From contig CAWGED010000019.1 in assembly GCA_963821525.1 (NCBI GenBank), forward strand, positions 1,032,233 through 1,096,232: a DNA stretch of 64,000 bases, written 5' to 3'. The notes under the pieces were generated by a model. That model was not told the DNA's origin, ran no database searches, and worked only from the letters and a program-made list of their open reading frames with translations. Source of the DNA: an uncultured Gemmatimonadales bacterium (GTDB lineage Bacteria; Gemmatimonadota; Gemmatimonadetes; Gemmatimonadales; GWC2-71-9). Below are positions 1 to 64,000 of the stretch, in pieces. The position numbers and the translations under genes are program-made. How positions within the stretch are numbered: position 1 is the first letter of the stretch; each line of letters begins with the position of its first letter.

Positions 1-2
1 CG

Positions 3-410
3 CAGACCGGGCAAGGAGCATTCGACATTGCCAAGCAAAGCGCGTCGCTCTCCAAGACGAGCTCGCTCGCGGAGGCCGACAAGGAGGAGAACGAGAAGCT
101 CATGATCGGCGCGGCAGCGAATAAGGACATCGATATGAAGCGGGTCGGGGGTAGGATCTTCGCGCGGCGAGATGGCGTCTGGACGGATGCCGCGTTGGGC
201 GATAGTCTGCGGGTGATTGAGGTAGCGCCCTACAGCGACGCCTACTTCGCCGTTGCCCGGGCCCTTCCCGAACTGGGGCCCTGCCTGGTTCTGGGAGATG
301 AAGTCGCAATCGCTGGCCGATCAGTGACCGTTCGCATCACGGCCAAAGGTGCGCAGTCGATTTCGAACCGAGATCTGACGGCGCTGGTGAAGGGATTCCG
401 GGGAGTCTGA
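3..410 (+). CDS. 3' part of a gene running off the window start; C-terminus resembles VIT/vWA-domain proteins
   Basis: Frame is open from base 3 to TGA at 408-410. Segments TGQGAFDIAKQS and RVGGRIFARRDGVWTD...VAPYSDAYF resemble tails of VIT-vWA proteins. The family call is from recall only. Confidence 0.55.
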   Translation, partial: QTGQGAFDIAKQSASLSKTSSLAEADKEENEKLMIGAAANKDIDMKRVGGRIFARRDGVWTDAALGDSLRVIEVAPYSDAYFAVARALPELGPCLVLGDEVAIAGRSVTVRITAKGAQSISNRDLTALVKGFRGV

Positions 411-411
411 G

Positions 412-912
412 GTGGCCCACACGGTCGAATCGCTTTACGCCACGTACCACGAGTCGCTCGTGCGGATGCTGTACCGCCGCACGGGCGATCGTGATCGGGC
501 CGAGGACCTCGCTCAGGAAGTGTTTGCCCGGGCCCTGACCACGCCACCCGACAACCCGCGACCCTGGCTGTTTGCGGTTGCGCTCAACCTGGTGCGTGAT
601 GACGGGCGTCGCGCCGTTCGCCAGGGGCGGCGACTCCAGCTCCTCAAGGCGGAAAGCACCACGACTTCGCCGGGGCCGGATCACGATTATGAGAGGGAGC
701 AACAGATTCGCGCGGTTCGCGCGGCATTGGACGAGATGAACGAGCGGGATCGCGACGTCCTGTTGCTGAAGGCAGAAGGATTCAACTACGACGAAATCGC
801 CGCGACCACAGGGTTGGCGAAAGGAGCCATCGGAACCACGCTGGCTCGAGCTCGCCGCCGGCTGGTCGAGGAATATCGAAAGCAGGATAAGGACCGCTAT
901 GCCGCATCTTGA
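412..912 (+). CDS. ECF RNA polymerase sigma-70 factor
   Basis: Region 2 (AEDLAQEVF, WLFAVALN) and region 4 (GFNYDEIA...GAIGTTLARARRRL). Confidence 0.93.
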   Translation: MAHTVESLYATYHESLVRMLYRRTGDRDRAEDLAQEVFARALTTPPDNPRPWLFAVALNLVRDDGRRAVRQGRRLQLLKAESTTTSPGPDHDYEREQQIRAVRAALDEMNERDRDVLLLKAEGFNYDEIAATTGLAKGAIGTTLARARRRLVEEYRKQDKDRYAAS

Positions 913-1990
913 CGAAGGCCACATCCACGCCATGCTGGATGGCGAGCTGACCACCGCCGACCGTGAGGCCGCGGAGCAGCATCTCCGAGCCTGCGCCGAG
1001 TGCCAGCAACTGCTGGCCGAGGCGCGGAGCCTGTTCGCCGAAGCGGACCGGCTAGTTGAGACGCTGGTGCCGCCGGCAGCCAGCCAGCCGGCTCGCAAAC
1101 TCCCAACCGTCCGCGCCGGGGGGAAGAACTACCGATGGTTGGCCTGGGCAGCGACTGTCGTGATGGCCGTGGGGTTGGGGTACTACGGAAGCGCGCTGCG
1201 GGACAAGACTCAAGTCACGGCTTCCGGCGACTCATTGCTCAAACAGGACGAGTTGCGCGAGACCGCGCCCGGGATCATCGGAGCCGCCCCGCCGGCCGAC
1301 GCGGCCTCAAGCCTGGCACAAAAGAGCGAATCGCGCCGCGCTCCCGAACTCGCCAAGTCCGCCCCGGGCGCCAAGGCGGCGGAAGCCCCGATCACAGCGA
1401 ATAAGGTTACGCTCGGAGATTCATCCAGGTCCGGCCAGCGGGCGGATGCTTTGGACGAAGCGGCCGAGGAGGGGCAAATGCTTCGGGATAAGGAACGAAA
1501 CGAGAAAGATGCCAAGGCCCAGGCCGAACCGCCGGGCCGCCTGGTCGAAACGCCGATGCCCAAGCCCAAAGTCCTGAACACCGAGATCCCCACCGGATTC
1601 CGAGCTAGCTCTTTGGAGGAGGCAGTCCGGGTTCTTGGTGGAAGCGTCTTGCTGATCGATGGGATGACCCCTCAGATGGTCCTGGTGGGCTCGGGCGCCG
1701 CATTCGCTGGTGGGAATCCCGATCAGGAGGTGGTACGAGTCGTCTACGATGACCCGCCAGGACGTCAACTTTGGCTCGATCAGCAGCGAATCGAGCAAGC
1801 ACCTGAGGGTGCCGCTCAGGCCCTTAGAGCCACCTCTAAGCTGAACCTGCTTCCGGGAGATACCTTGGTAACGCCGGCTGCGGATGGCGCTTCCAGCCTC
1901 AACTGGGTCTCGCAAGCCATGTTTCGGCTTGGGCTTAGGGGATTTCTCCCGACCGACTCCTTGCGCGCTCTGGCACGACGGGTGCGGTGA
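899..1990 (+). CDS. zf-HC2 (ZAS) transmembrane anti-sigma factor
   Basis: HLRACAEC motif; TM WLAWAATVVMAVGLGYY; overlaps the sigma gene stop. Confidence 0.88.
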   Translation: MPHLDEGHIHAMLDGELTTADREAAEQHLRACAECQQLLAEARSLFAEADRLVETLVPPAASQPARKLPTVRAGGKNYRWLAWAATVVMAVGLGYYGSALRDKTQVTASGDSLLKQDELRETAPGIIGAAPPADAASSLAQKSESRRAPELAKSAPGAKAAEAPITANKVTLGDSSRSGQRADALDEAAEEGQMLRDKERNEKDAKAQAEPPGRLVETPMPKPKVLNTEIPTGFRASSLEEAVRVLGGSVLLIDGMTPQMVLVGSGAAFAGGNPDQEVVRVVYDDPPGRQLWLDQQRIEQAPEGAAQALRATSKLNLLPGDTLVTPAADGASSLNWVSQAMFRLGLRGFLPTDSLRALARRVR

Positions 1991-2062
1991 CGGGATCCGG
2001 CCCCTACTTTGTAAGAAACTCCCGCTAGATTAGGGATCCAGCAGGTCCGGATTTTCCGAAGC

Positions 2063-3040
2063 ATGGCGCACATAGACGAACGCACGCTCGAGCAGCTCCT
2101 GAACCACAAGATGTCCCGGTTGGACATTGACGTGGTGCTCGCACATGCTGCCGAGTGTCGTGGATGTGGACATCGGCTTGAGGAATGGCGCGATCACTTT
2201 GAGGAGATCGCGACCCTCCTTCCTGACCCGCAGTCGATCCCTCAGCCGATGGCCCTCCCTGCGGCCTTCGTGCTGGTCCCGGACAATCCCGCTCCCAGGC
2301 ATCGCTTCGATCTCACCAATTTGCTGTGGATTGCGGCCGTCGCGCTCGCATTGATCGTCGGGTACTCCGCCAGCCGGCTGCAACGGAATTCATCCGACGG
2401 TCTGGTGACGTCGATCGGTGTTAATCCGATGGCCGAAGCTCCCCAGAACCTCGCGATGTCGAGGGACAGTCTTGCGTCGCCCTCAATCGACACGACTGCG
2501 AAGGTGGTCGATTCGGCCAAGGCTGATACGCCATCGACTCGTCCGGTACAGCAGGACCCGCCAGCCGCTCCGCCCCGCACCGCGACTACCAAGGCTCCGG
2601 CTCCTGCCGCATCCATGGGTGCTTCTCCTAAGCCGGACGCGTCGGTAACCATGCCGGGATTCCGGCGAGTTGCCCTGGGTGAGGCATCACGGCGTCTCGA
2701 TGGTGGAATTCGCTTCCTGAGCAATCTGAATCCCGATCACGTCGAGCTCGGCCCCGGCTCCGCGGTGCCCGGTGCCCAGGCGTCCCTCGATGTCGTCCGG
2801 GTCGTGTATAACACACCGGATGGCTCGCGTATCCTGCTGGATCAACAGCGAATCCCCTTGGACGAATCTGGATTCCGACCGATCAACGATGCGGCGCTGG
2901 AGAACGGAGACACGCTCTATGGCAGCTCGGCGCAGGGCGTGAGTGTCGCGACCTGGGTGGACGACGACGGCTACCGCATGTCTCTCGTACTTCGGGCCGC
3001 GCCGGACTCGCTGCGGAAACTGATCCGGCGGGTTCGCTGA
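2063..3040 (+). CDS. second zf-HC2 transmembrane anti-sigma-like protein, paralog of 899..1990
   Basis: HAAECRGC motif, one TM helix, and a C-terminal domain clearly similar to the upstream gene (VVRVVY...LDQQRI...DSLR...RRVR). Confidence 0.8.
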   Translation: MAHIDERTLEQLLNHKMSRLDIDVVLAHAAECRGCGHRLEEWRDHFEEIATLLPDPQSIPQPMALPAAFVLVPDNPAPRHRFDLTNLLWIAAVALALIVGYSASRLQRNSSDGLVTSIGVNPMAEAPQNLAMSRDSLASPSIDTTAKVVDSAKADTPSTRPVQQDPPAAPPRTATTKAPAPAASMGASPKPDASVTMPGFRRVALGEASRRLDGGIRFLSNLNPDHVELGPGSAVPGAQASLDVVRVVYNTPDGSRILLDQQRIPLDESGFRPINDAALENGDTLYGSSAQGVSVATWVDDDGYRMSLVLRAAPDSLRKLIRRVR

Positions 3041-3160
3041 CAGCTCCCTCAGTTGCTAATCCATTGTCGCTGCAAATCTCTTCTGATCACTATTAGCTTG
3101 AGCCTCAACCCGGCCGCGATTCGTGGCTGGTGCGCGTCTGACAAATGTTCAGGAGATTCC

Positions 3161-3691
3161 ATGAAACGTCATCTGCTTTCCGGTCTCGCACTCCTTGCCC
3201 TCTTCGCTGTTGGTGCGCGCTCGGCTCAGGCTCAGGAAGGGTTCTACTTCGGTGTTGGCGGTGGCGGAACGGAGCCGGTGGGAGACTATAGCGACGCAGC
3301 GAACTTCGGGTGGCATGGCCTCGCGATCATCGGGTACCGCCCGGGAGCCCACACGCCCTCCTCCTTCAGGATCGACGGCCTGTATGGCGAAAACGATTTT
3401 GAGGCTGGCGGTGGCAAGTTCAAGCTTGCTGGCGGTCTCGCCAACGGGGTCTATGAGTTCGGCTCGGGGAAAGCCAAGGCCTATCTGGTCGGTGGCATCG
3501 GGGTTTTCAGTGTCAAAGCGGGCAGCAGCAGTAGCACCAAGTTCTCTGCGGGTGGCGGGGCTGGGGTCAACATTCCGGTGGGCTCCGACTCCAAGATATT
3601 CTTCGAGGCTCGGTACATCAGCGTGTTCACCGAGACCTTCAATACTGCCTTCATCCCGCTGACACTTGGAATCACCTTCGGGGTGAATTAA
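3161..3691 (+). CDS. outer membrane beta-barrel protein (OmpA/OmpW-like)
   Basis: AGGAGA RBS, signal peptide ending AQA, Gly/aromatic-rich strands, FFEARY, C-terminal LGITF. Confidence 0.85.
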   Translation: MKRHLLSGLALLALFAVGARSAQAQEGFYFGVGGGGTEPVGDYSDAANFGWHGLAIIGYRPGAHTPSSFRIDGLYGENDFEAGGGKFKLAGGLANGVYEFGSGKAKAYLVGGIGVFSVKAGSSSSTKFSAGGGAGVNIPVGSDSKIFFEARYISVFTETFNTAFIPLTLGITFGVN

Positions 3692-3713
3692 TCCGAAATC
3701 TTTTCGACCACTG

Positions 3714-3747
3714 AGCGGCTGCCCTGCGGGGCAGCCGCTTGTTGTTT
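3714..3747 (+). terminator. rho-independent terminator between convergent genes
   Basis: AGCGGCTGCCC-tgcg-GGGCAGCCGCT stem followed by TGTTGTTT. Confidence 0.75.
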
Positions 3748-4973
3748 CAGACTCTTGCCGCCGCGATTCCCGCTGCCCGGCCGGTTGCCCAGGCCCAGGC
3801 AAAGTTGTGTCCGCCAATCGGTCCGAATGCATCCAGCATCTCTCCGCAGAGGAAGAGTCCAGGACAACGGCGGCTCTCGAGCGTCGTCGGGTGAACCTCG
3901 GAGAGCGCCACACCGCCTCCGGTGACTTCGGCCTTCCGGTACCCCTCGTCCCCGGTCCAGGGGAGTTCGTATCGGACCAGCAGATCCACCAACCGGAGTC
4001 GTGCGTCGCGCGGCAGCTGTGAAATCGGTAGACCCGGCTCGAGGCCCGCCTCCATCAGGAGCCCCTCCCCCAGTCGAGCCGGAAGTTGGCGACGAATGAC
4101 GGAGCCAACTGTTGCGGCGGTGCGTTGCTGTAACATTCCATTCCACTCATCCTGACCCAGGGCGCACCAGTTCACCGTGAGTCGAGGGAGTGGCTCTCCC
4201 CGGAGTCGCGCTCGCGCTGCCAGGTGGGAAATGTCGAGGACAGCGGGACCACTGTAACCGCGATGAGTAAAGAGAAACCCGCCAGTCGTATGGAAACGGT
4301 TCGCCTGAGCGGACAACGAGGAATGCAACGAAACCCCGGCCAGCTCCTGATGGAATGCGGAACTCCCCGTAAGTGGAGTGAGCGCGGGATATGGGTTGAC
4401 GACGGTGTGCCCGAGCGCCCGGGCCAGATCGAGCCCGACCCCGTCACTGCCTGTGTTAGGCACCGAGAGACCGCCGGTGGCGAGCACGACGGACCGCGCG
4501 GTTAGTGGCCCGTTACCCGCGGTCTCAAGACGCCACCCAGCCGGCACTCCCTCGAGGCTGGCCAACCGGGAGCCGAAGGACACCAGCGCGCCCTGGCGCT
4601 TCGCCTGATTCACCAGACCATCACGGACGTCGCGGGCCCGGTTCGATACGGGGAAGAGCTTGCCGGTTTCCTCTTCGAGAACCAGCGGGATATTGAGGTC
4701 TCGCTCGAAAAACGCTCGTTGCTGCTCCAGAGGGAAGGAGAGGAGCATTCGCCGGAGGGTATGCGGAGAGGACTCGGTCACGAATCGCCCCGGATCGAGC
4801 GCCGAGGGAAGGACGTTGCACCTTCCTCCTCCGCTAATCAGGATCTTGCGGCCGCCGTCGCGGGTTCCCTCCAGAAGCACTACCCTGGCCCCGGCCTGCG
4901 CTGCGGAGATAGCCGCCATCAGCCCGGCGGCACCCGCGCCGACGACTACGACCGGAAGATTCTCAGAATCCAT
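3747..4973 (-). CDS. HI0933/YhiN/BaiN family flavoprotein oxidoreductase
   Basis: GAGAAG, GRKILISGGGRCN, ATGG, VTGGGV, GPIGGHNF motifs. Confidence 0.93.
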   Translation of the reverse strand: MDSENLPVVVVGAGAAGLMAAISAAQAGARVVLLEGTRDGGRKILISGGGRCNVLPSALDPGRFVTESSPHTLRRMLLSFPLEQQRAFFERDLNIPLVLEEETGKLFPVSNRARDVRDGLVNQAKRQGALVSFGSRLASLEGVPAGWRLETAGNGPLTARSVVLATGGLSVPNTGSDGVGLDLARALGHTVVNPYPALTPLTGSSAFHQELAGVSLHSSLSAQANRFHTTGGFLFTHRGYSGPAVLDISHLAARARLRGEPLPRLTVNWCALGQDEWNGMLQQRTAATVGSVIRRQLPARLGEGLLMEAGLEPGLPISQLPRDARLRLVDLLVRYELPWTGDEGYRKAEVTGGGVALSEVHPTTLESRRCPGLFLCGEMLDAFGPIGGHNFAWAWATGRAAGIAAARV

Positions 4974-5019
4974 GGTGGCAATATGAAGCCCTCCTCCAGC
5001 CGGCGCATATTACTGATCT

Positions 5020-6393
5020 ATGAAAACCATCATCGAGCCGTTCCGCATCAAGTCGGTCGAGCCGATCAGGATGACCTCCCGCGAAGAGCGGGAAGCGAAG
5101 CTCAAAGAAGCCGCGTACAACGTCTTCCTGCTGCGTTCTGAAGACGTCCTCATCGACCTCCTCACCGACAGCGGAACCTCGGCGATGAGCTCGGCCCAGT
5201 GGGGCGCCATGATGCGGGGAGATGAGTCCTACGCCGGGAGCCCCTCGTTCTTCCGTTTCGAGGAGGCGGTGCGGGACATCTTTGGCTTCCGGCACGTCCT
5301 GCCCACACACCAGGGCCGTGCCGCAGAGCGTATCCTGTTCTCCGTCATGTGCAAACCGGGAGACGTAGTTCCCAACAACACCCACTTCGACACGACGCGT
5401 GCCAACGTGGAGTTCGTCGGAGCCAACGCGGTCGACCTGGTGATCGCTGAAGGGCGTAAACCGGAGGCGCGGCATCCGTTCAAGGGAAACATGGATGTTG
5501 CCGCACTGGGCCGGTTGATCTCCGAGGTCGGACCGGAGCGAATCCCCCTCTGCCTGATCACCGTCACCAACAATTCAGGCGGTGGGCAGCCGGTTTCGAT
5601 GGAGAATGTGCGGGCGGTCTCTACCCTCTGCCGGACCAACAAGATCCCGCTTTACATCGATGCCTGCCGGTTTGCGGAGAACGCCTATTTCATCAAACAG
5701 CGGGAGAGCGGCTACCTGGACAAGGTACCCCTCGCCATTGCGCAGGAGCTCTTTTCTTACGCCGACGGCTGCACCATGTCCGCCAAGAAAGACGGCATGG
5801 TGAACATGGGAGGGTTCCTCGCTACCAACCAGACATCACTGGCCGATCGGGCCCGCGATCTGCTCATTCTGACGGAGGGATTCCCGACCTACGGCGGGCT
5901 TGCCGGGCGCGACCTGGAAGCGATCGCCGTCGGCCTATACGAGGCATTGAATGAGGATTACCTGCTCTATCGGATCACCTCCACCACCTATCTCGGCGAG
6001 CACATCGCGCGGGCAGGCGTGCCGATCGTTCAACCTCCGGGCGGCCACGCAGTGTACATCGACGCGGCAGCATTCTTTCCGCAGATCCCCAATCTCCAGC
6101 TGCCCGGGCAGGCCCTGGTCGTCGAGCTGTACCGGGAGGCGGGCATCCGCGGGGTCGAAATCGGCACCGTGATGTTTGGGCGACGGGACCCCGAGACCGG
6201 CGTCGAGTCAGCTGCACCGATGGAGCTGGTGCGCCTTGCGATACCCCGTCGAGTGTATACCCAGAGCCACGTGGATTATGTGGTTGAGGCGATCCTTAAT
6301 GTGTGGGAACGCCGGGCGGCGGTTCGGGGCTACCGGTTCCTCGAACAAGCGCCCTTCCTCCGGCACTTCACGGCACGGTTCGCCCCGCTGTGA
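5020..6393 (+). CDS. tnaA: tryptophanase (beta-eliminating lyase)
   Basis: EPFRIKSVEP, DLLTDSGT, PLP-site MSAKKD. C-terminal LRHFTA has His as in tryptophanase, not the RFFT of tyrosine phenol-lyase. Confidence 0.85.
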   Translation: MKTIIEPFRIKSVEPIRMTSREEREAKLKEAAYNVFLLRSEDVLIDLLTDSGTSAMSSAQWGAMMRGDESYAGSPSFFRFEEAVRDIFGFRHVLPTHQGRAAERILFSVMCKPGDVVPNNTHFDTTRANVEFVGANAVDLVIAEGRKPEARHPFKGNMDVAALGRLISEVGPERIPLCLITVTNNSGGGQPVSMENVRAVSTLCRTNKIPLYIDACRFAENAYFIKQRESGYLDKVPLAIAQELFSYADGCTMSAKKDGMVNMGGFLATNQTSLADRARDLLILTEGFPTYGGLAGRDLEAIAVGLYEALNEDYLLYRITSTTYLGEHIARAGVPIVQPPGGHAVYIDAAAFFPQIPNLQLPGQALVVELYREAGIRGVEIGTVMFGRRDPETGVESAAPMELVRLAIPRRVYTQSHVDYVVEAILNVWERRAAVRGYRFLEQAPFLRHFTARFAPL

Positions 6394-6431
6394 GCGGCAG
6401 CCTGGAATCGGGCTGATTGCTTTCAGGATAT

Positions 6432-6452
6432 ATAAGTGTGCGGCATACATAT
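6432..6452. promoter_or_regulatory. palindromic operator-like site (copy 2), downstream of marR
   Basis: ATAAGTGTG-cgg-CATACATAT, matching the palindrome in the marR promoter. Confidence 0.55.
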
Positions 6453-6480
6453 ATACCTCCCATCAAAGAGCCGCCTGGGC

Positions 6481-6996
6481 TCAGGACCGGGCCAGCGCTG
6501 CGCCGTTCACGGGGCAAGTCTCCTCTGGGCATGCGTCCAGTTCGCATAGTCGGCAGATGTGATCGGAGTGCGCGGGACTGCGAGTGATTCCGAACAGGAC
6601 CTTCTCCACCGATCGCATGAACTGGCTTCTCTCGGCCGCGCCCAGGTGACCGAGAGCTGCATCCATGGACTGACGCCGGGCATCGAGGATCCGCTGATAG
6701 ACCCGTTTGCCCGCGGCGGTCAGAAATACCGCGGCCGAGCGACCATCTTTCCCTGCCCGGCGCTCTACGATCCCCTCCTCCTCCAGCCGATCAAGCAGCC
6801 GCACCGTGCCAGAATGGGACAGGTCGAGCGCACGACGCAGGGTCTCAATCGTTTGGCCCGGCTCTCCGCCAACGGTTACGATCGCAGCCGGGCTGGCAGC
6901 GGCATGTCCCGCAATGCCTTCCGTGGCGGCAGAGATCTCATCCCCCAAGGCAACGGCGAGAGCGCCGAGCAGGTTAGAAGAACGAGGGTCACTCAT
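6481..6996 (-). CDS. MarR family regulator with Cys-rich C-terminus
   Basis: wHTH LSHSGTVRLLDRLE...DGRS...LT; tail HICRLCELDACPEETCPV; ATG at 6996. Confidence 0.9.
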   Translation of the reverse strand: MSDPRSSNLLGALAVALGDEISAATEGIAGHAAASPAAIVTVGGEPGQTIETLRRALDLSHSGTVRLLDRLEEEGIVERRAGKDGRSAAVFLTAAGKRVYQRILDARRQSMDAALGHLGAAERSQFMRSVEKVLFGITRSPAHSDHICRLCELDACPEETCPVNGAALARS

Positions 6997-7002
6997 AGGG
7001 CC

Positions 7003-7031
7003 AATATATGACTTACACACATATCTGTCAA
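7003..7031 (-). promoter_or_regulatory. sigma70 promoter of marR (leaderless) overlapped by operator palindrome (copy 1, 7004-7024)
   Basis: Minus strand reads TTGACA-N17-TATATT-N6-ATG. Confidence 0.8.
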
Positions 7032-7038
7032 GCAACAG

Positions 7039-7533
7039 CTATTTCTTCCGATAAAGCCCATCGAAGGCCACCTGCCAGTCGCCCGGCTTGCTGGAGGTCT
7101 CCCAGAGCTGCCGCACGGAGCCGTCAGGGTTCCGGAAGAACGTCAGGCGCTGCTCCTGCTTACTGCCGTCGGCCGCGGTCACAGTACCGGTGAACAGCAT
7201 CTTGTTATCGGCGTAGGACCCGGACAGGTACAGGTAGTTGCCTGAGTTGTCTACCCAGAATTGATGCCATCGGCGCGCCACCCGGTCGTAGAAATTGAAA
7301 CTCTGCCCGGTGCTTCCCCGCGCTCCGGTCCAGTGCTCGTGCACTACACACCCGTCCTCTTCCAGAGTGATATCATTGGTTCCCGCCTCCTTTCCCTGCA
7401 CCGTCACGTTCCACTGGCCAACCCAGAAGTCGAACTGCCTGAACTCGGCCGTGTCGCACTTCGGAGGTGCCTGCTGAGCTGAGAGAGAGGCCGCAGCGAT
7501 CGCCGCGAATCCAAGATGACGACAAGGGCGCAC
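7039..7533 (-). CDS. exported hypothetical protein (FDFWVGxW family)
   Basis: Signal-like N-terminus, C...EFRQFDFWVGQW, WHQFWVDN, FDGLY; start uncertain. Confidence 0.75.
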   Translation of the reverse strand: MRPCRHLGFAAIAAASLSAQQAPPKCDTAEFRQFDFWVGQWNVTVQGKEAGTNDITLEEDGCVVHEHWTGARGSTGQSFNFYDRVARRWHQFWVDNSGNYLYLSGSYADNKMLFTGTVTAADGSKQEQRLTFFRNPDGSVRQLWETSSKPGDWQVAFDGLYRKK

Positions 7534-7625
7534 GGAGAAACGTCATGGCAGCACCTGTGGCTCGAGGGAAGGTGGAGTGCAGTTCACACCTTACGCCTCG
7601 CCTCGGGCGTGAGTTGCAGGCTGGG

Positions 7626-9023
7626 CTAGAACTGGAAGTAGAGGAACGGACTGGGCACCGCGAACTGGAGCAGGCAGATGGCGAGCAGGATCGCGAGCGC
7701 GAGCGCCGCGGGGCGGCTGCGCGGGAACCGGATCGCCCAGGTGTTGGGAGCGAACCAGACGACGGCGAGTGCGGCAGCCGTAAGAAGCAGAATCGGCGGC
7801 GTGACCAGATACTCGAACCCGCCGGGCCCGGGGCGAAGCCCGCTCATCGTGGCCAGCATGCTTCCCGCTTCTCCCAGTGTTCGCGACCGGAAGAAGACCC
7901 AGCCGATCATGACGGCGAGGAAAGTGGCGAGCCTCGCCAGTACCGGCGAGCGCGGCACGAATCCAAGGTGCCGCAGTCGCGCGTGAGCGGCGAGCAATCC
8001 ACCGTGGAACAGACCCCAGACCACAAATGTCCAGGCGGCGCCGTGCCAGAGGCCGCCTAAAAACATCGTGACGACGAGATTGCGCGCCGTCCGCCAGCGG
8101 CCTCCGTGGGATCCTCCAAGCGGGATGTAGAGATAGTCCCGCAACCAGTAGGAGAGGGACATGTGCCATCGGCGCCAGAATTCGGCCACGTTCCTCGACT
8201 GGTAAGGCGAATCGAAGTTCTGGGGGAACTTGAATCCCAGCAGGAATGCCAGCCCGACGGCCATGTCACTGTAGCCGGAGAAATCGAAGTAGATCTGAAG
8301 CGTGTATCCCAGTGTCGCGAGCCACGCCTCGCCGGTGTCGAGGTGCATGGCCTGTTGCCAGAGCGGATCGACCAGTCCACCCGCCAGCACGTCCGCCACC
8401 AGAACCTTTTTCGCCATGCCGATCACGAGAAGCCACAGTCCGGTTACCCATTCACCCGAATCAGGCCTGCGTTCGAGATTCTCGAACTGATGGCCCATGT
8501 CGGCGTAGCGCACGATCGGGCCGGCAACCAGATGGGGGAACATTGCAACGAAGGCGGAGAACTCGAGAAAACTTCTGGCTGGCCGCAGTCTCCCCCGGTA
8601 AACGTCGATGGTGTAGCTGATCGAGTTGAAGGTGTAGAAGGAGATGCCGACCGGCAGCACGAGATGCATCAGCGGCAAGTCCACAGCGAAACCCAACGCC
8701 CGCCCGATTCCGTTCAGGGTGCCGGCGAAGAAATCGAAATACTTGAAGACGGCGAGGATGCCGAGGTTGAAGACGAGCAGAAGCACCAGCCAGACGGTTC
8801 GATGCCTGCGGTCGGTGCTTCGAGCGATAGCCGCCCCGGCCAGGAAATCGGCCGAGGTGGAGAGAATCATCAGCGGGACGAAGCGATAGTCCCACCAGCC
8901 GTAGAAGACGTAGCTCGCGACGGTGAGGAACAGGAGCCGCGCTCGCCGTCCGGGCAGCAGCCACCAACCCGCCAGGGTCAGCGGGAGGAAAACCAGGAGA
9001 AAGATGTAGCTATTGAACAGCAC
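7626..9023 (-). CDS. MBOAT family O-acyltransferase (AlgI/DltB/PatA-like)
   Basis: MLFNS, PVGISFYTF, AGPIVR, QIYFDFSGYSD, FWRRWHMSLS, GLWHGA, FLYFQF. Confidence 0.95.
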   Translation of the reverse strand: MLFNSYIFLLVFLPLTLAGWWLLPGRRARLLFLTVASYVFYGWWDYRFVPLMILSTSADFLAGAAIARSTDRRHRTVWLVLLLVFNLGILAVFKYFDFFAGTLNGIGRALGFAVDLPLMHLVLPVGISFYTFNSISYTIDVYRGRLRPARSFLEFSAFVAMFPHLVAGPIVRYADMGHQFENLERRPDSGEWVTGLWLLVIGMAKKVLVADVLAGGLVDPLWQQAMHLDTGEAWLATLGYTLQIYFDFSGYSDMAVGLAFLLGFKFPQNFDSPYQSRNVAEFWRRWHMSLSYWLRDYLYIPLGGSHGGRWRTARNLVVTMFLGGLWHGAAWTFVVWGLFHGGLLAAHARLRHLGFVPRSPVLARLATFLAVMIGWVFFRSRTLGEAGSMLATMSGLRPGPGGFEYLVTPPILLLTAAALAVVWFAPNTWAIRFPRSRPAALALAILLAICLLQFAVPSPFLYFQF

Positions 9024-10104
9024 AGACGGTCTGTCGCCCTAGCAGAAGCGCGACGAGGCGGTCGGCATTGGCTGGCATGAAGTGCAGCGCGTCGTAGTAC
9101 CATGCCGGATTGCCGCCGAAGCTCGCCAGGTCACGGGCCTCGACGTAATGCAGGAGTCCGGCGCGGTCCAGACCGCGCAAAGTATCCGCGGTCTCGTTGC
9201 TTCGAATGGCGAGGTAGCCGCCTGATCCGGCGCGCTCGAGCTCAGGGTGAATCGGCGGGATGAACGCGATTACCTGAATGCGGGCGTCTCGAGCCTCCTG
9301 CAGCATTGTCGCCAGCAGGCCTAGCCTTCGCGACGAAAGCCGGGCGAAGTCGCTGTACCGCGGCAGAATACCGGGGATGGACCCCCGCACCTGTTCCTCT
9401 TGAGCGAAGGTCCCGGCGCGGACCTGGGCATCGAAGCGGGGGTACTCCTCAACGCCGTCGGCGGACAATCGAGTAGAGGGAAGATCGGGTTGGCCCAGCA
9501 CCGCATAGCGCAGCGAGCGAACCGACGCGACGATGGATTGCCGGCTCCAGAGATCCTCGGCCACGGCATTCCAGCGATGCGGCTCGACCATCCCGGCCAC
9601 CAGCCCCCGAAGCGCGCGAGAGTCGGCCAGCGGGCGATGGGGACCTTCGGTGTCCTGCAACGCCTCCGGGTCCACGCCCAGCAGAATCTCGTGGACTGCG
9701 GAATTGGGATCGCGATGGAGCCAGCGGAAGATGGCGAGATAGTCTTCGGCAGCCGCTCCGTTCACGCCGAAGTTGAAGGCGGGTTCTCCAGTGAGCTGGT
9801 TGATGCACGCGGGCCGGATGGTCTTGCTGCGGGACGATCCAATGATCACTATGCTCGGCGGCGTCGGCAATCTGTCATATAGGCCCGCTTTGTAGTCCCG
9901 GTCGGCGCTGATCGCCGGAGGCAGGAGACCCGTCCCGAAGGCGGCAAGAGGATCCACCAGCCACGACAGCGCCGCCATCCCCCCCACCAGACCAAAGAAG
10001 GTGAGAAGGAACACCGCGAGAAACGACGCGTCCCGGGGAGTGGACGGCGCGCCACGGTGACGATGCCGCGGATCCGGGGCGACGGCGCTATTCTCAAGTC
10101 CCAT
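9010..10104 (-). CDS. membrane-anchored SGNH-like acyltransferase partner (DltD/AlgJ-like)
   Basis: N-terminal TM, GSSR motif, FNFGVNG, C-terminal DALH; overlaps the MBOAT start. The start may really be GTG 10055 after an indel. Confidence 0.7.
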   Translation of the reverse strand: MGLENSAVAPDPRHRHRGAPSTPRDASFLAVFLLTFFGLVGGMAALSWLVDPLAAFGTGLLPPAISADRDYKAGLYDRLPTPPSIVIIGSSRSKTIRPACINQLTGEPAFNFGVNGAAAEDYLAIFRWLHRDPNSAVHEILLGVDPEALQDTEGPHRPLADSRALRGLVAGMVEPHRWNAVAEDLWSRQSIVASVRSLRYAVLGQPDLPSTRLSADGVEEYPRFDAQVRAGTFAQEEQVRGSIPGILPRYSDFARLSSRRLGLLATMLQEARDARIQVIAFIPPIHPELERAGSGGYLAIRSNETADTLRGLDRAGLLHYVEARDLASFGGNPAWYYDALHFMPANADRLVALLLGRQTVCAVQ

Positions 10105-12190
10105 GACCAACCGCCTTTCGGAGGCTACCTCCGCCTACCTGCGCTCAGCCGCCCACCAGCCGGTGCATTGGCACCCGTGGGGTGCGGAAGCGTTTGCGGC
10201 AGCGCAGGCCGCCGATCGGCCGATCCTGCTGGATATCGGCGCGGTGTGGTGCCACTGGTGTCACGTCATGGACGGCGAGTCTTACGAGGACCCCGCTCTG
10301 GGGGAGTTCCTCAACCAGAATTTCACGTGCGTCAAGGTGGATCGTGACGAACGTCCCGACGTTGATACCCGTTACCAGCGCGCGGTTCAGGCCCTCTCCG
10401 GTCAGGGTGGCTGGCCGCTGACCGCTTTCCTGACCCCCACGGGCGAAGTCTTCTACGGCGGCACCTACTTCCCACCCGATGGGAAATATGGCCGACCCGG
10501 CTTCCGCTCAGTTCTCGAACAGGTTTTGCTGGTCTATCGCAATCAGCGGGAGCAGGTCCTGCGCCAGGCGGACTCCATCAGGAGCGTCCTGGAACAGCAC
10601 CTTGATGAATCAATGGCTGGCGAGCCGAGCGAGGCCCTGCTCTCCGAGGCCGCTCAGAGTATCGCTAGGGTGTTCGATGCGAGGAATGGGGGGTTCGGTA
10701 CCCAACCCAAATTTCCCCACCCGTCGGCTCTCAGGTTTCTCTTGACGCGGTGGCACCGCACCGGAGAAGCGTGGGCCCGCGACATCGTGGAGGGGACCCT
10801 TCAAGGTATGGCTCGAGGCGGGATCCACGACCAGCTCGGCGGAGGATTCCACCGCTACAGTGTTGACGCGCAGTGGATTGTCCCCCACTTCGAGAAGATG
10901 AGTTACGACAATGCGGAACTGCTCCGAGCCTACCTCGATGCCCATACGGCGTTCAGTGCCGAGCAATACGCGGAGGTTGCCCGCGGAATAGTACGCTGGA
11001 TCCGCGAGGTGCTGGCGGATGCAGAAGGAGGATATGGAGCAAGCCAGGACGCAGATGTCGGTCTGGATGACGATGGAGACTACTTCACCTGGACCTTCGA
11101 AGAAGCCGCCGCCGTCCTCACCGAGGAGGAACTTGCTGTCATCGCTCCGTACTACGACATCGGGACCGCGGGAGAAATGCACCACAATCCCGCCAGGAAT
11201 GTTCTGTTCGTCGCAGAGCCGCTGGAAACGATCGCTCAGCGACTCGAACTAGACCTACCGATCGCCGATGAGCGACTACGCCAGGCCCGCTCGAAGTTGT
11301 TAGCGGCGCGCGACGGTCGGCCTACACCATTCGTGGACCGCAGCCAATACAGCTCGTGGAACGCGATGCTGGCCGGAGCGCTTCTGCAGGCGTCGGCCGT
11401 CCTGGATGATCCCTGGGCTGGGGAGCACGCGCTTCGCACTCTGCGGCGTCTCCGGGCGGAGCAAACGGCGCCTGACGAGCTTGCCCACACTACGGGCGGC
11501 ATTTCAGGCATGCTGGAAGATCAGGTCTTTACGGCGATGGCTGCGATTGATGCCTTCGAGTACAACGGTGATTTTGGCTGGCTCGAATGGGCCGGCGCCA
11601 TCATGCACCGGGTCTGGAGCGATTACCTCGACACCGAGGGCGGTGGACTGTTCGACCTGGCCCGTAGTCGCGGCGGCGAAGGATTGTTGCCGGCCGCCGC
11701 CAAGCCGGTACAGGACGCACCGACACCCTCGGGCAACGGGATGGCCGGATTGGCTCTGGCCAGACTCGCGGAGCTTACGGGCGCTTCGGTCTGGCGGGAA
11801 CGGAGAGATGCAGTGGTAAGCGCCAATGCCGGTCGGGCGGCCGAGCTTGGCTTGCACGGAGCCACGATGTTGCTGGCTGTTGATTGGGTGGTCCAGCCGG
11901 CGACGCATCTGGTGATTATTGAAGACGGGGATGGCGCCGGCTCGAAGACTGCTGACGCCATGCACCAAATCGCTCTCCGCAGCTTTTTCCCCAGACGGGT
12001 AGTTCATCGTGTGAAAGTCGCTGACGGAGACGGATCGCTGCCGCAGGCAGTTCGCGGCATGCTTGAATCGGCGAGCGGCACTCGGGGCTTTATCTGTGTC
12101 GGCACTTCCTGCGAAACCCCGGCCACGACGGTCGAGGCCTGGCAAGACACCCTGGCCCGTCTTACGACTGAGGGGAAGTCTGCCCAATGA
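10103..12190 (+). CDS. thioredoxin domain-containing protein, YyaL/SSP411 family
   Basis: NRL...[34 protein letters not shown]. Confidence 0.93.
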
Positions 12191-12241
12191 GCCCGATTGG
12201 GACAAACGCGTTAGGTTTGGGGCGAGGCGTCGTTTCAGATG

Positions 12242-12305
12242 TTCAATCGTCCATTTGAAATCATCAATCTTCAATCCTTCAATCCCCAATCCTCAATCTT
12301 CAATC
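12242..12305 (+). repeat. degenerate heptamer tandem repeat (YTCAATC) ending at the cyclophilin ATG
   Basis: ATCAATC TTCAATC C TTCAATC CCCAATC CTCAATC TTCAATC ATG. Confidence 0.85.
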
Positions 12306-12752
12306 ATGAAGACCGCTACGTTCGAAACCAGCAAGGGCACCATCGTCGCGGAGCTGTTTCCCGAGGAGACGCCCAAGACAGTTGAGAATTTCGAGAAACT
12401 GGCCAACGAGAAGTTTTATGACGGCACCCGCTTTCACCGGGTGATCTCGAATTTCATGATCCAGGGCGGCGATCCCTTGTCCAAAGATCCCAACAATCCC
12501 CGGGCGGGAACCGGGGGGCCGGGCTATACCATCAAGTGCGAGACCAACCGGAACACCCATAAGCATGTGGCCGGGACACTTTCCATGGCGCACGCGGGTA
12601 AGGACACGGGCGGGAGCCAGTTCTTCATCTGCCACTCACCCCAATCCCACCTTGATGGCAAGCACACGGTATTCGGGCAGGTCACGAAGGGGTTGGATGT
12701 AGTCAACCAGATTCGGCAGGGAGACGTAGTGACCTCGATCCGGGTTTCCTGA
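12306..12752 (+). CDS. ppiB: cyclophilin-type peptidyl-prolyl cis-trans isomerase
   Basis: [47 protein letters not shown]. Confidence 0.95.
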
Positions 12753-12755
12753 CTC

Positions 12756-13160
12756 CTGCAGCTCGATTTCGCGGTACTCGCCGATTACGCCCTGATCGAC
12801 CAGCAGGGGAAACTCTCCGTGCTCGGTCTGTTTCAGCATGTGTGGGTGCCGCAGTTTCCTGCCGTCCACCCTCGTACTCACCTGGTGCTCCGGGTTCACG
12901 GCAGGAGGACGGAGATTGGCCAACACTCGCTGCGGATCCGGTTCGTGGATGACGCGGGGACCGAACTCCTCGATGGCCAGGGAACTGTGCAGTTCGGTGA
13001 ACCACCCGCGGGGGTGACGGATGTTGAGGCTGGCGCCGTGCTGGTCTTCGATATTCCGCTGCCTCACCCTGGGGGATACGCCTTCGAGATCAGCATGGAT
13101 GCGGGCGAGGCCTACCGCGTCCCGCTGACCGTGTCTCAATTGCAGACGGGAGGTTCATGA
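12756..13160 (+). CDS. DUF6941-like hypothetical protein; apparent CTG start
   Basis: In-frame QLDFAVLADYALIDQQGKLSVLG lies upstream of the tracked ORF; CTG at 12756 is 3 nt after the cyclophilin stop. Confidence 0.7.
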   Translation: MQLDFAVLADYALIDQQGKLSVLGLFQHVWVPQFPAVHPRTHLVLRVHGRRTEIGQHSLRIRFVDDAGTELLDGQGTVQFGEPPAGVTDVEAGAVLVFDIPLPHPGGYAFEISMDAGEAYRVPLTVSQLQTGGS

Positions 13161-13191
13161 AGATTCACCGATAGTCTCCTCGGATTTCGCT

Positions 13192-13220
13192 TTGACAAGC
13201 CTTTCGTCATTCTGTAGACT
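13192..13220 (+). promoter_or_regulatory. sigma70 promoter for the fadL-GDSL operon
   Basis: TTGACA-N17-TAGACT. Confidence 0.75.
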
Positions 13221-13281
13221 CACCTCGACATCGCTCGATTCCCTCGGCACCAGAGTCCCGTCCCCTCTTCGAGGTATCTCT

Positions 13282-14667
13282 ATGCGACGGTCGCACGTTT
13301 GGCTCGCTGCCGGAGGTCTGGCCGCTGCGCTTGCCGCGCCACGTCCGCTGCTGGCTCAAGGGTTCAGCGTGAACGAACATTCGACCTGCGCGATGGGTCG
13401 CGCGGGCACCGGGGCCGCCATGCCCTGCCCGGACGGCTCCGCCATGGCGTTCAACCCCGCGGGTCTCGCGAGTCTCAAAAAGGGCGACGGGGTGGTGACA
13501 GCCAATGCGACGCTGATCTCGGCGCGCGGCAGCTTCACCAATGCGGCCACCGGATTCAAGGATGATCTTAAAGACAACAACTACCTGGTTCCCGCGGCGT
13601 ACGTCGGCTATGGCATCACGGATAACATCGCAGCAGGAGTAGGACTCTTCGCGCCATACGGCCTGACCACCGAGTGGGACCCCACGTCCCAGGCACGGTT
13701 TCTAGGCTACAAGAGCCACATCGCCGCGATCTACGTCCAGCCCACTTTGGCCGCCAAGCTCGGCGAGTATGTGAAGGTCGGGTTCGGCTTCGATATCAAC
13801 TTCTTCTCGGTCGAGCTCCGCCAGCACGTCGACCTTGCCGAAGTCGGCTTGCCCGCGAGTGCGGGCGCTCCTCCTGGCACGACCTTCGGTAACATCGGCT
13901 TTCTTTCCGGAACGGACGTCGCGAACACCAAGCTCGACGGAAACGCAACGGGAGTCGGGTACCATGCCGGTGTGATTCTTCAGGCCACCGACAAGCTGTC
14001 GTTCGGGGTCCGGTATTTGTCCCGGCAGAAGGTTGAGATCGATGCCGGGAACGCGGAGTTCAGCCAGATCAATACCGGTATCCTGCTGCCCAACGCCAAC
14101 CCACTGGGTCTGCCCGCAGGCACCCCGCTGGATGCGGTCCTGGCCCCGCAGTTCCAGCCGGGCGGCGCTCTGGTGAACCAGGGTGTAAGTACGGCGGTAC
14201 GTCTCCCGGAGCAGTGGTCGGTTGGCCTGGCCTACCAGGCGACACCTACGCTCGTTCTGCTCTTCGATTACAACCGGCAGAACTGGGAGGTGTTCCAGTC
14301 GCTGCCGTTCGACTTCGAGATCGCGCCCGACCAGTCCCTGCCGCAGAATTTCCAATCGACCGACACCTTCCGGTTCGGTGCCGACTATCGGCTCGGGACT
14401 TCCTCGAACATCCGGATCGGCTATCTCAGTCACAATGCGGCCGCACCGGACCAGACCGTGACACCGAACCTTCCTGAAGCCTCACGTTCGGAATTTACCG
14501 CCGGGTTCGGGACCGCGTTCGCCAAGAATTTCCATCTCGACCTGGCTTACCAGTACATCGATCAGGCCGACCGCGCAGGCCGCAGCACGCCGGCCGGCAC
14601 ACCGAACAACGGGCTCTATGAGTTCTACGCCCATCTGTTCGGGGCGTCCCTTTCCTACGCCTTCTAA
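13282..14667 (+). CDS. OmpP1/FadL family long-chain fatty acid outer membrane transporter
   Basis: GAGGT RBS, signal peptide, QGF...GRAG...NPAGL hatch motif, PYGL, C-terminal YAF. Confidence 0.92.
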   Translation: MRRSHVWLAAGGLAAALAAPRPLLAQGFSVNEHSTCAMGRAGTGAAMPCPDGSAMAFNPAGLASLKKGDGVVTANATLISARGSFTNAATGFKDDLKDNNYLVPAAYVGYGITDNIAAGVGLFAPYGLTTEWDPTSQARFLGYKSHIAAIYVQPTLAAKLGEYVKVGFGFDINFFSVELRQHVDLAEVGLPASAGAPPGTTFGNIGFLSGTDVANTKLDGNATGVGYHAGVILQATDKLSFGVRYLSRQKVEIDAGNAEFSQINTGILLPNANPLGLPAGTPLDAVLAPQFQPGGALVNQGVSTAVRLPEQWSVGLAYQATPTLVLLFDYNRQNWEVFQSLPFDFEIAPDQSLPQNFQSTDTFRFGADYRLGTSSNIRIGYLSHNAAAPDQTVTPNLPEASRSEFTAGFGTAFAKNFHLDLAYQYIDQADRAGRSTPAGTPNNGLYEFYAHLFGASLSYAF

Positions 14668-14682
14668 CCCGGGAGCCGAGCC

Positions 14683-15933
14683 ATGAGACTGCATCACGTA
14701 GCCGCCTCGCTGCTCCTGGCCCTGCCGATAGCGGCGGGGTGCAAGAGCGACGACACCCTGAACTCGCCGAACGTGATCGACCCGATGTTTCGCCGGTATG
14801 CAGCGCTCGGCAACAGCATCACCGCCGGGTTCCAGTCCGCCGGCATCAATGACAGCACCCAGAGGCGGGCCTACCCCGCCCTGCTCGCTGCGGCGATGGG
14901 CACCAGCTACACATATCCCTCGCTCAACATGCCGGGGTGCCCGCCACCGCTCACCAACAACGTCATCCTGACCCGAGTCGGAGGCGGCACGCCGAGTACC
15001 TGCGCTCTCAAGCCGATCAAGTTCGAGCTGCTGAACAACCTGGCGGTACCAGGCAACCAGGTGATCACGCTGTTGAACAATTTCAGCGGCTCACCCTCGC
15101 AGTTCGACCCACTCAAGACCATCATGCTGGGCGGAAGGACCGAGGTGGAGTTGATGATGCAGCTGCAGCCCACCTTCGTGACGGTATGGGCAGGCTCCAA
15201 CGACGTGCTTGGAGCCCTGATCGATGCGACCAACCCCGGCGACCCGGCACAGGTGACGCCGGCGGCGCTTTTCGTCGCTCAATACGACTCGCTGGTTGAC
15301 TCGCTCCGCGCCACGGGGGCTAACGTGGTCCTCATAGGAGTTCCCGACGTCACCGCCATCCCGTTCGCCTCACTCGGCGCGATCTGGTACTGTCTCAAGA
15401 ATGGCGGGTGCTCAGCACCTCTCCCACCGCAGGATCCGACGTTGGCACAGATCCCGACATTTTCGGTGGCCGCAACCTGTGCACCACCTGGAGGCGTGCA
15501 AACCCTCGTCCCGTGGACCAAGTCAGTGCCCAAGCTGGGCGCGGCCCTCCAAGGGGTTCCCTCGACCATCGACTGCTCGGTGGACAACGAGACGATTCTT
15601 CCTGCCGAATTGCAAGGAATGGTGCAGGCCGTCGCCGGATATAACCAGCACATTCAGCAGGTGGCGCAGACCGAGGGCTGGGGGTTCTTCGACATCGATA
15701 CCGCGCTCAAGAACCTCGTTGGCACGGCGGTTCCCCAGTTTCCCGACCTGACCCAGGTGCCGACTGGTGGCTCGGTGGGGTTTGGGCCGCTGTTCTCCCT
15801 CGACGGCGTTCACCCGAGCTCGGTAGCTCAGCGCGTCTTCGCCGACTCGATCGCGGAGATTACCAACCGGACCTACGGCACCACCCTCCCGGTGCCGGTG
15901 TGTAGTGCTACGGTCGCCTGCCCGGCTCCCTGA
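14683..15933 (+). CDS. SGNH/GDSL hydrolase lipoprotein
   Basis: Lipobox IAAGC; blocks LGNSITAG, GSND, DGVHP. Confidence 0.88.
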   Translation: MRLHHVAASLLLALPIAAGCKSDDTLNSPNVIDPMFRRYAALGNSITAGFQSAGINDSTQRRAYPALLAAAMGTSYTYPSLNMPGCPPPLTNNVILTRVGGGTPSTCALKPIKFELLNNLAVPGNQVITLLNNFSGSPSQFDPLKTIMLGGRTEVELMMQLQPTFVTVWAGSNDVLGALIDATNPGDPAQVTPAALFVAQYDSLVDSLRATGANVVLIGVPDVTAIPFASLGAIWYCLKNGGCSAPLPPQDPTLAQIPTFSVAATCAPPGGVQTLVPWTKSVPKLGAALQGVPSTIDCSVDNETILPAELQGMVQAVAGYNQHIQQVAQTEGWGFFDIDTALKNLVGTAVPQFPDLTQVPTGGSVGFGPLFSLDGVHPSSVAQRVFADSIAEITNRTYGTTLPVPVCSATVACPAP

Positions 15934-15974
15934 TCGCAGGTCGAGGCCGATAGCGTCCCCGTCGCAAGTAACAC

Positions 15975-16014
15975 CGACCCTCTGGCGGACTCCGCCGGAG
16001 GGTCGTTCGTTATT
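15975..16014 (+). terminator. probable terminator
   Basis: CGACCCTCTGGCGGA-c-TCCGCCGGAGGGTCG followed by TTCGTTATT. Confidence 0.7.
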
Positions 16015-16070
16015 GGGGACCCGATGGCCGGGCCAGACTACTTTTCGATTCCTTTAACCCTCACCGGAAC

Positions 16071-16649
16071 ATGAACTGGACCCGGGATCGAGCCCTCGCG
16101 TTGATGCAGGAGTACACGGCCTCCGAACCGCTCCGCAAACACATGTATGCGGTCGAAGCGGCGATGCGGGCCATGGCCGTCAAGTACGGAGGGGACCCGG
16201 ACGAGTGGGGACTGGTGGGGTTGCTGCACGACTTCGACTACGAGCGATTCCCCAATGCTGCTCACTCGGCGAGCGAGGAGCATCCCAGCGAAGGAGTGCG
16301 GATTCTGGCGGCCCAGGGATTCCCCGAAGACCTGCAGCGGGCCATTCTCTCCCACGCCAACTACACCGGGGTCCCGCGTGATACACCGATTGCGCGGGGC
16401 CTGTTCGCCGTGGACGAACTCTGCGGATTCCTGGTGGCTTGCGCGCTGGTTCGCCCATCGAAGAGCCTCGCGGACCTGGAGGTCTCGAGCGTGAAGAAGA
16501 AGCTCAAGGACAAGGCCTTCGCCCGGGGAGTGAACCGGGATGATGTGACTCAGGGAGCAGCCGAACTCGGCGTGCCGCTGGACGAGCACATTCAGTTCGT
16601 GCTGGAGGCGCTGCGGCCGGTGGATGGTTCACTGGGACTCAAAGGGTGA
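16071..16649 (+). CDS. HD/HDIG domain metal-dependent phosphohydrolase
   Basis: LRKHM, GLLHDFDYE, AILSH, AVDELCG, KDKAFA. Confidence 0.9.
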   Translation: MNWTRDRALALMQEYTASEPLRKHMYAVEAAMRAMAVKYGGDPDEWGLVGLLHDFDYERFPNAAHSASEEHPSEGVRILAAQGFPEDLQRAILSHANYTGVPRDTPIARGLFAVDELCGFLVACALVRPSKSLADLEVSSVKKKLKDKAFARGVNRDDVTQGAAELGVPLDEHIQFVLEALRPVDGSLGLKG

Positions 16650-18055
16650 GCGAAGCCGCTCTGCGGTCCGAACCCGGATTGGGCCGGCGTCCGGTCGAGC
16701 GGGCATTCGATCGATCGTCCGGTGGCCCGCCAATCCCGGGAAACCGGGTTACGCTCCTGCAGGACGGTACCGAGGTCTACCCGGCGATGCTGCGGCTCAT
16801 CGCCGAGGCGCAGCACTGGATTCATTTCGAGAACTACATCATTCGGGCAGATAATATCGGCCAAAAATTTGCCGCAGCCCTCTCCGCGCGGGCCCGCGAG
16901 GGCATCGCGGTTCGGCTGATTTACGATTGGCTCGGCTCGATCGGAACACCGCGACGCTACTGGAAGCAGCTGCGCGATGCCGGGGTGGAAATTCGCTGCT
17001 TCAATCCACCGAACCTGATCCGCCTGCTGAAAAACGTCTCGCGGAACCATCGCAAGATGGTGGTCATCGACGGCCAGCGCGCGATCGTGGGTGGCCTGTG
17101 CATCGGCGACGAGTGGACAGGAGATCCGGAGAATGGACTCCTCCCGTGGCGCGATACCGCGGTCGAGATCGCAGGTCCGGCGGCCTCGATGATCGACGCG
17201 TCCTTCGCGCGAGTCTGGTTGACCATGGGTCCGCCGATTCCCGACGATCAGCGCTCAGCGGAGGTCCCGGAGTTCGGGGATGCCCGGGTTCGGGTTGTGG
17301 CGGGCGAGCCGGGACGCGAACGAGCCTACCGAGTCCTGGAGTATCTCGCCGCAGGATGCGGCAGCCGGCTTTGGATTACCGACGCCTACCTGGTGCCGCC
17401 CCCTCGACTGTTCACCGTCCTGGTCGAGGCCGCGCGAGAAGGCGCCGACATCAGGCTGCTGGTGCCGGGCACCAGCGACGTGCCGTTTGTGCGCAACCTG
17501 ACCCGGATTGGTTACCGCGACCTCCTGCGAGCAGGGATCCGGATTGCCGAGTGGGAGGGGCCCATGCTTCACGCAAAGACCGCGGTGGTGGATGGGACCT
17601 GGTGCCGGGTGGGTTCAAGCAATCTCAATGCGTCGAGCCTGCTGGGTAATTACGAGCTGGATGTGATCATCAATGATGCGGAGCTTGCCGCTACCATGGA
17701 GACGCAGTTCCGGAAGGATCTCGCCTCGAGTGTCGAGGTCGAACGACGCCAGCTTCCCGGTTCGGCGCGACTAGGCCGGCTGGCACCGTCCCGCCTGACC
17801 CGTCAGACAACCGGAGAACGACGGTTGGTCCCCCATAGGACCCGACGGAATCTCCGTGGACGCACTGCGATCGCTGCTCGCACCGTGATCAGTGGAGCGT
17901 GGCGATCCTTTCTGGGCCCACTCAGCCTCGGTCTCGTGGTGACGGCTCTGTTGTTCTTTGGACTGCCTCGTGCGATGGCCTACTTCGTCGGCGGGCTTTG
18001 TGTCTGGGTTGGCATCGCGGCGGGCCTCGAGGCTTGGAAGCGTCGCAAGGATTAG
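16646..18055 (+). CDS. phospholipase D family cardiolipin synthase (ClsB-like)
   Basis: Two HKD motifs (RNHRKMVVID, HAKTAVVDG) and GSSNL; two C-terminal TM helices. Confidence 0.88.
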   Translation: MSEAALRSEPGLGRRPVERAFDRSSGGPPIPGNRVTLLQDGTEVYPAMLRLIAEAQHWIHFENYIIRADNIGQKFAAALSARAREGIAVRLIYDWLGSIGTPRRYWKQLRDAGVEIRCFNPPNLIRLLKNVSRNHRKMVVIDGQRAIVGGLCIGDEWTGDPENGLLPWRDTAVEIAGPAASMIDASFARVWLTMGPPIPDDQRSAEVPEFGDARVRVVAGEPGRERAYRVLEYLAAGCGSRLWITDAYLVPPPRLFTVLVEAAREGADIRLLVPGTSDVPFVRNLTRIGYRDLLRAGIRIAEWEGPMLHAKTAVVDGTWCRVGSSNLNASSLLGNYELDVIINDAELAATMETQFRKDLASSVEVERRQLPGSARLGRLAPSRLTRQTTGERRLVPHRTRRNLRGRTAIAARTVISGAWRSFLGPLSLGLVVTALLFFGLPRAMAYFVGGLCVWVGIAAGLEAWKRRKD

Positions 18056-18260
18056 GCGTTTGCACGGTCGGGACCCCGCAGTCGCCTTCCCGCCAGCTCA
18101 AGCATCTTCCTCGTATGCCGAGCGTTCGCAGCTTGTCATTCCCTTCCCAATCCCGGATACTCCGACACCGATCCCGTTGCCCGGCAAGGAGTTTCCCATC
18201 CAGCCGACCCGTCCTCGATGCTTCATCAATCAAGTAACCGGGGGGACCGGGGTGCGGAAC

Positions 18261-18287
18261 TCAACATCGGAGTCGTCCGCTGCGTAG
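18261..18287 (+). promoter_or_regulatory. putative ECF autoregulatory promoter
   Basis: TCAAC-N17-CGTAG directly upstream of an ECF gene. Confidence 0.6.
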
Positions 18288-18315
18288 TCCTGAGATAACC
18301 GACGCCGCCCTGGCC

Positions 18316-18837
18316 GTGGCCGCCCAGAAGGGTGACCGTGAGGCGTTCGGTGAGCTGGTCCGGCGCTACGGGCCGGCGGCACGACGGGTGGCGCGGGCTG
18401 TCCTTCACCACCCCGAGGACGCCGACGACGCCGCACAGGATGGCTTTTTCTCGGCGTGGCGGAACATCAACCGGTACGATCCGGGGCGGCAATTCGGTCC
18501 CTGGGTCCTCAGAATCGTGGTTAATGCGGCCCATGACCTTCGTCGCCGCAGACAGATCAGGGAAACCGATCCGGTGAGCCCGCAACTTTCCGGAGGCGAA
18601 GCATCACCTGCGGCGCTGGTCGAGCAGGGAGAGCTGGGTGAACGCATCGACGGGGCCCTGCAGGGTTTGCCGGAACGACAACGGCTCGCCGTTGTGCTCT
18701 TCGATGCGGAAGGATTTTCCCACGGAGAGATCGCCCAAATGCTGGGAATCCCGGAGGGAACCGTACGATCGGATGTCTTTCATGCGCGGAGAGCCTTACG
18801 CGCACAATTGGGACTAGAGCCTCGAGGTGATTCGTGA
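18316..18837 (+). CDS. ECF RNA polymerase sigma factor
   Basis: GDREAFGELV, DADDAAQD, FSHGEIA...EGTVRS; may start at ATA 18295. Confidence 0.93.
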   Translation: MAAQKGDREAFGELVRRYGPAARRVARAVLHHPEDADDAAQDGFFSAWRNINRYDPGRQFGPWVLRIVVNAAHDLRRRRQIRETDPVSPQLSGGEASPAALVEQGELGERIDGALQGLPERQRLAVVLFDAEGFSHGEIAQMLGIPEGTVRSDVFHARRALRAQLGLEPRGDS

Positions 18838-19157
18838 CCCAGAAATTCAACCTTTCCGAGCACCCGCCGGATCCCGAGATCGGGGGACTGCTTCGCACTC
18901 ATCTCGAGGGGCTGGCTCCGGAACAGTTCGCCCATCGAGTCATGGCGGGACTCCCGCAGCGCTTCACGCTGGACAGCTGGGAGGTTCTCGCTCGCTGGGC
19001 CCGACCGGGTATCGCGGCAGCGGCGATCATCACGGCTGCCCTTGGGGCGTGGCTCGCGTTTCCCCGGCAAAGCGACCCGGTCGGCGAGCCCCTGCTCGAG
19101 CTGAGCACGGCGGCCGACAGCGAACTCATTCTCTCAGCCTTGATCCCCGAACCATGA
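18834..19157 (+). CDS. small single-TM putative anti-sigma factor
   Basis: GTGA overlap with the sigma stop; one TM helix. Confidence 0.65.
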   Translation: MTQKFNLSEHPPDPEIGGLLRTHLEGLAPEQFAHRVMAGLPQRFTLDSWEVLARWARPGIAAAAIITAALGAWLAFPRQSDPVGEPLLELSTAADSELILSALIPEP

Positions 19158-19170
19158 GAAACATCGTCCG

Positions 19171-19566
19171 ATGATTCGCAGCACCTGGAAGGCGGGCATT
19201 CTTCTTCTCGCCGCATTCGTTCTCGGCGCTGCCGTTGGCGGAGCCGTGACTGCCCGGGTTTCCCACCGGAGCTCATGGGAGGGTAAGCCCCGGGACAGGA
19301 TGGAAGGCTACCTTCGGCTGCTGGGCGAGAATCTGGATCTGAGCAGCACCCAGCGCGATAGCGTTCGGGCCATCCTTGAACGCCATCGGGGAGACATGGA
19401 CGCGATCTGGCAGGAAGTTGCCCCGCGCTATGAAACCATGCGCTCACAAATCCGTTCAGAGATCCGCACTCAGCTTACTCCGGAACAACAGAAGAAGTAC
19501 GCGGACCTCACGTCCCGGTTGGACCAGGAGCGGCGCGAGATGAACACCCCCGCTCCCCACCAATGA
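19171..19566 (+). CDS. Spy/CpxP/heavy-metal-sensor-like periplasmic helical protein
   Basis: N-terminal TM or signal, LDLSSTQ and LTPEQQ motifs. Confidence 0.75.
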   Translation: MIRSTWKAGILLLAAFVLGAAVGGAVTARVSHRSSWEGKPRDRMEGYLRLLGENLDLSSTQRDSVRAILERHRGDMDAIWQEVAPRYETMRSQIRSEIRTQLTPEQQKKYADLTSRLDQERREMNTPAPHQ

Positions 19567-20891
19567 TGCAGATGACCCGTCTTCTCCGACTGGCCTTTGA
19601 ATCCGGCTTCCCCGCAGCGGCGCTGATGACCACGGTCTCGGTTGTGGCGGCGCAGCAGCCTATCGTGACGCTCCAGGAAGCCAGGAAAATGGCCCAGGCC
19701 GTCGAGCCTACCGTGGTCGGTGCGCTGGGCGCGGTACGCAACGCGGACGCCCAGGTTCGGAGCGCCAAGGGCGCCTGGCTGCCAAGTCTCAGTGCCTCTT
19801 CGTTTGGAGGCACGACCTATCAGGAAGGTCCACCTCGAGTCAATTCGAGTACCGGGGAGCTGGTGGGCGGTAACACGTCATCCCAGAATCTCAATTTCGG
19901 GCTCAATGCGAGCTGGGACCTTTTCACGGGCTTCCGTCGAGGCGCTGATTCACGGGCGGCGCATGCGGCCCGCGATGCGGCGGACGCCGGGCTGATCGAT
20001 GCGAACTACCAGGCGAGCCTCGCCGCGACGCAGCAGTTCTTCACCGCCCTGGCGGCCCAGCAGCTGGTGCGGGTGCGTGAGGCAAGCGTCCGGCGGGCGG
20101 AGGAACAGCTCAAGCTGGCAGTCGCGAAGCTCAGCGCGGGAAGCGCCACCCGTTCCGACTCGCTCAGATCGGTGGTGACACTGGGCAACACGCAGCTGGC
20201 GCTGGTGAGCGCGCAGGCCGACGTGGCCGCCGCCCAGGCCGAACTGGCGCGGCTGATCGGCGCCGAAGGCCGGGTGACGGCAGCCGACGACAGCGCCTTC
20301 TACCAGGTCGCAAGCCAGCTTGATACCCTCGCGCTCCTGAAGGAGGCTCTCGCGGAGTCGCCCAGGGTTCAGGCCGCCGAGGCAAGCGCGCGCGCTGCCG
20401 ACGCCAACCTCGCGTCCACCAAGTCGGCCTACTGGCCGACTCTCACTCTCGGGGCCTCGACCGGCTGGTCGGGGACCGAGAACCGCAATTGGGAGCTGTT
20501 CAACCAGCGGCAACTGGGCGTGGGCCTGAACTGGAATCTGTTCAACGGATTCAACCGGGAGGAATCGATCACCATCCGGTCGAGCACGTTGGATCAGGCG
20601 GAGGCCACAGCGAGCGATACCCGCCGCCAGGTGTCTTCCGTTCTGACGGCACAATTTGCCCTGTTGGATGCCGCCAGGCTCAAGATTGATATCGCCCAGA
20701 CCAGCGTCGCGGCGGCGCAGGAAGATCTTCGGGTCGTGGAGCAGCGCTACCGCGTGGGGGCCGCCACGATTCTCGACCTGCTCAACTCGCAGGAAGCGCT
20801 CACCCAGGCCGAGGTGGATGCGGTTGCCGCCCGGTTCGACTATCTCCGTGCCAAGGCACAGATTGAAGCACTCATCGGACGGGACCTATGA
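19563..20891 (+). CDS. TolC family outer membrane efflux protein
   Basis: Two OEP repeats ([26 protein letters not shown]). Confidence 0.93.
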
Positions 20892-21646
20892 CCTCTGCCC
20901 TGAACTCGACCGACGAACGGATGGCTGTTCTGCCCAGCGACGTCCCCCGGGACGCCATTATTGTCACCCGCAACCTGCAGCGGGAATACGACATGGGCGG
21001 TGAGATCGTGCGGGCACTGCGGGGGGTCGATATCACGATCCGCCGCAACGAATTCGTCGCGATCATGGGTCCGTCAGGCTCGGGCAAGTCCACCTTGATG
21101 AACATGATCGGTTGCCTGGACACTCCGACCCACGGCGAATACTGGCTGAACGGCCACCGGGTGTCGGAGCTGGAAGACAATGAACTGGCCCGGATCCGGA
21201 ACAAGGAGATCGGGTTCGTGTTCCAGACCTTCAACCTGCTCCCACGGGCAACCGCGCTGCATAACGTGGAGCTGCCGCTGGTCTACGCCGGCGTACCGGG
21301 TAAAGAGCGGAAGGCACGAGCCGTGGATGCGCTTACCCAGGTCGGATTGGCCGACCGGATGGAGCACCGTCCCAATGAGCTGTCGGGCGGTCAGCGGCAG
21401 CGGGTGGCGATCGCGCGAGCGTTGGTAAACCAGCCCAGCATCATCCTGGCCGACGAGCCGACCGGTAATCTGGATTCGACCACCAGCATCGAGATCCTGG
21501 CACTGTTCAACCAGCTGCACCAGCAGAACCAGACCATCGTCCTCGTGACCCACGAGCACGACATCGCGGCGCACGCGCGGCGGCAGGTGCATCTGAAGGA
21601 TGGGATGGTGGAGCAGGACTTCGCGACCAAGGCCAAAGCCGAATGA
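20888..21646 (+). CDS. MacB/LolD-type ABC transporter ATP-binding protein
   Basis: [30 protein letters not shown]. Confidence 0.95.
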
Positions 21647-23172
21647 CCGCTGACACGTGGGATTCCATGCTGATGCGTAAGACCCTTCTGACTTTTCTGA
21701 CGCTGGCAGTGGCTTGCAAGGAACCGCCGCCGCCGCCGCCGCCTGCATACCTGGCCGTTCCGGTGGAGCGCCGTGACATCGTGGTTTCGGCCCGCGCCAA
21801 TGGGGCCATCCAGCCCGACACGACCGTCGAGGTCAAGTCCAAGGCCTCGGGTGAGATCCTGGAGATGCTGGTGGAGACCGGAGCACAGGCGAAGCGCGGC
21901 CAGCTCATGGTAACGATCGATCCTCGCCAGCCGCGGAACGACCTCGCTCAGGCGGACGCCAACCTCGAAGTGGCGAAAGCCAAACTGGCCAACGCCACTG
22001 CGCAGAAGCACCGGGCCGACGAGCTATTCAGCTCCCAGGCCCTGACCGAAACCGAGCACGATCAGGCGATGCTGGACTACGCCAATGCGAAGGCGGAGGT
22101 GGTGACCGCCCAGGTACAAGTCGAAAACGCGAAGATCCAGCTCGAGGACACCGACGTTCGGGCCCCTATTTCCGGCACCATCATCGAGAAGGACGTCGAG
22201 CGGGGTCAGGTGATCTCGTCGCCTACGAAGGACGTGGGCGGGGGGACGGTGCTGCTCAAGATGGCCGATCTCAATCTGGTCCAGGTGAAGACTTTGGTGG
22301 ACGAGACCGACATCGGAAAAATCCAGTCGGGTCTCCGGGCTTCAATTACGGTTGACGCCTACCCCAATCATCAGTTCGATGGGACGGTGCTCAAGATCGA
22401 GCCGCAGGCGACGATCGTACAGAACGTCACCATGTTCCCGGTGCTGGTGCGAATCGACAATCGAGAGGGTCTGCTACGGCCCGGAATGAATACCGAGGTG
22501 GAGATCCATGTCGGCCGTCGAGACAGCGTGCTCGCGATTCCCAACGCGGCGCTCCGCACTCAGCGTGACGTCGGCTCTGCCGCCCAGGTACTCGGCCTCT
22601 CGATGTCCGACGTGCAGGCCCAGCTTGCCAAAGGGAGTGCGAGCGGCGGAGAACAACCGCAGACCACCGCGAGCCAGGGTGGCGGCGGGACCAATCCCAA
22701 GGGCGCCAATACCCTGACCCTGCCGGATGGACGTAGCGTCGTGCTGCCCGCCGGTGTCACCGAGGAGCAGGTCAAGGCCATTTTCCAGAAGCGGATGAGC
22801 GGGCAGGAACCGACTGCGGAGGAACGGGCATTGCTTCGGCGGGTGTTTGCCGGGATGGGCGGCGGTCAGAGCGGGGGAAGCCGGAACCAGCCAGACACCC
22901 GGTTCGGGGGACGCTACATCGTGTTCGCTCGTCGGGGCGGAACCATCGTGCCGCTCAATATCAAAACTGGTCTCACGGACCTGGACTACACCGAGGTGGT
23001 CTCCGGCTTGAATCCTGAAGACTCGGTTCTCGTGCTGCCCAGCGCGAGCCTGGTTCAGTCCCAGCAGGAGTTCAAGGAACGGGTGACCCGGGTGACGGGC
23101 AGCGGATTGCCGGGACTGCAGTCGCCGCAACAGGGGACTTCCAAGGCCCCGACGACCACAACAAGGCCCTGA
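21643..23172 (+). CDS. MacA-like efflux periplasmic adaptor subunit
   Basis: Lipobox [31 protein letters not shown]. Confidence 0.92.
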
Positions 23173-23175
23173 CGC

Positions 23176-24390
23176 ATGCTGATCGGAGAGACTGTCGCGG
23201 TCGCTCTGCAATCCATCAAGGCCAATGCCCTGCGCTCTATTCTTACGGCGCTCGGCATCATCATCGGCGTGGCGGCGGTCATCACGATGGTGGCACTTGG
23301 CACCGGAGCCCAGAAGGCGGTGGAGGATCAGATCGCTTCGCTGGGAGCCAATGTCCTGAGCGTGTATCCCGGCATGTCGTTCAGCGGCGGCGTCGCCTCG
23401 ACCAACCGGGTCAGTCTCACCATTGACGACGCCGATGCTCTGGAGCGGGACGGCCAGTTTATCAAGGCCGTGGTGCCCGAAATCGTTTCGCAGCAGCAGA
23501 TCAAGTACATCAACAAGAACATCAATACCAACGTCACCGGCACGACGGCGAATTTCCCCGAGGTCCGGAACTACACGATCGCCCAGGGGAGGATGTTCAC
23601 CAGTGGAGATGACGCCGCTCGTGAGCGGTATGCCGTACTCGGCGCCGACATACCGGAACTGCTGGAGGCCAATCCGGTCGGGCTGCTCCACCAGACGATC
23701 CTGATTCGAGGCATCGCGTTCGAGATCATCGGGATCATGGCTTCCAAGGGCGCCACGGGGTCATGGCAGAACCCCGACGAGCAGATCTGGATCCCGCTGG
23801 AGACCGCGCGCTACCGGGTCTTCGGCACCGACCGCCTGCGCTCGGTCGGGGTTCAGATTGCAGATGGAGTCCCGGTTGAGCAGGGGATGGTGGATATCGA
23901 GCGGGTCCTCCGGCGCGAGCATAAGATCCGTCCGGGCGGAGAGAACGATTTCCAGATCCGCGATGCGAAGCAGTTCCTCGCTACCCAGCAGTCCGCTTCC
24001 CAGATCTTCACGACCCTGCTCGCCAGCATCGCGGCAGTGAGCCTGGTCGTCGGCGGGATCGGCATCATGAACATCATGCTGGTGTCGGTCACCGAGCGGA
24101 CTCGTGAAATCGGTGTGCGCAAGGCGCTGGGGGCGACGCAGTGGAATATCCTGTTCCAGTTCCTGGTCGAGGCGATGGCCCTGTGCCTGGCCGGGGGAGT
24201 TCTCGGCATTCTGCTCGGCGTCTGGGTGACCGACCTGCTTGCCAAGAGCAACGGCTGGAACACCCTGATCTCACCTCAAAGCATCATCATGGCGTTCGGG
24301 TTCAGCGCGGCGATTGGACTGATCTTCGGCATCCTGCCCGCCCGGCGCGCCGCGAAGCTCGACCCGATTGTTGCATTGCGATACGAGTAG
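23176..24390 (+). CDS. MacB/FtsX-type ABC transporter permease
   Basis: RSILTALGIIIGV, GGIGIMNIMLVSVTERTREIG, PARRAAKLDP. Confidence 0.95.
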   Translation: MLIGETVAVALQSIKANALRSILTALGIIIGVAAVITMVALGTGAQKAVEDQIASLGANVLSVYPGMSFSGGVASTNRVSLTIDDADALERDGQFIKAVVPEIVSQQQIKYINKNINTNVTGTTANFPEVRNYTIAQGRMFTSGDDAARERYAVLGADIPELLEANPVGLLHQTILIRGIAFEIIGIMASKGATGSWQNPDEQIWIPLETARYRVFGTDRLRSVGVQIADGVPVEQGMVDIERVLRREHKIRPGGENDFQIRDAKQFLATQQSASQIFTTLLASIAAVSLVVGGIGIMNIMLVSVTERTREIGVRKALGATQWNILFQFLVEAMALCLAGGVLGILLGVWVTDLLAKSNGWNTLISPQSIIMAFGFSAAIGLIFGILPARRAAKLDPIVALRYE

Positions 24391-24427
24391 AAACGAAAGC
24401 TGGAGGCCTACGTACATTTCTAGCTAA

Positions 24428-26691
24428 ATGCTTCTAGCCCTCATCGTTGCCCTTCAGGGCCCGCCGCCGGATTCGGCGGGCCCCGGCTTTTTTGCCACGG
24501 CGCCCCGCCTCGAGGCTACCGTCACCATCGACGGGGAGCTGAACGAGCCGGTTTGGTCCCAAGCCGCCAGGCTCACCGATTTCCATCAATACCAGCCAGT
24601 CGACAGCCGGCCCGCCGAGGAAAAAACGGTCGTGCTGGTGTGGTACGCCCCCAACGCGATTCACTTCGGCATCATCGCCTACGAGAGCCAACCCGGCGCC
24701 ATCAGAGCCACGGTGGCCGATCGGGACAACCTCGACGCGGACGATCGAGTCACCATCTACCTCGACACATTCGATGACCGCCGGCGGGCCTTCTTCTTCA
24801 CGGTAAACCCGCTGGGCTCGCAAGAAGATGGAGTCAGGACGGAGGGCGGCTTTGCGGCGGGAAGCCTGGTGGGTGGTACTACCGACAAGAACCCGGATTA
24901 CATCTGGGAATCGAAGGGCCGTCTGACCGATTCCGGCTATGTGGTGGAGGTCAGGATTCCCTTCAAGAGCCTGCGCTACCCGGGAACGGAGCACAACGCT
25001 GGGGGATCAACGTGGTCCGGAAGATCCAGCGCACCGGCTACGAAGACACCTGGACCGATACCCGGCGGGCCAACGCGAGTTTCCTGGTGCAGTCCGGCCT
25101 TCTCGACGGCCTGCACGACCTGCAGAGCGGGATCACCACGGAGTTCCAGCCGGTGGTGACCGCGGCGGCAAACGGCGCACCCACACCCACGGGATACGAC
25201 CGGGAGAATCTCGATCCGAGCTTCGGGGCCAATCTTCGCCTGGGACTCACCAGCAACCTGTCGGTAGACGCCACTTACAATCCCGATTTCAGCCAGATCG
25301 AATCGGACGTGAGTCTGGTGACGGTAAACGAGCGCTTCGCGCTGTTCTTCCCGGAGAAGCGCCCCTTCTTCCTCGAAGGGATCGAGCTGTTCTCCACCAA
25401 CAACCAGCTGGTCTACACCAGGCAAATCGTCGACCCGATCGCGGGCGGCAAAGTCACCTCGAAGATCGGGGCGAACAACATCGCTCTGCTCACGGCGGTG
25501 GACGAGGCAAACTCACCCGACTCCTGGTTCAACATCGCGCGAGTCCGGCGGGACGTCGGCGCCAACTCGACGGTCGGCGTCACAGGAACCTCGAAGGATG
25601 CCAGCGGGACCTACAACCGGGTGGTCGCCGGAGATGCGCGGATCGTTTTCGGGAAGCTGTACTTCGTGGCCGGCCAGGCGGGCGGCTCCTGGACTCGGGA
25701 CAGTGCCACTGGAGACTCCCGTTCCAGCCCGATCCTGGAGGCCGAGTTCGACCGTACCGGGAGGTCCTGGGGATTCAACTACAAGGTCACGGGTATCGGG
25801 CCTGACTTCGAGTCTCAGGCGGGCTTCGTCCCCCGCAACGACATCGTTCAAGCCCACGCATTCAACCGGTTCTCGATCTACGGCTCAAAGGGCGCATTCC
25901 TCGAGACGGCAAACTTCTTCGGGGGGCCCTTCTACACCTGGGTCTACGGCGACTTTCTGCAGCGTGGAGCCCTCGAGGGCCTCTGGCAGGCCGATGCCGA
26001 CTTCACGCTTCGTGGTGGCTGGAGCTGGGACAACCATGGCGAGGTGGGGTTCACCAATTTCGAGCCTGGGGCGTATAACGGCTACGAGGTGGACCAAGGT
26101 GGGGTCCTCGTCCCCTACGATGCCCCAACTGGCGTGGACAACTGGGTCTTGCAGACCGGCGTGAGTACGCCGACCTGGCAAAAGCTGGATGCCACGCTCA
26201 CGATCAGGCGAAGCCAGGTGCCAATTTTTGCGGAAGGAGCGGAGGGGAATGAGACCCGGGTCACCGGCAGTCTCGACCTCCGGCCGACCGGCTCGATCAG
26301 AATTTCCGGCTCCAACACCTACTCCAGGATCACTCGCCGCCGGAATGATTCCGAATTCGCCCGGACCATCATTCCCCGGCTCAAGGTCGAGTACCAGCCT
26401 ATGCGCGCCCTGTTCTTCCGCGCCGTCGGCGAGTACGTCGCCCAGCGCCGCGCCCCGTTGGAGGACGCCGATAACGGGGATCCTCTGGTGATCAACGGCC
26501 AGACGCAGCCTTTCCAGGAAGCGAACGGGTTGCGCATGGACTTCCTGGCGTCCTTGGAGCCCTCGCCGGGGACCGTCGCCTTCCTGGGCTATGGCAGCTC
26601 GCTCGACGACACCTCCGCATTCAACTTTTCGGAGATGAGCCGAGCGAGCGACGGGTTCTTCGTGAAGCTGGCGTATCAGTTCCGGTGGTAG
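24428..26691 (+). CDS. CBM9-like + DUF5916 outer membrane protein (one apparent frameshift near 24990)
   Basis: IDGELNEPVW...EVRIPFKSLRY continues in another frame as WGINVVRKI...NPDFSQIE...FPEKRPFFLEG; ends KLAYQFRW. Confidence 0.82.
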
Positions 26692-26697
26692 CCAGGG

Positions 26698-26924
26698 TTA
26701 TCCCGGCTCCAGCTCCACGCTGGCTCGTCCATCCTCTCCGTAGCGCACCGTCACCAGCCAGGGCCTGCAACACACCTCGCAGTCTTCGACGTACTGCTTG
26801 TTCAGGACCCCCGCCCGGATCCAATCCGATCACGACCTGTTCGCCGCAGTGGGGGCATGTGACCACCGCGTCCTGATCGGCAGACTCCTCCTCCAGAAAC
26901 TCATCCTCGTTCGTCGAGGCTCAT
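26698..26924 (-). CDS. CPXCG-motif cysteine-rich small protein (apparent frameshifts)
   Basis: TCPHCGE...LDPGGG, then YVEDCEVCCRPW in the adjacent frame; TGATG coupling to the upstream gene. Confidence 0.78.
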
Positions 26925-28850
26925 CAGACAGGACCTCCGAGCAATTCTTCCACCGCGCGCCAGGCCTGATCAATGGCCGAATTGGTGTAGGCGAACGCGC
27001 CGGCATCGGCGTTGGCGATCGTGATGCGGCCGAACTGGCCGGCGTCCCACGACGCACGGCTCCTCTCCCTCGGCCCATGGCCCGTCCCACAGCGAGTTGT
27101 ACTCGTAAGTGTAGCCGTGCGGCCAGCGATTGACCGTGATGGCAGTGATGTCTCTGGCCGGATCGAAGCCCGCGGGACCAAACATCCGGCCCAACTGGTC
27201 TCTTACAGCGCGCTCGAAGGTCTCGAACGGGGTTTGAAGTAGTTCTTCGCGTCCTGCTCGATGCTGAACTCGCGAGGGCGAACCGGGTTTGCAGGGAGTG
27301 CGCACCATTTTCACCACCGCCGGGGCATCCGGAGTTCGCGGCGCCTGATAGGCTCCCAGATCAACCGGGAAATCCAGAAAAGTGTTTACCCAGTAGCTGC
27401 CCGGGGCGTAGACATGGGAGACACCGGCTTTCTGAAGTGCTCGCCAGTTGTTGAGCGCGACGTTGGTATACACCAGCGGCACCTTGGCCCCGTATGCGAG
27501 CGCCTGCTTCTGTGTGTCGGACAACTCGGGGCAGAGATAGGGTATCACCATGTTCCAGCAGGCGAGCACACAGGCTCCGGCTCGCACCGACCTGGCCTTT
27601 CCGCCCCGAACATACGTCACCTCGACCTCACGGGCCGAAGCGGGATCGCCCCGATGCTTTACCCGGATCACTGTGCTGTTGAGCCTTATGCGGGTCGAGT
27701 TCGAGGGCTGATCGAGCTTGCCGTACGCGAGGCGGGCGGTCACCACGTCGTCCATCGAATCGCCGGGCAACGCCTGGGGAACCAGGCGGCGGGCGAGGAG
27801 GCGCGCTACTGACGCGTTGCCATCGGGGAAGTGAAAGATGTACGGCTCTTCCTCGTTCATTTCGAGAAGCGGTGTCCGCCCGATGCCCGGACTCGGCTCA
27901 TCGCCATCCAGTTTCAGGCCCTCGAAGCCCGGCATCTCCAACCCCCAGCAATCGAGCGCAGGGATCGCGTCGATTCCTACACCATAGAGATCGTGGGTCA
28001 TGGCCTGGAAGAGAGGAATCACGCCTGGGGCCACCTTCACGACATTGAGCAGGAAGTCCCGATAGCTCATTCGGGCAAGGCGAGCCTTTTTCTCGGATGA
28101 AGTAAGTCCGGGAAAGTGGTTGGCCCGGTTCCCGATTACCCGAAGGATGTCGCGCTTGACCGCCTCGGTGAGGGGTGCCAGGTCGAGAGTCTTCCGGGAA
28201 ATATCAGACACGCTGCCCTGCACCACGCGATCAACTCCGAACGTCTCCCGGTCGAAGAAGATGCCTCTGGTCATCCCGAGCTTCTGATATCGTCCTCGAT
28301 CGAAAGCGGTATAGAAGCGCTGCAGGTCTATGCCGAGGTCCGACAGGAGCCCGCGGGCCACGGTGCTGTACTGTGCGGGACTCTCGATGGACTCGGTTCC
28401 CCCATAGGAGATGAGAAGGCGGTCACCCACGGTGAACTCGTTCCGCTTCGCGTGGCCGCCGAGGTCATCATGGTTGTCGAGCAATAGGATCCGCGCTTCT
28501 GGTCTGGCCTTGCGATAGAAGTAGGCCGCGGCGAGACCGCTGATCCCGGCGCCGACGACGACCAGGTCGTAACGTTCGCCGGTGTCCCGGGTCCGGCCGA
28601 TGGTGGGTTCGAGGGTTCCGTCCCGCAGTTGATGCGCGACTTCGTATGAACCAGGGTGACTTCCGCGGAGTCCGGTCAGTGCCGGTGGGTAGTAGTCAGG
28701 CGCCTGCTCGGGAGCGTAAGTGTCTTCTCCTCCTCGAGTACAACCGAATGGCAGGAGCGCCATCCCCGTGGCGATCGCCAGCCCATCGAGAAAGTCCCGG
28801 CGGCTGATGTTCCGGTCCATTCCGAGTCGGCGATCGCTCGCGTCGGTCAT
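26924..28850 (-). CDS. Tat-exported FAD-dependent oxidoreductase, spermidine dehydrogenase SpdH-like (apparent frameshift near 27035)
   Basis: SRRDFL, YYPPALTGLRGSHPGS, GAGISG, GGHAKRNEF, HFPDGN, VNRWPHGY; C-terminus FGRITIANADA...AIDQAWRAV is in the adjacent frame. Confidence 0.82.
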
Positions 28851-28931
28851 GACAGTTCTCTCTTGCGGGAGGGTTGCGGTTCCGCGAAGATACGGCTTCC
28901 TGCAGACAACTGGCCAGCACTACGAGGAGCC

Positions 28932-29927
28932 ATGCCTCGCTCACGCATCACAGGCACCGGGTTCGCCGTTCCCGACCGCGTGGTCCGCAACGACGACCTC
29001 GCTCAGCTGATGGACACTTCGGACGAATGGATTCGAGTCCGGACCGGAATCCAGGAGCGGCGCTGGGCCGCGGAGGGGGAGACCGGCTTCGCCCTGGCCC
29101 ATGAGGCCACGCTGAAGGCGCTGGACATGGCGGGCCGGACAGCAAAGGACATTGAAGCGATCGTCTACGCTACCTCCACTCCCGACCACTTCATCCCGGG
29201 AGGCGGAGTCTTCCTGCAGCGCATGCTGGGAATTCCAACGATCCCGGCACTCGATATCCGGGTCCAGTGCAGCGGTTTCGTGTACGGACTCTCGGTGGGC
29301 GACGCCTGGATTCGCGCGGGAGAATACCAGCGGGTTCTCGTGGTAGGCGCGGAGATTCAGTCCACCGGCATGGACGTCAGCACCCGCGGACGCAATACCG
29401 CGGTGATTTTTGCGGATGGCGCCGGGGCGGCGATCCTGGAGCCTGCCGAGCGGCCCGAGCAAGGTTTCCTGGCGTTCGATCTCCGGGCGGATGGCAACTT
29501 TGCCGAGGTGCTCTGGGTAGACGGCCCCGGTTCGAGGTATCACCCGCGGGTGTCGGTCGAGCACCTGCAAGCAGGGAGGTACTTTCTCCAGATGGACGGC
29601 AAGGAGGTTTTTCGCCATGCCGTCACCCGGATGCCGGAGTCAGTCCGCACGGTGCTCCAAAAGGCCGGACTCGGCACGAACGACGTCTCCCTGCTGATCC
29701 CGCACCAGGCGAATCTCCGGATCTCCGAGGCCGTACAGAAGGCACTGGGACTCCGGGAGGACCAGGTGTACAACAACATCATGCGCTATGGCAATACAAC
29801 GGCTGCCACGATCCCCATCGGCCTGGACGAGTGCGTCAGGGCCGGCCGGCTGGCCCCGGGAGACGTCCTGGTCATGACCGCCTTTGGCTCGGGGTTCACC
29901 TGGGGGAGCGCGGTCGCGCGCTGGTGA
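28932..29927 (+). CDS. fabH: beta-ketoacyl-ACP synthase III
   Basis: GAGGAG RBS; DTSDEWI..RTGI, QCSGF, PHQANLRI, YGNT, FGSGFTWG. Confidence 0.93.
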   Translation: MPRSRITGTGFAVPDRVVRNDDLAQLMDTSDEWIRVRTGIQERRWAAEGETGFALAHEATLKALDMAGRTAKDIEAIVYATSTPDHFIPGGGVFLQRMLGIPTIPALDIRVQCSGFVYGLSVGDAWIRAGEYQRVLVVGAEIQSTGMDVSTRGRNTAVIFADGAGAAILEPAERPEQGFLAFDLRADGNFAEVLWVDGPGSRYHPRVSVEHLQAGRYFLQMDGKEVFRHAVTRMPESVRTVLQKAGLGTNDVSLLIPHQANLRISEAVQKALGLREDQVYNNIMRYGNTTAATIPIGLDECVRAGRLAPGDVLVMTAFGSGFTWGSAVARW

Positions 29928-29982
29928 ATCTTCTCAAGCGCCCGTTCCGTAGTGGAACGAGCCCCAGATAACGAGTCGAACC

Positions 29983-30276
29983 ATGTATCGAATGATTGCC
30001 GGACTGCTGATTGTCGCCGCTGGAATCGCCGGGTACTTCGTCGCGCGGAGCTTCGTGCGGCGCCGGCTCCGGTTCGTGGATGCCATCTATTCCCCGCTCG
30101 CCCCTTGGATCGCCGGAACGTTGGCGGCGCTCTCGATGTGGCCGGTCGCGTTGCTACCGCTGGTAAGCGGCACCACTGCTGTTGTCTTCGGCCTCGGAGC
30201 GGGATTTGGGACCCGCTCGGCGGTTAAAACGCTGAAGCAGGGAGAGGGAGGAGTGATCGTCAGCCGTCGGTATTAG
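29983..30276 (+). CDS. small membrane protein
   Basis: 97 aa with three hydrophobic segments; fits the gene packing. Confidence 0.7.
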   Translation: MYRMIAGLLIVAAGIAGYFVARSFVRRRLRFVDAIYSPLAPWIAGTLAALSMWPVALLPLVSGTTAVVFGLGAGFGTRSAVKTLKQGEGGVIVSRRY

Positions 30277-30297
30277 GGACCTGGTTATCTTTCCTGC

Positions 30298-30549
30298 ATG
30301 CCGAACGTACTCTGCACTCGCTGTGGCCAGGAACGCGACCAGCTTGCCTTCCGACCCTTCCAGAATGACATCGGGCTCCGGGTTTACGAGCAGATCTGCA
30401 ATGTCTGCTGGCAGGAGTGGCTCAAGACCCAGCAGCAACTGATCAACCACTACGGACTGAACGTTCGCGAACCCAAGGCGAAAGAGTTCCTGTTCTCGAA
30501 CATGGAGAAGTTTCTGTTTGGCGAGGACAGCGTGAAAAGTGAGAACTAA
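30298..30549 (+). CDS. yggX: Fe(II)-trafficking/oxidative damage protection protein
   Basis: VLC...PF...GLRVYEQIC..CWQEWLKTQQQLIN...L...MEKFLF. Confidence 0.88.
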   Translation: MPNVLCTRCGQERDQLAFRPFQNDIGLRVYEQICNVCWQEWLKTQQQLINHYGLNVREPKAKEFLFSNMEKFLFGEDSVKSEN

Positions 30550-30582
30550 AAGCGTGAAGACGTGAGAAGTAAGAAGTGAGAA
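30532..30582 (+). repeat. degenerate heptamer tandem repeat (GTGAGAA)
   Basis: GTGAAAA GTGAGAA CTAAAAGC GTGAAGAC GTGAGAA GTAAGAA GTGAGAA. Confidence 0.75.
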
Positions 30583-30601
30583 GGCTGCGTCATGCTTTCC
30601 C

Positions 30602-31579
30602 TCACCAGCTCGTCCCTACCCTCATAATCAAATCGATCCCCGGTCCGCTGGGGTAGAGATCTTCGGTCAATCCGATCCTCCAATCCCGCCCACCCGACGT
30701 GCGGTAGATCCAGCCGAAATCCAAGTCGAGTTCCTCCCGCTCAAGCGCGGTGGCCTCGGCGTCGTCGTACTGGGGAGAGGCCCAGTAAAGGTTGGCGTAG
30801 AGTGACTGCTTTCCCCAGAACCGGTAACGCAGGCCGGAGGTAAGGGCGATAAAGCTCTGATTCTGAATCTGCTTCAGCGGACCATGGCGGGGAGTGTAGC
30901 CCAATCCAAGCTCGCCCTCATAGGTAAGCCGAGGGGTAATCTGCGCGCGAACTGTGGTAAGGAGGCTCGCCGACACGACACCGCGGCCATATCCGTCCGC
31001 CGCCGTCGATGTCGGGAGAGTCACCGACAGGACCGATTGGACCTTGGGACTAAAGCGGTGACCGGCCCCGATTCGGAGGTCGTTCAGGTGGAAGTTCGAG
31101 CTGGAGTATTCGACCCGAGTTCCGTCGGGATAGCGGTAGTGATAGTCGAACTCGTTCTCGGGTCTCCCTTCCCGCTCCGGAAAACTGATTCCGAAGAGAT
31201 CGTGATACCAATTCAGGAACCCGTCCAGTCCGCCGGCAAAAACCCCACCGACTGACACATCGGCCAGGAGGAAATCATAGGGCCCGAGATCCTTCGCGAT
31301 GCCCAGGCTGAACCGGTAGCTCTCGGCATCGAGCAGAAACGAAGTGTCGGTCGAGAAGCCGAAGGCGAGTTCTGTCATGCTCGCGTAGTCGAGCCCGACC
31401 GCGAGGCGCCACCCGGCTCGTGGCTCTACAAAGGGCTGGAAGTAGATCCCCGAACGGGACTCAACGACCGGGTTGTTGGGATGGTATTCGGGAAGGCCCT
31501 GGGCCGCGGCTGGCTCGAGGACGAATCCGAGCAGAGTTAAGAAGACGCCAAGGCCGGCGAACCCGGCCTCACGCCTCAT
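30602..31579 (-). CDS. DUF3187-like outer membrane protein
   Basis: Signal peptide, GGLDGFLNWYHDLFG, LTEDL, terminal W. Confidence 0.7.
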   Translation of the reverse strand: MRREAGFAGLGVFLTLLGFVLEPAAAQGLPEYHPNNPVVESRSGIYFQPFVEPRAGWRLAVGLDYASMTELAFGFSTDTSFLLDAESYRFSLGIAKDLGPYDFLLADVSVGGVFAGGLDGFLNWYHDLFGISFPEREGRPENEFDYHYRYPDGTRVEYSSSNFHLNDLRIGAGHRFSPKVQSVLSVTLPTSTAADGYGRGVVSASLLTTVRAQITPRLTYEGELGLGYTPRHGPLKQIQNQSFIALTSGLRYRFWGKQSLYANLYWASPQYDDAEATALEREELDLDFGWIYRTSGGRDWRIGLTEDLYPSGPGIDLIMRVGTSW

Positions 31580-32126
31580 CCAGTGATCTCCAGAGGTACC
31601 AGGCGGCGTGAGTGCGAACCGGTCGAAAACGCTCACCGAGCTTTTGGAGAGAGCGTGGGCTTCGAATCCGGTACAGGTTGAGAGCCGCCCGCTGGATCCC
31701 GCCGTCTCCGACGGGCCAGACATCCAGGCGGTTCAAGGAGAAGATCAGGAACATTTCCGCGGTCCAGGCGCCGATTCCTTTCACCGAAGTCAGGCGTTCC
31801 ACCACCTCGGCATCGGGCAGTGTTTCGATCCCGTCCAGGCCGCCCGCCGCAGTGAAGCGGGCCAGCTCACGCAAGTAGACTGTCTTGGCGCGAGAAAGAC
31901 CGGCCGCTCGAAGGGTTCTCACGTTGGCCTTGGCCAGCCGCTCCGGCTCGACCGGAATCCGATCGCGGAGGCGATTCATGATCGCCTCGGCCGCACGGCC
32001 GGAGATCTGCTGGGAGATGATGGCATCCGCCAGCGATTCAAACGCCGGCTGTTGTGAAAGCCGTACGGGTCCATGGCGCTGGCAGAGCCCGGCCATAATG
32101 GGACAACTCAAGAGAACGTCACTCAT
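31569..32126 (-). CDS. alkA: DNA-3-methyladenine glycosylase II (HhH-GPD)
   Basis: IISQQIS, VKGIGAWTAEM, PVGDGG, AAWYLWR. Confidence 0.9.
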   Translation of the reverse strand: MSDVLLSCPIMAGLCQRHGPVRLSQQPAFESLADAIISQQISGRAAEAIMNRLRDRIPVEPERLAKANVRTLRAAGLSRAKTVYLRELARFTAAGGLDGIETLPDAEVVERLTSVKGIGAWTAEMFLIFSLNRLDVWPVGDGGIQRAALNLYRIRSPRSLQKLGERFRPVRTHAAWYLWRSLDEA

Positions 32127-32193
32127 CGTCGCTCAAGGGTAAACCGGCCCGGTAAGCTAAATGTGCCGGGGCGTGAGGTACACCGGCGCGCTC

Positions 32194-32223
32194 TTGACAC
32201 CTTCGGCGAGCGGGGAGTAGACT
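32194..32223 (+). promoter_or_regulatory. sigma70 promoter of the phe leader/pheA-aroF
   Basis: TTGACA-N18-TAGACT; ATG begins 6 nt after the -10. Confidence 0.75.
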
Positions 32224-32228
32224 GGGTC

Positions 32229-32309
32229 ATGATCGGTCACCTTGCGTTCTTCGGCTTTACCGGCACCGGCGCGGCGCGAGTCGCGTTCGGCGGGGTAAGC
32301 GCACGCTAG
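32229..32309 (+). CDS. Phe-rich attenuator leader peptide (26 aa)
   Basis: MIGHLAFFGFTGTGAARVAFGGVSAR*, four Phe codons, between the promoter and a terminator upstream of pheA. Confidence 0.8.
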   Translation: MIGHLAFFGFTGTGAARVAFGGVSAR

Positions 32310-32333
32310 GCTGACCTGACCGGACCCCTCGAC

Positions 32334-32368
32334 GCCCCGCCGGCAATCCGGCGGGGCTTTTCGTTTTT
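32334..32368 (+). terminator. attenuator terminator
   Basis: GCCCCGCCGG-caat-CCGGCGGGGC then TTTTCGTTTTT, ending 13 nt before the pheA ATG. Confidence 0.88.
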
Positions 32369-32381
32369 ACCGGAGAGAACG

Positions 32382-34084
32382 ATGCGCGTTGCGATCCAGG
32401 GCACTCGTGGTTCATTCAGCGAAGCTGCAGCCCGCCAGCAATGGGCCGATGCGGAAGTCGTCGCCTGCCGCGAAGTGGGAGACGTGGTCAAGGCAGTCCG
32501 GGAAGGCCGGGCCGACACCGGATGTCTGGCCATCGAGAATTCGCTGGTCGGCTCGATCACTCCGACGTATGACCTGCTGCAAGAGGCTTTCGGCGACAGC
32601 AAGCTCTATCTGAGCCGGGAGATTCTGCTGCCGGTTCACCACGCGATACTCGGGGTCCGCGATGGGAGCCTGGCTCAGATCAGGCGCGTGCTGTCTCACC
32701 CGGTCGCCCTGGGCCAGTGCAGATCATGGCTCAGCCAGCACCTCCCCGATGCGGAACTGGTGAGTTCCTGGGACACAGCCGGCAGTGCAGAGATCGTGGG
32801 GCGGGAGAACGATCCCGCTCAAGCGGCGATCTGCGCCGCGCATGCGAGCGACGCCTATGGGCTCAAGGTGTTCGAAGACCGGATCGAAGACGACCCGACC
32901 AACCAGACCAGATTTCTCACTTTCGGCAGCGAACGTCCTCCTACCAGCAACACCGTGCCGCAAAAGACTTCGCTCATCGTGTGGCTCGATCACCGGCCGG
33001 GGATGCTGGCCGCGGCACTCCAGGCCTTCGCCGCACGCGGGGTCAACCTGACATCCCTCCAATCCCGGCCGGAGCGATCGGCTCCCTGGACCTATCGTTT
33101 CTACTTCGATGTGGAAGGCGCGACGGATGATCCGCGACTGGCCGAAGCCCTCGAAGTCTATCGAGGCGCTGGCGGCGCGCATCGTGATCCTCGGCACCTA
33201 CCAGGCGTGGCAGCATGAGGGGAAGACTGCCTCACCGGTGGTGATGGCCCCGCCCCAGCAACGCCCGAAGCCCAACGTGCCTCTCTTCGACCGGGCGCAG
33301 CGCTCGGAAGACACCGTGGTGAGGGTCGGCAGCGTGGAGATCGGATCCGGCCGCCCGGTAATCATTGCAGGTCCTTGTTCGGTCGAGAGTGCCGAGATGA
33401 TTCTCGAGACAGCCAAGGCGGTTGCTTCCGCCGGGGCCGATCTTCTGCGCGGCGGCGCGTTCAAGCCTCGCACCTCACCATACGACTTTCAGGGACTGGG
33501 AACCAAGGGACTCAAGTTCCTCGCTGAGGCGCGGGAACAGACCGGCCTCCCGATCGTTACCGAAGTGATGAGCTGGGAGGAAGTGCCGCTGGTCGCGCGC
33601 TACGCGGACATGCTGCAGATCGGCGCCCGGAACATGCAGAACTTCGCGCTGTTGCGAGCGGCGGGCAGGAGCGGCCGGCCGATTCTGCTCAAACGAAACG
33701 GTGGCGCCACGATCGAGGAGTGGCTCCACGCGGCCGAGTACGTGTTGTCTCACGGCAATGACCAGGTGGTGCTCTGCGAGCGCGGAATCCGAACCTTCGA
33801 GCGGGCTACCCGGCATACCCTCGACCTGAACGCGGTGGCTCTGGTGCGGGAGCGGACCCACTTGCCGGTCATCGCCGATCCGAGCCATGCGGCGGGGATG
33901 CGGTCTATCGTACCCATCGCTTGCCCTGGCGGCTTTGGCTGCGGGCGCTCACGGTGTGATCGTCGAAGTCCACCCCGATCCGGACCACGCGCTGAGCGAC
34001 GGCGCCCAGAGCCTGGACCTGACCACGTTTGCTCGATTGGCTGAGAAGATTCGCAGCGGAGAGCCGCGAACGGCGGGGCTCTGA
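32382..34084 (+). CDS. pheA: apparent bifunctional prephenate dehydratase-ACT / DAHP synthase type I-beta fusion (apparent frameshifts near 33157 and 33915)
   Basis: PDT motifs AIENS, SHPVAL.QC, NQTRF, LQSRP. The ACT end ILGTY runs with no stop into [52 protein letters not shown]. Confidence 0.82.
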
Positions 34085-35005
34085 CTACGGAGCTCCGATC
34101 TTGCCGACGACGGTCATGCGCTTCTTGTCACGCATGATGTCGAGCTTGAAGCTCTCGCTCCCCTCATAACTCCGGAGAATCCTCAGGAGGTGCGAGGCGT
34201 TGGCCGGCTCTCGTCCGTCCACGGCAAGAACCACGTCCCCTCCCCTCAGGCCCAGCTTCGAATCAGCCGGTACGCTGATGACGAGGATGCCTTCACTGGT
34301 CCCGAAATAGCGACCCAGATCGGGATTGAGCGGCGCCAGCTCGAGATCGGCCAGCGGTGAACCGAAGGCGAAACGCATCGGCGCATCGGGGTGGATCATT
34401 CGCATCGGATAGCGAGGCTGGCTGTCTTCAGGATCGAATCCCCGCATCGCGTCCTGGAACTGACGGAAGGATTCGTCACCACCCATCGAATAACCGAAGC
34501 CTCCGTCCGGAGTCCGCCACATGATGGTCGGCTCGTCTCCGGTGATGAGGCTGACGGTTTTCCGTTCCTTCCCCCGGCGGAACTCGACCGCAATCGTGTC
34601 ATTGGGGTCGAGGCGCGCGGCGAGCTCGGTGAGGCGCAAGCCAGGCGCCGAATCATCGTTGTTCGCCCGGGCCTGACCGTCGAGCAAGGAGGAGCCGGCC
34701 AGCTTCGTGATCACGTCACCCGAGCGAAGGCCGGCCTTGGCCGCCGGCCCGTTGGGCGTGACCGAGCTGACCAGCGCACCAATCGAATCGGTATCGCGAG
34801 CTCGCAGGTTGACCGAGATCCCCAAGCGGGCGCGCCGGCTGGTGAGGACCTGAAATACCGGCCGGACGTCTCCCTCGACCCGGATGACGCCGGGAGGAAT
34901 CACTTTGGGTTGAGCAGGGGTATCCTGCGCGACGACAGCCGGAGAAATCAGAAGGCAGGTTGCCAGGGAAATCAGGGTGCTCCGCATTGCTTCAGCCATC
35001 GCCAC
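34085..35005 (-). CDS. exported PDZ domain-containing protein (two PDZ, no protease domain)
   Basis: Signal peptide; RARLGI...VTPNGPAAKAGLRSGDVI; second LGLRGGDVVLAVDG; start may be 34999 or 34987. Confidence 0.85.
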   Translation of the reverse strand: MAMAEAMRSTLISLATCLLISPAVVAQDTPAQPKVIPPGVIRVEGDVRPVFQVLTSRRARLGISVNLRARDTDSIGALVSSVTPNGPAAKAGLRSGDVITKLAGSSLLDGQARANNDDSAPGLRLTELAARLDPNDTIAVEFRRGKERKTVSLITGDEPTIMWRTPDGGFGYSMGGDESFRQFQDAMRGFDPEDSQPRYPMRMIHPDAPMRFAFGSPLADLELAPLNPDLGRYFGTSEGILVISVPADSKLGLRGGDVVLAVDGREPANASHLLRILRSYEGSESFKLDIMRDKKRMTVVGKIGAP

Positions 35006-35008
35006 CGA

Positions 35009-35605
35009 TCAGAGGCCCACGTTCGAGGCGCGAGTCACGTGGACGTCCATGAGAGCGTCGAGCAGGCCGATCCGTTCGCGGTAGAGGTTCAGCAGGGCGG
35101 TATCCCGCTCCCGGGCGCGAAGCAACTGCGCCATCTCGAGTTGCCGATCGATGCGGGCGATCTGGTCCTCCAGAGCTCCGGCCATGCCGTCGGTATGGCC
35201 GTCCGTGATGCGGCCATCGGAGTTAAACGACTCGAGGAGCTGCTCCAGTTGCCCTGACCGAGCCATGGCGTCGGAGAGGGCCGGGGAAAGCGTCTTCGAG
35301 GAAGCCGAGGCTCCGTGAAGCAGCAGCATCAAGGCGAGTCCTGCCGCAATGGCGAGTCCGCCGGTCGCCAGACGCCCAGTCCGGACCTGGCGTTCGGCCC
35401 GGAGCCGAGCTTCCACCGCCGGCCAGGAATCGCGGGAGGGTTTAAGAGTCGGCAGTGCCTTGAGGCGCGCTACCCTCTGCTCCAGGCGATCAGCCTCGCG
35501 GCGACATGCTTCGCACTCCGAGAGATGCTTCTCGGCCTCGGCCTGGCCGGGTTCGCGACCGGGCTCCCGCAGCCGAACCAGGGTATCGAGGTCAATGTGC
35601 GTCAT
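35009..35605 (-). CDS. zf-HC2 transmembrane anti-sigma factor
   Basis: HLSECEAC motif, TM helix, ATGA overlap with the sigma gene. Confidence 0.82.
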   Translation of the reverse strand: MTHIDLDTLVRLREPGREPGQAEAEKHLSECEACRREADRLEQRVARLKALPTLKPSRDSWPAVEARLRAERQVRTGRLATGGLAIAAGLALMLLLHGASASSKTLSPALSDAMARSGQLEQLLESFNSDGRITDGHTDGMAGALEDQIARIDRQLEMAQLLRARERDTALLNLYRERIGLLDALMDVHVTRASNVGL

Positions 35606-36141
35606 ACCAGCGTCTCCTCCCCGAGCCAGCGGCGGAGGCGAGTATGTGCGCGCGCCAATTGCGATTTCGAAAAGCTTACTGTCCTGCCCATCATCCCCGC
35701 GATTTCCTCGTGGGTGTATCCCTCGACATCGTGCAGCCACACCACCGCTCGTGAGGTTTCGGGCAAGCGCTCCAGTGCCGCTTCGAGATCCATGCGCAGC
35801 CCGTGGTCGGAGCGGGGGCCCTGATGAGCCTCGTCTTCCAGCTCATCGGTGTCCCGATACTTGTTCCGCCGGAGCCGCATCAGCGCCTTGCTCGCGGCAA
35901 CCGTGCGAATCCAGCCCCAGAGACTCCCTTCGCCCCGATACTGCCGCAGGTTCCGGCAGACTTCGAAGAAGGTCTCCTGCATCACGTCCTCGGCATCTTC
36001 CGAGGTGCGGCAGATCCGCCGGGCCAGGTTGTAGACTGGCGTCTCGAAGGCGCGATAGAGCTCCTCCAGCGCGGCGACATCGCCGGCCCGGGCTTGGGCC
36101 AGGACTACTTCTGCGTTGGGGAGGGGGATGGCATCGGCCAT
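35602..36141 (-). CDS. ECF RNA polymerase sigma factor
   Basis: DAEDVMQETF, LHDVEGYTHEEIA...SKSQLARA; ATG at 36141. Confidence 0.93.
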   Translation of the reverse strand: MADAIPLPNAEVVLAQARAGDVAALEELYRAFETPVYNLARRICRTSEDAEDVMQETFFEVCRNLRQYRGEGSLWGWIRTVAASKALMRLRRNKYRDTDELEDEAHQGPRSDHGLRMDLEAALERLPETSRAVVWLHDVEGYTHEEIAGMMGRTVSFSKSQLARAHTRLRRWLGEETLV

Positions 36142-36152
36142 GGTGCCGATAA

Positions 36153-36179
36153 AGATGCGGGAATCGGGCCTACAGTTGC
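36153..36179 (-). promoter_or_regulatory. putative ECF autoregulatory promoter
   Basis: Minus strand reads GCAAC-N17-CATCT. Confidence 0.6.
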
Positions 36180-36228
36180 AGGGAGGGAGGGCCCGAGGAT
36201 CGGTCCATTCGGCGCCGCAAAGCAACAG

Positions 36229-36266
36229 CGGAGGTCAGAGAGTCGGGCTCACCTCTAACCTCCGCT
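36229..36266 (-). terminator. hairpin downstream of the S8 peptidase
   Basis: GCGGAGGTcAGAG...CTCTaACCTCCGC; TGTTGCTTT follows on the minus strand. Confidence 0.5.
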
Positions 36267-36267
36267 G

Positions 36268-37687
36268 TTACAATAATTTACCTACTACAAGTGATCGCAT
36301 GCTGCGGCCTCCAGACACATTCAGTCGACCCGCACCGAATACCTTGGCCGGTCCGATGATGTCGGCGTTGGCGCGAATGCACTCCTCGATCTGGATCGGC
36401 CTGACTCGACCCGGAAGCTGGGATTCGACGACCGCCGCCGCCGCTGCCACATGGGGCGCGGCCTCGCTGGTGCCTGCCGCGAGGAGGTAGTCGCTGGTGC
36501 TGCAATCGAAAGGCAGCGTCAGCTGGAAGTGGCTGCAGGGGCCCAACACGAGATCAACTTGGTCACCCCCGGGGAGTAAGTCACCGCCAGGGGCGAACAG
36601 ATCCACGCCAGAGTCGGCCGAAGTTGGAGTAGCTCGCCAGCATGTCGAAATTCTGCTGGTTGAACGGCGCTGTCGCTCCCACGCTCATAACGCCCTTAAT
36701 CTGAGCCGGGATAGGAGATCAGGTTGCCGTCCTCATTGAGATTGGCACCGTCATTCCCCGCCGAGGCAACGACGACGACGCCCTTGTCGCGGGCGAATGC
36801 CACGGCGCGAGTGAGCACCTTAATCAGCCCCTCGACGCCGGGAAGGGTTTTATCGATGTACGACCCGAGACTCATGTTGATCACACCAGCGCCGCTCTGG
36901 GCCGCCAGCACGATGCCGGTGATGATGTCTCCGAAACTGCCGGAGCCGGTCACCCGCAGCACCTTGATGGAGCAGAGCCGGGCGTCAGGCGCGACTGACG
37001 CGACGCCGATGCCGTTGGTCGCGATGAATCCGGCGGAAAGCGTACCGTGGCCGTTGTGGTCCAGCGGATCCAGGTCACCCGGGAAGACTGGGGTGCTGAT
37101 CACGGAGGTCATGAGGTCGACCCGGCCGGCGATGTCGATATGGTCGGGATCGATACCGGTGTCGAGGACGCAGACCGTCCTGCCCGCCGCCACCGTTAGA
37201 GGCGCCCCAGGCCTGATCGGCGTGCGACCTGGCGAATGTTCCACTGGAATGGGAAGAATGCAGCGTCGCTCTGATCCGTCCCTGAAGCGACCGGATTCGG
37301 AAGTGACGACAACTGCAGCTTGGCGTCCTGAGGAGCCGGGATCCATTGCAGGATCAGATCGCGATCGACCCGGGAGACACCAGTGGTCTTGCTGAGCGAG
37401 ACAGCCGCCGCGTCGGTCAGGCCGGTAACCTCCGCCTCACCGATCATCTTCTGACGCCGAACAATGGTGCCGCCGAGTGCCTTCACCGACTTCGCGAAGG
37501 AGGCTGGCTCGGTGGTCTTGAAGGTGACGACGTGGCGATCGCTGGGAGTAACTGAGGCGGGGAGCTGCGGTGCAGGAGCACGGGACATCGATTCATTGCT
37601 AGGAGTCATGGACTCATCGACGCAGGCGGCGGCAATGAGTACCGTCGCCGCTGCAAGCGCGGGACGCACAGAAAGTCGCGAGAACAT
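36268..37687 (-). CDS. S8 subtilisin-family serine peptidase lipoprotein (several apparent frameshifts)
   Basis: Lipobox IAAAC and I9-like prodomain; LDTGID, HGT, SAGND and AGTSEAAPHVA are spread over several ORF fragments. Confidence 0.82.
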
Positions 37688-37792
37688 GGGGCCTTTGTGG
37701 TGGGAGATGCGACAACTTGCCGGGCACAGGAAAACCCGTCAAGAGCGGCATTCACGCCACAGCGAGTATGGTATGGGAGTTATACTGGTTGC

Positions 37793-38936
37793 ATGACTGC
37801 GACACGCCCGCCCCAAGCTTCGATGCCCGCACCCCACCTGTGGCTTCATCACCTCCAGGATGAGGCCGACGCGGCATTTCTGTATCGGGAGCTGGCCAAG
37901 GCAGAGCAGGATCCGCGGAGAGCCGCCCTCTACGATGGATTAGCCACCGTCGAGGACCGACACGTAGCGGTTTGGCACAAACTGCTGGAAGACCACGGCC
38001 ACCCAATCCCCTCCATTCGACCCTCGCGCCGGGCCCGGGTGATGAGTTGGGCGGCTCGGCGGTTTGGACCAGGGTTCCTTCTCCCGATGCTGCTCGAGGA
38101 AGAGGGCCGTGAGGTAAAAAGCTATCTCCGACTCTCGCATCAGAGCGCCGAGGAGGATGCCCGCAGTGCAGCGCTGCGCCTGGCCCGTGAGTCGGCGGAG
38201 CATGCAGGATCGCTTGCCGGGCTGAGCGGAGCCGCGGGGGAGCCTTGGCACAAGACCGGGGCGGGCGGCCTGCTCCGCAATCTGGTCTACGGCTTCAACG
38301 ATGGCCTGACCGCCAACTTTGGCCTCGTCGCTGGAATGCTGGGCGCGCAGGGGCACCTCAACATCTCGGGACATGCGGTGGTGGTTGCGGGGATCGCGGG
38401 GATGGTGGCGGATGCGCTCTCGATGGGTTCCTCCGGATACCTCGCCGCCAAGAGCGAGCGGGAGGTGTTCGAGCACGAGATCGCGATGGAGCGGGAGGAG
38501 ATCCGCCTGATGCCCGAGCTGGAGCAGGAGGAGCTGACCCTGCTCTATCAGGCGAAGGGGGTCCCGGAGGAGCAGGCGAAGGAAATGGCCGCCCAGCTCA
38601 TGCTGGACCCGGAGCGCGCACTCGAGGAGCAGGTCCGGGAAGAGCTGAAGATCGGTGAGGCTAATTCACACGCCGTTGCGCGAGGGGTGGATCACCGGAG
38701 TCTCGACCGCCTTCGGCGCCTTCATCCCGGTGGCACCGTTTCTCGTGAGCACCGGCCCGGGCGCGATCTGGACCTCACTCGCGGTATCCATGACGGCTCA
38801 CTTCGGGGTCGGCGCCGCTCGCAGCTTTTTCACCGGCCGGGGAGTCATCCGCAGCGGCTTGGACATGTTCGTGGTGGGGTTGGGTGTGGCCGGAGTGGGA
38901 TACCTGGTGGGGGAGTGGATCACGAAGCTGCTGTAG
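37793..38936 (+). CDS. ferritin/rubrerythrin-like domain + VIT1/CCC1 iron transporter (apparent frameshift near 38662)
   Basis: DEADAAFLY...EDRH...ESAEH; RNLVYGFNDGL, SMGSSGYL; C-terminal TMs in the adjacent frame; TATACT-N6-ATG. Confidence 0.87.
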
Positions 38937-38967
38937 AACTCACCCGCTGGAGCCTCTTCGCTGACCA

Positions 38968-39012
38968 TAGCCTCACCCCCTGACCCCCTCTCCGTGAAAC
39001 GGAGAGGGGGGA
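38968..39012 (+). repeat. REP-like palindrome, left copy
   Basis: TAGCCTCACCCCCTGA CCCCCTCTCCG tgaaa CGGAGAGGGGG GA. Confidence 0.85.
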
Positions 39013-39365
39013 CGGCGATTCAGGAATGTGCTGATCAACGATCTCAGCCGCGCCCGACTCAGCTCGGATCCCCTGATCCGAAGCGTTTCAATTCCTTGAT
39101 CCGCAAGAACTCGATCGCGGAACGCGTCGTACTCCGCCTGCTCCCGCTTCCGGTGTATGGGCCCATCAAGTTCCACCGCGAGCCGCAGCTCAGCACAGTA
39201 GAAGTCCAGGATGAACCCCCGGAAAAGGTGTTGTCGTCGGAACTTTAGGCCGAGACATCGTCGATTTCGCAAGATCTCCCAGACATAGCGCTCTCCGAGA
39301 GTGGGAGATTTTCGGAGCTCCCGGACTCGCAGCCGCTTCCAACTTCGAAGGATCCATCGACCCAT
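38973..39365 (-). CDS. DUF559 (Vsr-like very-short-patch endonuclease fold) protein
   Basis: RELRK..T..E...W..LRNR, KFRRQH, ILDFYC, VELDG.IH, D..RD..L. Confidence 0.9.
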   Translation of the reverse strand: MGRWILRSWKRLRVRELRKSPTLGERYVWEILRNRRCLGLKFRRQHLFRGFILDFYCAELRLAVELDGPIHRKREQAEYDAFRDRVLADQGIETLRIRGSELSRARLRSLISTFLNRRPPSPFHGEGVRG

Positions 39366-39435
39366 GCCCCACTATGCTGGTTTCCGTGGAGATCGCACTC
39401 ACGAATTTTCCGCGGCTCGAGTCCCTAAAATGCGT

Positions 39436-39479
39436 TCCCCCTCTCCGCCACGCGGAGAGGGGGACAGGGGGTGAGGCTA
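39436..39479 (-). repeat. REP-like palindrome, right copy (inverted)
   Basis: T CCCCCTCTCCG ccacg CGGAGAGGGGG ACAGGGGGTGAGGCTA. Confidence 0.85.
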
Positions 39480-39530
39480 GACGGATCAGGAGAAAGGACG
39501 AACCGGGAGGGAGCAGAGCGGAACGAGACC

Positions 39531-40640
39531 TTATGGCTCGAGAAACTTCTGCCCTATCGTAGTTCCCGCCGAGATGAAAGTCTCGTCGCTATTGATCAGG
39601 ATGGCGACGACCAGGCGCTCCTTGGGACACAGCAGCAGGTGCGCGGTGCCTCCCATGCTCCCGCCGGTGTGGCTGATCCATTCCCGCCCGTCCGTGGTTC
39701 GCAGCGTCCCCCAGCCCATGCCGTAATCGGTGGCCTTCCCGTCCGAGGTGCGTTGCGGGGTCCACAGCATCTTCACGGTCGCGGGCTTGAGGAGGGTACC
39801 CTCGAGCATCACCTCTCCAAACTGGGCGAGATCCTCGGTTGTTGAGAGGAAGCCGCCCCCAGCCCACTTGTAACTGTTATCCACGTATCGCGCGTTGAGC
39901 ATCCCGCCGTTGGAATCGGGCCGCTCGTAGAACCGGGCTCGGAACGGAATGAGGCTGTCGGGAAACTCCGCCACGGTGTGGGTCATGCCCGCTGGGCCGA
40001 AAACCCGGTTGGACATGAAGGTGAGGAACGGTTGGCCGCTGGCGCCTTCGATGACCGCGGCAATGAGATTCCACCCATAGGACGAGTAGGAGTACTTGGT
40101 GCCCGGCTGGAAGAGGAGCGTATCGTCCTGAAAAATCTTGAGGCCCTCGAGCACCGTCGCATAGTGCTTCTGGTTCTCGAACTCGCCCTCCTTGTAGTGC
40201 CGGATCCCCGCGAGGTGACCCGCCAGTTGACGGGTGGTAATGGGCCACGGTTTCTGGGGGAACGAAGGCACGTATTTCTGGATTGGCGCGTCGAGGTCGA
40301 GCTTGTGCTCCTCCACCAGCAGGCCCAGAGCGGCAGAAGTGAGCGGCTTTGAAACACTGCCGACCCGGAAGCGGGTAAGCGGCGTCGCCGGAACCTGCTG
40401 TTCCAGATCAGCCATGCCGAAGCCTTCGCTCCAGATCACATGGCCATCCTTGACGACGGTGATCGAGGCTCCGGGTGCGCCGAGGACGCGCATCGTGTCG
40501 CGAATGAACTGCCGGGTCCACTCGATTGCCTTCTCATAGCGGACGGGGGCTCCCATGACGGCGGGAACCGGCGCCGGCGTTTGAGCCACGGCAGGAGAGG
40601 CAACGCAAAGCAGTCCCAACCATAGAATCGGGCGACGCAT
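39531..40640 (-). CDS. serine hydrolase, beta-lactamase class C-like family
   Basis: Signal peptide, GSVSK (SxxK), YSS, HTGG. Confidence 0.9.
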   Translation of the reverse strand: MRRPILWLGLLCVASPAVAQTPAPVPAVMGAPVRYEKAIEWTRQFIRDTMRVLGAPGASITVVKDGHVIWSEGFGMADLEQQVPATPLTRFRVGSVSKPLTSAALGLLVEEHKLDLDAPIQKYVPSFPQKPWPITTRQLAGHLAGIRHYKEGEFENQKHYATVLEGLKIFQDDTLLFQPGTKYSYSSYGWNLIAAVIEGASGQPFLTFMSNRVFGPAGMTHTVAEFPDSLIPFRARFYERPDSNGGMLNARYVDNSYKWAGGGFLSTTEDLAQFGEVMLEGTLLKPATVKMLWTPQRTSDGKATDYGMGWGTLRTTDGREWISHTGGSMGGTAHLLLCPKERLVVAILINSDETFISAGTTIGQKFLEP

Positions 40641-40677
40641 CAGGGCTCCCGGATGGACTTGTACTCGGAGACTTCCG

Positions 40678-43143
40678 TTAGACCACGAGATTCAGCAGGC
40701 GGTTCGGAACGTAGATGACCTTTCGCAGGGGCTTGTTGTCCACGAAGCGCGCGGTAGTCGGATCCTTCAGCGCGATTGCCACGACAGCCTTCTCCTCGGC
40801 GCCCTGAGGGATGCGGATCTTCGACCGGGTCTTTCCGTTGACCTGAACCGGGATCTCGATCTCATCCTCGACGATGAGACGGTCTTCCCAGACGGGCCAG
40901 CGAGCCTCGAACACCGACGCACCATGGCCCAGCCGCTCCCATGACTCCTCCGCGAAGTGCGGCGCGTAGGGGGCGAGCATGATCACCAGGTCTTCGATGA
41001 TCGCGAGCGAGTGCGACTCTGCCTCCTTCATCGCGTTCACCAGCTCCATGAGAGCGGAAATCGCGGTGTTGTAGTGCAGCGCCTCGAGATCTTCGGTCAC
41101 CTTCCGCTTGGTCCGATGCCAGCGGGCGACCAGATCCCTGGGCAGCTCCGTTTCGATCGCGGCGCTGCCCACCAACCCCCAGACCCGATCGAGGAAGCGA
41201 CGCGGACCGTTGATGCCGGCGTCGCGGAAGTCGCCTCCCTCCTGGAAGGGCCCCAGGAACATGAGGTACATCCGGAAGGTGTCGGCTCCCCACTGGGAGA
41301 TGTACTGGTCGGGCACCACGATGTTGCCTTTGGTCTTCGACATCTTGGCCCCGTCCTTCACGATCAGGCCATGAGCCCGGAACCGGGCGAACGGCTCCTC
41401 GAACTGAAGGTGGCCAAGGTCGTGCAGCACCATCGTCATGAAGCGGGAGTAGAGCAGGTGCAGCACCGCGTGCTCGTTGCCGCCGATGTACGTGGTGACC
41501 GGGCACCAGGTCCTGGTCCGGGCCGGATCGAAGGGACGATCCTCGAACTCGGTACTGGGGTAACGCAGGAAGTACCACGACGAATCGAGGAAGGTGTCCG
41601 ACACGTCGGTCTCGCGGCGACCCTTCTTCCCGCACTTGGGGCAGGGGACGTAGTACCACTCGTCATGCCGCGCGAGAGGTGAGATGCCGGAATCGTCGGG
41701 ACGGAAATCCTCAATCGGCGGCAGCAGTACGGGAAGGTCCTTTTCCGGGACCGGTACCGGGCCGCAGTCGTCGCAGTAGATGATGGGGATCGGGGGACCC
41801 CAGTAGCGCTGCCGGGAGATGCACCAGTCATGCAGGCGATACTGGACTCTCCCGCTGCCCTTACCGTTCGCGATCAGCCAGTCGATGATGGCCCGCTTGC
41901 CTTGCTCGGCGGGCAGGCCGTCGAACTGGCCGGAGTTCACCAGCCGGTGTCCTTCTTCGCCGGGCTCAGCCAGCTCCACCGGATTGGCGGCAGATTCGCC
42001 TTCCTTGGCCAGCACTCTCACGATCTCGAGTCCATACTTCTTCGCGAACTCGAAGTCCCGCTCATCGTGAGCCGGCACCGCCATGATGGCGCCCGTCCCA
42101 TACTCCATCAGGACGTAGTCGGCGATCCACACAGGCACCGGTTTCCCGGTGGCGGGGTTTATCGCGGATGAACCGAGGAAGACACCGGTCTTCTCCCGGT
42201 CTCCCACCTTGCGACTCACCAGGTCCTTCCCCGCAGCCGCCTTTACGTAGGCCTCGACCTCGGCCTTCCGATCAGGGGTGGTGAGATGCCTGACCATGGG
42301 ATGCTCGGGCGCCAGCACCATGAAGGTGGCGCCGAAGAGAGTGTCAGGGCGGGTGGTAAAAACCGTGATTGCGAGTGGCGTGGAGGCGACGGGCGACGGG
42401 GCGACGGGTCTGCTATCACCTGTCGTTACCGGAAATGCGATCTCCGCCCCTTCCGAGCGGCCGATCCAGTTCCGCTGCGCGGTCCGCGTCGTCTCCGACC
42501 AGTCGATCGTGTCCAGGTTCTTCAGCAGCCGTTCGGCGTACTCGGTGATCCGGAAAAACCACTGCTCCAGGAATCGCTGCTCGACCAGCGCCCCGCAGCG
42601 TTCGCAGCGCCCGTTCTCGACCTGTTCGTTGGCGAGCACCGTCTTGTCGTTGGGGCACCAGTTGACGGCCGCGCGCTTCTTGTAGGCCTTGCCCGCCTTG
42701 AAGAGCTGCAGGAAGAGCCACTGGGTCCACTTGTAGTAGTCGGGATCGGTGGTGGAGACCTCGTGACGCCAATCGAACATCCCGCCGATCCGCTCCAGCT
42801 GGCGCCGGAAATTCGCGATATTCTGGGGAATCAGCTTGGCCGGATGAATCCCGATCTTGATCGCGTGATTCTCGCTGTGGATGCCGAAGGCATCGAACCC
42901 GATCGGTTCGAATACGTCGTAACCCTGCAGCCGCTTGAACCGCCCGAACACGTCGCTGCCGGTGAAGGCGAACATGTTCCCCACGTGCAGTCCTTCCGCC
43001 GAGGGGTAGGGGAACATCATCAGGTTGAAGAAGGGCGTAGCCGGATGGTCGAGATCGGGCTGGTTGGTGCCCTTCTCGGCCCACCGGGCACGCCACTTGG
43101 CCTCGACGACGTCGGGCTGGTAGGTCGGTGCGTCTACGGTCAT
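40678..43143 (-). CDS. leuS: leucine--tRNA ligase
   Basis: [56 protein letters not shown]. Confidence 0.97.
42377..42408 (+). repeat. GGCGACG heptamer tract inserted in frame in leuS
   Basis: GGCGTGGA GGCGACG GGCGACG G GGCGACG, encoding [11 protein letters not shown]. Confidence 0.7.
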
Positions 43144-43161
43144 AGGGGCGGGAATTTACGC

Positions 43162-43210
43162 GGGAGAGGGGAGACGGGAGAAGGGAGACCTTTCCCTTTC
43201 CCCCCTCCCT
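43162..43210. repeat. GGGAGAN heptamer x4 followed by a pyrimidine tract, between divergent leuS and MCP
   Basis: GGGAGAG GGGAGAC GGGAGAA GGGAGAC CTTTCCC TTTCCCC. Confidence 0.7.
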
Positions 43211-43255
43211 GCCCTAACTTCCCCACCTCTCACCACTTACATCGCACGGAACTCT

Positions 43256-44557
43256 ATGGCCATTGCGCGCCAGACGTTTATCCGCAACCTGCATCAGGTC
43301 GGGCTGTTGACCGTGGCAGCGCTGGGGATCGCCGACGCGGGGATTCTCTGGGTTCTGCTGCGCGGCGTGTCTGGCTTCAGTCCGTCCCAGGTCATCATCC
43401 TGGCCACCGCGGCGATCGTGATACTGGGAACCCTGGTGATGCTGTTCCTGGTCAGCTGGCTTACCCGGGTGATTCTCCGGCCGGTATCCAACGCGGCCGC
43501 CGTAGCCGGCCGAGTCGCCGCGGGCGATCTCACCGCCCCTGAGTTCATCGCGCCGGGTGGCGCCAGTCAGGTGGACGCCCTCACCAACGCCGTCTCTGCG
43601 ATGGTTACCGAGCTCCGGAGCCTGGTCGGTGCAATCCGGGGGAACGCGCAGGATGCAGCCGCCATGGCGCAGGAGATTTCCAGCGCGACTGAAGAGATGA
43701 GCGCGTCTACCGAAGAGGTGTCGGGCACCTGCAACGATCTCACCGATCGGGCTACCCGGCAGGCGACACTGGTTCGGGCAGCGGCGGAAGACGCGGCCAA
43801 GATCCTCGCGATCGCGGAGGAGTTGGCCGCCAGCGCACTGGGGTCCGCCGAGCGCAATGCGGCGCTGGCCGAGCTGGCTCGGTCTCATAGAGAACAGCTG
43901 GACGAAAGCTCCGCCGAGCTGCAGCGGCTCGCGGAGGAGGTTGAGCGCGGCGCCGAGGAGGCGACGGCGCTCGCGGCAGCCAGCGAAGAGATCGGGAAGT
44001 TCGTGACTCAGACGAAGGCCATCGCGCGGCAGACCCACATGCTGGCGCTCAACGCGGGAATCGAAGCCGCGCGGGCCGGCGAGGAAGGGCGGGGCTTCGC
44101 GGTGGTGGCGGAAGAAGTGCGAAAGCTGGCGGGTCAGGCAGCGCAGGCCGCCACTTCGACCAGCGATACGGTACGCGCCGTACAGACACGGGTCGAGGTG
44201 GCGCGGGACCGGCTGCTCCGTCTCGCCAAGGGAGGCCAAGCCGCACGGGAGGCCGCGGACACTGCGGCGCGGGGCCTATCGCGGGTTGCCAGCGATGCCG
44301 AAGCGAACGACAGCTGGACTCGGCAAATCTCCAAATCGGCGGACGAAGTTCGCGGGTTGATCGGCGGAATCGTCGGCAGAATGTCGGAAGTGTCCGGGGG
44401 CACCGAGGACGTGGCCGCGGCCGCCGAGGAGATCGCCGCTTCGTCTCAGGAGCTGAGCGCTTCGACCACCGAGATCGCCAATTCGGCACAGCAACTGGCG
44501 CACGCCGCGCAGGCGCTCTTTGGAGAGGTCAGCCGATTCAAGGTTGAAGCGCACTGA
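43256..44557 (+). CDS. methyl-accepting chemotaxis protein
   Basis: Two TMs, [41 protein letters not shown]. Confidence 0.93.
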
Positions 44558-45185
44558 CGATCCTGGCCTGAATCGCATCGAAGGATTCGGGCAGCGGATC
44601 GAGAGTAGCTCCTGCCGCAGCCGCTTCATGGTGGGTGACCAAGTCCAGAGCCAGCCCCCGCCCGGGCATGGACTCGGCCCGCTGCAACGCCCCGGCTGAA
44701 GCGGCTCCCATCACCAGCCACGAGGGAATCGGACTCCCGCCTTCGCCCCCCGCGAATACCAGATCGAGTCCCCACTGGTCGGCCTGAACCGGAGAACGTC
44801 CCACCGAGGCGGTGACGTCGGCGATGAACAGCGCGCCGTTACGCCGAACAACCGGGGCGAGATCCGCCAGCGGCATCAGTTCGTCCTGTTCATCTTCCTG
44901 CTGGACCACGGCGACTGCTTCGAACGCCGGGCTCCGAAGAAACCGATCCAGCCACTCGGGTCGCATTGCCTGCCCCGGCGATACGCAGGCCCGGGCGACC
45001 TCCCTTCCACACGCCTCTCCAATTCTCGCGTAGTGCTCGGCGCGACTTCCTGCGACAACCATGAGCATGCGCTGACGGACCAGGCTCCGCACCGCCAGCT
45101 CCATGAAGCGATCGACCGCACCCGGCAGGAGGATAACGGGCTGGGAGGTGCCGAGTAGCTCTCCGAACTTCGAGGTGGAGGTCAC
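44538..45185 (-). CDS. degenerate, truncated class V aminotransferase-like protein
   Basis: [10 protein letters not shown]...DQWGLDLV resembles AGT/class V, but the SQK lysine motif reads GEG; about 215 aa; GTGA coupling. Confidence 0.65.
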
Positions 45186-45844
45186 GCGGGCTCGAGCCAG
45201 GTGTCCAGCGTCCCTTCCGATACGATCTCCTCGGCTTTGACCAGCCGCACCCCCGCGTCTCCCCAATCCCGGAGCGCGTGCTCGCCCAACTCATAGCGTA
45301 CCGCCTTTACGGCGTCGGTGACCACGAAGAGGCGAGCGTGGGGACGGCGAGCCAGCCAGCCCTCGACGACGTGGCGGACACAGATCTCGAGCGGAAGCCC
45401 GTAAACCACCACAGCCTCGGGATCGAACGCGCGAACCACGGTATCGGTGTTGGGGTTGCTGAACACGTCGAAGTGACGCTTCAGAATCAACAAGTCGCCG
45501 GAGTGACGGCTCAGCCCGAGCCGCAGGACCTCGGGCTCCTGCCGTTCGAAGCCGATTGCCAGCGCATCGCGGAGCGTTGTCTCCGGGATCTTCTGCTGTC
45601 CCGGCGTTCCCCGGACACAGTGTGGCGGCCAGGTTGTTTCGAAGTCGGGCTGATCGCTGAACTCGGCATCGCCGGGGAGATGTTCCTCGGCGCTGGCGAC
45701 GATGCGAATCCCGTTGGCGCGGGCGTAATCGGTGAGCGCGGCCAGGCGGGGCACGATCGCCTCGGCCCGGGGGACGTGCAGCTTCCCGTCGGGAGAGATG
45801 AAGTCGTATTGGGTATCAACATCCCAGAAAAGGAGTCGGTTCAC
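45182..45844 (-). CDS. pncA: cysteine hydrolase / nicotinamidase family
   Basis: DVDTQYDF..PDGKL, WPPHCV.GT.G, K..FDVF, EICV, DAV. Confidence 0.82.
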   Translation of the reverse strand: MNRLLFWDVDTQYDFISPDGKLHVPRAEAIVPRLAALTDYARANGIRIVASAEEHLPGDAEFSDQPDFETTWPPHCVRGTPGQQKIPETTLRDALAIGFERQEPEVLRLGLSRHSGDLLILKRHFDVFSNPNTDTVVRAFDPEAVVVYGLPLEICVRHVVEGWLARRPHARLFVVTDAVKAVRYELGEHALRDWGDAGVRLVKAEEIVSEGTLDTWLEPA

Positions 45845-46515
45845 GGTGGGGTACTGTCCTCCTCCGATGCGGCGCCAAACTTTTCGCGCCGGAACTGGTT
45901 CAGCGTCCGCCGCAGCTGGCGGGCTCCGCCGACGGTTGGATACAAGTCAATCAAGCGGCGCAACTCGGTCATGGCCCGACCCGGATCGGCCAGTCTGCGG
46001 TCGTAGAGCTCGACAAGGGCGAGGCCGATCTTGATGTCGTCCGCCGGCCGCAGCTGGCGGGTGTCGCGATAGTTGTGCAGCTCGAGTACCGCCATCCCGG
46101 GATTGGAAAGCGGCCCTGCGAGAATCGCGGCGCGCCGCACCAGGGCTTCCGCGTCGCCGTTCTCCCGTCGTGAACGCTCCAGGTACTCGCCGGCGGCCGC
46201 ATCGTACAGCCCCCGCGCTGCCAGCGTCTCGATGCTCGCGTAACTCGCCCGGTACCGGACGAGCCCGGCGTTCTGCAGGATCTCGGCGCACAAATCGGTC
46301 ATCGGTTCCAGGAAGCCGTCGAGCAGGCCGAACACCAGGCCGTAGATCGCCCAGAAGGCGCCGAGCAGGAGAACCGCACGAGGGGTGACTCCGGTGACCC
46401 ACAGCAATAGTGCGACGAGAGTCGCGAAGAGCAGAATCCCGCCGGCAGCGAGCCGGAGAAGACGGAAGGGATCCTGATCCTTGCTCGCGACGCGGGCGGA
46501 GAGCAGCGGAAGCAT
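45841..46515 (-). CDS. membrane protein with TPR-like C-terminus
   Basis: Two TMs followed by helical repeats; GTGA coupling to the downstream gene. Confidence 0.7.
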   Translation of the reverse strand: MLPLLSARVASKDQDPFRLLRLAAGGILLFATLVALLLWVTGVTPRAVLLLGAFWAIYGLVFGLLDGFLEPMTDLCAEILQNAGLVRYRASYASIETLAARGLYDAAAGEYLERSRRENGDAEALVRRAAILAGPLSNPGMAVLELHNYRDTRQLRPADDIKIGLALVELYDRRLADPGRAMTELRRLIDLYPTVGGARQLRRTLNQFRREKFGAASEEDSTPP

Positions 46516-46655
46516 GCCGATGGCTGGCACAACTTAGGAGCGACGGGAGTGGTCGGCAAGCTTGCATTGAACGTCTCCGGCCCCGCGTTGTCGGCGATGA
46601 ACAGAGGGCAGTACCTTATAATCCAGCACCGTCTCCCCTGTCCCACGGAGAGTTC

Positions 46656-47690
46656 GTGTCCGAGAGCGTTTCCCGGCGAGATTTCCTCGCCGCCTCCACC
46701 GCTATGCTCGCGCTCGGCCATGCACCGTCCACATTTCCAGGAGACGGGCCTCCCGCGATTCTTCGGGCTCGCGCCGCGCCGACGGTGGCAGTCTCCTCGT
46801 TTAACGGGCTAGCGGCTATTGCCAGGGCGGTCGAGCTGGCCGATTCCGGCGCCGACTCGCTCGACGCAGTGGTGGAGGGAATCAAGCTGCAGGAGCTCGA
46901 TCCGGAGGATGAATCGGCCGGTTACGGTGGGCTGCCCAACGAGGAAGGCGTCGTACAGCTCGACGCATCGTGCATCCACGGTCCTACCGGCCGGGCCGGA
47001 GCGGTCGCAGCGCTGGAGGGGATCAGGACGCCGAGTGAGGTGGCCAAGCTGGTCCTCAAGTACACGAACCACACCCTGCTGGTCGGCCAGGGAGCGAAGC
47101 GGTTCGCGCTGTCCTACGGGTTCAAGGAGGAGGACCTGCTGACCGAGCGGTCGCGGCGAAAGTGGCTCACGTGGCGGGCGAATCACGACGCACATGACGA
47201 CTGGACCGAGGATGGGATGCTTGCGTCCGGGTCTCCTGGAGCCGTCTATCTCAGCGTGGTGAATACAGCTGGGGACATCGCATCCGCAACCAGCGCCAGT
47301 GGTCCGGCATGGAAGGCGCCCGGCTGTGCCGGGACCTCGCCTGTTGCTGGAGCGGTTCAATACGTGGACAACGACGTGGGTGCCGCAGGGTCGAGCGGCT
47401 TGGGAGAACCCGGCATGATGGAGTGCGGCGGCTTCATCACGGTGGAGCACATGCGACGGGGGATGCGGCCCACCGATGCGGCTCTGGAGACGCTGAAACG
47501 CATTGTGGCGAAGGCTCCGGCCCGCTTCCTTATGCGCGGCGGTCTGCCCAGATTCTCGCTCACGCTTTACGCCGTGAACAAACGCGGTGAATTCGGCGCT
47601 GCATCGCTGTATCCGGGCAGGTACGCCGCGCATGATGGGCGGCGAGCGGCGGAACGCGATTCGGCCTACCTCTACGACAAGGCACTCTGA
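46656..47690 (+). CDS. Tat-exported glycosylasparaginase/isoaspartyl peptidase homologue lacking catalytic residues
   Basis: SRRDFL, GYGGLPNEEGVVQLDAS, LLVGQGA. GTI reads GAV and GRVGDSP reads GCAGTSP. Confidence 0.82.
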   Translation: MSESVSRRDFLAASTAMLALGHAPSTFPGDGPPAILRARAAPTVAVSSFNGLAAIARAVELADSGADSLDAVVEGIKLQELDPEDESAGYGGLPNEEGVVQLDASCIHGPTGRAGAVAALEGIRTPSEVAKLVLKYTNHTLLVGQGAKRFALSYGFKEEDLLTERSRRKWLTWRANHDAHDDWTEDGMLASGSPGAVYLSVVNTAGDIASATSASGPAWKAPGCAGTSPVAGAVQYVDNDVGAAGSSGLGEPGMMECGGFITVEHMRRGMRPTDAALETLKRIVAKAPARFLMRGGLPRFSLTLYAVNKRGEFGAASLYPGRYAAHDGRRAAERDSAYLYDKAL

Positions 47691-48838
47691 TGCGGCGTAT
47701 CTCGCGGGCAACACTCTGGGCGGTGGTTGTTTTCGCCGTCCCTCTGGCGGCCCAGGAGAGCAAGAACACCGCCCCATGGAAGGACAGTTTCTACCCGCTG
47801 TTCATTTCGCAGGCCAACGAGTTCCCTATTGTCGTGGTCCACTTCGAGGAGCGGAAGCAGGCCGACTACTTCGCCCGGTCGCCATTCGCCGGCCGGTTCC
47901 AGGTTGACATCGGCGGGGGAACGAAGGGCAGCCATTTCGCGCTGGTCGGATTCGATGCGCCGCTCCTGTGGAAGGACTGGCGATTCGCGGCCCGGGCCGG
48001 AGCGGCGAAGGCCGCGCGCTTCGGCTATTTCGGGCTGGGTAACAACACCAAATTCATAGAAGACTCGGTCGACGACGATACCTCGCCGTTTTTCTATCGC
48101 ATGAAGCGGAATCGTTACTTCGGCTCGGCCGAAATCAGCCGCCATATCCATGGTCCGTTCTATATCGCCGCCGCCGCGGATGTGGAGCACAGCATTCTGA
48201 CCGACCTGCCGGAGAACTCCCTCTTCCGCCAGGACTTCGGGACCGGCGATGTGACCGATACGGATGTCAGGGGCCGGCTCACCCTCGTGCTCGATACCCG
48301 AGACAATGAGTTCGATACCAAGAAGGGCGTCTTCGCGGAGGCGTCGGTGCAGGAAGGAAGCGGCGGCGATGGATACACCCGCTTTACCGGGGCGGTGCGA
48401 GGCTACGTACCGATCCGGGAAGGCACGACCCTCGCCGCGCGAGTCGCCGGGACGGGAATAACCGGTGATCCGCCGCTCAACGCCTTGTTCGAGATCCCGA
48501 TCTGGGGCGTCAACGTAATCCAGGCGGTGGGTGGCGTGAACTCAAACCGGGGTTACGATTTCCAACGACTGACCGGAGAGGACGCTCTCATCTTCAACGC
48601 CGAGATTCGGCACGACTTGCTCAACCTTGGCGATTTCGGCGCATTCACGCTGGTCGGGTTCTTCGATGCCGGCCGCGTGTTCCAGGGCGAGCCGTTCAAA
48701 TTGACCACCGAGGATATGAAAGTCGGGGGCGGAGGCGGGTTGGCGATTCGGGTGCTCCGGTTCACGATCTGGACCTTTAACTTCGCGGGCGGCTCCGACG
48801 GCTTCAAGTTTACCGCTGGAACCGGATGGGCCTTCTAG
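47690..48838 (+). CDS. BamA/TamA (Omp85) family beta-barrel protein without POTRA domains
   Basis: Signal peptide, LDTRDNE, GG..SNRGY, FFDAGRVF, C-terminal GWAF. Confidence 0.85.
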   Translation: MRRISRATLWAVVVFAVPLAAQESKNTAPWKDSFYPLFISQANEFPIVVVHFEERKQADYFARSPFAGRFQVDIGGGTKGSHFALVGFDAPLLWKDWRFAARAGAAKAARFGYFGLGNNTKFIEDSVDDDTSPFFYRMKRNRYFGSAEISRHIHGPFYIAAAADVEHSILTDLPENSLFRQDFGTGDVTDTDVRGRLTLVLDTRDNEFDTKKGVFAEASVQEGSGGDGYTRFTGAVRGYVPIREGTTLAARVAGTGITGDPPLNALFEIPIWGVNVIQAVGGVNSNRGYDFQRLTGEDALIFNAEIRHDLLNLGDFGAFTLVGFFDAGRVFQGEPFKLTTEDMKVGGGGGLAIRVLRFTIWTFNFAGGSDGFKFTAGTGWAF

Positions 48839-48864
48839 TCCGCGAGTCGCAGGATTGGCAGCTT

Positions 48865-49500
48865 ATGACCGCACCACGAAGCCCCCGCGACAGTAAGGCG
48901 ACCCGGGAGCGCCTGCTACGGGCGGCGCTCGATCTCTTCACCACCGACGGGTTCCAGGGGACCACCACCCCGACGCTCGCCTCGCGGGCTGGTATCGCTG
49001 AAGGAACCATCTACCGGCACTTCGCGAGCAAAGAGATCCTCTACAACGAAGCATACCGGGAGAGCCAGCGCTGGCTGGCGGGTTTGGTACGCGAAGTGGA
49101 GCATGAGCGGGGCTCGAAGACGCCGGAGCGACTGGCCCGGCTGGGCCGACGGCTCGTGGTCGCCGCGGCAGAAGATCCGGCCAAGGTCCGGATGGCACTC
49201 ACGCCGCGCGACGCCCGATTCCTTGATGGACACAGCCGAGAGACTGCCCGGGAATTCCGCGAGTCGCTTCAGCACCTGGTGGCGACCGGCAAGTCGGACG
49301 GGCTGGTTCGTGCGGGGCCGGCCGATTTGTGGGGCGCGGTCTGGCTTGCGCTGATCAGCTTCGCGGCGGAACGGGTGAGCTCGAGAGAATGGGCGCCCGA
49401 CCATCCTCAGGTCGGGCAGACGATCGAAGCGGCGTGGGAGGCTATTGCGGCCCGAAGTACGTCAGCTCGCGCGGATGCTCCAGTTGCTTCGACCATCTGA
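48865..49500 (+). CDS. TetR/AcrR family regulator
   Basis: LLRAALDLF..GF...AGIAEGTIYRHFASKE. Confidence 0.92.
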   Translation: MTAPRSPRDSKATRERLLRAALDLFTTDGFQGTTTPTLASRAGIAEGTIYRHFASKEILYNEAYRESQRWLAGLVREVEHERGSKTPERLARLGRRLVVAAAEDPAKVRMALTPRDARFLDGHSRETAREFRESLQHLVATGKSDGLVRAGPADLWGAVWLALISFAAERVSSREWAPDHPQVGQTIEAAWEAIAARSTSARADAPVASTI

Positions 49501-50248
49501 GCGCGCGCGTCATCCCCCCTCCCAGCGGGCGCACGACGAACTGGTCTCCCACGCGATAAGCGACGGAGTCGCTGCCCCAGCGAAGCGGCTCGGTCCCGGC
49601 TGAATCGAGCGGCTGTGACTCGCCGCCCAGACGGATACAAAGACCACCGCCACCCTCGCAGCTGACCACCTCGCCGGCGACGGGGTCACCCACCAGCACC
49701 GCGAGCGCCGAGTCCCCTGCTCCTCGCGCCTGCCCTTCCAATGCAGTGACGGACGGACTCCCTGGAGGAGCAGCGGCGGCCAGGACTCCGGTCGCCATCT
49801 TCACGTAGACCGTTCGAGAGTCAGGAGACCACGCGAGTCCCTCAGGCTCGGCACCGCCCGGCTCGGTCACGCGGCGCTCGGCGCCGTTGATCAGGTTCAT
49901 GACCCAGACCGCGGCGGCGGCGCCGTCTCCCCGAACGAACGCGAGCATGGACCCGTCAGGATTGAGCCGCGGCAGGTGCTCGTTGAGCCGGGTAAAGGTC
50001 ACCTGGAACACCGCACCACCACCAACCGGAGAGGCGAAAAGATCTCCGGTATCACCTTCCCCTTCGGCCGTGAAGACGACGTAGGGCTCCTGGCCGATCT
50101 TGAGCTTGTGGGAGAGGGGTGACAGTGAGCCGGTACAGGCGCGCAATCGGGAAAGAGCGTAAGAGGTGAGAAGTAGAAGTGAGAAGGTGAAAGCGGCGGA
50201 ACCCTGCTCAGCGACGTGCGGGATTGGCGTACCCGTCTCACTGCTCAC
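49442..50248 (-). CDS. TolB-like/PD40 repeat putative lipoprotein
   Basis: PDGSMLAFVR, LAWSPDSRTVY, Cys after a hydrophobic stretch; start uncertain. Confidence 0.7.
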   Translation of the reverse strand: MSSETGTPIPHVAEQGSAAFTFSLLLLTSYALSRLRACTGSLSPLSHKLKIGQEPYVVFTAEGEGDTGDLFASPVGGGAVFQVTFTRLNEHLPRLNPDGSMLAFVRGDGAAAAVWVMNLINGAERRVTEPGGAEPEGLAWSPDSRTVYVKMATGVLAAAAPPGSPSVTALEGQARGAGDSALAVLVGDPVAGEVVSCEGGGGLCIRLGGESQPLDSAGTEPLRWGSDSVAYRVGDQFVVRPLGGGMTRALRWSKQLEHPRELTYFGPQ

Positions 50249-50264
50249 CGCTCACCGCTTACTT
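50159..50264. repeat. two opposed heptamer tracts (GTGAGAA-type and CTCACCG-type)
   Basis: GTAAGAG GTGAGAA GTAGAA GTGAGAA ... CTCACTG CTCACCG CTCACCG CTTACTT. Confidence 0.75.
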
Positions 50265-50271
50265 GCTCTCG

Positions 50272-51849
50272 CTAGACTCGGACTAGCCACCAGCCATTCG
50301 GATCAACCACCACTTGCTTCGGTTGCGACTTCACCGACTGCAGAGTGACTCGAGTCTCCCGACCCTCCACTTTCACCGGGTAGATCTTGCCGTCCACGGC
50401 GATGTCGAGATTGGGAAGGCGGTAGAGTCCCCAGGAGTCCTTCTGCTTCTGGGTAATCACAAGATCCAGCGCTTTCCCGTGGTGCTTCCACTGGAGGTCG
50501 AGAATCGGATAGCCCGGTTGGGTGAGAGCCTGGGTGAAATACCAGGTGAGTGAAGTTCCCGCGGCCGCGTCCATCACCGCGGCAAACTGGCTCGAGAGGG
50601 CAGTACTGTCTCGATAGGTCTTGTAGTACTCCCTCATCCCCTTGAAGAACGCCGAGTCGCCGATTAGCCCGCGCAGAGAGTGGAGAACCCACGCTCCCTT
50701 GGGGTAGTTGTTGGTGTTGAGCAGCCCCATCAGGTCGGTCGCAGCCGGATCGATGATGGGACGCTCGAGCGTCGCGGTATCCGCGAAGACCGCCTCGGCA
50801 CCTTCTCGCATAGCGGCGCGAAAGGCGCTGTCGCCATCGGCATGGCCCAGCCAGAGTGCCGCGAAGTAGGTGGCGAAGCCTTCCGACAGCCAGAGATGAT
50901 GCCAATCGCTCTCCGTGACCGCGTCACCGAACCATTGGTGGGCGGTCTCATGGGCTACAGTTTCCTCCCTCAACTTCTTTTCGCTGTACGCCTTGTCGGG
51001 GTAGAAGATCGCGGTGGGGTTTTCCATGCCACCGAAGATCGTGGTGGACTCCACATGAGAGAGACGGTCGTAGGGAAACGGTCCTACCGTCTCGCTGAAG
51101 TAGTCGATCATGTCCCCCACGCGGTGGAACGGCCCCGTAACCGACCAGGCGGAATCCTCCGGATAGGTCACCACCGCGAGGGGAACGCAGCGGATCCTGC
51201 ATCCTCCATCCGGCAACGTCGTAGTTGCGAGCGGACCGGCACCGACGACCATTCCGTACACCGGTATGGGTTGCTTCATGCTGAAATTCCACACGCTCCG
51301 GCCCCGCGGCAGCGAGTCAATCCTTACCAGCACTCCGTTAGCGATGACTTTCATGCCGGGCGGTACCTCGACATGAAAATCCACCGTCGCCTTATCGCTC
51401 GGGTGATCCTGAGACGGCAGCCATTTGTGGGCTCGGTCCGGCCAGTTATCGGCGAAGATGACCCGCTTGCCATACTGATTGGTGCCGATGATGAGACCGT
51501 CTTTCACCGGCCCGTGATAGCGGACCATCGAGATCAGCGAATCTCCGGCCGCCTTGTCGTGCGGGAGATAGATGCCGTCCGCTTCCCGCGCATAGGTGGT
51601 GCGCGAGAGCCGGGTGTTCTCCTTGCCGTCGGCGAGGACACGAACCACTCGCAGGGCGGTATCGAGCTCGATCTCGAGCGGCTCATTGGAGCCGAGGCGC
51701 CAGGTCGTCTGCACCTGGCCCAGGATATGGGTGCTCGTATCGCCCAGTACCAGTGTCACGTCATAGTGCAGGGCATCGTGAACCGGCCGAATGGTGTCGG
51801 GCCGGACGGCGAGCGGATCCTGCAGGGCCAGCAGGAGTGTCAGCAGCAT
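50272..51849 (-). CDS. M1 family zinc aminopeptidase
   Basis: GGMEN, HETAHQWFG, WLSEGFATY, YPKGAWVLH. Confidence 0.93.
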   Translation of the reverse strand: MLLTLLLALQDPLAVRPDTIRPVHDALHYDVTLVLGDTSTHILGQVQTTWRLGSNEPLEIELDTALRVVRVLADGKENTRLSRTTYAREADGIYLPHDKAAGDSLISMVRYHGPVKDGLIIGTNQYGKRVIFADNWPDRAHKWLPSQDHPSDKATVDFHVEVPPGMKVIANGVLVRIDSLPRGRSVWNFSMKQPIPVYGMVVGAGPLATTTLPDGGCRIRCVPLAVVTYPEDSAWSVTGPFHRVGDMIDYFSETVGPFPYDRLSHVESTTIFGGMENPTAIFYPDKAYSEKKLREETVAHETAHQWFGDAVTESDWHHLWLSEGFATYFAALWLGHADGDSAFRAAMREGAEAVFADTATLERPIIDPAATDLMGLLNTNNYPKGAWVLHSLRGLIGDSAFFKGMREYYKTYRDSTALSSQFAAVMDAAAGTSLTWYFTQALTQPGYPILDLQWKHHGKALDLVITQKQKDSWGLYRLPNLDIAVDGKIYPVKVEGRETRVTLQSVKSQPKQVVVDPNGWWLVRV

Positions 51850-51865
51850 CGGTGCGGGCTCCGGG

Positions 51866-52159
51866 CTACGCTTCGATATCGACGGCCAGCTTGGCTTCGC
51901 GGATCGCTTCGAGGTGTTCGGCAACAACGCGGCGATGAACCGGATGGACGAGGTAGCGCTCCAGCGCCTCCAGGTCATCGAACGCAACGCTCAGAACATA
52001 GGGGTACTCGGCATTGCTGGGGCCCAGATTGGCGCCCCAGCGGATGTCGCGAATTTCCGGAATCGGGCCTTTCATCTCGAGCAACGCCGCGGCAAGCGCC
52101 GCGATGGGCTCCGCAGCAGTGCCGGGCTTGAACCGGAGCAGCACCTGATGAAGGATCAT
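51866..52159 (-). CDS. Dabb family stress-responsive A/B barrel protein
   Basis: MILHQVLLRFK...IPEI...F.D..ALERYLVHPVH. Confidence 0.9.
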   Translation of the reverse strand: MILHQVLLRFKPGTAAEPIAALAAALLEMKGPIPEIRDIRWGANLGPSNAEYPYVLSVAFDDLEALERYLVHPVHRRVVAEHLEAIREAKLAVDIEA

Positions 52160-52165
52160 GAGGTG

Positions 52166-52964
52166 CTACTTGCCCAGCACTTCCTGGTAGAACCCCAGGA
52201 TATCCGCCCACGCCTTGTCCACCGACGGGCTCTCCGAGCCCATCCGTCCCGGCTTGAGGAACCCGTGGCCGGTACCGGGATATTTCTTGTAACGGAAGGA
52301 TTTCTTGGCTGCGTTCATCTGGCGCTCGACATCCGGCAATGACGCATCAATGCGCGCGTCGTCCTCTCCGTAAACGCCCAGCACGTGGGCTCCAATAGCG
52401 CGGATGGCGGTCGAATCGGGCGGCGGTCCGTAACAGACTACCGCGGCCTTGAGATTGCGATTCGCAGTGGCATAGGCGAACGATCGCCCCCCACCCCAGC
52501 AGAACCCTATCGTGCCGATGTCATCCGACCGGACCGACGGAAGGGATCCGAGGTATTTGTAGGCCGCATCGAGATCGCCGTTCACCTGATCGGGAGCCAG
52601 AAGGGCCGTCAACTTGCGTCCCGAATCCGGGTCAGCAGGACTGGCTCCGAAGCGGGGAGAGAGAAGATCCGGGACCACCGCGACATAACCGGCGCCTGCC
52701 AGCTTGTCCGCCACGGTGGGTTCCCAATCGGTCAGACCAAAGATTTCATGTATCACGATGATCGCGGGCGCCTTGTCCTTGCGCTCCGGATACGCCACAT
52801 AGGCTCGAATCGAATCGCCGGCCGCGTTGGTGAACTTGACCCATTCACCGTGCGTCGTCGGCAAGCTGCCGTGACACGCCGGTCGCAAGCTTCCAGCCGC
52901 CCAGCAGGCCCGCGAGGAGACCTGCGGCAGCGATCGCTCCAGTAGTCGCCCATCTCGAACGCAT
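52166..52964 (-). CDS. dienelactone hydrolase family protein (apparent frameshift near 52855)
   Basis: HEIFGL, GFCWGG, GTGHGF; signal-like N-terminus MRSRWATTGAIAAAGLL from ATG 52964 with RBS is in the adjacent frame. Confidence 0.85.
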
Positions 52965-52986
52965 ACCTTTCCCCCTTCGGTTGTCG

Positions 52987-54072
52987 TTACTCGGCATATA
53001 CACCTTCCAAGGCCGACTCGGGAGGAGGCAGCCTGTCCCGGTCGGCCAAGGCCTCTTCCGTCGCGGCTTCGACCGTTGCCGTAGCCTTCACCTCGATGCT
53101 CTCCAGCTCTGTGGATGGCACGCTTTGCTGGAGCAGCCAGCTCTCGTAGAGACCAATCGGATCCCGTTTACCCCAGTACTCGAACAGCTCGGCCGGGAAG
53201 GTGGCGCGAGCCTCCCGTTCATCGTGTGTCGCGTGCCCGCCCATCCGGAAGGTTTCGGCAAGCAGCATCACGGGACCTTCACCGCGACGGCAAGCCTCCA
53301 CGGCGAGTTTGGTCGCGGCAAAGGCATCGAGCACGTTGTTGCCATCGAAGGCCCAGCCCGCCATCCCGTAAGCGCCGGGCCAGCCCTCGAAGCTCTCGGC
53401 CGCATGGTGCTGATCCAGACGAGTTCCCAGCGCCACCTGATTGTTCTGAATGATGAAGACCACGGGCGCCCGCTGCACCGCCGCGAAGTTGAGCCCTTCG
53501 TGGGCCACACCCGCCTTGGCGGATCCGTCGCCGACCCAGGTGACGGTAACCGCCGACTCTCCCCGCATCTTCGCCGCGAGCGCGATCCCCACACACACCG
53601 GCACCATGACCCCGACCGGAGAGATCGGCGGGATCACGTGATGCGGCATCGAGCCAATGTGCAGATCGCGGCCGCGTGATGGACCGTTGGCTGCCGCGAG
53701 ATAGCCTCGGAAGACGTCGCCGATCGGCATGCCCATGTCTCCGCACGCGGATTGGTTGCGGATCATCGGAGCGACGTAGTCAATCGCGGGGTCCAGGGCG
53801 AAGACGGGACCGACGGTGGAAGCCTCTTCCCCGGTGCCCAACCAGGCCTTCGAGATCACACCCTGCCGAACCCACCGCGACAGAGCGATGTCCTGCAGCC
53901 GAGCCAGCAGCAGGCGCTCGTAGAGCAGGAGAAAAGCGTCCCGAGGGAGGGTCGCGATCAAGTCCCGACGGTCGGGATCCCGCTCGATCGTCTTGCCGAA
54001 TTCCTGAAGCAGCGCCGGATCAGCGGACCAGGAGACGTATTCGGGGGGATCGAAGGCGGGATAGCGTTTCAT
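52987..54072 (-). CDS. ThDP-dependent 2-oxoacid dehydrogenase E1 alpha subunit
   Basis: GEEA, GDG...NN ThDP motif, TFRMGGHATHD, KRDPI. Confidence 0.9.
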   Translation of the reverse strand: MKRYPAFDPPEYVSWSADPALLQEFGKTIERDPDRRDLIATLPRDAFLLLYERLLLARLQDIALSRWVRQGVISKAWLGTGEEASTVGPVFALDPAIDYVAPMIRNQSACGDMGMPIGDVFRGYLAAANGPSRGRDLHIGSMPHHVIPPISPVGVMVPVCVGIALAAKMRGESAVTVTWVGDGSAKAGVAHEGLNFAAVQRAPVVFIIQNNQVALGTRLDQHHAAESFEGWPGAYGMAGWAFDGNNVLDAFAATKLAVEACRRGEGPVMLLAETFRMGGHATHDEREARATFPAELFEYWGKRDPIGLYESWLLQQSVPSTELESIEVKATATVEAATEEALADRDRLPPPESALEGVYAE

Positions 54073-54073
54073 G

Positions 54074-54128
54074 AAGTAAGCGGTGAGCAGTGAGCGGTGA
54101 GCGGGGCGCTTACCGCTAACCCTCTCAC
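54074..54128. repeat. GTGAGCG heptamer tract and inverted partner filling the kinase-E1alpha spacer
   Basis: GTAAGCG GTGAGCA GTGAGCG GTGAGCG ggg CGCTTAC CGCTAAC CCTCTCAC. Confidence 0.8.
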
Positions 54129-55219
54129 TTCTTGAAGAGTCGGGCAAACACCCCACTCTCCTCGGCTCCTACCAACGCTTCACTCAAGGCCTGCATGGTT
54201 GGGAAACGATCGGCCGGTTCCAGCGACATCGCCCTTGTCAGAGCCACATCCAGTTTGGCGGGGAGTTCAGACCGCACGTCGCGGAGAGCCTTCGGCTTCC
54301 CGCGCAGCCGGGCAATCATCATCTCCTGCGCGTTCCGCCCCTGGAAGGGAAGCTGGCCGGTGAAGAGCTCGAAACCGAGGATGCCGAGGGCGTAGACATC
54401 GCTCCGGGCGTCGAGCGCCTTGCCCCTGATCTGCTCCGGGCTCATGAACTCGGGCGTCCCCAGAACGATCCCGGTTGCCGTCAGCTTCGCAATCTCCGGC
54501 TCGGCCCGTCGTTCCTTGGCCAGCCCGAAGTCCATCACCACGGCCCGGATTCCTCCCGGAGAATGGGCATCGGGCACCAGCATGACGTTTTCCGGCTTCA
54601 GATCCCGGTGGATGATGTGCATGTCGTGGGCATGCTGGAGCCCGTGGCACATCTGGAGCATGAGTGGAATGCCGAGATCGAGCGGGAGCGGACCGTCGCG
54701 CACTTCGCGATCGCTCAGCAGCTCACCGGGGAGATAGGGCATCACCAGGTAGATCAGGCCGTCCTCGGTCTCTCCCAGCCGGATGATGCGGCACACGTTG
54801 AGGTGCTCGAGCCGCATCGCGAGCCCGGCTTCCCGGCGAAGCCGTTCGATCGAGCTGGTGTCTTCCTGGAGTCTGGGCGAAAGGACCTTGATCGCTACGG
54901 TTTCCTTCGATGAGTTATCCATCGCGAGGTACACGTACGACATTCCGCCTTCGCCCAGCTTCTTACCAACCTCATACCGATTATCGAGGACATGGTTGGT
55001 GAGGAGACTGGCCCGATCGTGCCGCGGACTGCGGGCACGGGCCGCCTCCCGGACCTGGGTCCGGATACCGACGCTGGTCTGCGAGGTCCCTGGACCGGGA
55101 CCGGGAGGATGGGCGGCGGCGGCCGAACCCACTTCGACCAGCGGGGAACCGTCCTGAGGACAGAACCGCGCCGGATCGGGGTAGACCCGCTGGCACCGGG
55201 GGCAACGGCGGCTGCTCAA
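54125..55219 (-). CDS. Hanks-type Ser/Thr protein kinase with N-terminal Zn-ribbon
   Basis: CPRC...FCPQDG; LGEGGMS, VAIK, HRDLKPEN, DFG, GTPEFMSPEQ. Confidence 0.95.
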   Translation of the reverse strand: MSSRRCPRCQRVYPDPARFCPQDGSPLVEVGSAAAAHPPGPGPGTSQTSVGIRTQVREAARARSPRHDRASLLTNHVLDNRYEVGKKLGEGGMSYVYLAMDNSSKETVAIKVLSPRLQEDTSSIERLRREAGLAMRLEHLNVCRIIRLGETEDGLIYLVMPYLPGELLSDREVRDGPLPLDLGIPLMLQMCHGLQHAHDMHIIHRDLKPENVMLVPDAHSPGGIRAVVMDFGLAKERRAEPEIAKLTATGIVLGTPEFMSPEQIRGKALDARSDVYALGILGFELFTGQLPFQGRNAQEMMIARLRGKPKALRDVRSELPAKLDVALTRAMSLEPADRFPTMQALSEALVGAEESGVFARLFKK

Positions 55220-56646
55220 TCGCGGTACCGGTTGCGGCCGTCGGCCTTGGCCTTGTAGAGGTTGGCGTCGGCGAGGCGGAGCAGGGATTCACCCTCGCCG
55301 GCTCGCTCATCAGGATAGCAGGCGATGCCGACGCTGATCGTCACCCGCACCGTCCTGCCCGCTTCACCGAAATCGTGGTTGGCGACGCGACGGAGAATGC
55401 GTTCGGCGAAGATGCGCGCGCCGCTTGCCCCGGTCTCGGGAAGCAGGATGACGAACTCCTCGCCGCCGTATCTCGCGACGATGTCCACCGCGCGCTGTTC
55501 CCGCCGCAGGATCATGGCGAGCTGGCGAAGGACGTTGTCGCCGACCAGATGGCCGTACGCGTCGTTGATCTGCTTGAAATTGTCGATATCCACCATCAGG
55601 CAGGCCAGCACCGTGCTGTAGCGGTTGGCCCGCTCGATTTCCTGCGCCAGCTTCTCGTTCAGCGCGCGCCGATTGAAGGTCTCGGTGAGCGGATCGGTCT
55701 CGGCCAACTGCTTCATCTGCTCCCGGCCGAGCACCGCGTTCTCCAGATCGTAGGCCTTCTCGAGCGCGGCCACGGCGGCGCGCACCACCTGGTCGGCGAA
55801 GTCCACGTCCCGATGGTCGAGCGGCGGGTCTTCTTCCGTGGTGCGCAGGAAGAACACCCCGGCGGGCTGGTCCCGCAGCGTGAAGGGCAACGCGATGGCG
55901 GACCGCGTCGGAACCGAACGCCCCTCGGCTTCCCACTCGGCACGGACTTCGTGGTAGAGCGGGTCGGTAAGAACGTCGTGCACCAGCACTACCTGGCGGG
56001 TATCGAGTGCCCGCCGGACCTCGGGATACCGCTTGAGATCGATCCGCAGGTTGCGAAGCATGGGATTCTCGTACGCCGCGACCACGAGCGCGTAATCATC
56101 CGAGTCGGCATTCGACACGATCAGCGAGCACTTGGAGATTCTCAGGCCCCGAGCCACGCGCCGCACCAGGATGTGATAGATCTCCTCCGGCTTGAGGGAC
56201 GCCGTGACTTCCTGGAGGATGTCCACCATCTCCGAACGGCTGCGGGCTTCGGCCCGCGCCTGGTTCAGCTCCCGTCCCACCCGGAGGTGAGCCTTTACCC
56301 GGGCGAGCAGCTCCCGCACCCGGAAGGGCTTGGAGATGAAATCGGCTGCGCCGAGACCGAGCGCACGGACCGTGGCCTCCTCCGGTGGCATGGAGGAGAT
56401 CATGAGAACCGGAAGGTCCTTGTGGTTGGGATCGTTCTTGACCCGCTCCAGCAGCTGCAGCCCATCGACCCGCGGCATCATGATGTCGAGCAGCAGCAGA
56501 TCGTAGGTATCCGCGTCGAGCCGCTCCAGCAGATGGTCCCCGTTGGGGACGCTCACCACCTCGTAGCCGTTCTCCTTGAGGATCCAGGCGAGGGTGCGGG
56601 ACAGGGCCTGGTCATCATCCGCGACGATGATCTTCGGCGCGATCAT
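55216..56646 (-). CDS. REC-GAF-GGDEF diguanylate cyclase
   Basis: REC (ADDD, LDIMMP, SKPF), GAF-like middle, DIDNFKQIND.YGH..GD, RAVD I-site, YGGEEF. Confidence 0.93.
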   Translation of the reverse strand: MIAPKIIVADDDQALSRTLAWILKENGYEVVSVPNGDHLLERLDADTYDLLLLDIMMPRVDGLQLLERVKNDPNHKDLPVLMISSMPPEEATVRALGLGAADFISKPFRVRELLARVKAHLRVGRELNQARAEARSRSEMVDILQEVTASLKPEEIYHILVRRVARGLRISKCSLIVSNADSDDYALVVAAYENPMLRNLRIDLKRYPEVRRALDTRQVVLVHDVLTDPLYHEVRAEWEAEGRSVPTRSAIALPFTLRDQPAGVFFLRTTEEDPPLDHRDVDFADQVVRAAVAALEKAYDLENAVLGREQMKQLAETDPLTETFNRRALNEKLAQEIERANRYSTVLACLMVDIDNFKQINDAYGHLVGDNVLRQLAMILRREQRAVDIVARYGGEEFVILLPETGASGARIFAERILRRVANHDFGEAGRTVRVTISVGIACYPDERAGEGESLLRLADANLYKAKADGRNRYRD

Positions 56647-57618
56647 TCAGGACACCAGGCGCTGGAAGAGATCGGGGTCCACGTTGCCGCCGCTCAGAAT
56701 GGCGACGGTAGGCCCGGTGGGGACGTAATGCCGTGCGAGGAGGGCAGCCACAGAGGCGGCACCCGACGGCTCCACCCGGAGTCCGGCGTTCTCGAAGAGG
56801 AACCGCACCGCCGATTTCAAGTCGGCGTCCTCCACCTGCACCGCTTCCCGGACCCGACCATCAATCGCCGCGAAGGGAATGGCACCGATGGACGGGGTAA
56901 GCAGCCCGTCGGCCAGGCTCGGCCCCGGATCGATTCGCTCGGAGCGACCCGCGGCCAGCGCGGCGGAGAGCTTGCGGACGTTCGAGGGCTCGACTCCGAC
57001 GATGCTGGCGGTCGGGATCAAGTCGGCAATCACTGTAGTAATACCCGCCAGCAGGCCACCTCCCCCGGTGGGCACGAGCACCGCTCGCAAGTCAGGGCAC
57101 TGCTCGGCGATTTCCAGTCCGCAGGTGCCCTGCCCTGCTACCACGTCGGCATGCTCGAACGGCGGAATCGGGACCATGCCCCGCTCGCGCACCAGGCCCT
57201 CAAACACCGGTTCGCGCTGCCGGCGGTCACTCACGAAGACGATTTCGGCGCCCTGCTCGCGAACTCCGTTGATCTTGACCCGTGGCGCATCCTCCGGCAT
57301 CACGACGACGGCCGCCACACCGAGCCGCTTGGCGGCGTAGGCCAGCGCCAGCCCGTGATTGCCGCTGGAGTGCGTTACTACACCCCGAGCGCGGTCGGTT
57401 TCCGAGAGACGGGAGATCGCGGTATAGGCCCCGCGCAGCTTGAAGGCGCCTACCGGCTGCAGGTGCTCGCACTTGAGCCAGACCGGTACACCGATCAGGC
57501 GATTCAAGGCGGGCGATTCGACCAGCGGAGTTCGCAGAGCCACACCGGCAAGCGCCACGGCGGCCTCACGAACAGAGGCGAGAGTGACTCGGGCGGGGTA
57601 CGTCGACGTCAGGGGCAC
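56647..57618 (-). CDS. PLP-dependent threonine/serine dehydratase
   Basis: LKCEHLQPVGAFKLRGA, SSGNH, GQGT, PTGGGGL, VEPSGA, SGGNVD. Confidence 0.92.
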   Translation of the reverse strand: MPLTSTYPARVTLASVREAAVALAGVALRTPLVESPALNRLIGVPVWLKCEHLQPVGAFKLRGAYTAISRLSETDRARGVVTHSSGNHGLALAYAAKRLGVAAVVVMPEDAPRVKINGVREQGAEIVFVSDRRQREPVFEGLVRERGMVPIPPFEHADVVAGQGTCGLEIAEQCPDLRAVLVPTGGGGLLAGITTVIADLIPTASIVGVEPSNVRKLSAALAAGRSERIDPGPSLADGLLTPSIGAIPFAAIDGRVREAVQVEDADLKSAVRFLFENAGLRVEPSGAASVAALLARHYVPTGPTVAILSGGNVDPDLFQRLVS

Positions 57619-57669
57619 GGGGCGAAAGTAGGACTCTGCGGGTGGGTGGGCAAGGGAAGGGAAAAGTAA

Positions 57670-57743
57670 TGAGGACTGAGGACTGAGGACTGAGCGCGAG
57701 AGCTGTTACAGGCCCACCGACTCAGTCCTCAGTCCACAGTCCT
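57670..57743. repeat. inverted pair of TGAGGAC heptamer tracts forming a hairpin downstream of gyrA
   Basis: AGGACTGAGGACTGAGGACTGAG (57672-57694) pairs with CTCAGTCCTCAGTCCACAGTCCT (57721-57743), 1 mismatch. Confidence 0.85.
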
Positions 57744-57753
57744 TTCACTTCAG

Positions 57754-60246
<2,493 letters not shown>

Positions 60247-60434
60247 GAGTATCCGTACTGAGGGTAAGGCGGGGCCGAGGTACTGCCGGGGACCAGCAAA
60301 TATACTCGGAATGAAGACCCGAAGGCAACCCGGAGGAGGCCGCCTAACAGCCGAAATGCCAACTAGTTACGGAAGGTCTGCGGTGGGAGCTCGGCCGGCC
60401 TGCACTCGGGCCCGAGCCGAGCATGAAAAACGGC

Positions 60435-60600
60435 TTAGTGAGAGCCCCGGACGAGGAGGACAGTGCCCCGAGGTCCGGCCGATAACCCTGGGGTCCAGCG
60501 GCATGATGACCCGGCCGATCGGTTCGCCATGGGAATCGAAGAGTTCGTAGACTTCTGGCTGTCCGTTCGTTGTCCGCATAACCATTGTTGCACCCTCCAA
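60435..60600 (-). pseudogene. 3' remnant of a beta-propeller-type gene
   Basis: YELFDSHGEPIGRVIMPLDPRVIG plus GTVLLVR* in the adjacent frame resembles the last blade of 6-bladed propellers; no room for a 5' part. Confidence 0.45.
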
Positions 60601-60682
60601 GCTGACCTGCCTGCAGCGGCCAAGCCGCGATCACAGCGAGTAAGACGCTCGAGCCCCGCAAAGGGTTGCCTGCCCGCACCGC

Positions 60683-60710
60683 GCAACCCTTCCGGGGGGC
60701 GCATTGTCTA
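60683..60710 (+). promoter_or_regulatory. putative ECF autoregulatory promoter
   Basis: GCAAC-N17-TGTCTA upstream of an ECF gene. Confidence 0.6.
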
Positions 60711-60747
60711 GGGTCCAGCGACCGATAACCAATGCCTCCGGAGCCTG

Positions 60748-61287
60748 GTGGACGACCGTGAACTGATCGCCCGAGTCCTGGCCGGAGAGGCCACCGCGGA
60801 GCGGGCACTCTATGACCGGCATGTGGACCGCGTGTACCGCCTGGCCTATCGCCTGGCGGGCGATCCCGATCTGGCCATGGACTTCACTCAGGACACGTTC
60901 ATCCGGGCCTTCGACCGGTTGGCCTCGTATCGAGGGGATGCAGCGTTTTCGACCTGGCTTACTGCAGTGGCGACCTCGGTCGCACTCAACGGGTTGCGGA
61001 AGCTCAAGCGATTCCGGGAGCGGGAAACGGACCTCGAGCATGGCGACAAAGTGGCTTCAAAGCGGTCCTCTGAGCCGGATCTCAAGGAACGGTTGTCCCG
61101 GGAAATTGACCGGCTGCCCCTGGGCTACAGGACGGTGTTCGTGATGCACGATGTCGAGGGCTACACCCATGAAGAGATCGGCACGGCCCTCGGAGTAGAG
61201 ACCGGAACCTCGAAGGCGCAGCTGTCCCGGGCCCGGGCGAAGCTGAGAGAAGCGCTGGCCGACTTTGCAGGGGAATGGAAACCATGA
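60748..61287 (+). CDS. ECF RNA polymerase sigma factor
   Basis: DFTQDTFIRAF, FSTWL, MHDVEGYTHEEIG...GTSKAQLSRARAKL. Confidence 0.94.
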   Translation: MDDRELIARVLAGEATAERALYDRHVDRVYRLAYRLAGDPDLAMDFTQDTFIRAFDRLASYRGDAAFSTWLTAVATSVALNGLRKLKRFRERETDLEHGDKVASKRSSEPDLKERLSREIDRLPLGYRTVFVMHDVEGYTHEEIGTALGVETGTSKAQLSRARAKLREALADFAGEWKP

Positions 61288-61904
61288 ACGACGACGAGTG
61301 GGACGAGAGGCTGTCGAAGGCTGCTCGAGCCTATCACCAGCCGCCTGAGACTCCGAGAGAAGAGATCTGGGCGGGGATTCGGGCGCGGCGGAAGCGGCGT
61401 TCGGTCCTGCGGCCGCCCCAGGTCATCTGGTGGAGTGTCGGAGTGGCCGCTCTTCTGATTATCGGCATCGGCATCGGGCGACTCACCGTGAAGCCCCAGC
61501 CGGTGAACCCCGCGCCGGAGCTGGCCCGTGCGCCGAGCCGTCAGACGGCGGCCATGGCGGTCGCCGCGATTCAGCACCTTAGCCGGGCAGAGGCCCTGCT
61601 CACCGGCTTCCGCGCCGAGGGCAAGACTGCGGGCGCCGACGCGAACTTCTCGGCTTCAGCGCGCGACCTGCTTTCAACTACTCGGCTGTTGCTCGACTCG
61701 CCGGAGCTCACTGATCCGCAGATGCGCGGCCTGTTGGAGGACCTGGAGCTGGTGCTGGTCCAGATCACCCAGTTGAGCGCCGAGCACGGGCATGAGGAAG
61801 TGGACCTGATCACCGAAGGTTTGAAACAGCGCGGGTTGATGCCGCGGCTTCGGTCGGCGATTCCCGCCGGCTCCGCGGCCACCAGCGCACAAGGAGAAAT
61901 CTGA
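61284..61904 (+). CDS. single-TM putative anti-sigma factor
   Basis: ATGA overlap with the sigma stop; PREEIWAGI, TM helix, LLEDLELVLVQI. Confidence 0.75.
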   Translation: MNDDEWDERLSKAARAYHQPPETPREEIWAGIRARRKRRSVLRPPQVIWWSVGVAALLIIGIGIGRLTVKPQPVNPAPELARAPSRQTAAMAVAAIQHLSRAEALLTGFRAEGKTAGADANFSASARDLLSTTRLLLDSPELTDPQMRGLLEDLELVLVQITQLSAEHGHEEVDLITEGLKQRGLMPRLRSAIPAGSAATSAQGEI

Positions 61905-63253
61905 TGCGGAACGCGTATCTGTCGGCGGCGTTGCTGTTGGTTCTTGGCGGGGCAGTTGGGGGAGGGAGCTCCTCTGCCGCGGTTTCGCAGGGTCAGGCCT
62001 CCGTGGTGCCTGCTCCCTGGGCCGTGGAGGACCCCGCGGACAGCCTCTATCGCGCGGCTCGCGATGCGCTGAACCGCAACGATTACACCCGGGCCGCGGA
62101 CCTGTTCCGCAAGATCCGGGATACCTATCCCAAGTCGCAGTACACCCCCGATGCCTACTACTGGGAGGCATTCGCACTCTACCGCCGGGGCGCGACCAGC
62201 GATCTCAATACCGCGCTGGCCTCGCTGGAGCAGCAGGAGAAGAAGTATCCCAAGGCCGCCACACGGGGAGACGCGCGTTCTCTGACGACGCGGATTCGCA
62301 GCGAGCTCGCGAAGCGGGGGGATCCCGACCAGCGATTCCGCGTGGATAGCGAGGCCAAGGCTGCCGCGCAGGGTTGCCCGGACGACGAAGACGATGTCCG
62401 CATCGAGGCACTCAACGGCCTGCTGCAGATGGACGCGGACCGGGCGATGCCGATCCTGAAGAAGGTGCTCGCCCGTCGTGATGCGTGCTCGGAGGTCTTG
62501 CGTCGCAAGGCGGTGTTCCTGGTCTCCCAGAAACGCAGCGCCGAGACCGAATCCATTCTGCTCGGGGCGGCGCGGACCGATCCGGATGATGAGGTACGCC
62601 AGCAGGCGGTGTTCTGGCTGTCCCAGGTAGGAAGCGAAACGGCGGTGAGCGCGCTCGATTCGATCCTGCGCACCTCGCGAGACACGGAGCTGCAGAAGAA
62701 GGCGATCTTCGCCCTGTCGCAGATGGACAGTCCCCGGGCCAGCGCGATCATCCGCTCCTACGCCGAGCGGACCGACGCCTCGAGCGAAGTCCAGGAGCAG
62801 GCCATCTTCTGGCTGGGCCAGCACGACTCTCCCGAGAACGCGGCGTACCTCAAGTCGCTGTACAAGCGCCTCTCCAGCGACGAATTGAAGGAGAAGGTGA
62901 TTTTCTCGCTCTCCCAGATGGAGGGACAGGGCAGCGGGAAATGGTTGATGGACCTGGCCACCGATGAGGCCGAGCCGATCGAAATGCGGAAGAAGGCCCT
63001 GTTCTGGGCTGGTCAGACCGGAACCGCTACCGCCGACCTGGTCAATCTCTACGGCAGGACGCGGAACTCGGAGATCAAGGAGCAGCTGATCTTCGTGTAC
63101 TCCCAACGGAGTGACAAGGCCTCGGCGGACAAGCTTCTCGACATCGCGAAGAACGAGCCGGACAAAGAGTTGAAGAAGAAAGCCATCTTCTGGCTTTCCC
63201 AATCGGATGACCCGCGCGCGGCGGATTACCTCCAGTCCATCATCGAGCAATGA
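61904..63253 (+). CDS. exported TPR (BamD-like) + HEAT repeat protein
   Basis: Signal peptide; DSLYRAAR..YPKS..DAYYW; repeated K/QAI/VFWLSQ units. Confidence 0.87.
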   Translation: MRNAYLSAALLLVLGGAVGGGSSSAAVSQGQASVVPAPWAVEDPADSLYRAARDALNRNDYTRAADLFRKIRDTYPKSQYTPDAYYWEAFALYRRGATSDLNTALASLEQQEKKYPKAATRGDARSLTTRIRSELAKRGDPDQRFRVDSEAKAAAQGCPDDEDDVRIEALNGLLQMDADRAMPILKKVLARRDACSEVLRRKAVFLVSQKRSAETESILLGAARTDPDDEVRQQAVFWLSQVGSETAVSALDSILRTSRDTELQKKAIFALSQMDSPRASAIIRSYAERTDASSEVQEQAIFWLGQHDSPENAAYLKSLYKRLSSDELKEKVIFSLSQMEGQGSGKWLMDLATDEAEPIEMRKKALFWAGQTGTATADLVNLYGRTRNSEIKEQLIFVYSQRSDKASADKLLDIAKNEPDKELKKKAIFWLSQSDDPRAADYLQSIIEQ

Positions 63254-64000
63254 GAGGAGCGTGGAGTATGGCCTTGGATATCCGCGCGATCTGCATCCTG
63301 GCGCTCGCCCCGATAGAGCCGGTGGTGGCGCAAAGCCTCGCCCAGCGAGTCGCCGCGGCTCCCGATGGGAAAGTGGAGTTCAGCTTCGCTTCGCGCCCCG
63401 GCGTCTGTGGCGACGGCAAAGGCGTCATCGGAGACGGGCGACACTTCATGATGATGCATGGGAACGGCTTCTCGATCTCCGATGGTGATGACGATGATGA
63501 CGACTACATCCGGGGCTGCCCCTGCGAACCGGGGCCGGTCCGGGTCTCACTCCGGGTGCGAAGCCACGAGGTCGATGACGTGAGCACCTACGTCGGACCG
63601 CTCCCCTCGACCGCCCGGACCGGAGTCACCGACCTCGGCAGGGTCGATGTGAAGTCGGCGACGAATTATCTGCTTGGCGTTGCAAGACAGGGTGACAGCG
63701 ATCTCGGGCACGACGCCATCTTCCCCGCGACCCTGGCCGACAGCGTCGTCGTCTGGCCGGAGCTGCTCAAGATTGCCCGGGATGAGTCAGTGGCGAGAGA
63801 TACGAGACAGAGTGCGGTATTCTGGGTCAGCCAGGCTGCGGGCGATGCGGCGACCCGGGGATTGGACTCGCTGGTCTCCGACGAGAACGGGGACCGTGAT
63901 ATTCGGGAACATGCGGTGTTTGCTCTCTCGCAGCGGCCGAAGGAAGAGGGCGTGCCGATCCTGATTCGGATCGCGAAGACCAACAAGGACCCGGAGATCA
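63250..64000 (+). CDS. exported HEAT repeat protein (runs off the window end)
   Basis: ATGA overlap at 63250, open to the end: ...AQSLAQRVAAAPDGKVEFSFASRPGVCGDG...AVFWVSQ...AVFALSQRP. Confidence 0.82.
   Translation, partial: MRGAWSMALDIRAICILALAPIEPVVAQSLAQRVAAAPDGKVEFSFASRPGVCGDGKGVIGDGRHFMMMHGNGFSISDGDDDDDDYIRGCPCEPGPVRVSLRVRSHEVDDVSTYVGPLPSTARTGVTDLGRVDVKSATNYLLGVARQGDSDLGHDAIFPATLADSVVVWPELLKIARDESVARDTRQSAVFWVSQAAGDAATRGLDSLVSDENGDRDIREHAVFALSQRPKEEGVPILIRIAKTNKDPEI

Follow-up and report, generated by a model that had tools for sequence, protein, structure and literature searches.

A probable ribosome-mediated attenuator with a presumed leaderless leader peptide precedes a fused prephenate dehydratase-DAHP synthase gene in Gemmatimonadales

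Introduction

Attenuation by leader peptides is a textbook mechanism in Proteobacteria and, more recently, in Actinobacteria. In the trp attenuator of Escherichia coli, the position of the ribosome chooses among three mutually exclusive structures, and only segment 2 swaps its partner. The E. coli pheL leader is preceded by a Shine-Dalgarno (SD) site and has 15 codons. In PMC3082878, pheL genes are described as short and carrying runs of Phe codons.

Systems closer to the one analyzed here come from Actinobacteria. In Corynebacterium glutamicum, a Phe-Tyr-Phe leader peptide precedes the DAHP synthase operon (aroR-aroF; Neshat et al. 2014, as summarized in PMC11802643). According to the same summary, read-through increases under Phe limitation, and Tyr availability has no effect (PMC11802643). 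For trpL1, ilvL, and leuL of Streptomyces lividans and for the ilvB leader of Corynebacterium diphtheriae, the excerpted accounts report that RNA-seq places the transcription start at the initiation codon of the leader, and that hairpins and a U stretch lie between the leader and amino acid biosynthesis genes (PMC8079986, PMC5784534). Within those excerpts of PMC8079986 and PMC5784534, we found no Phe or DAHPS/PDT example among the leaderless leaders described. Leaderless short ORFs encoding polycysteine attenuate downstream operon genes in mycobacteria, according to bioRxiv 10.1101/834739. Our literature search found no description of leader-peptide attenuation in Gemmatimonadota and no report of a PDT-DAHPS fusion in that phylum.

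Here we analyze an element in a 64-kb stretch of Gemmatimonadales DNA (the window), describing its parts, their conservation, the reading frame, the enrichment of aromatic codons, and the alternative structures with their covariation. We conclude, with a probability of about 80%, that it is a ribosome-mediated transcription attenuator of a fused gene encoding prephenate dehydratase (PDT), an ACT domain, and DAHP synthase (DAHPS).

Results

The element is kept upstream of related fused genes

A first-pass annotation had read the locus as a leaderless, Phe-rich leader peptide that gates an intrinsic terminator before a PDT/DAHP synthase gene. On the basis of a comparison with relatives, this core reading is supported. 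A search returned 217 stretches encoding a relative, and the best 80 of 217, each from a species representative genome, were kept. Two of these (L046 and L049) were left out, as their sequence ends 54 and 44 nt upstream of the gene. In all 78 remaining loci with enough upstream DNA (among the best 80 of 217), the element stands before the PDT-ACT-DAHP synthase gene; conservation in 78/78 extends to the upstream ORF and its frame, to its aromatic codons, and to both the local hairpin and the terminator. The sequence-based refuting condition set by the annotation, an upstream ORF or Phe codons that are not conserved, is therefore not borne out. Carriers among the best 80 of 217 are Gemmatimonadales metagenome-assembled genomes (MAGs) and 11 Acidobacteriota-labelled MAGs. 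From here on, the 79 aligned leaders are those of the window and the 78 loci.

We also searched for further copies. A covariance model of the local hairpin plus terminator found none in the 64-kb window or in the ±3-kb flanks of the 80 loci; the extra matches were the palindromic terminator on the opposite strand. With no further copies found, a regulon could not be defined. In Rfam searches of the window, no family reached its gathering score in the 64 kb and no riboswitch or T-box model matched. At E values up to 10, positions 32050 to 32500 gave only weak matches far below gathering; most fell on the terminator stem, and no leader family was among them.

A promoter places the leader start codon near the expected transcription start

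All features described below lie on the plus strand. A −35 hexamer (TTGACA, 32194 to 32199) and a −10 hexamer (TAGACT, 32218 to 32223) separated by an 18-nt spacer form the promoter that had been proposed, which is the sole sigma-70-like match between 31500 and 33000 (shuffles expect 0.1). The leader ATG at 32229 follows the −10 hexamer by 5 nt, again as annotated. A promoter-plus-start search matched the window and 76 loci, each with an ORF of 24 to 30 codons; in L048 and L073, an ORF is present behind a −10 that the search pattern missed. Over these 77 rows, a −35-like hexamer is found in 77/77 (TTGACA in 50), the −10 keeps the form TAnnnT, and the spacer is 17 or 18 nt. The distance from the −10 to the start codon is 6 nt in 56/77 rows, with a range of 5 to 9 nt, and that codon is ATG in 74 rows and GTG in 3.

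Within the 64 kb, the combined motif TTGAC-N18/19-TANNNT-N5/7-ATG is found two times, versus 0.01 expected. This count, together with conservation of the element in 78/78 related loci, puts the observation beyond chance. A second promoter-ATG of like design in the window stands before a MarR-family gene.

Judging from promoter spacing, we presume that the leader is leaderless, with the A of the ATG at or beside the expected transcription start. If transcription begins at the leader ATG, the ribosome would have to load on a 5′-terminal AUG without a Shine-Dalgarno site. The element suggests a regulatory use of leaderless initiation in these phyla.

The leader ORF holds an in-frame cluster of aromatic codons

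The leader ORF (32229 to 32309) comprises 26 codons and a TAG stop (32307 to 32309) and encodes MIGHLAFFGFTGTGAARVAFGGVSAR. Its candidate regulatory codons, TTC TTC GGC TTT (Phe7, Phe8, Gly9, and Phe10; 32247 to 32258), lie in a region of family-wide aromatic enrichment, and the last of them (32256 to 32258) is a UUU conserved throughout the family. The first-pass annotation had counted Phe at codons 7, 8, 10, and 20. All four are present, but we rejected codon 20 as regulatory: it is not conserved, and the aligned codon is Ser in most relatives. The window leader has only three clustered Phe codons. A longer in-frame ORF starting at 32073 (78 aa) was rejected as the leader because its start lies upstream of the promoter, because it overlaps a divergent HhH-GPD gene, and because upstream in-frame starts are not conserved.

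Is the short ORF translated in this frame? Each of the 79 aligned leaders has an ORF of 21 to 30 codons, and in 79/79 its ATG and the conserved UUU share a reading frame. The distance between the two varies among leaders (24, 27, 30, 33, or 36 nt) but is divisible by 3 in every one. Among the six codons ending at the conserved UUU, a mean of 4.2 are aromatic over the 79 leaders; the background of F+Y+W in 120 enzymes is 5.4%. The aromatic fraction is 0.179 in frame 0 versus 0.019 and 0.070 in the other frames. Frames +1 and +2 also lack a stop codon between the ATG and the end of the leader ORF in 56 and 42 of 79 leaders, so that an open frame is by itself weak evidence. Tyr and Trp codons occur besides Phe in 31/79 leaders (for example, S-Y-W-F-F-F-T). 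Outside the aromatic cluster the N-terminal part of the peptide is not conserved; the C-terminal half is alike across clades (for example, PSGAG). The locus thus carries a short ORF, enriched in end-product codons, before a biosynthetic gene.

The downstream gene is a PDT-ACT-DAHP synthase fusion

Domain matches identify the gene at 32382 to 34084 as a fusion of prephenate dehydratase, ACT, and type I-beta DAHP synthase. An SD-like GGAG (32372 to 32375) lies 6 nt upstream of its ATG, and an SD-like motif is found at most 20 nt upstream of the structural gene in 77/81. That a single gene lies downstream, as had been annotated, holds for the relatives, in which one protein of 556 to 586 aa is encoded, but in the window the gene is split over three frames. 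This is because of two 1-nt insertions, near 33154 and 33916, called relative to L001 and P0001. In the relative P0001 the gene is intact (566 aa), with 97% identity across the PDT part; identity to L001 over the entire region is 94.6%.

Two mutually exclusive states of near-equal energy are available to the leader RNA

An intrinsic terminator with a U-tract lies between the leader ORF and the structural gene, at 32334 to 32368, where it had been placed. It consists of 10 G-C pairs (32334 to 32343 with 32348 to 32357; −24.4 kcal/mol) and a CAAU loop, followed by TTTTCGTTTTT. The core of this stem is nearly invariant in 79/79 leaders. With the left arm near-invariant, covariation cannot test its choice of partner. 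Folded as a whole, the window leader reaches −75.3 kcal/mol (z = −2.7).

Upstream of the terminator lies a local hairpin, P1 (32256 to 32299), previously annotated as 1:2 and confirmed here with its GCGA loop. It pairs 32256 to 32261 with 32294 to 32299 and 32264 to 32275 with 32280 to 32292 (−22.6 kcal/mol). In 79/79 leaders, exactly 10 nt separate the conserved UUU from the downstream 5′ strand of P1 and of the long hairpin described next, and the distance from the P1 3′ end to the stop is 14 or 17 nt in 69/79. Compared with shuffles, P1 alone is unexceptional (mean z of −1.55; z < −2 in 26/79).

The competing structure is a long candidate antiterminator hairpin, AT (32266 to 32343), in which 32266 to 32280 pair with 32328 to 32343, 32283 to 32294 with 32315 to 32326, and 32298 to 32300 with 32310 to 32312 (−45.1 kcal/mol). 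Its 5′ arm is made of both P1 strands and its 3′ arm of the spacer and the left arm of the terminator, and it is mutually exclusive with P1 and with the terminator. In the window, the apical loop of AT contains the stop codon (32307 to 32309). In 79/79 leaders AT folds as a single unbranched hairpin, and in 71/79 its apical loop contains the stop codon. Its mean energy in the family is −45.8 kcal/mol, with a mean z of −4.16 and z < −2 in 75/79. The P1-plus-terminator and AT states differ by a mean of 2.6 kcal/mol over the 79 leaders.

We derived consensus pairs from single-sequence folds because MAFFT misaligns the variable stems. The folds are of the same leaders, so the shares of paired cells are inflated: 89.7% for P1 (33 to 58% for slid partners) and 76.1% for AT (34 to 49% for slid partners). 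The annotation had called for covarying stems, and P1 does covary across related leaders, with GC/CG swaps at pairs 53:65 (27/21) and 54:64 (42/30). AT has 65 double-change cells versus 35.7 ± 4.4 in shuffles (0/500 reach it). After realignment with a covariance model, 78.0% of AT cells are paired and 85 are double-change cells versus 40.0 ± 4.9. Counted by pair, only 14/27 AT pairs are changed on both sides, and 36/500 shuffles reach as many. RNAalifold on the full alignment of 79 leaders returned only the terminator and two extra pairs. Run clade by clade, it recovered P1 for two of the clades and AT for the remaining pair, a split that fits two competing structures and is not decisive. The leader therefore contains an antiterminator candidate that uses the 5′ arm of the terminator and a structure that competes with it, AT and P1 exceeding the slid or shuffled controls in pair counts.

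Can folding at equilibrium reproduce the switch? We modeled the ribosome as a footprint from A−15 to A+12. Placed with the UUU in the A site, it covers 49% of the pairs in P1 and 12% of those in AT; placed with the UUU in the P site, 82% and 27%. At the first aromatic codon of the cluster, it occludes no P1 or AT pair. In transcripts cut before the right arm of the terminator, the core of the left arm pairs upstream in 77/79, its partner being the P1 5′ strand. With a ribosome mask at the conserved UUU, upstream pairing of at least 5/7 nt of this core is found in 4/79 (mean of 4.1), versus 77/79 for naked RNA. Under the same mask, the full-length minimum free energy (MFE) fold keeps the terminator core in 75/79, versus 67/79 for naked RNA. 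The terminator is in the MFE fold of 55 to 75 of 79 leaders under every mask, and its left arm is least paired upstream with the UUU mask. With a ribosome at the stop codon, the lower AT helix is still formable in 75/79, and the footprint occludes only 25% of AT pairs. The folding check that had been suggested thus yields two states of near-equal energy but does not reproduce the switch. Since equilibrium folds lack the switch, the decision would have to be kinetic, and we infer for P1 the role of an anti-antiterminator.

Alternative readings of the locus

A leader of this kind might instead be an RNA switch for a protein or a small ligand (TRAP/PyrR type or riboswitch type), its ORF having arisen by chance in GC-rich DNA. 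The alternative structures and the terminator fit this reading, and the other two frames are also often open. We nevertheless consider such a switch extremely unlikely, as it leaves unexplained the ATG at 5 to 9 nt after a conserved −10, the pre-UUU length that changes only in multiples of 3, the concentration of aromatic codons in frame 0, and the in-frame stop in the apical loop of AT; Rfam, moreover, has no matching family. A functional role for the 26-aa product as a small protein, alone or besides its role in cis, with the C-terminal half under selection as peptide, is very unlikely. The similarity of this half between clades would fit it, and a role in trans is reported for one attenuator leader peptide, peTrpL of Sinorhizobium meliloti. 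However, the conserved codons of this half map onto the P1 and AT stems and vary in step with base pairing, and the peptide shows no N-terminal conservation beyond the aromatic cluster.

Two further readings accept an attenuator and differ on its wiring or on its present use. As first drawn, a stalled ribosome opens 1:2 and a short antiterminator forms between segment 2, CGGCGGGG (32288 to 32295), and CCCCGCCG (32335 to 32342), leaving the long hairpin irrelevant. The two octamers are indeed exact complements, extending to 10 pairs with two G-U, and with the first 40 nt masked the enforced 2:3 pairing is close to AT in energy (−35.7 versus −36.7 kcal/mol). Over the 79 leaders, however, the paired share of 2:3 cells is 68.2%, with shuffles at 67.4% and 9/500 of them reaching the observed value; changes on both sides are limited to 5 cells, and pairs 75:144 and 81:141 are each formed in 8/79. 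In nearly all truncated folds, moreover, the left arm of the terminator pairs with columns 48 to 54, not 69 to 81. As a conserved antiterminator the 2:3 pairing therefore fails, being continuous only in the clade of the window, with covariation not above controls; it may be an alternative antiterminator within that clade, and we judge it quite unlikely that the switch works by it alone. It is also unlikely, if less so, that the element is a relic in this genome, the frameshifts being real, the fused gene a pseudogene, and the attenuator controlling nothing. The two insertions that break the gene into three frames speak for a relic. Against it, the leader, the terminator, and the SD-like motif are intact, the region remains close to L001, and at least one other gene in the window, of the VIT1 family, matches only part of its profile (1 to 130 of 214), which is consistent with scattered single-base sequence errors.

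Discussion

We favor an attenuator in which translation of the leader chooses between two RNA states of near-equal energy, P1 plus terminator or AT. Transcription start, ribosome stalling, folding order, and the response to phenylalanine enter this model as predictions from the sequence. When Phe-tRNA is scarce, the ribosome would stall within the Phe cluster, which ends 10 nt short of P1, and would cover about half or more of P1 and little of AT. AT could then form as the spacer and the left arm of the terminator emerge, the terminator would be blocked, and RNA polymerase would continue into the gene. With Phe-tRNA in ample supply, the ribosome would move along the 5′ arm of AT until it met the stop codon in the apical loop, and P1 could re-form right behind it, sequestering that arm. 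The left arm of the terminator would then pair with the right arm, and transcription would end at 32358 to 32368.

A wider proposal, which we offer tentatively and at somewhat worse than even odds, is that the leaders of Gemmatimonadales and of the Acidobacteriota-labelled genomes form one family. In this family a leaderless mini-ORF would monitor the charging state of as many as three tRNAs (for Tyr, Trp, and Phe) and gate a fused enzyme that carries out both the first step of the common pathway and the step of the Phe branch. The outcome would depend on whether the ribosome reaches a stop in the apical loop of a ~78-nt antiterminator, with P1 closing behind it. If true, a single hairpin would combine initiation, sensing, and release in a compact attenuator design that is so far undescribed.

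What would such an element mean? It is a well-conserved RNA/peptide regulatory family in 78 species-level genomes of two poorly studied soil phyla. The series of leaders, with Phe only or with Tyr, Trp, and Phe, is natural material on how codon choice tunes attenuators. Through the PDT-ACT-DAHP synthase fusion, expression, and perhaps allostery, would link entry into the shikimate pathway to phenylalanine. Genome annotators could mark the small ORF and the terminator.

How does this locus compare with described systems? Its type is known, and the novelty is smaller than the first-pass annotation implied: both leaderless leader peptides and the attenuation of a DAHP synthase gene by a leader peptide are already described in Actinobacteria. 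E. coli pheL-pheA (Rfam Phe_leader) is alike in its Phe-rich short leader, alternative hairpins, terminator, and prephenate dehydratase target. The window leader has no Rfam leader-family match even at E values up to 10 and thus no detectable homology to Phe_leader. Unlike pheL, its ORF has no room for a 5′ untranslated region or an SD site, and its peptide is longer (26 aa; 21 to 30 in the family) with fewer Phe codons. Its PDT-ACT-DAHPS target, unlike E. coli pheA, is without a chorismate mutase domain. As in E. coli trp, the position of the ribosome on the leader would choose among three mutually exclusive structures. Unlike in trp, the antiterminator is a ~78-nt hairpin that uses both strands of the first hairpin and has the stop codon in its apical loop.

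The leaderless leaders of Actinobacteria, in the accounts excerpted here, serve other amino acids in other phyla with shorter peptides (12 to 18 aa) than the 26 aa of the window. Their starts were mapped by RNA-seq, whereas that of the window element is placed by promoter spacing alone. The polycysteine ORFs of mycobacteria, as described in the preprint, respond to cysteine, whereas the window element has aromatic codons and a canonical intrinsic terminator. C. glutamicum aroR-aroF, compared by description only, sets a precedent for attenuation at the first step of the shikimate pathway and for a leader that mixes aromatic codons; it belongs to another phylum and targets an operon, whereas the window element precedes one fused PDT-DAHPS gene.

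Predicted attenuator and its probable leaderless start

Upstream of a gene for a fused prephenate dehydratase (PDT), ACT domain and DAHP synthase (DAHPS) lies a predicted leader-peptide transcription attenuator. The first-pass annotation, made by a model, had proposed a Phe-sensing attenuator at 32194..32381, and this interpretation was essentially right. The promoter (-35 TTGACA, 32194-32199; 18-nt spacer; -10 TAGACT, 32218-32223; plus strand), the ATG, the leader ORF, the local hairpin and the terminator were all present base for base where it had placed them. A scan of 31500-33000 for sigma-70-like sites returned the leader promoter alone, whereas shuffles gave 0.1. Because the leader ATG (32229, plus strand) is only 5 nt beyond the -10 element, neither a 5' UTR nor a Shine-Dalgarno (SD) site would fit. 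Across relatives, the leader started 6 nt after the end of the -10 element in 56 of 77 rows (range, 5 to 9), a spacing at which the A of AUG falls where +1 usually lies. ATG served as start codon in 74 rows and GTG in 3. Unlike the leader, the structural gene is preceded by a normally spaced SD-like motif in 77/81 sequences (in the window, GGAG at 32372-32375, plus strand). Judging from the sequence, the leader ORF is very probably translated from a leaderless start.

The promoter-to-ATG pattern matched twice in the 64-kb window (0.01 expected), which suggests leaderless starts elsewhere in the genome. The second match (TTGACA-N18-TATATT-N6-ATG; 6994-7031, minus strand) lies directly before a MarR-family regulator gene (6484-6996, minus strand), likely a further leaderless gene. 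Divergent from the MarR-family gene is a beta-eliminating lyase gene (5020-6393, plus strand; Pfam Beta_elim_lyase). Tryptophanase and tyrosine phenol-lyase belong to this Pfam family, and a link to aromatic amino acid breakdown is only a guess.

Conservation among relatives

One scan of representative genomes gave 217 stretches encoding a relative of the fused protein, and the best 80 were analyzed (69 labeled Gemmatimonadota and 11 labeled Acidobacteriota or Thermoanaerobaculia). Searching by promoter shape alone (-35, 17- to 18-nt spacer, TAnnnT, and ATG/GTG within 2 to 12 nt) gave matches in the window and at 76 loci, and every match leads into an ORF of 24 to 30 codons. All four misses are accounted for: loci L046 and L049 have just 54 and 44 nt of sequence ahead of the gene and hence lie outside the count, and in L048 and L073 the ORF follows -10 elements (AATACT and GAGACT) to which the pattern was blind. 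The element was thus present in 78/78 judgeable loci among the best 80 of 217, and the putative attenuator is conserved across Gemmatimonadales and some Acidobacteriota-labeled genomes. A covariance model of hairpin and terminator, searched over the window and the loci, found one copy in the window and one per locus; extra matches were the palindromic terminator on the opposite strand, not further copies.

The 11 Acidobacteriota- or Thermoanaerobaculia-labeled MAGs (L041, L043-L045, L047, L048, L051-L053, L057, and L080) have this fused gene too, at about 70% identity, and share the leader design with R-Y-W-type peptides, which suggests horizontal transfer, ancient common ancestry or misbinning.

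The leader ORF (32229 to stop TAG at 32307-32309, plus strand) encodes MIGHLAFFGFTGTGAARVAFGGVSAR. The two other frames are stop-free in 56/79 and 42/79 leaders, so that an open frame on its own is weak evidence. In the alignment of 79 leaders from the window and its relatives (A2), the distance from the ATG to a nearly invariant UUU is 24, 27, 30, 33 or 36 nt, a multiple of three in 79/79. Aromatic residues make up a fraction of 0.179 in the leader frame versus 0.019 and 0.070 in the other two. Among the six codons ending at the conserved UUU, a mean of 4.2 are aromatic; Phe, Tyr and Trp together account for 5.4% of residues in the 120 related enzymes listed.

There are three leader types: A-F-F-G-F-T in the window's clade; G-F-F-F-(F)-F-T in most close relatives; and a third type, represented by S-Y-W-F-F-F-T in a more distant Gemmatimonadales clade and by R-Y-W or R-Y-R-x-W ahead of F-T in Acidobacteriota-labeled loci. 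Of the 79 leaders, 38 have Tyr in or ahead of the cluster, 32 have Trp and 31 have both; leaders combining Tyr, Trp and Phe codons may be of specialist interest. The aromatic cluster that had been noted in the window is kept family-wide. Phe codon 20, counted with it, is incidental, since it lies inside the 3' strand of the local hairpin and most relatives have Ser there. For the last Phe codon, UUU is used with few exceptions, and ACC nearly always comes next (A2 columns 37-42; window 32256-32261); among Phe codons in the leaders overall, UUC is commoner (180 versus 93 UUU). The UUU-ACC hexamer pairs with the 3' flank of the hairpin, and codon choice there thus seems to be set by RNA structure.

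Alternative RNA structures

The local hairpin (P1) pairs 32256-32261 with 32294-32299 and 32264-32275 with 32280-32292 around a GCGA loop (plus strand; -22.6 kcal/mol). The intrinsic terminator (T) pairs 32334-32343 with 32348-32357, followed by TTTTCGTTTTT (plus strand; -24.4 kcal/mol). Folding of the complete leader gave -75.3 kcal/mol (z = -2.7). T ends no upstream plus-strand gene, because the upstream neighbor, an HhH-GPD repair gene (31569-32126, minus strand), is divergent. Family mean energies are -20.0 kcal/mol for P1 (z = -1.55) and -23.2 kcal/mol for T. Scored on a consensus that, like that of the antiterminator, came from folds of the same sequences, P1 had standard pairs in 89.7% of cells over the 79 leaders versus 33 to 58% with slid partners, and 53 cells changed on both sides versus 25.2 ± 3.2 in shuffles, with GC/CG swaps at two apical pairs (27/21 and 42/30). 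Aromatic upstream ORFs with a covarying stem, as anticipated for orthologues, are thus found throughout the judgeable loci.

The left arm of T (T-left) is almost invariant, and covariation therefore cannot tell its preferred partner. When each transcript was cut just before the right arm, the partner of T-left in 77/79 was P1's 5' strand (A2 columns 48-54), within one long unbranched antiterminator hairpin (AT). In the window, its helices are 32266-32280 with 32328-32343, 32283-32294 with 32315-32326, and 32298-32300 with 32310-32312 (plus strand; -45.1 kcal/mol). The family mean is -45.8 kcal/mol (mean z = -4.16 against dinucleotide shuffles; z < -2 in 75/79), and AT is a single hairpin in 79/79. 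On its self-derived consensus, AT was 76.1% paired versus 34 to 49% slid, with 65 double-change cells versus 35.7 ± 4.4; after covariance-model realignment, these values were 78.0% and 85 versus 40.0 ± 4.9. P1 plus T and AT differ by a mean of only 2.6 kcal/mol, which fits a switch. In 71/79, the apical loop of AT and the leader stop codon overlap, an arrangement possibly of specialist interest.

The first-pass annotation had drawn a shorter antiterminator, 32288-32295 with 32335-32342. With the first 40 nt masked, this pairing is a near-isoenergetic option in the window (-35.7 versus -36.7 for AT). It does not hold as a family feature: 68.2% of cells paired versus 67.4% shuffled, only five double-change cells were seen in 79 leaders, and two of its ten pairs each form in just 8/79.

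Proposed mechanism

The conserved UUU starts exactly 10 nt ahead of the 5' strand common to P1 and AT in 79/79, and 14 or 17 nt separate the 3' end of P1 from the stop codon in 69/79. If the ribosome footprint is taken to reach 15 nt upstream and 12 nt downstream of the first nucleotide in the A-site codon, placing UUU in the A site blocks 49% of P1 pairs versus 12% of AT pairs, and placing it in the P site blocks 82% versus 27%. Since the footprint covers far more P1 than AT pairs, a stall would cripple P1 and spare AT. Under scarce Phe-tRNA, with most of AT unobstructed by the stalled ribosome, this hairpin could form while the spacer and T-left are being transcribed, which would prevent T and allow read-through into the gene. 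An undelayed ribosome would melt the whole 5' arm of AT en route to the stop codon at its apex; P1 could close just behind it, T-left would stay free for the right arm, and transcription would end.

Folding of the alternative states at equilibrium did not reproduce this switch. Full-length minimum free energy structures kept the terminator in 75/79 with the UUU mask versus 67/79 for naked RNA, and under the mask 5 or more of the 7 nt in the T-left core had upstream partners in just 4/79 (mean, 4.1). A ribosome placed on the stop codon still permitted the lower helix of AT in 75/79, and one halted at the cluster's first aromatic codon covered no pair of P1 or AT. The choice between states must therefore be kinetic, which makes the roles of P1 and of the upstream Tyr/Trp codons conjecture.

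The putatively regulated gene

The structural gene spans 32382-34084 (plus strand). The ORF from its ATG at 32382 encodes PDT and ACT domains, and an overlapping ORF in another frame encodes a DAHP synthase domain; the three frames side by side give one continuous PDT-ACT-linker-DAHPS protein with two frame changes. Alignment with L001, the closest public locus among those analyzed (94.6% DNA identity), and with the related fused protein P0001 showed that the window carries two insertions of 1 nt each, one near 33154 and one near 33916. The fused gene in the window is either mis-sequenced or a pseudogene. The match of a VIT1-family ORF (37697-38983, plus strand) is limited to profile positions 1-130 of 214, and the ORF has an odd tail at its end; the tail of a FAD/NAD-binding oxidoreductase ORF (26970-28850, minus strand) is rich in arginine. 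Similar frameshifts may be present in both. An ECF-type sigma factor gene (35602-36225, minus strand) is followed, in large overlap, by an ORF without a Pfam match (35009-35740, minus strand) that may encode its anti-sigma factor.

The earlier claim that a single gene encodes both steps needs qualifying for the window, with its three frames, and is right for the family, because relatives are single fused proteins: the 120 matches listed have 544 to 811 aa, almost all with PDT, ACT and DAHP_synth_1, and their source names, where given, point to Gemmatimonadales. P0001 (PDT 3-184, ACT 196-261, DAHP_synth_1 317-554) matches NCBIfam models for prephenate dehydratase and Bacillus-type DAHP synthase, with no chorismate mutase domain among its family matches. 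The fusion, a protein of about 566 aa with PDT, ACT and a type I-beta DAHP synthase, is common in Gemmatimonadales. Its ACT domain stands directly before the DAHPS barrel, so that Phe binding might regulate both activities. A literature search on PDT-DAHP synthase fusions listed no paper naming Gemmatimonadota.

Comparison with known attenuators

No Rfam family reached threshold for the leader and none of the weak matches was to a leader family, so that homology to the pheL-pheA or trp attenuators is undetectable; a literature search found no paper joining Gemmatimonadota with leader peptides and attenuation. Elsewhere, a Phe-Tyr-Phe leader peptide is reported upstream of the DAHP synthase gene aroF of Corynebacterium glutamicum (PMC11802643). 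Leader start codons that coincide with the transcription start are described for trpL1, ilvL, leuL and others in Streptomyces lividans (PMC8079986) and for the ilvB leader of C. diphtheriae (PMC5784534), and leaderless polycysteine ORFs are reported to work as attenuators in mycobacteria (bioRxiv 10.1101/834739). As the first-pass annotation had recognized for E. coli pheL, the predicted Gemmatimonadales leader shares its logic with the enterobacterial pheL-pheA and trp attenuators.
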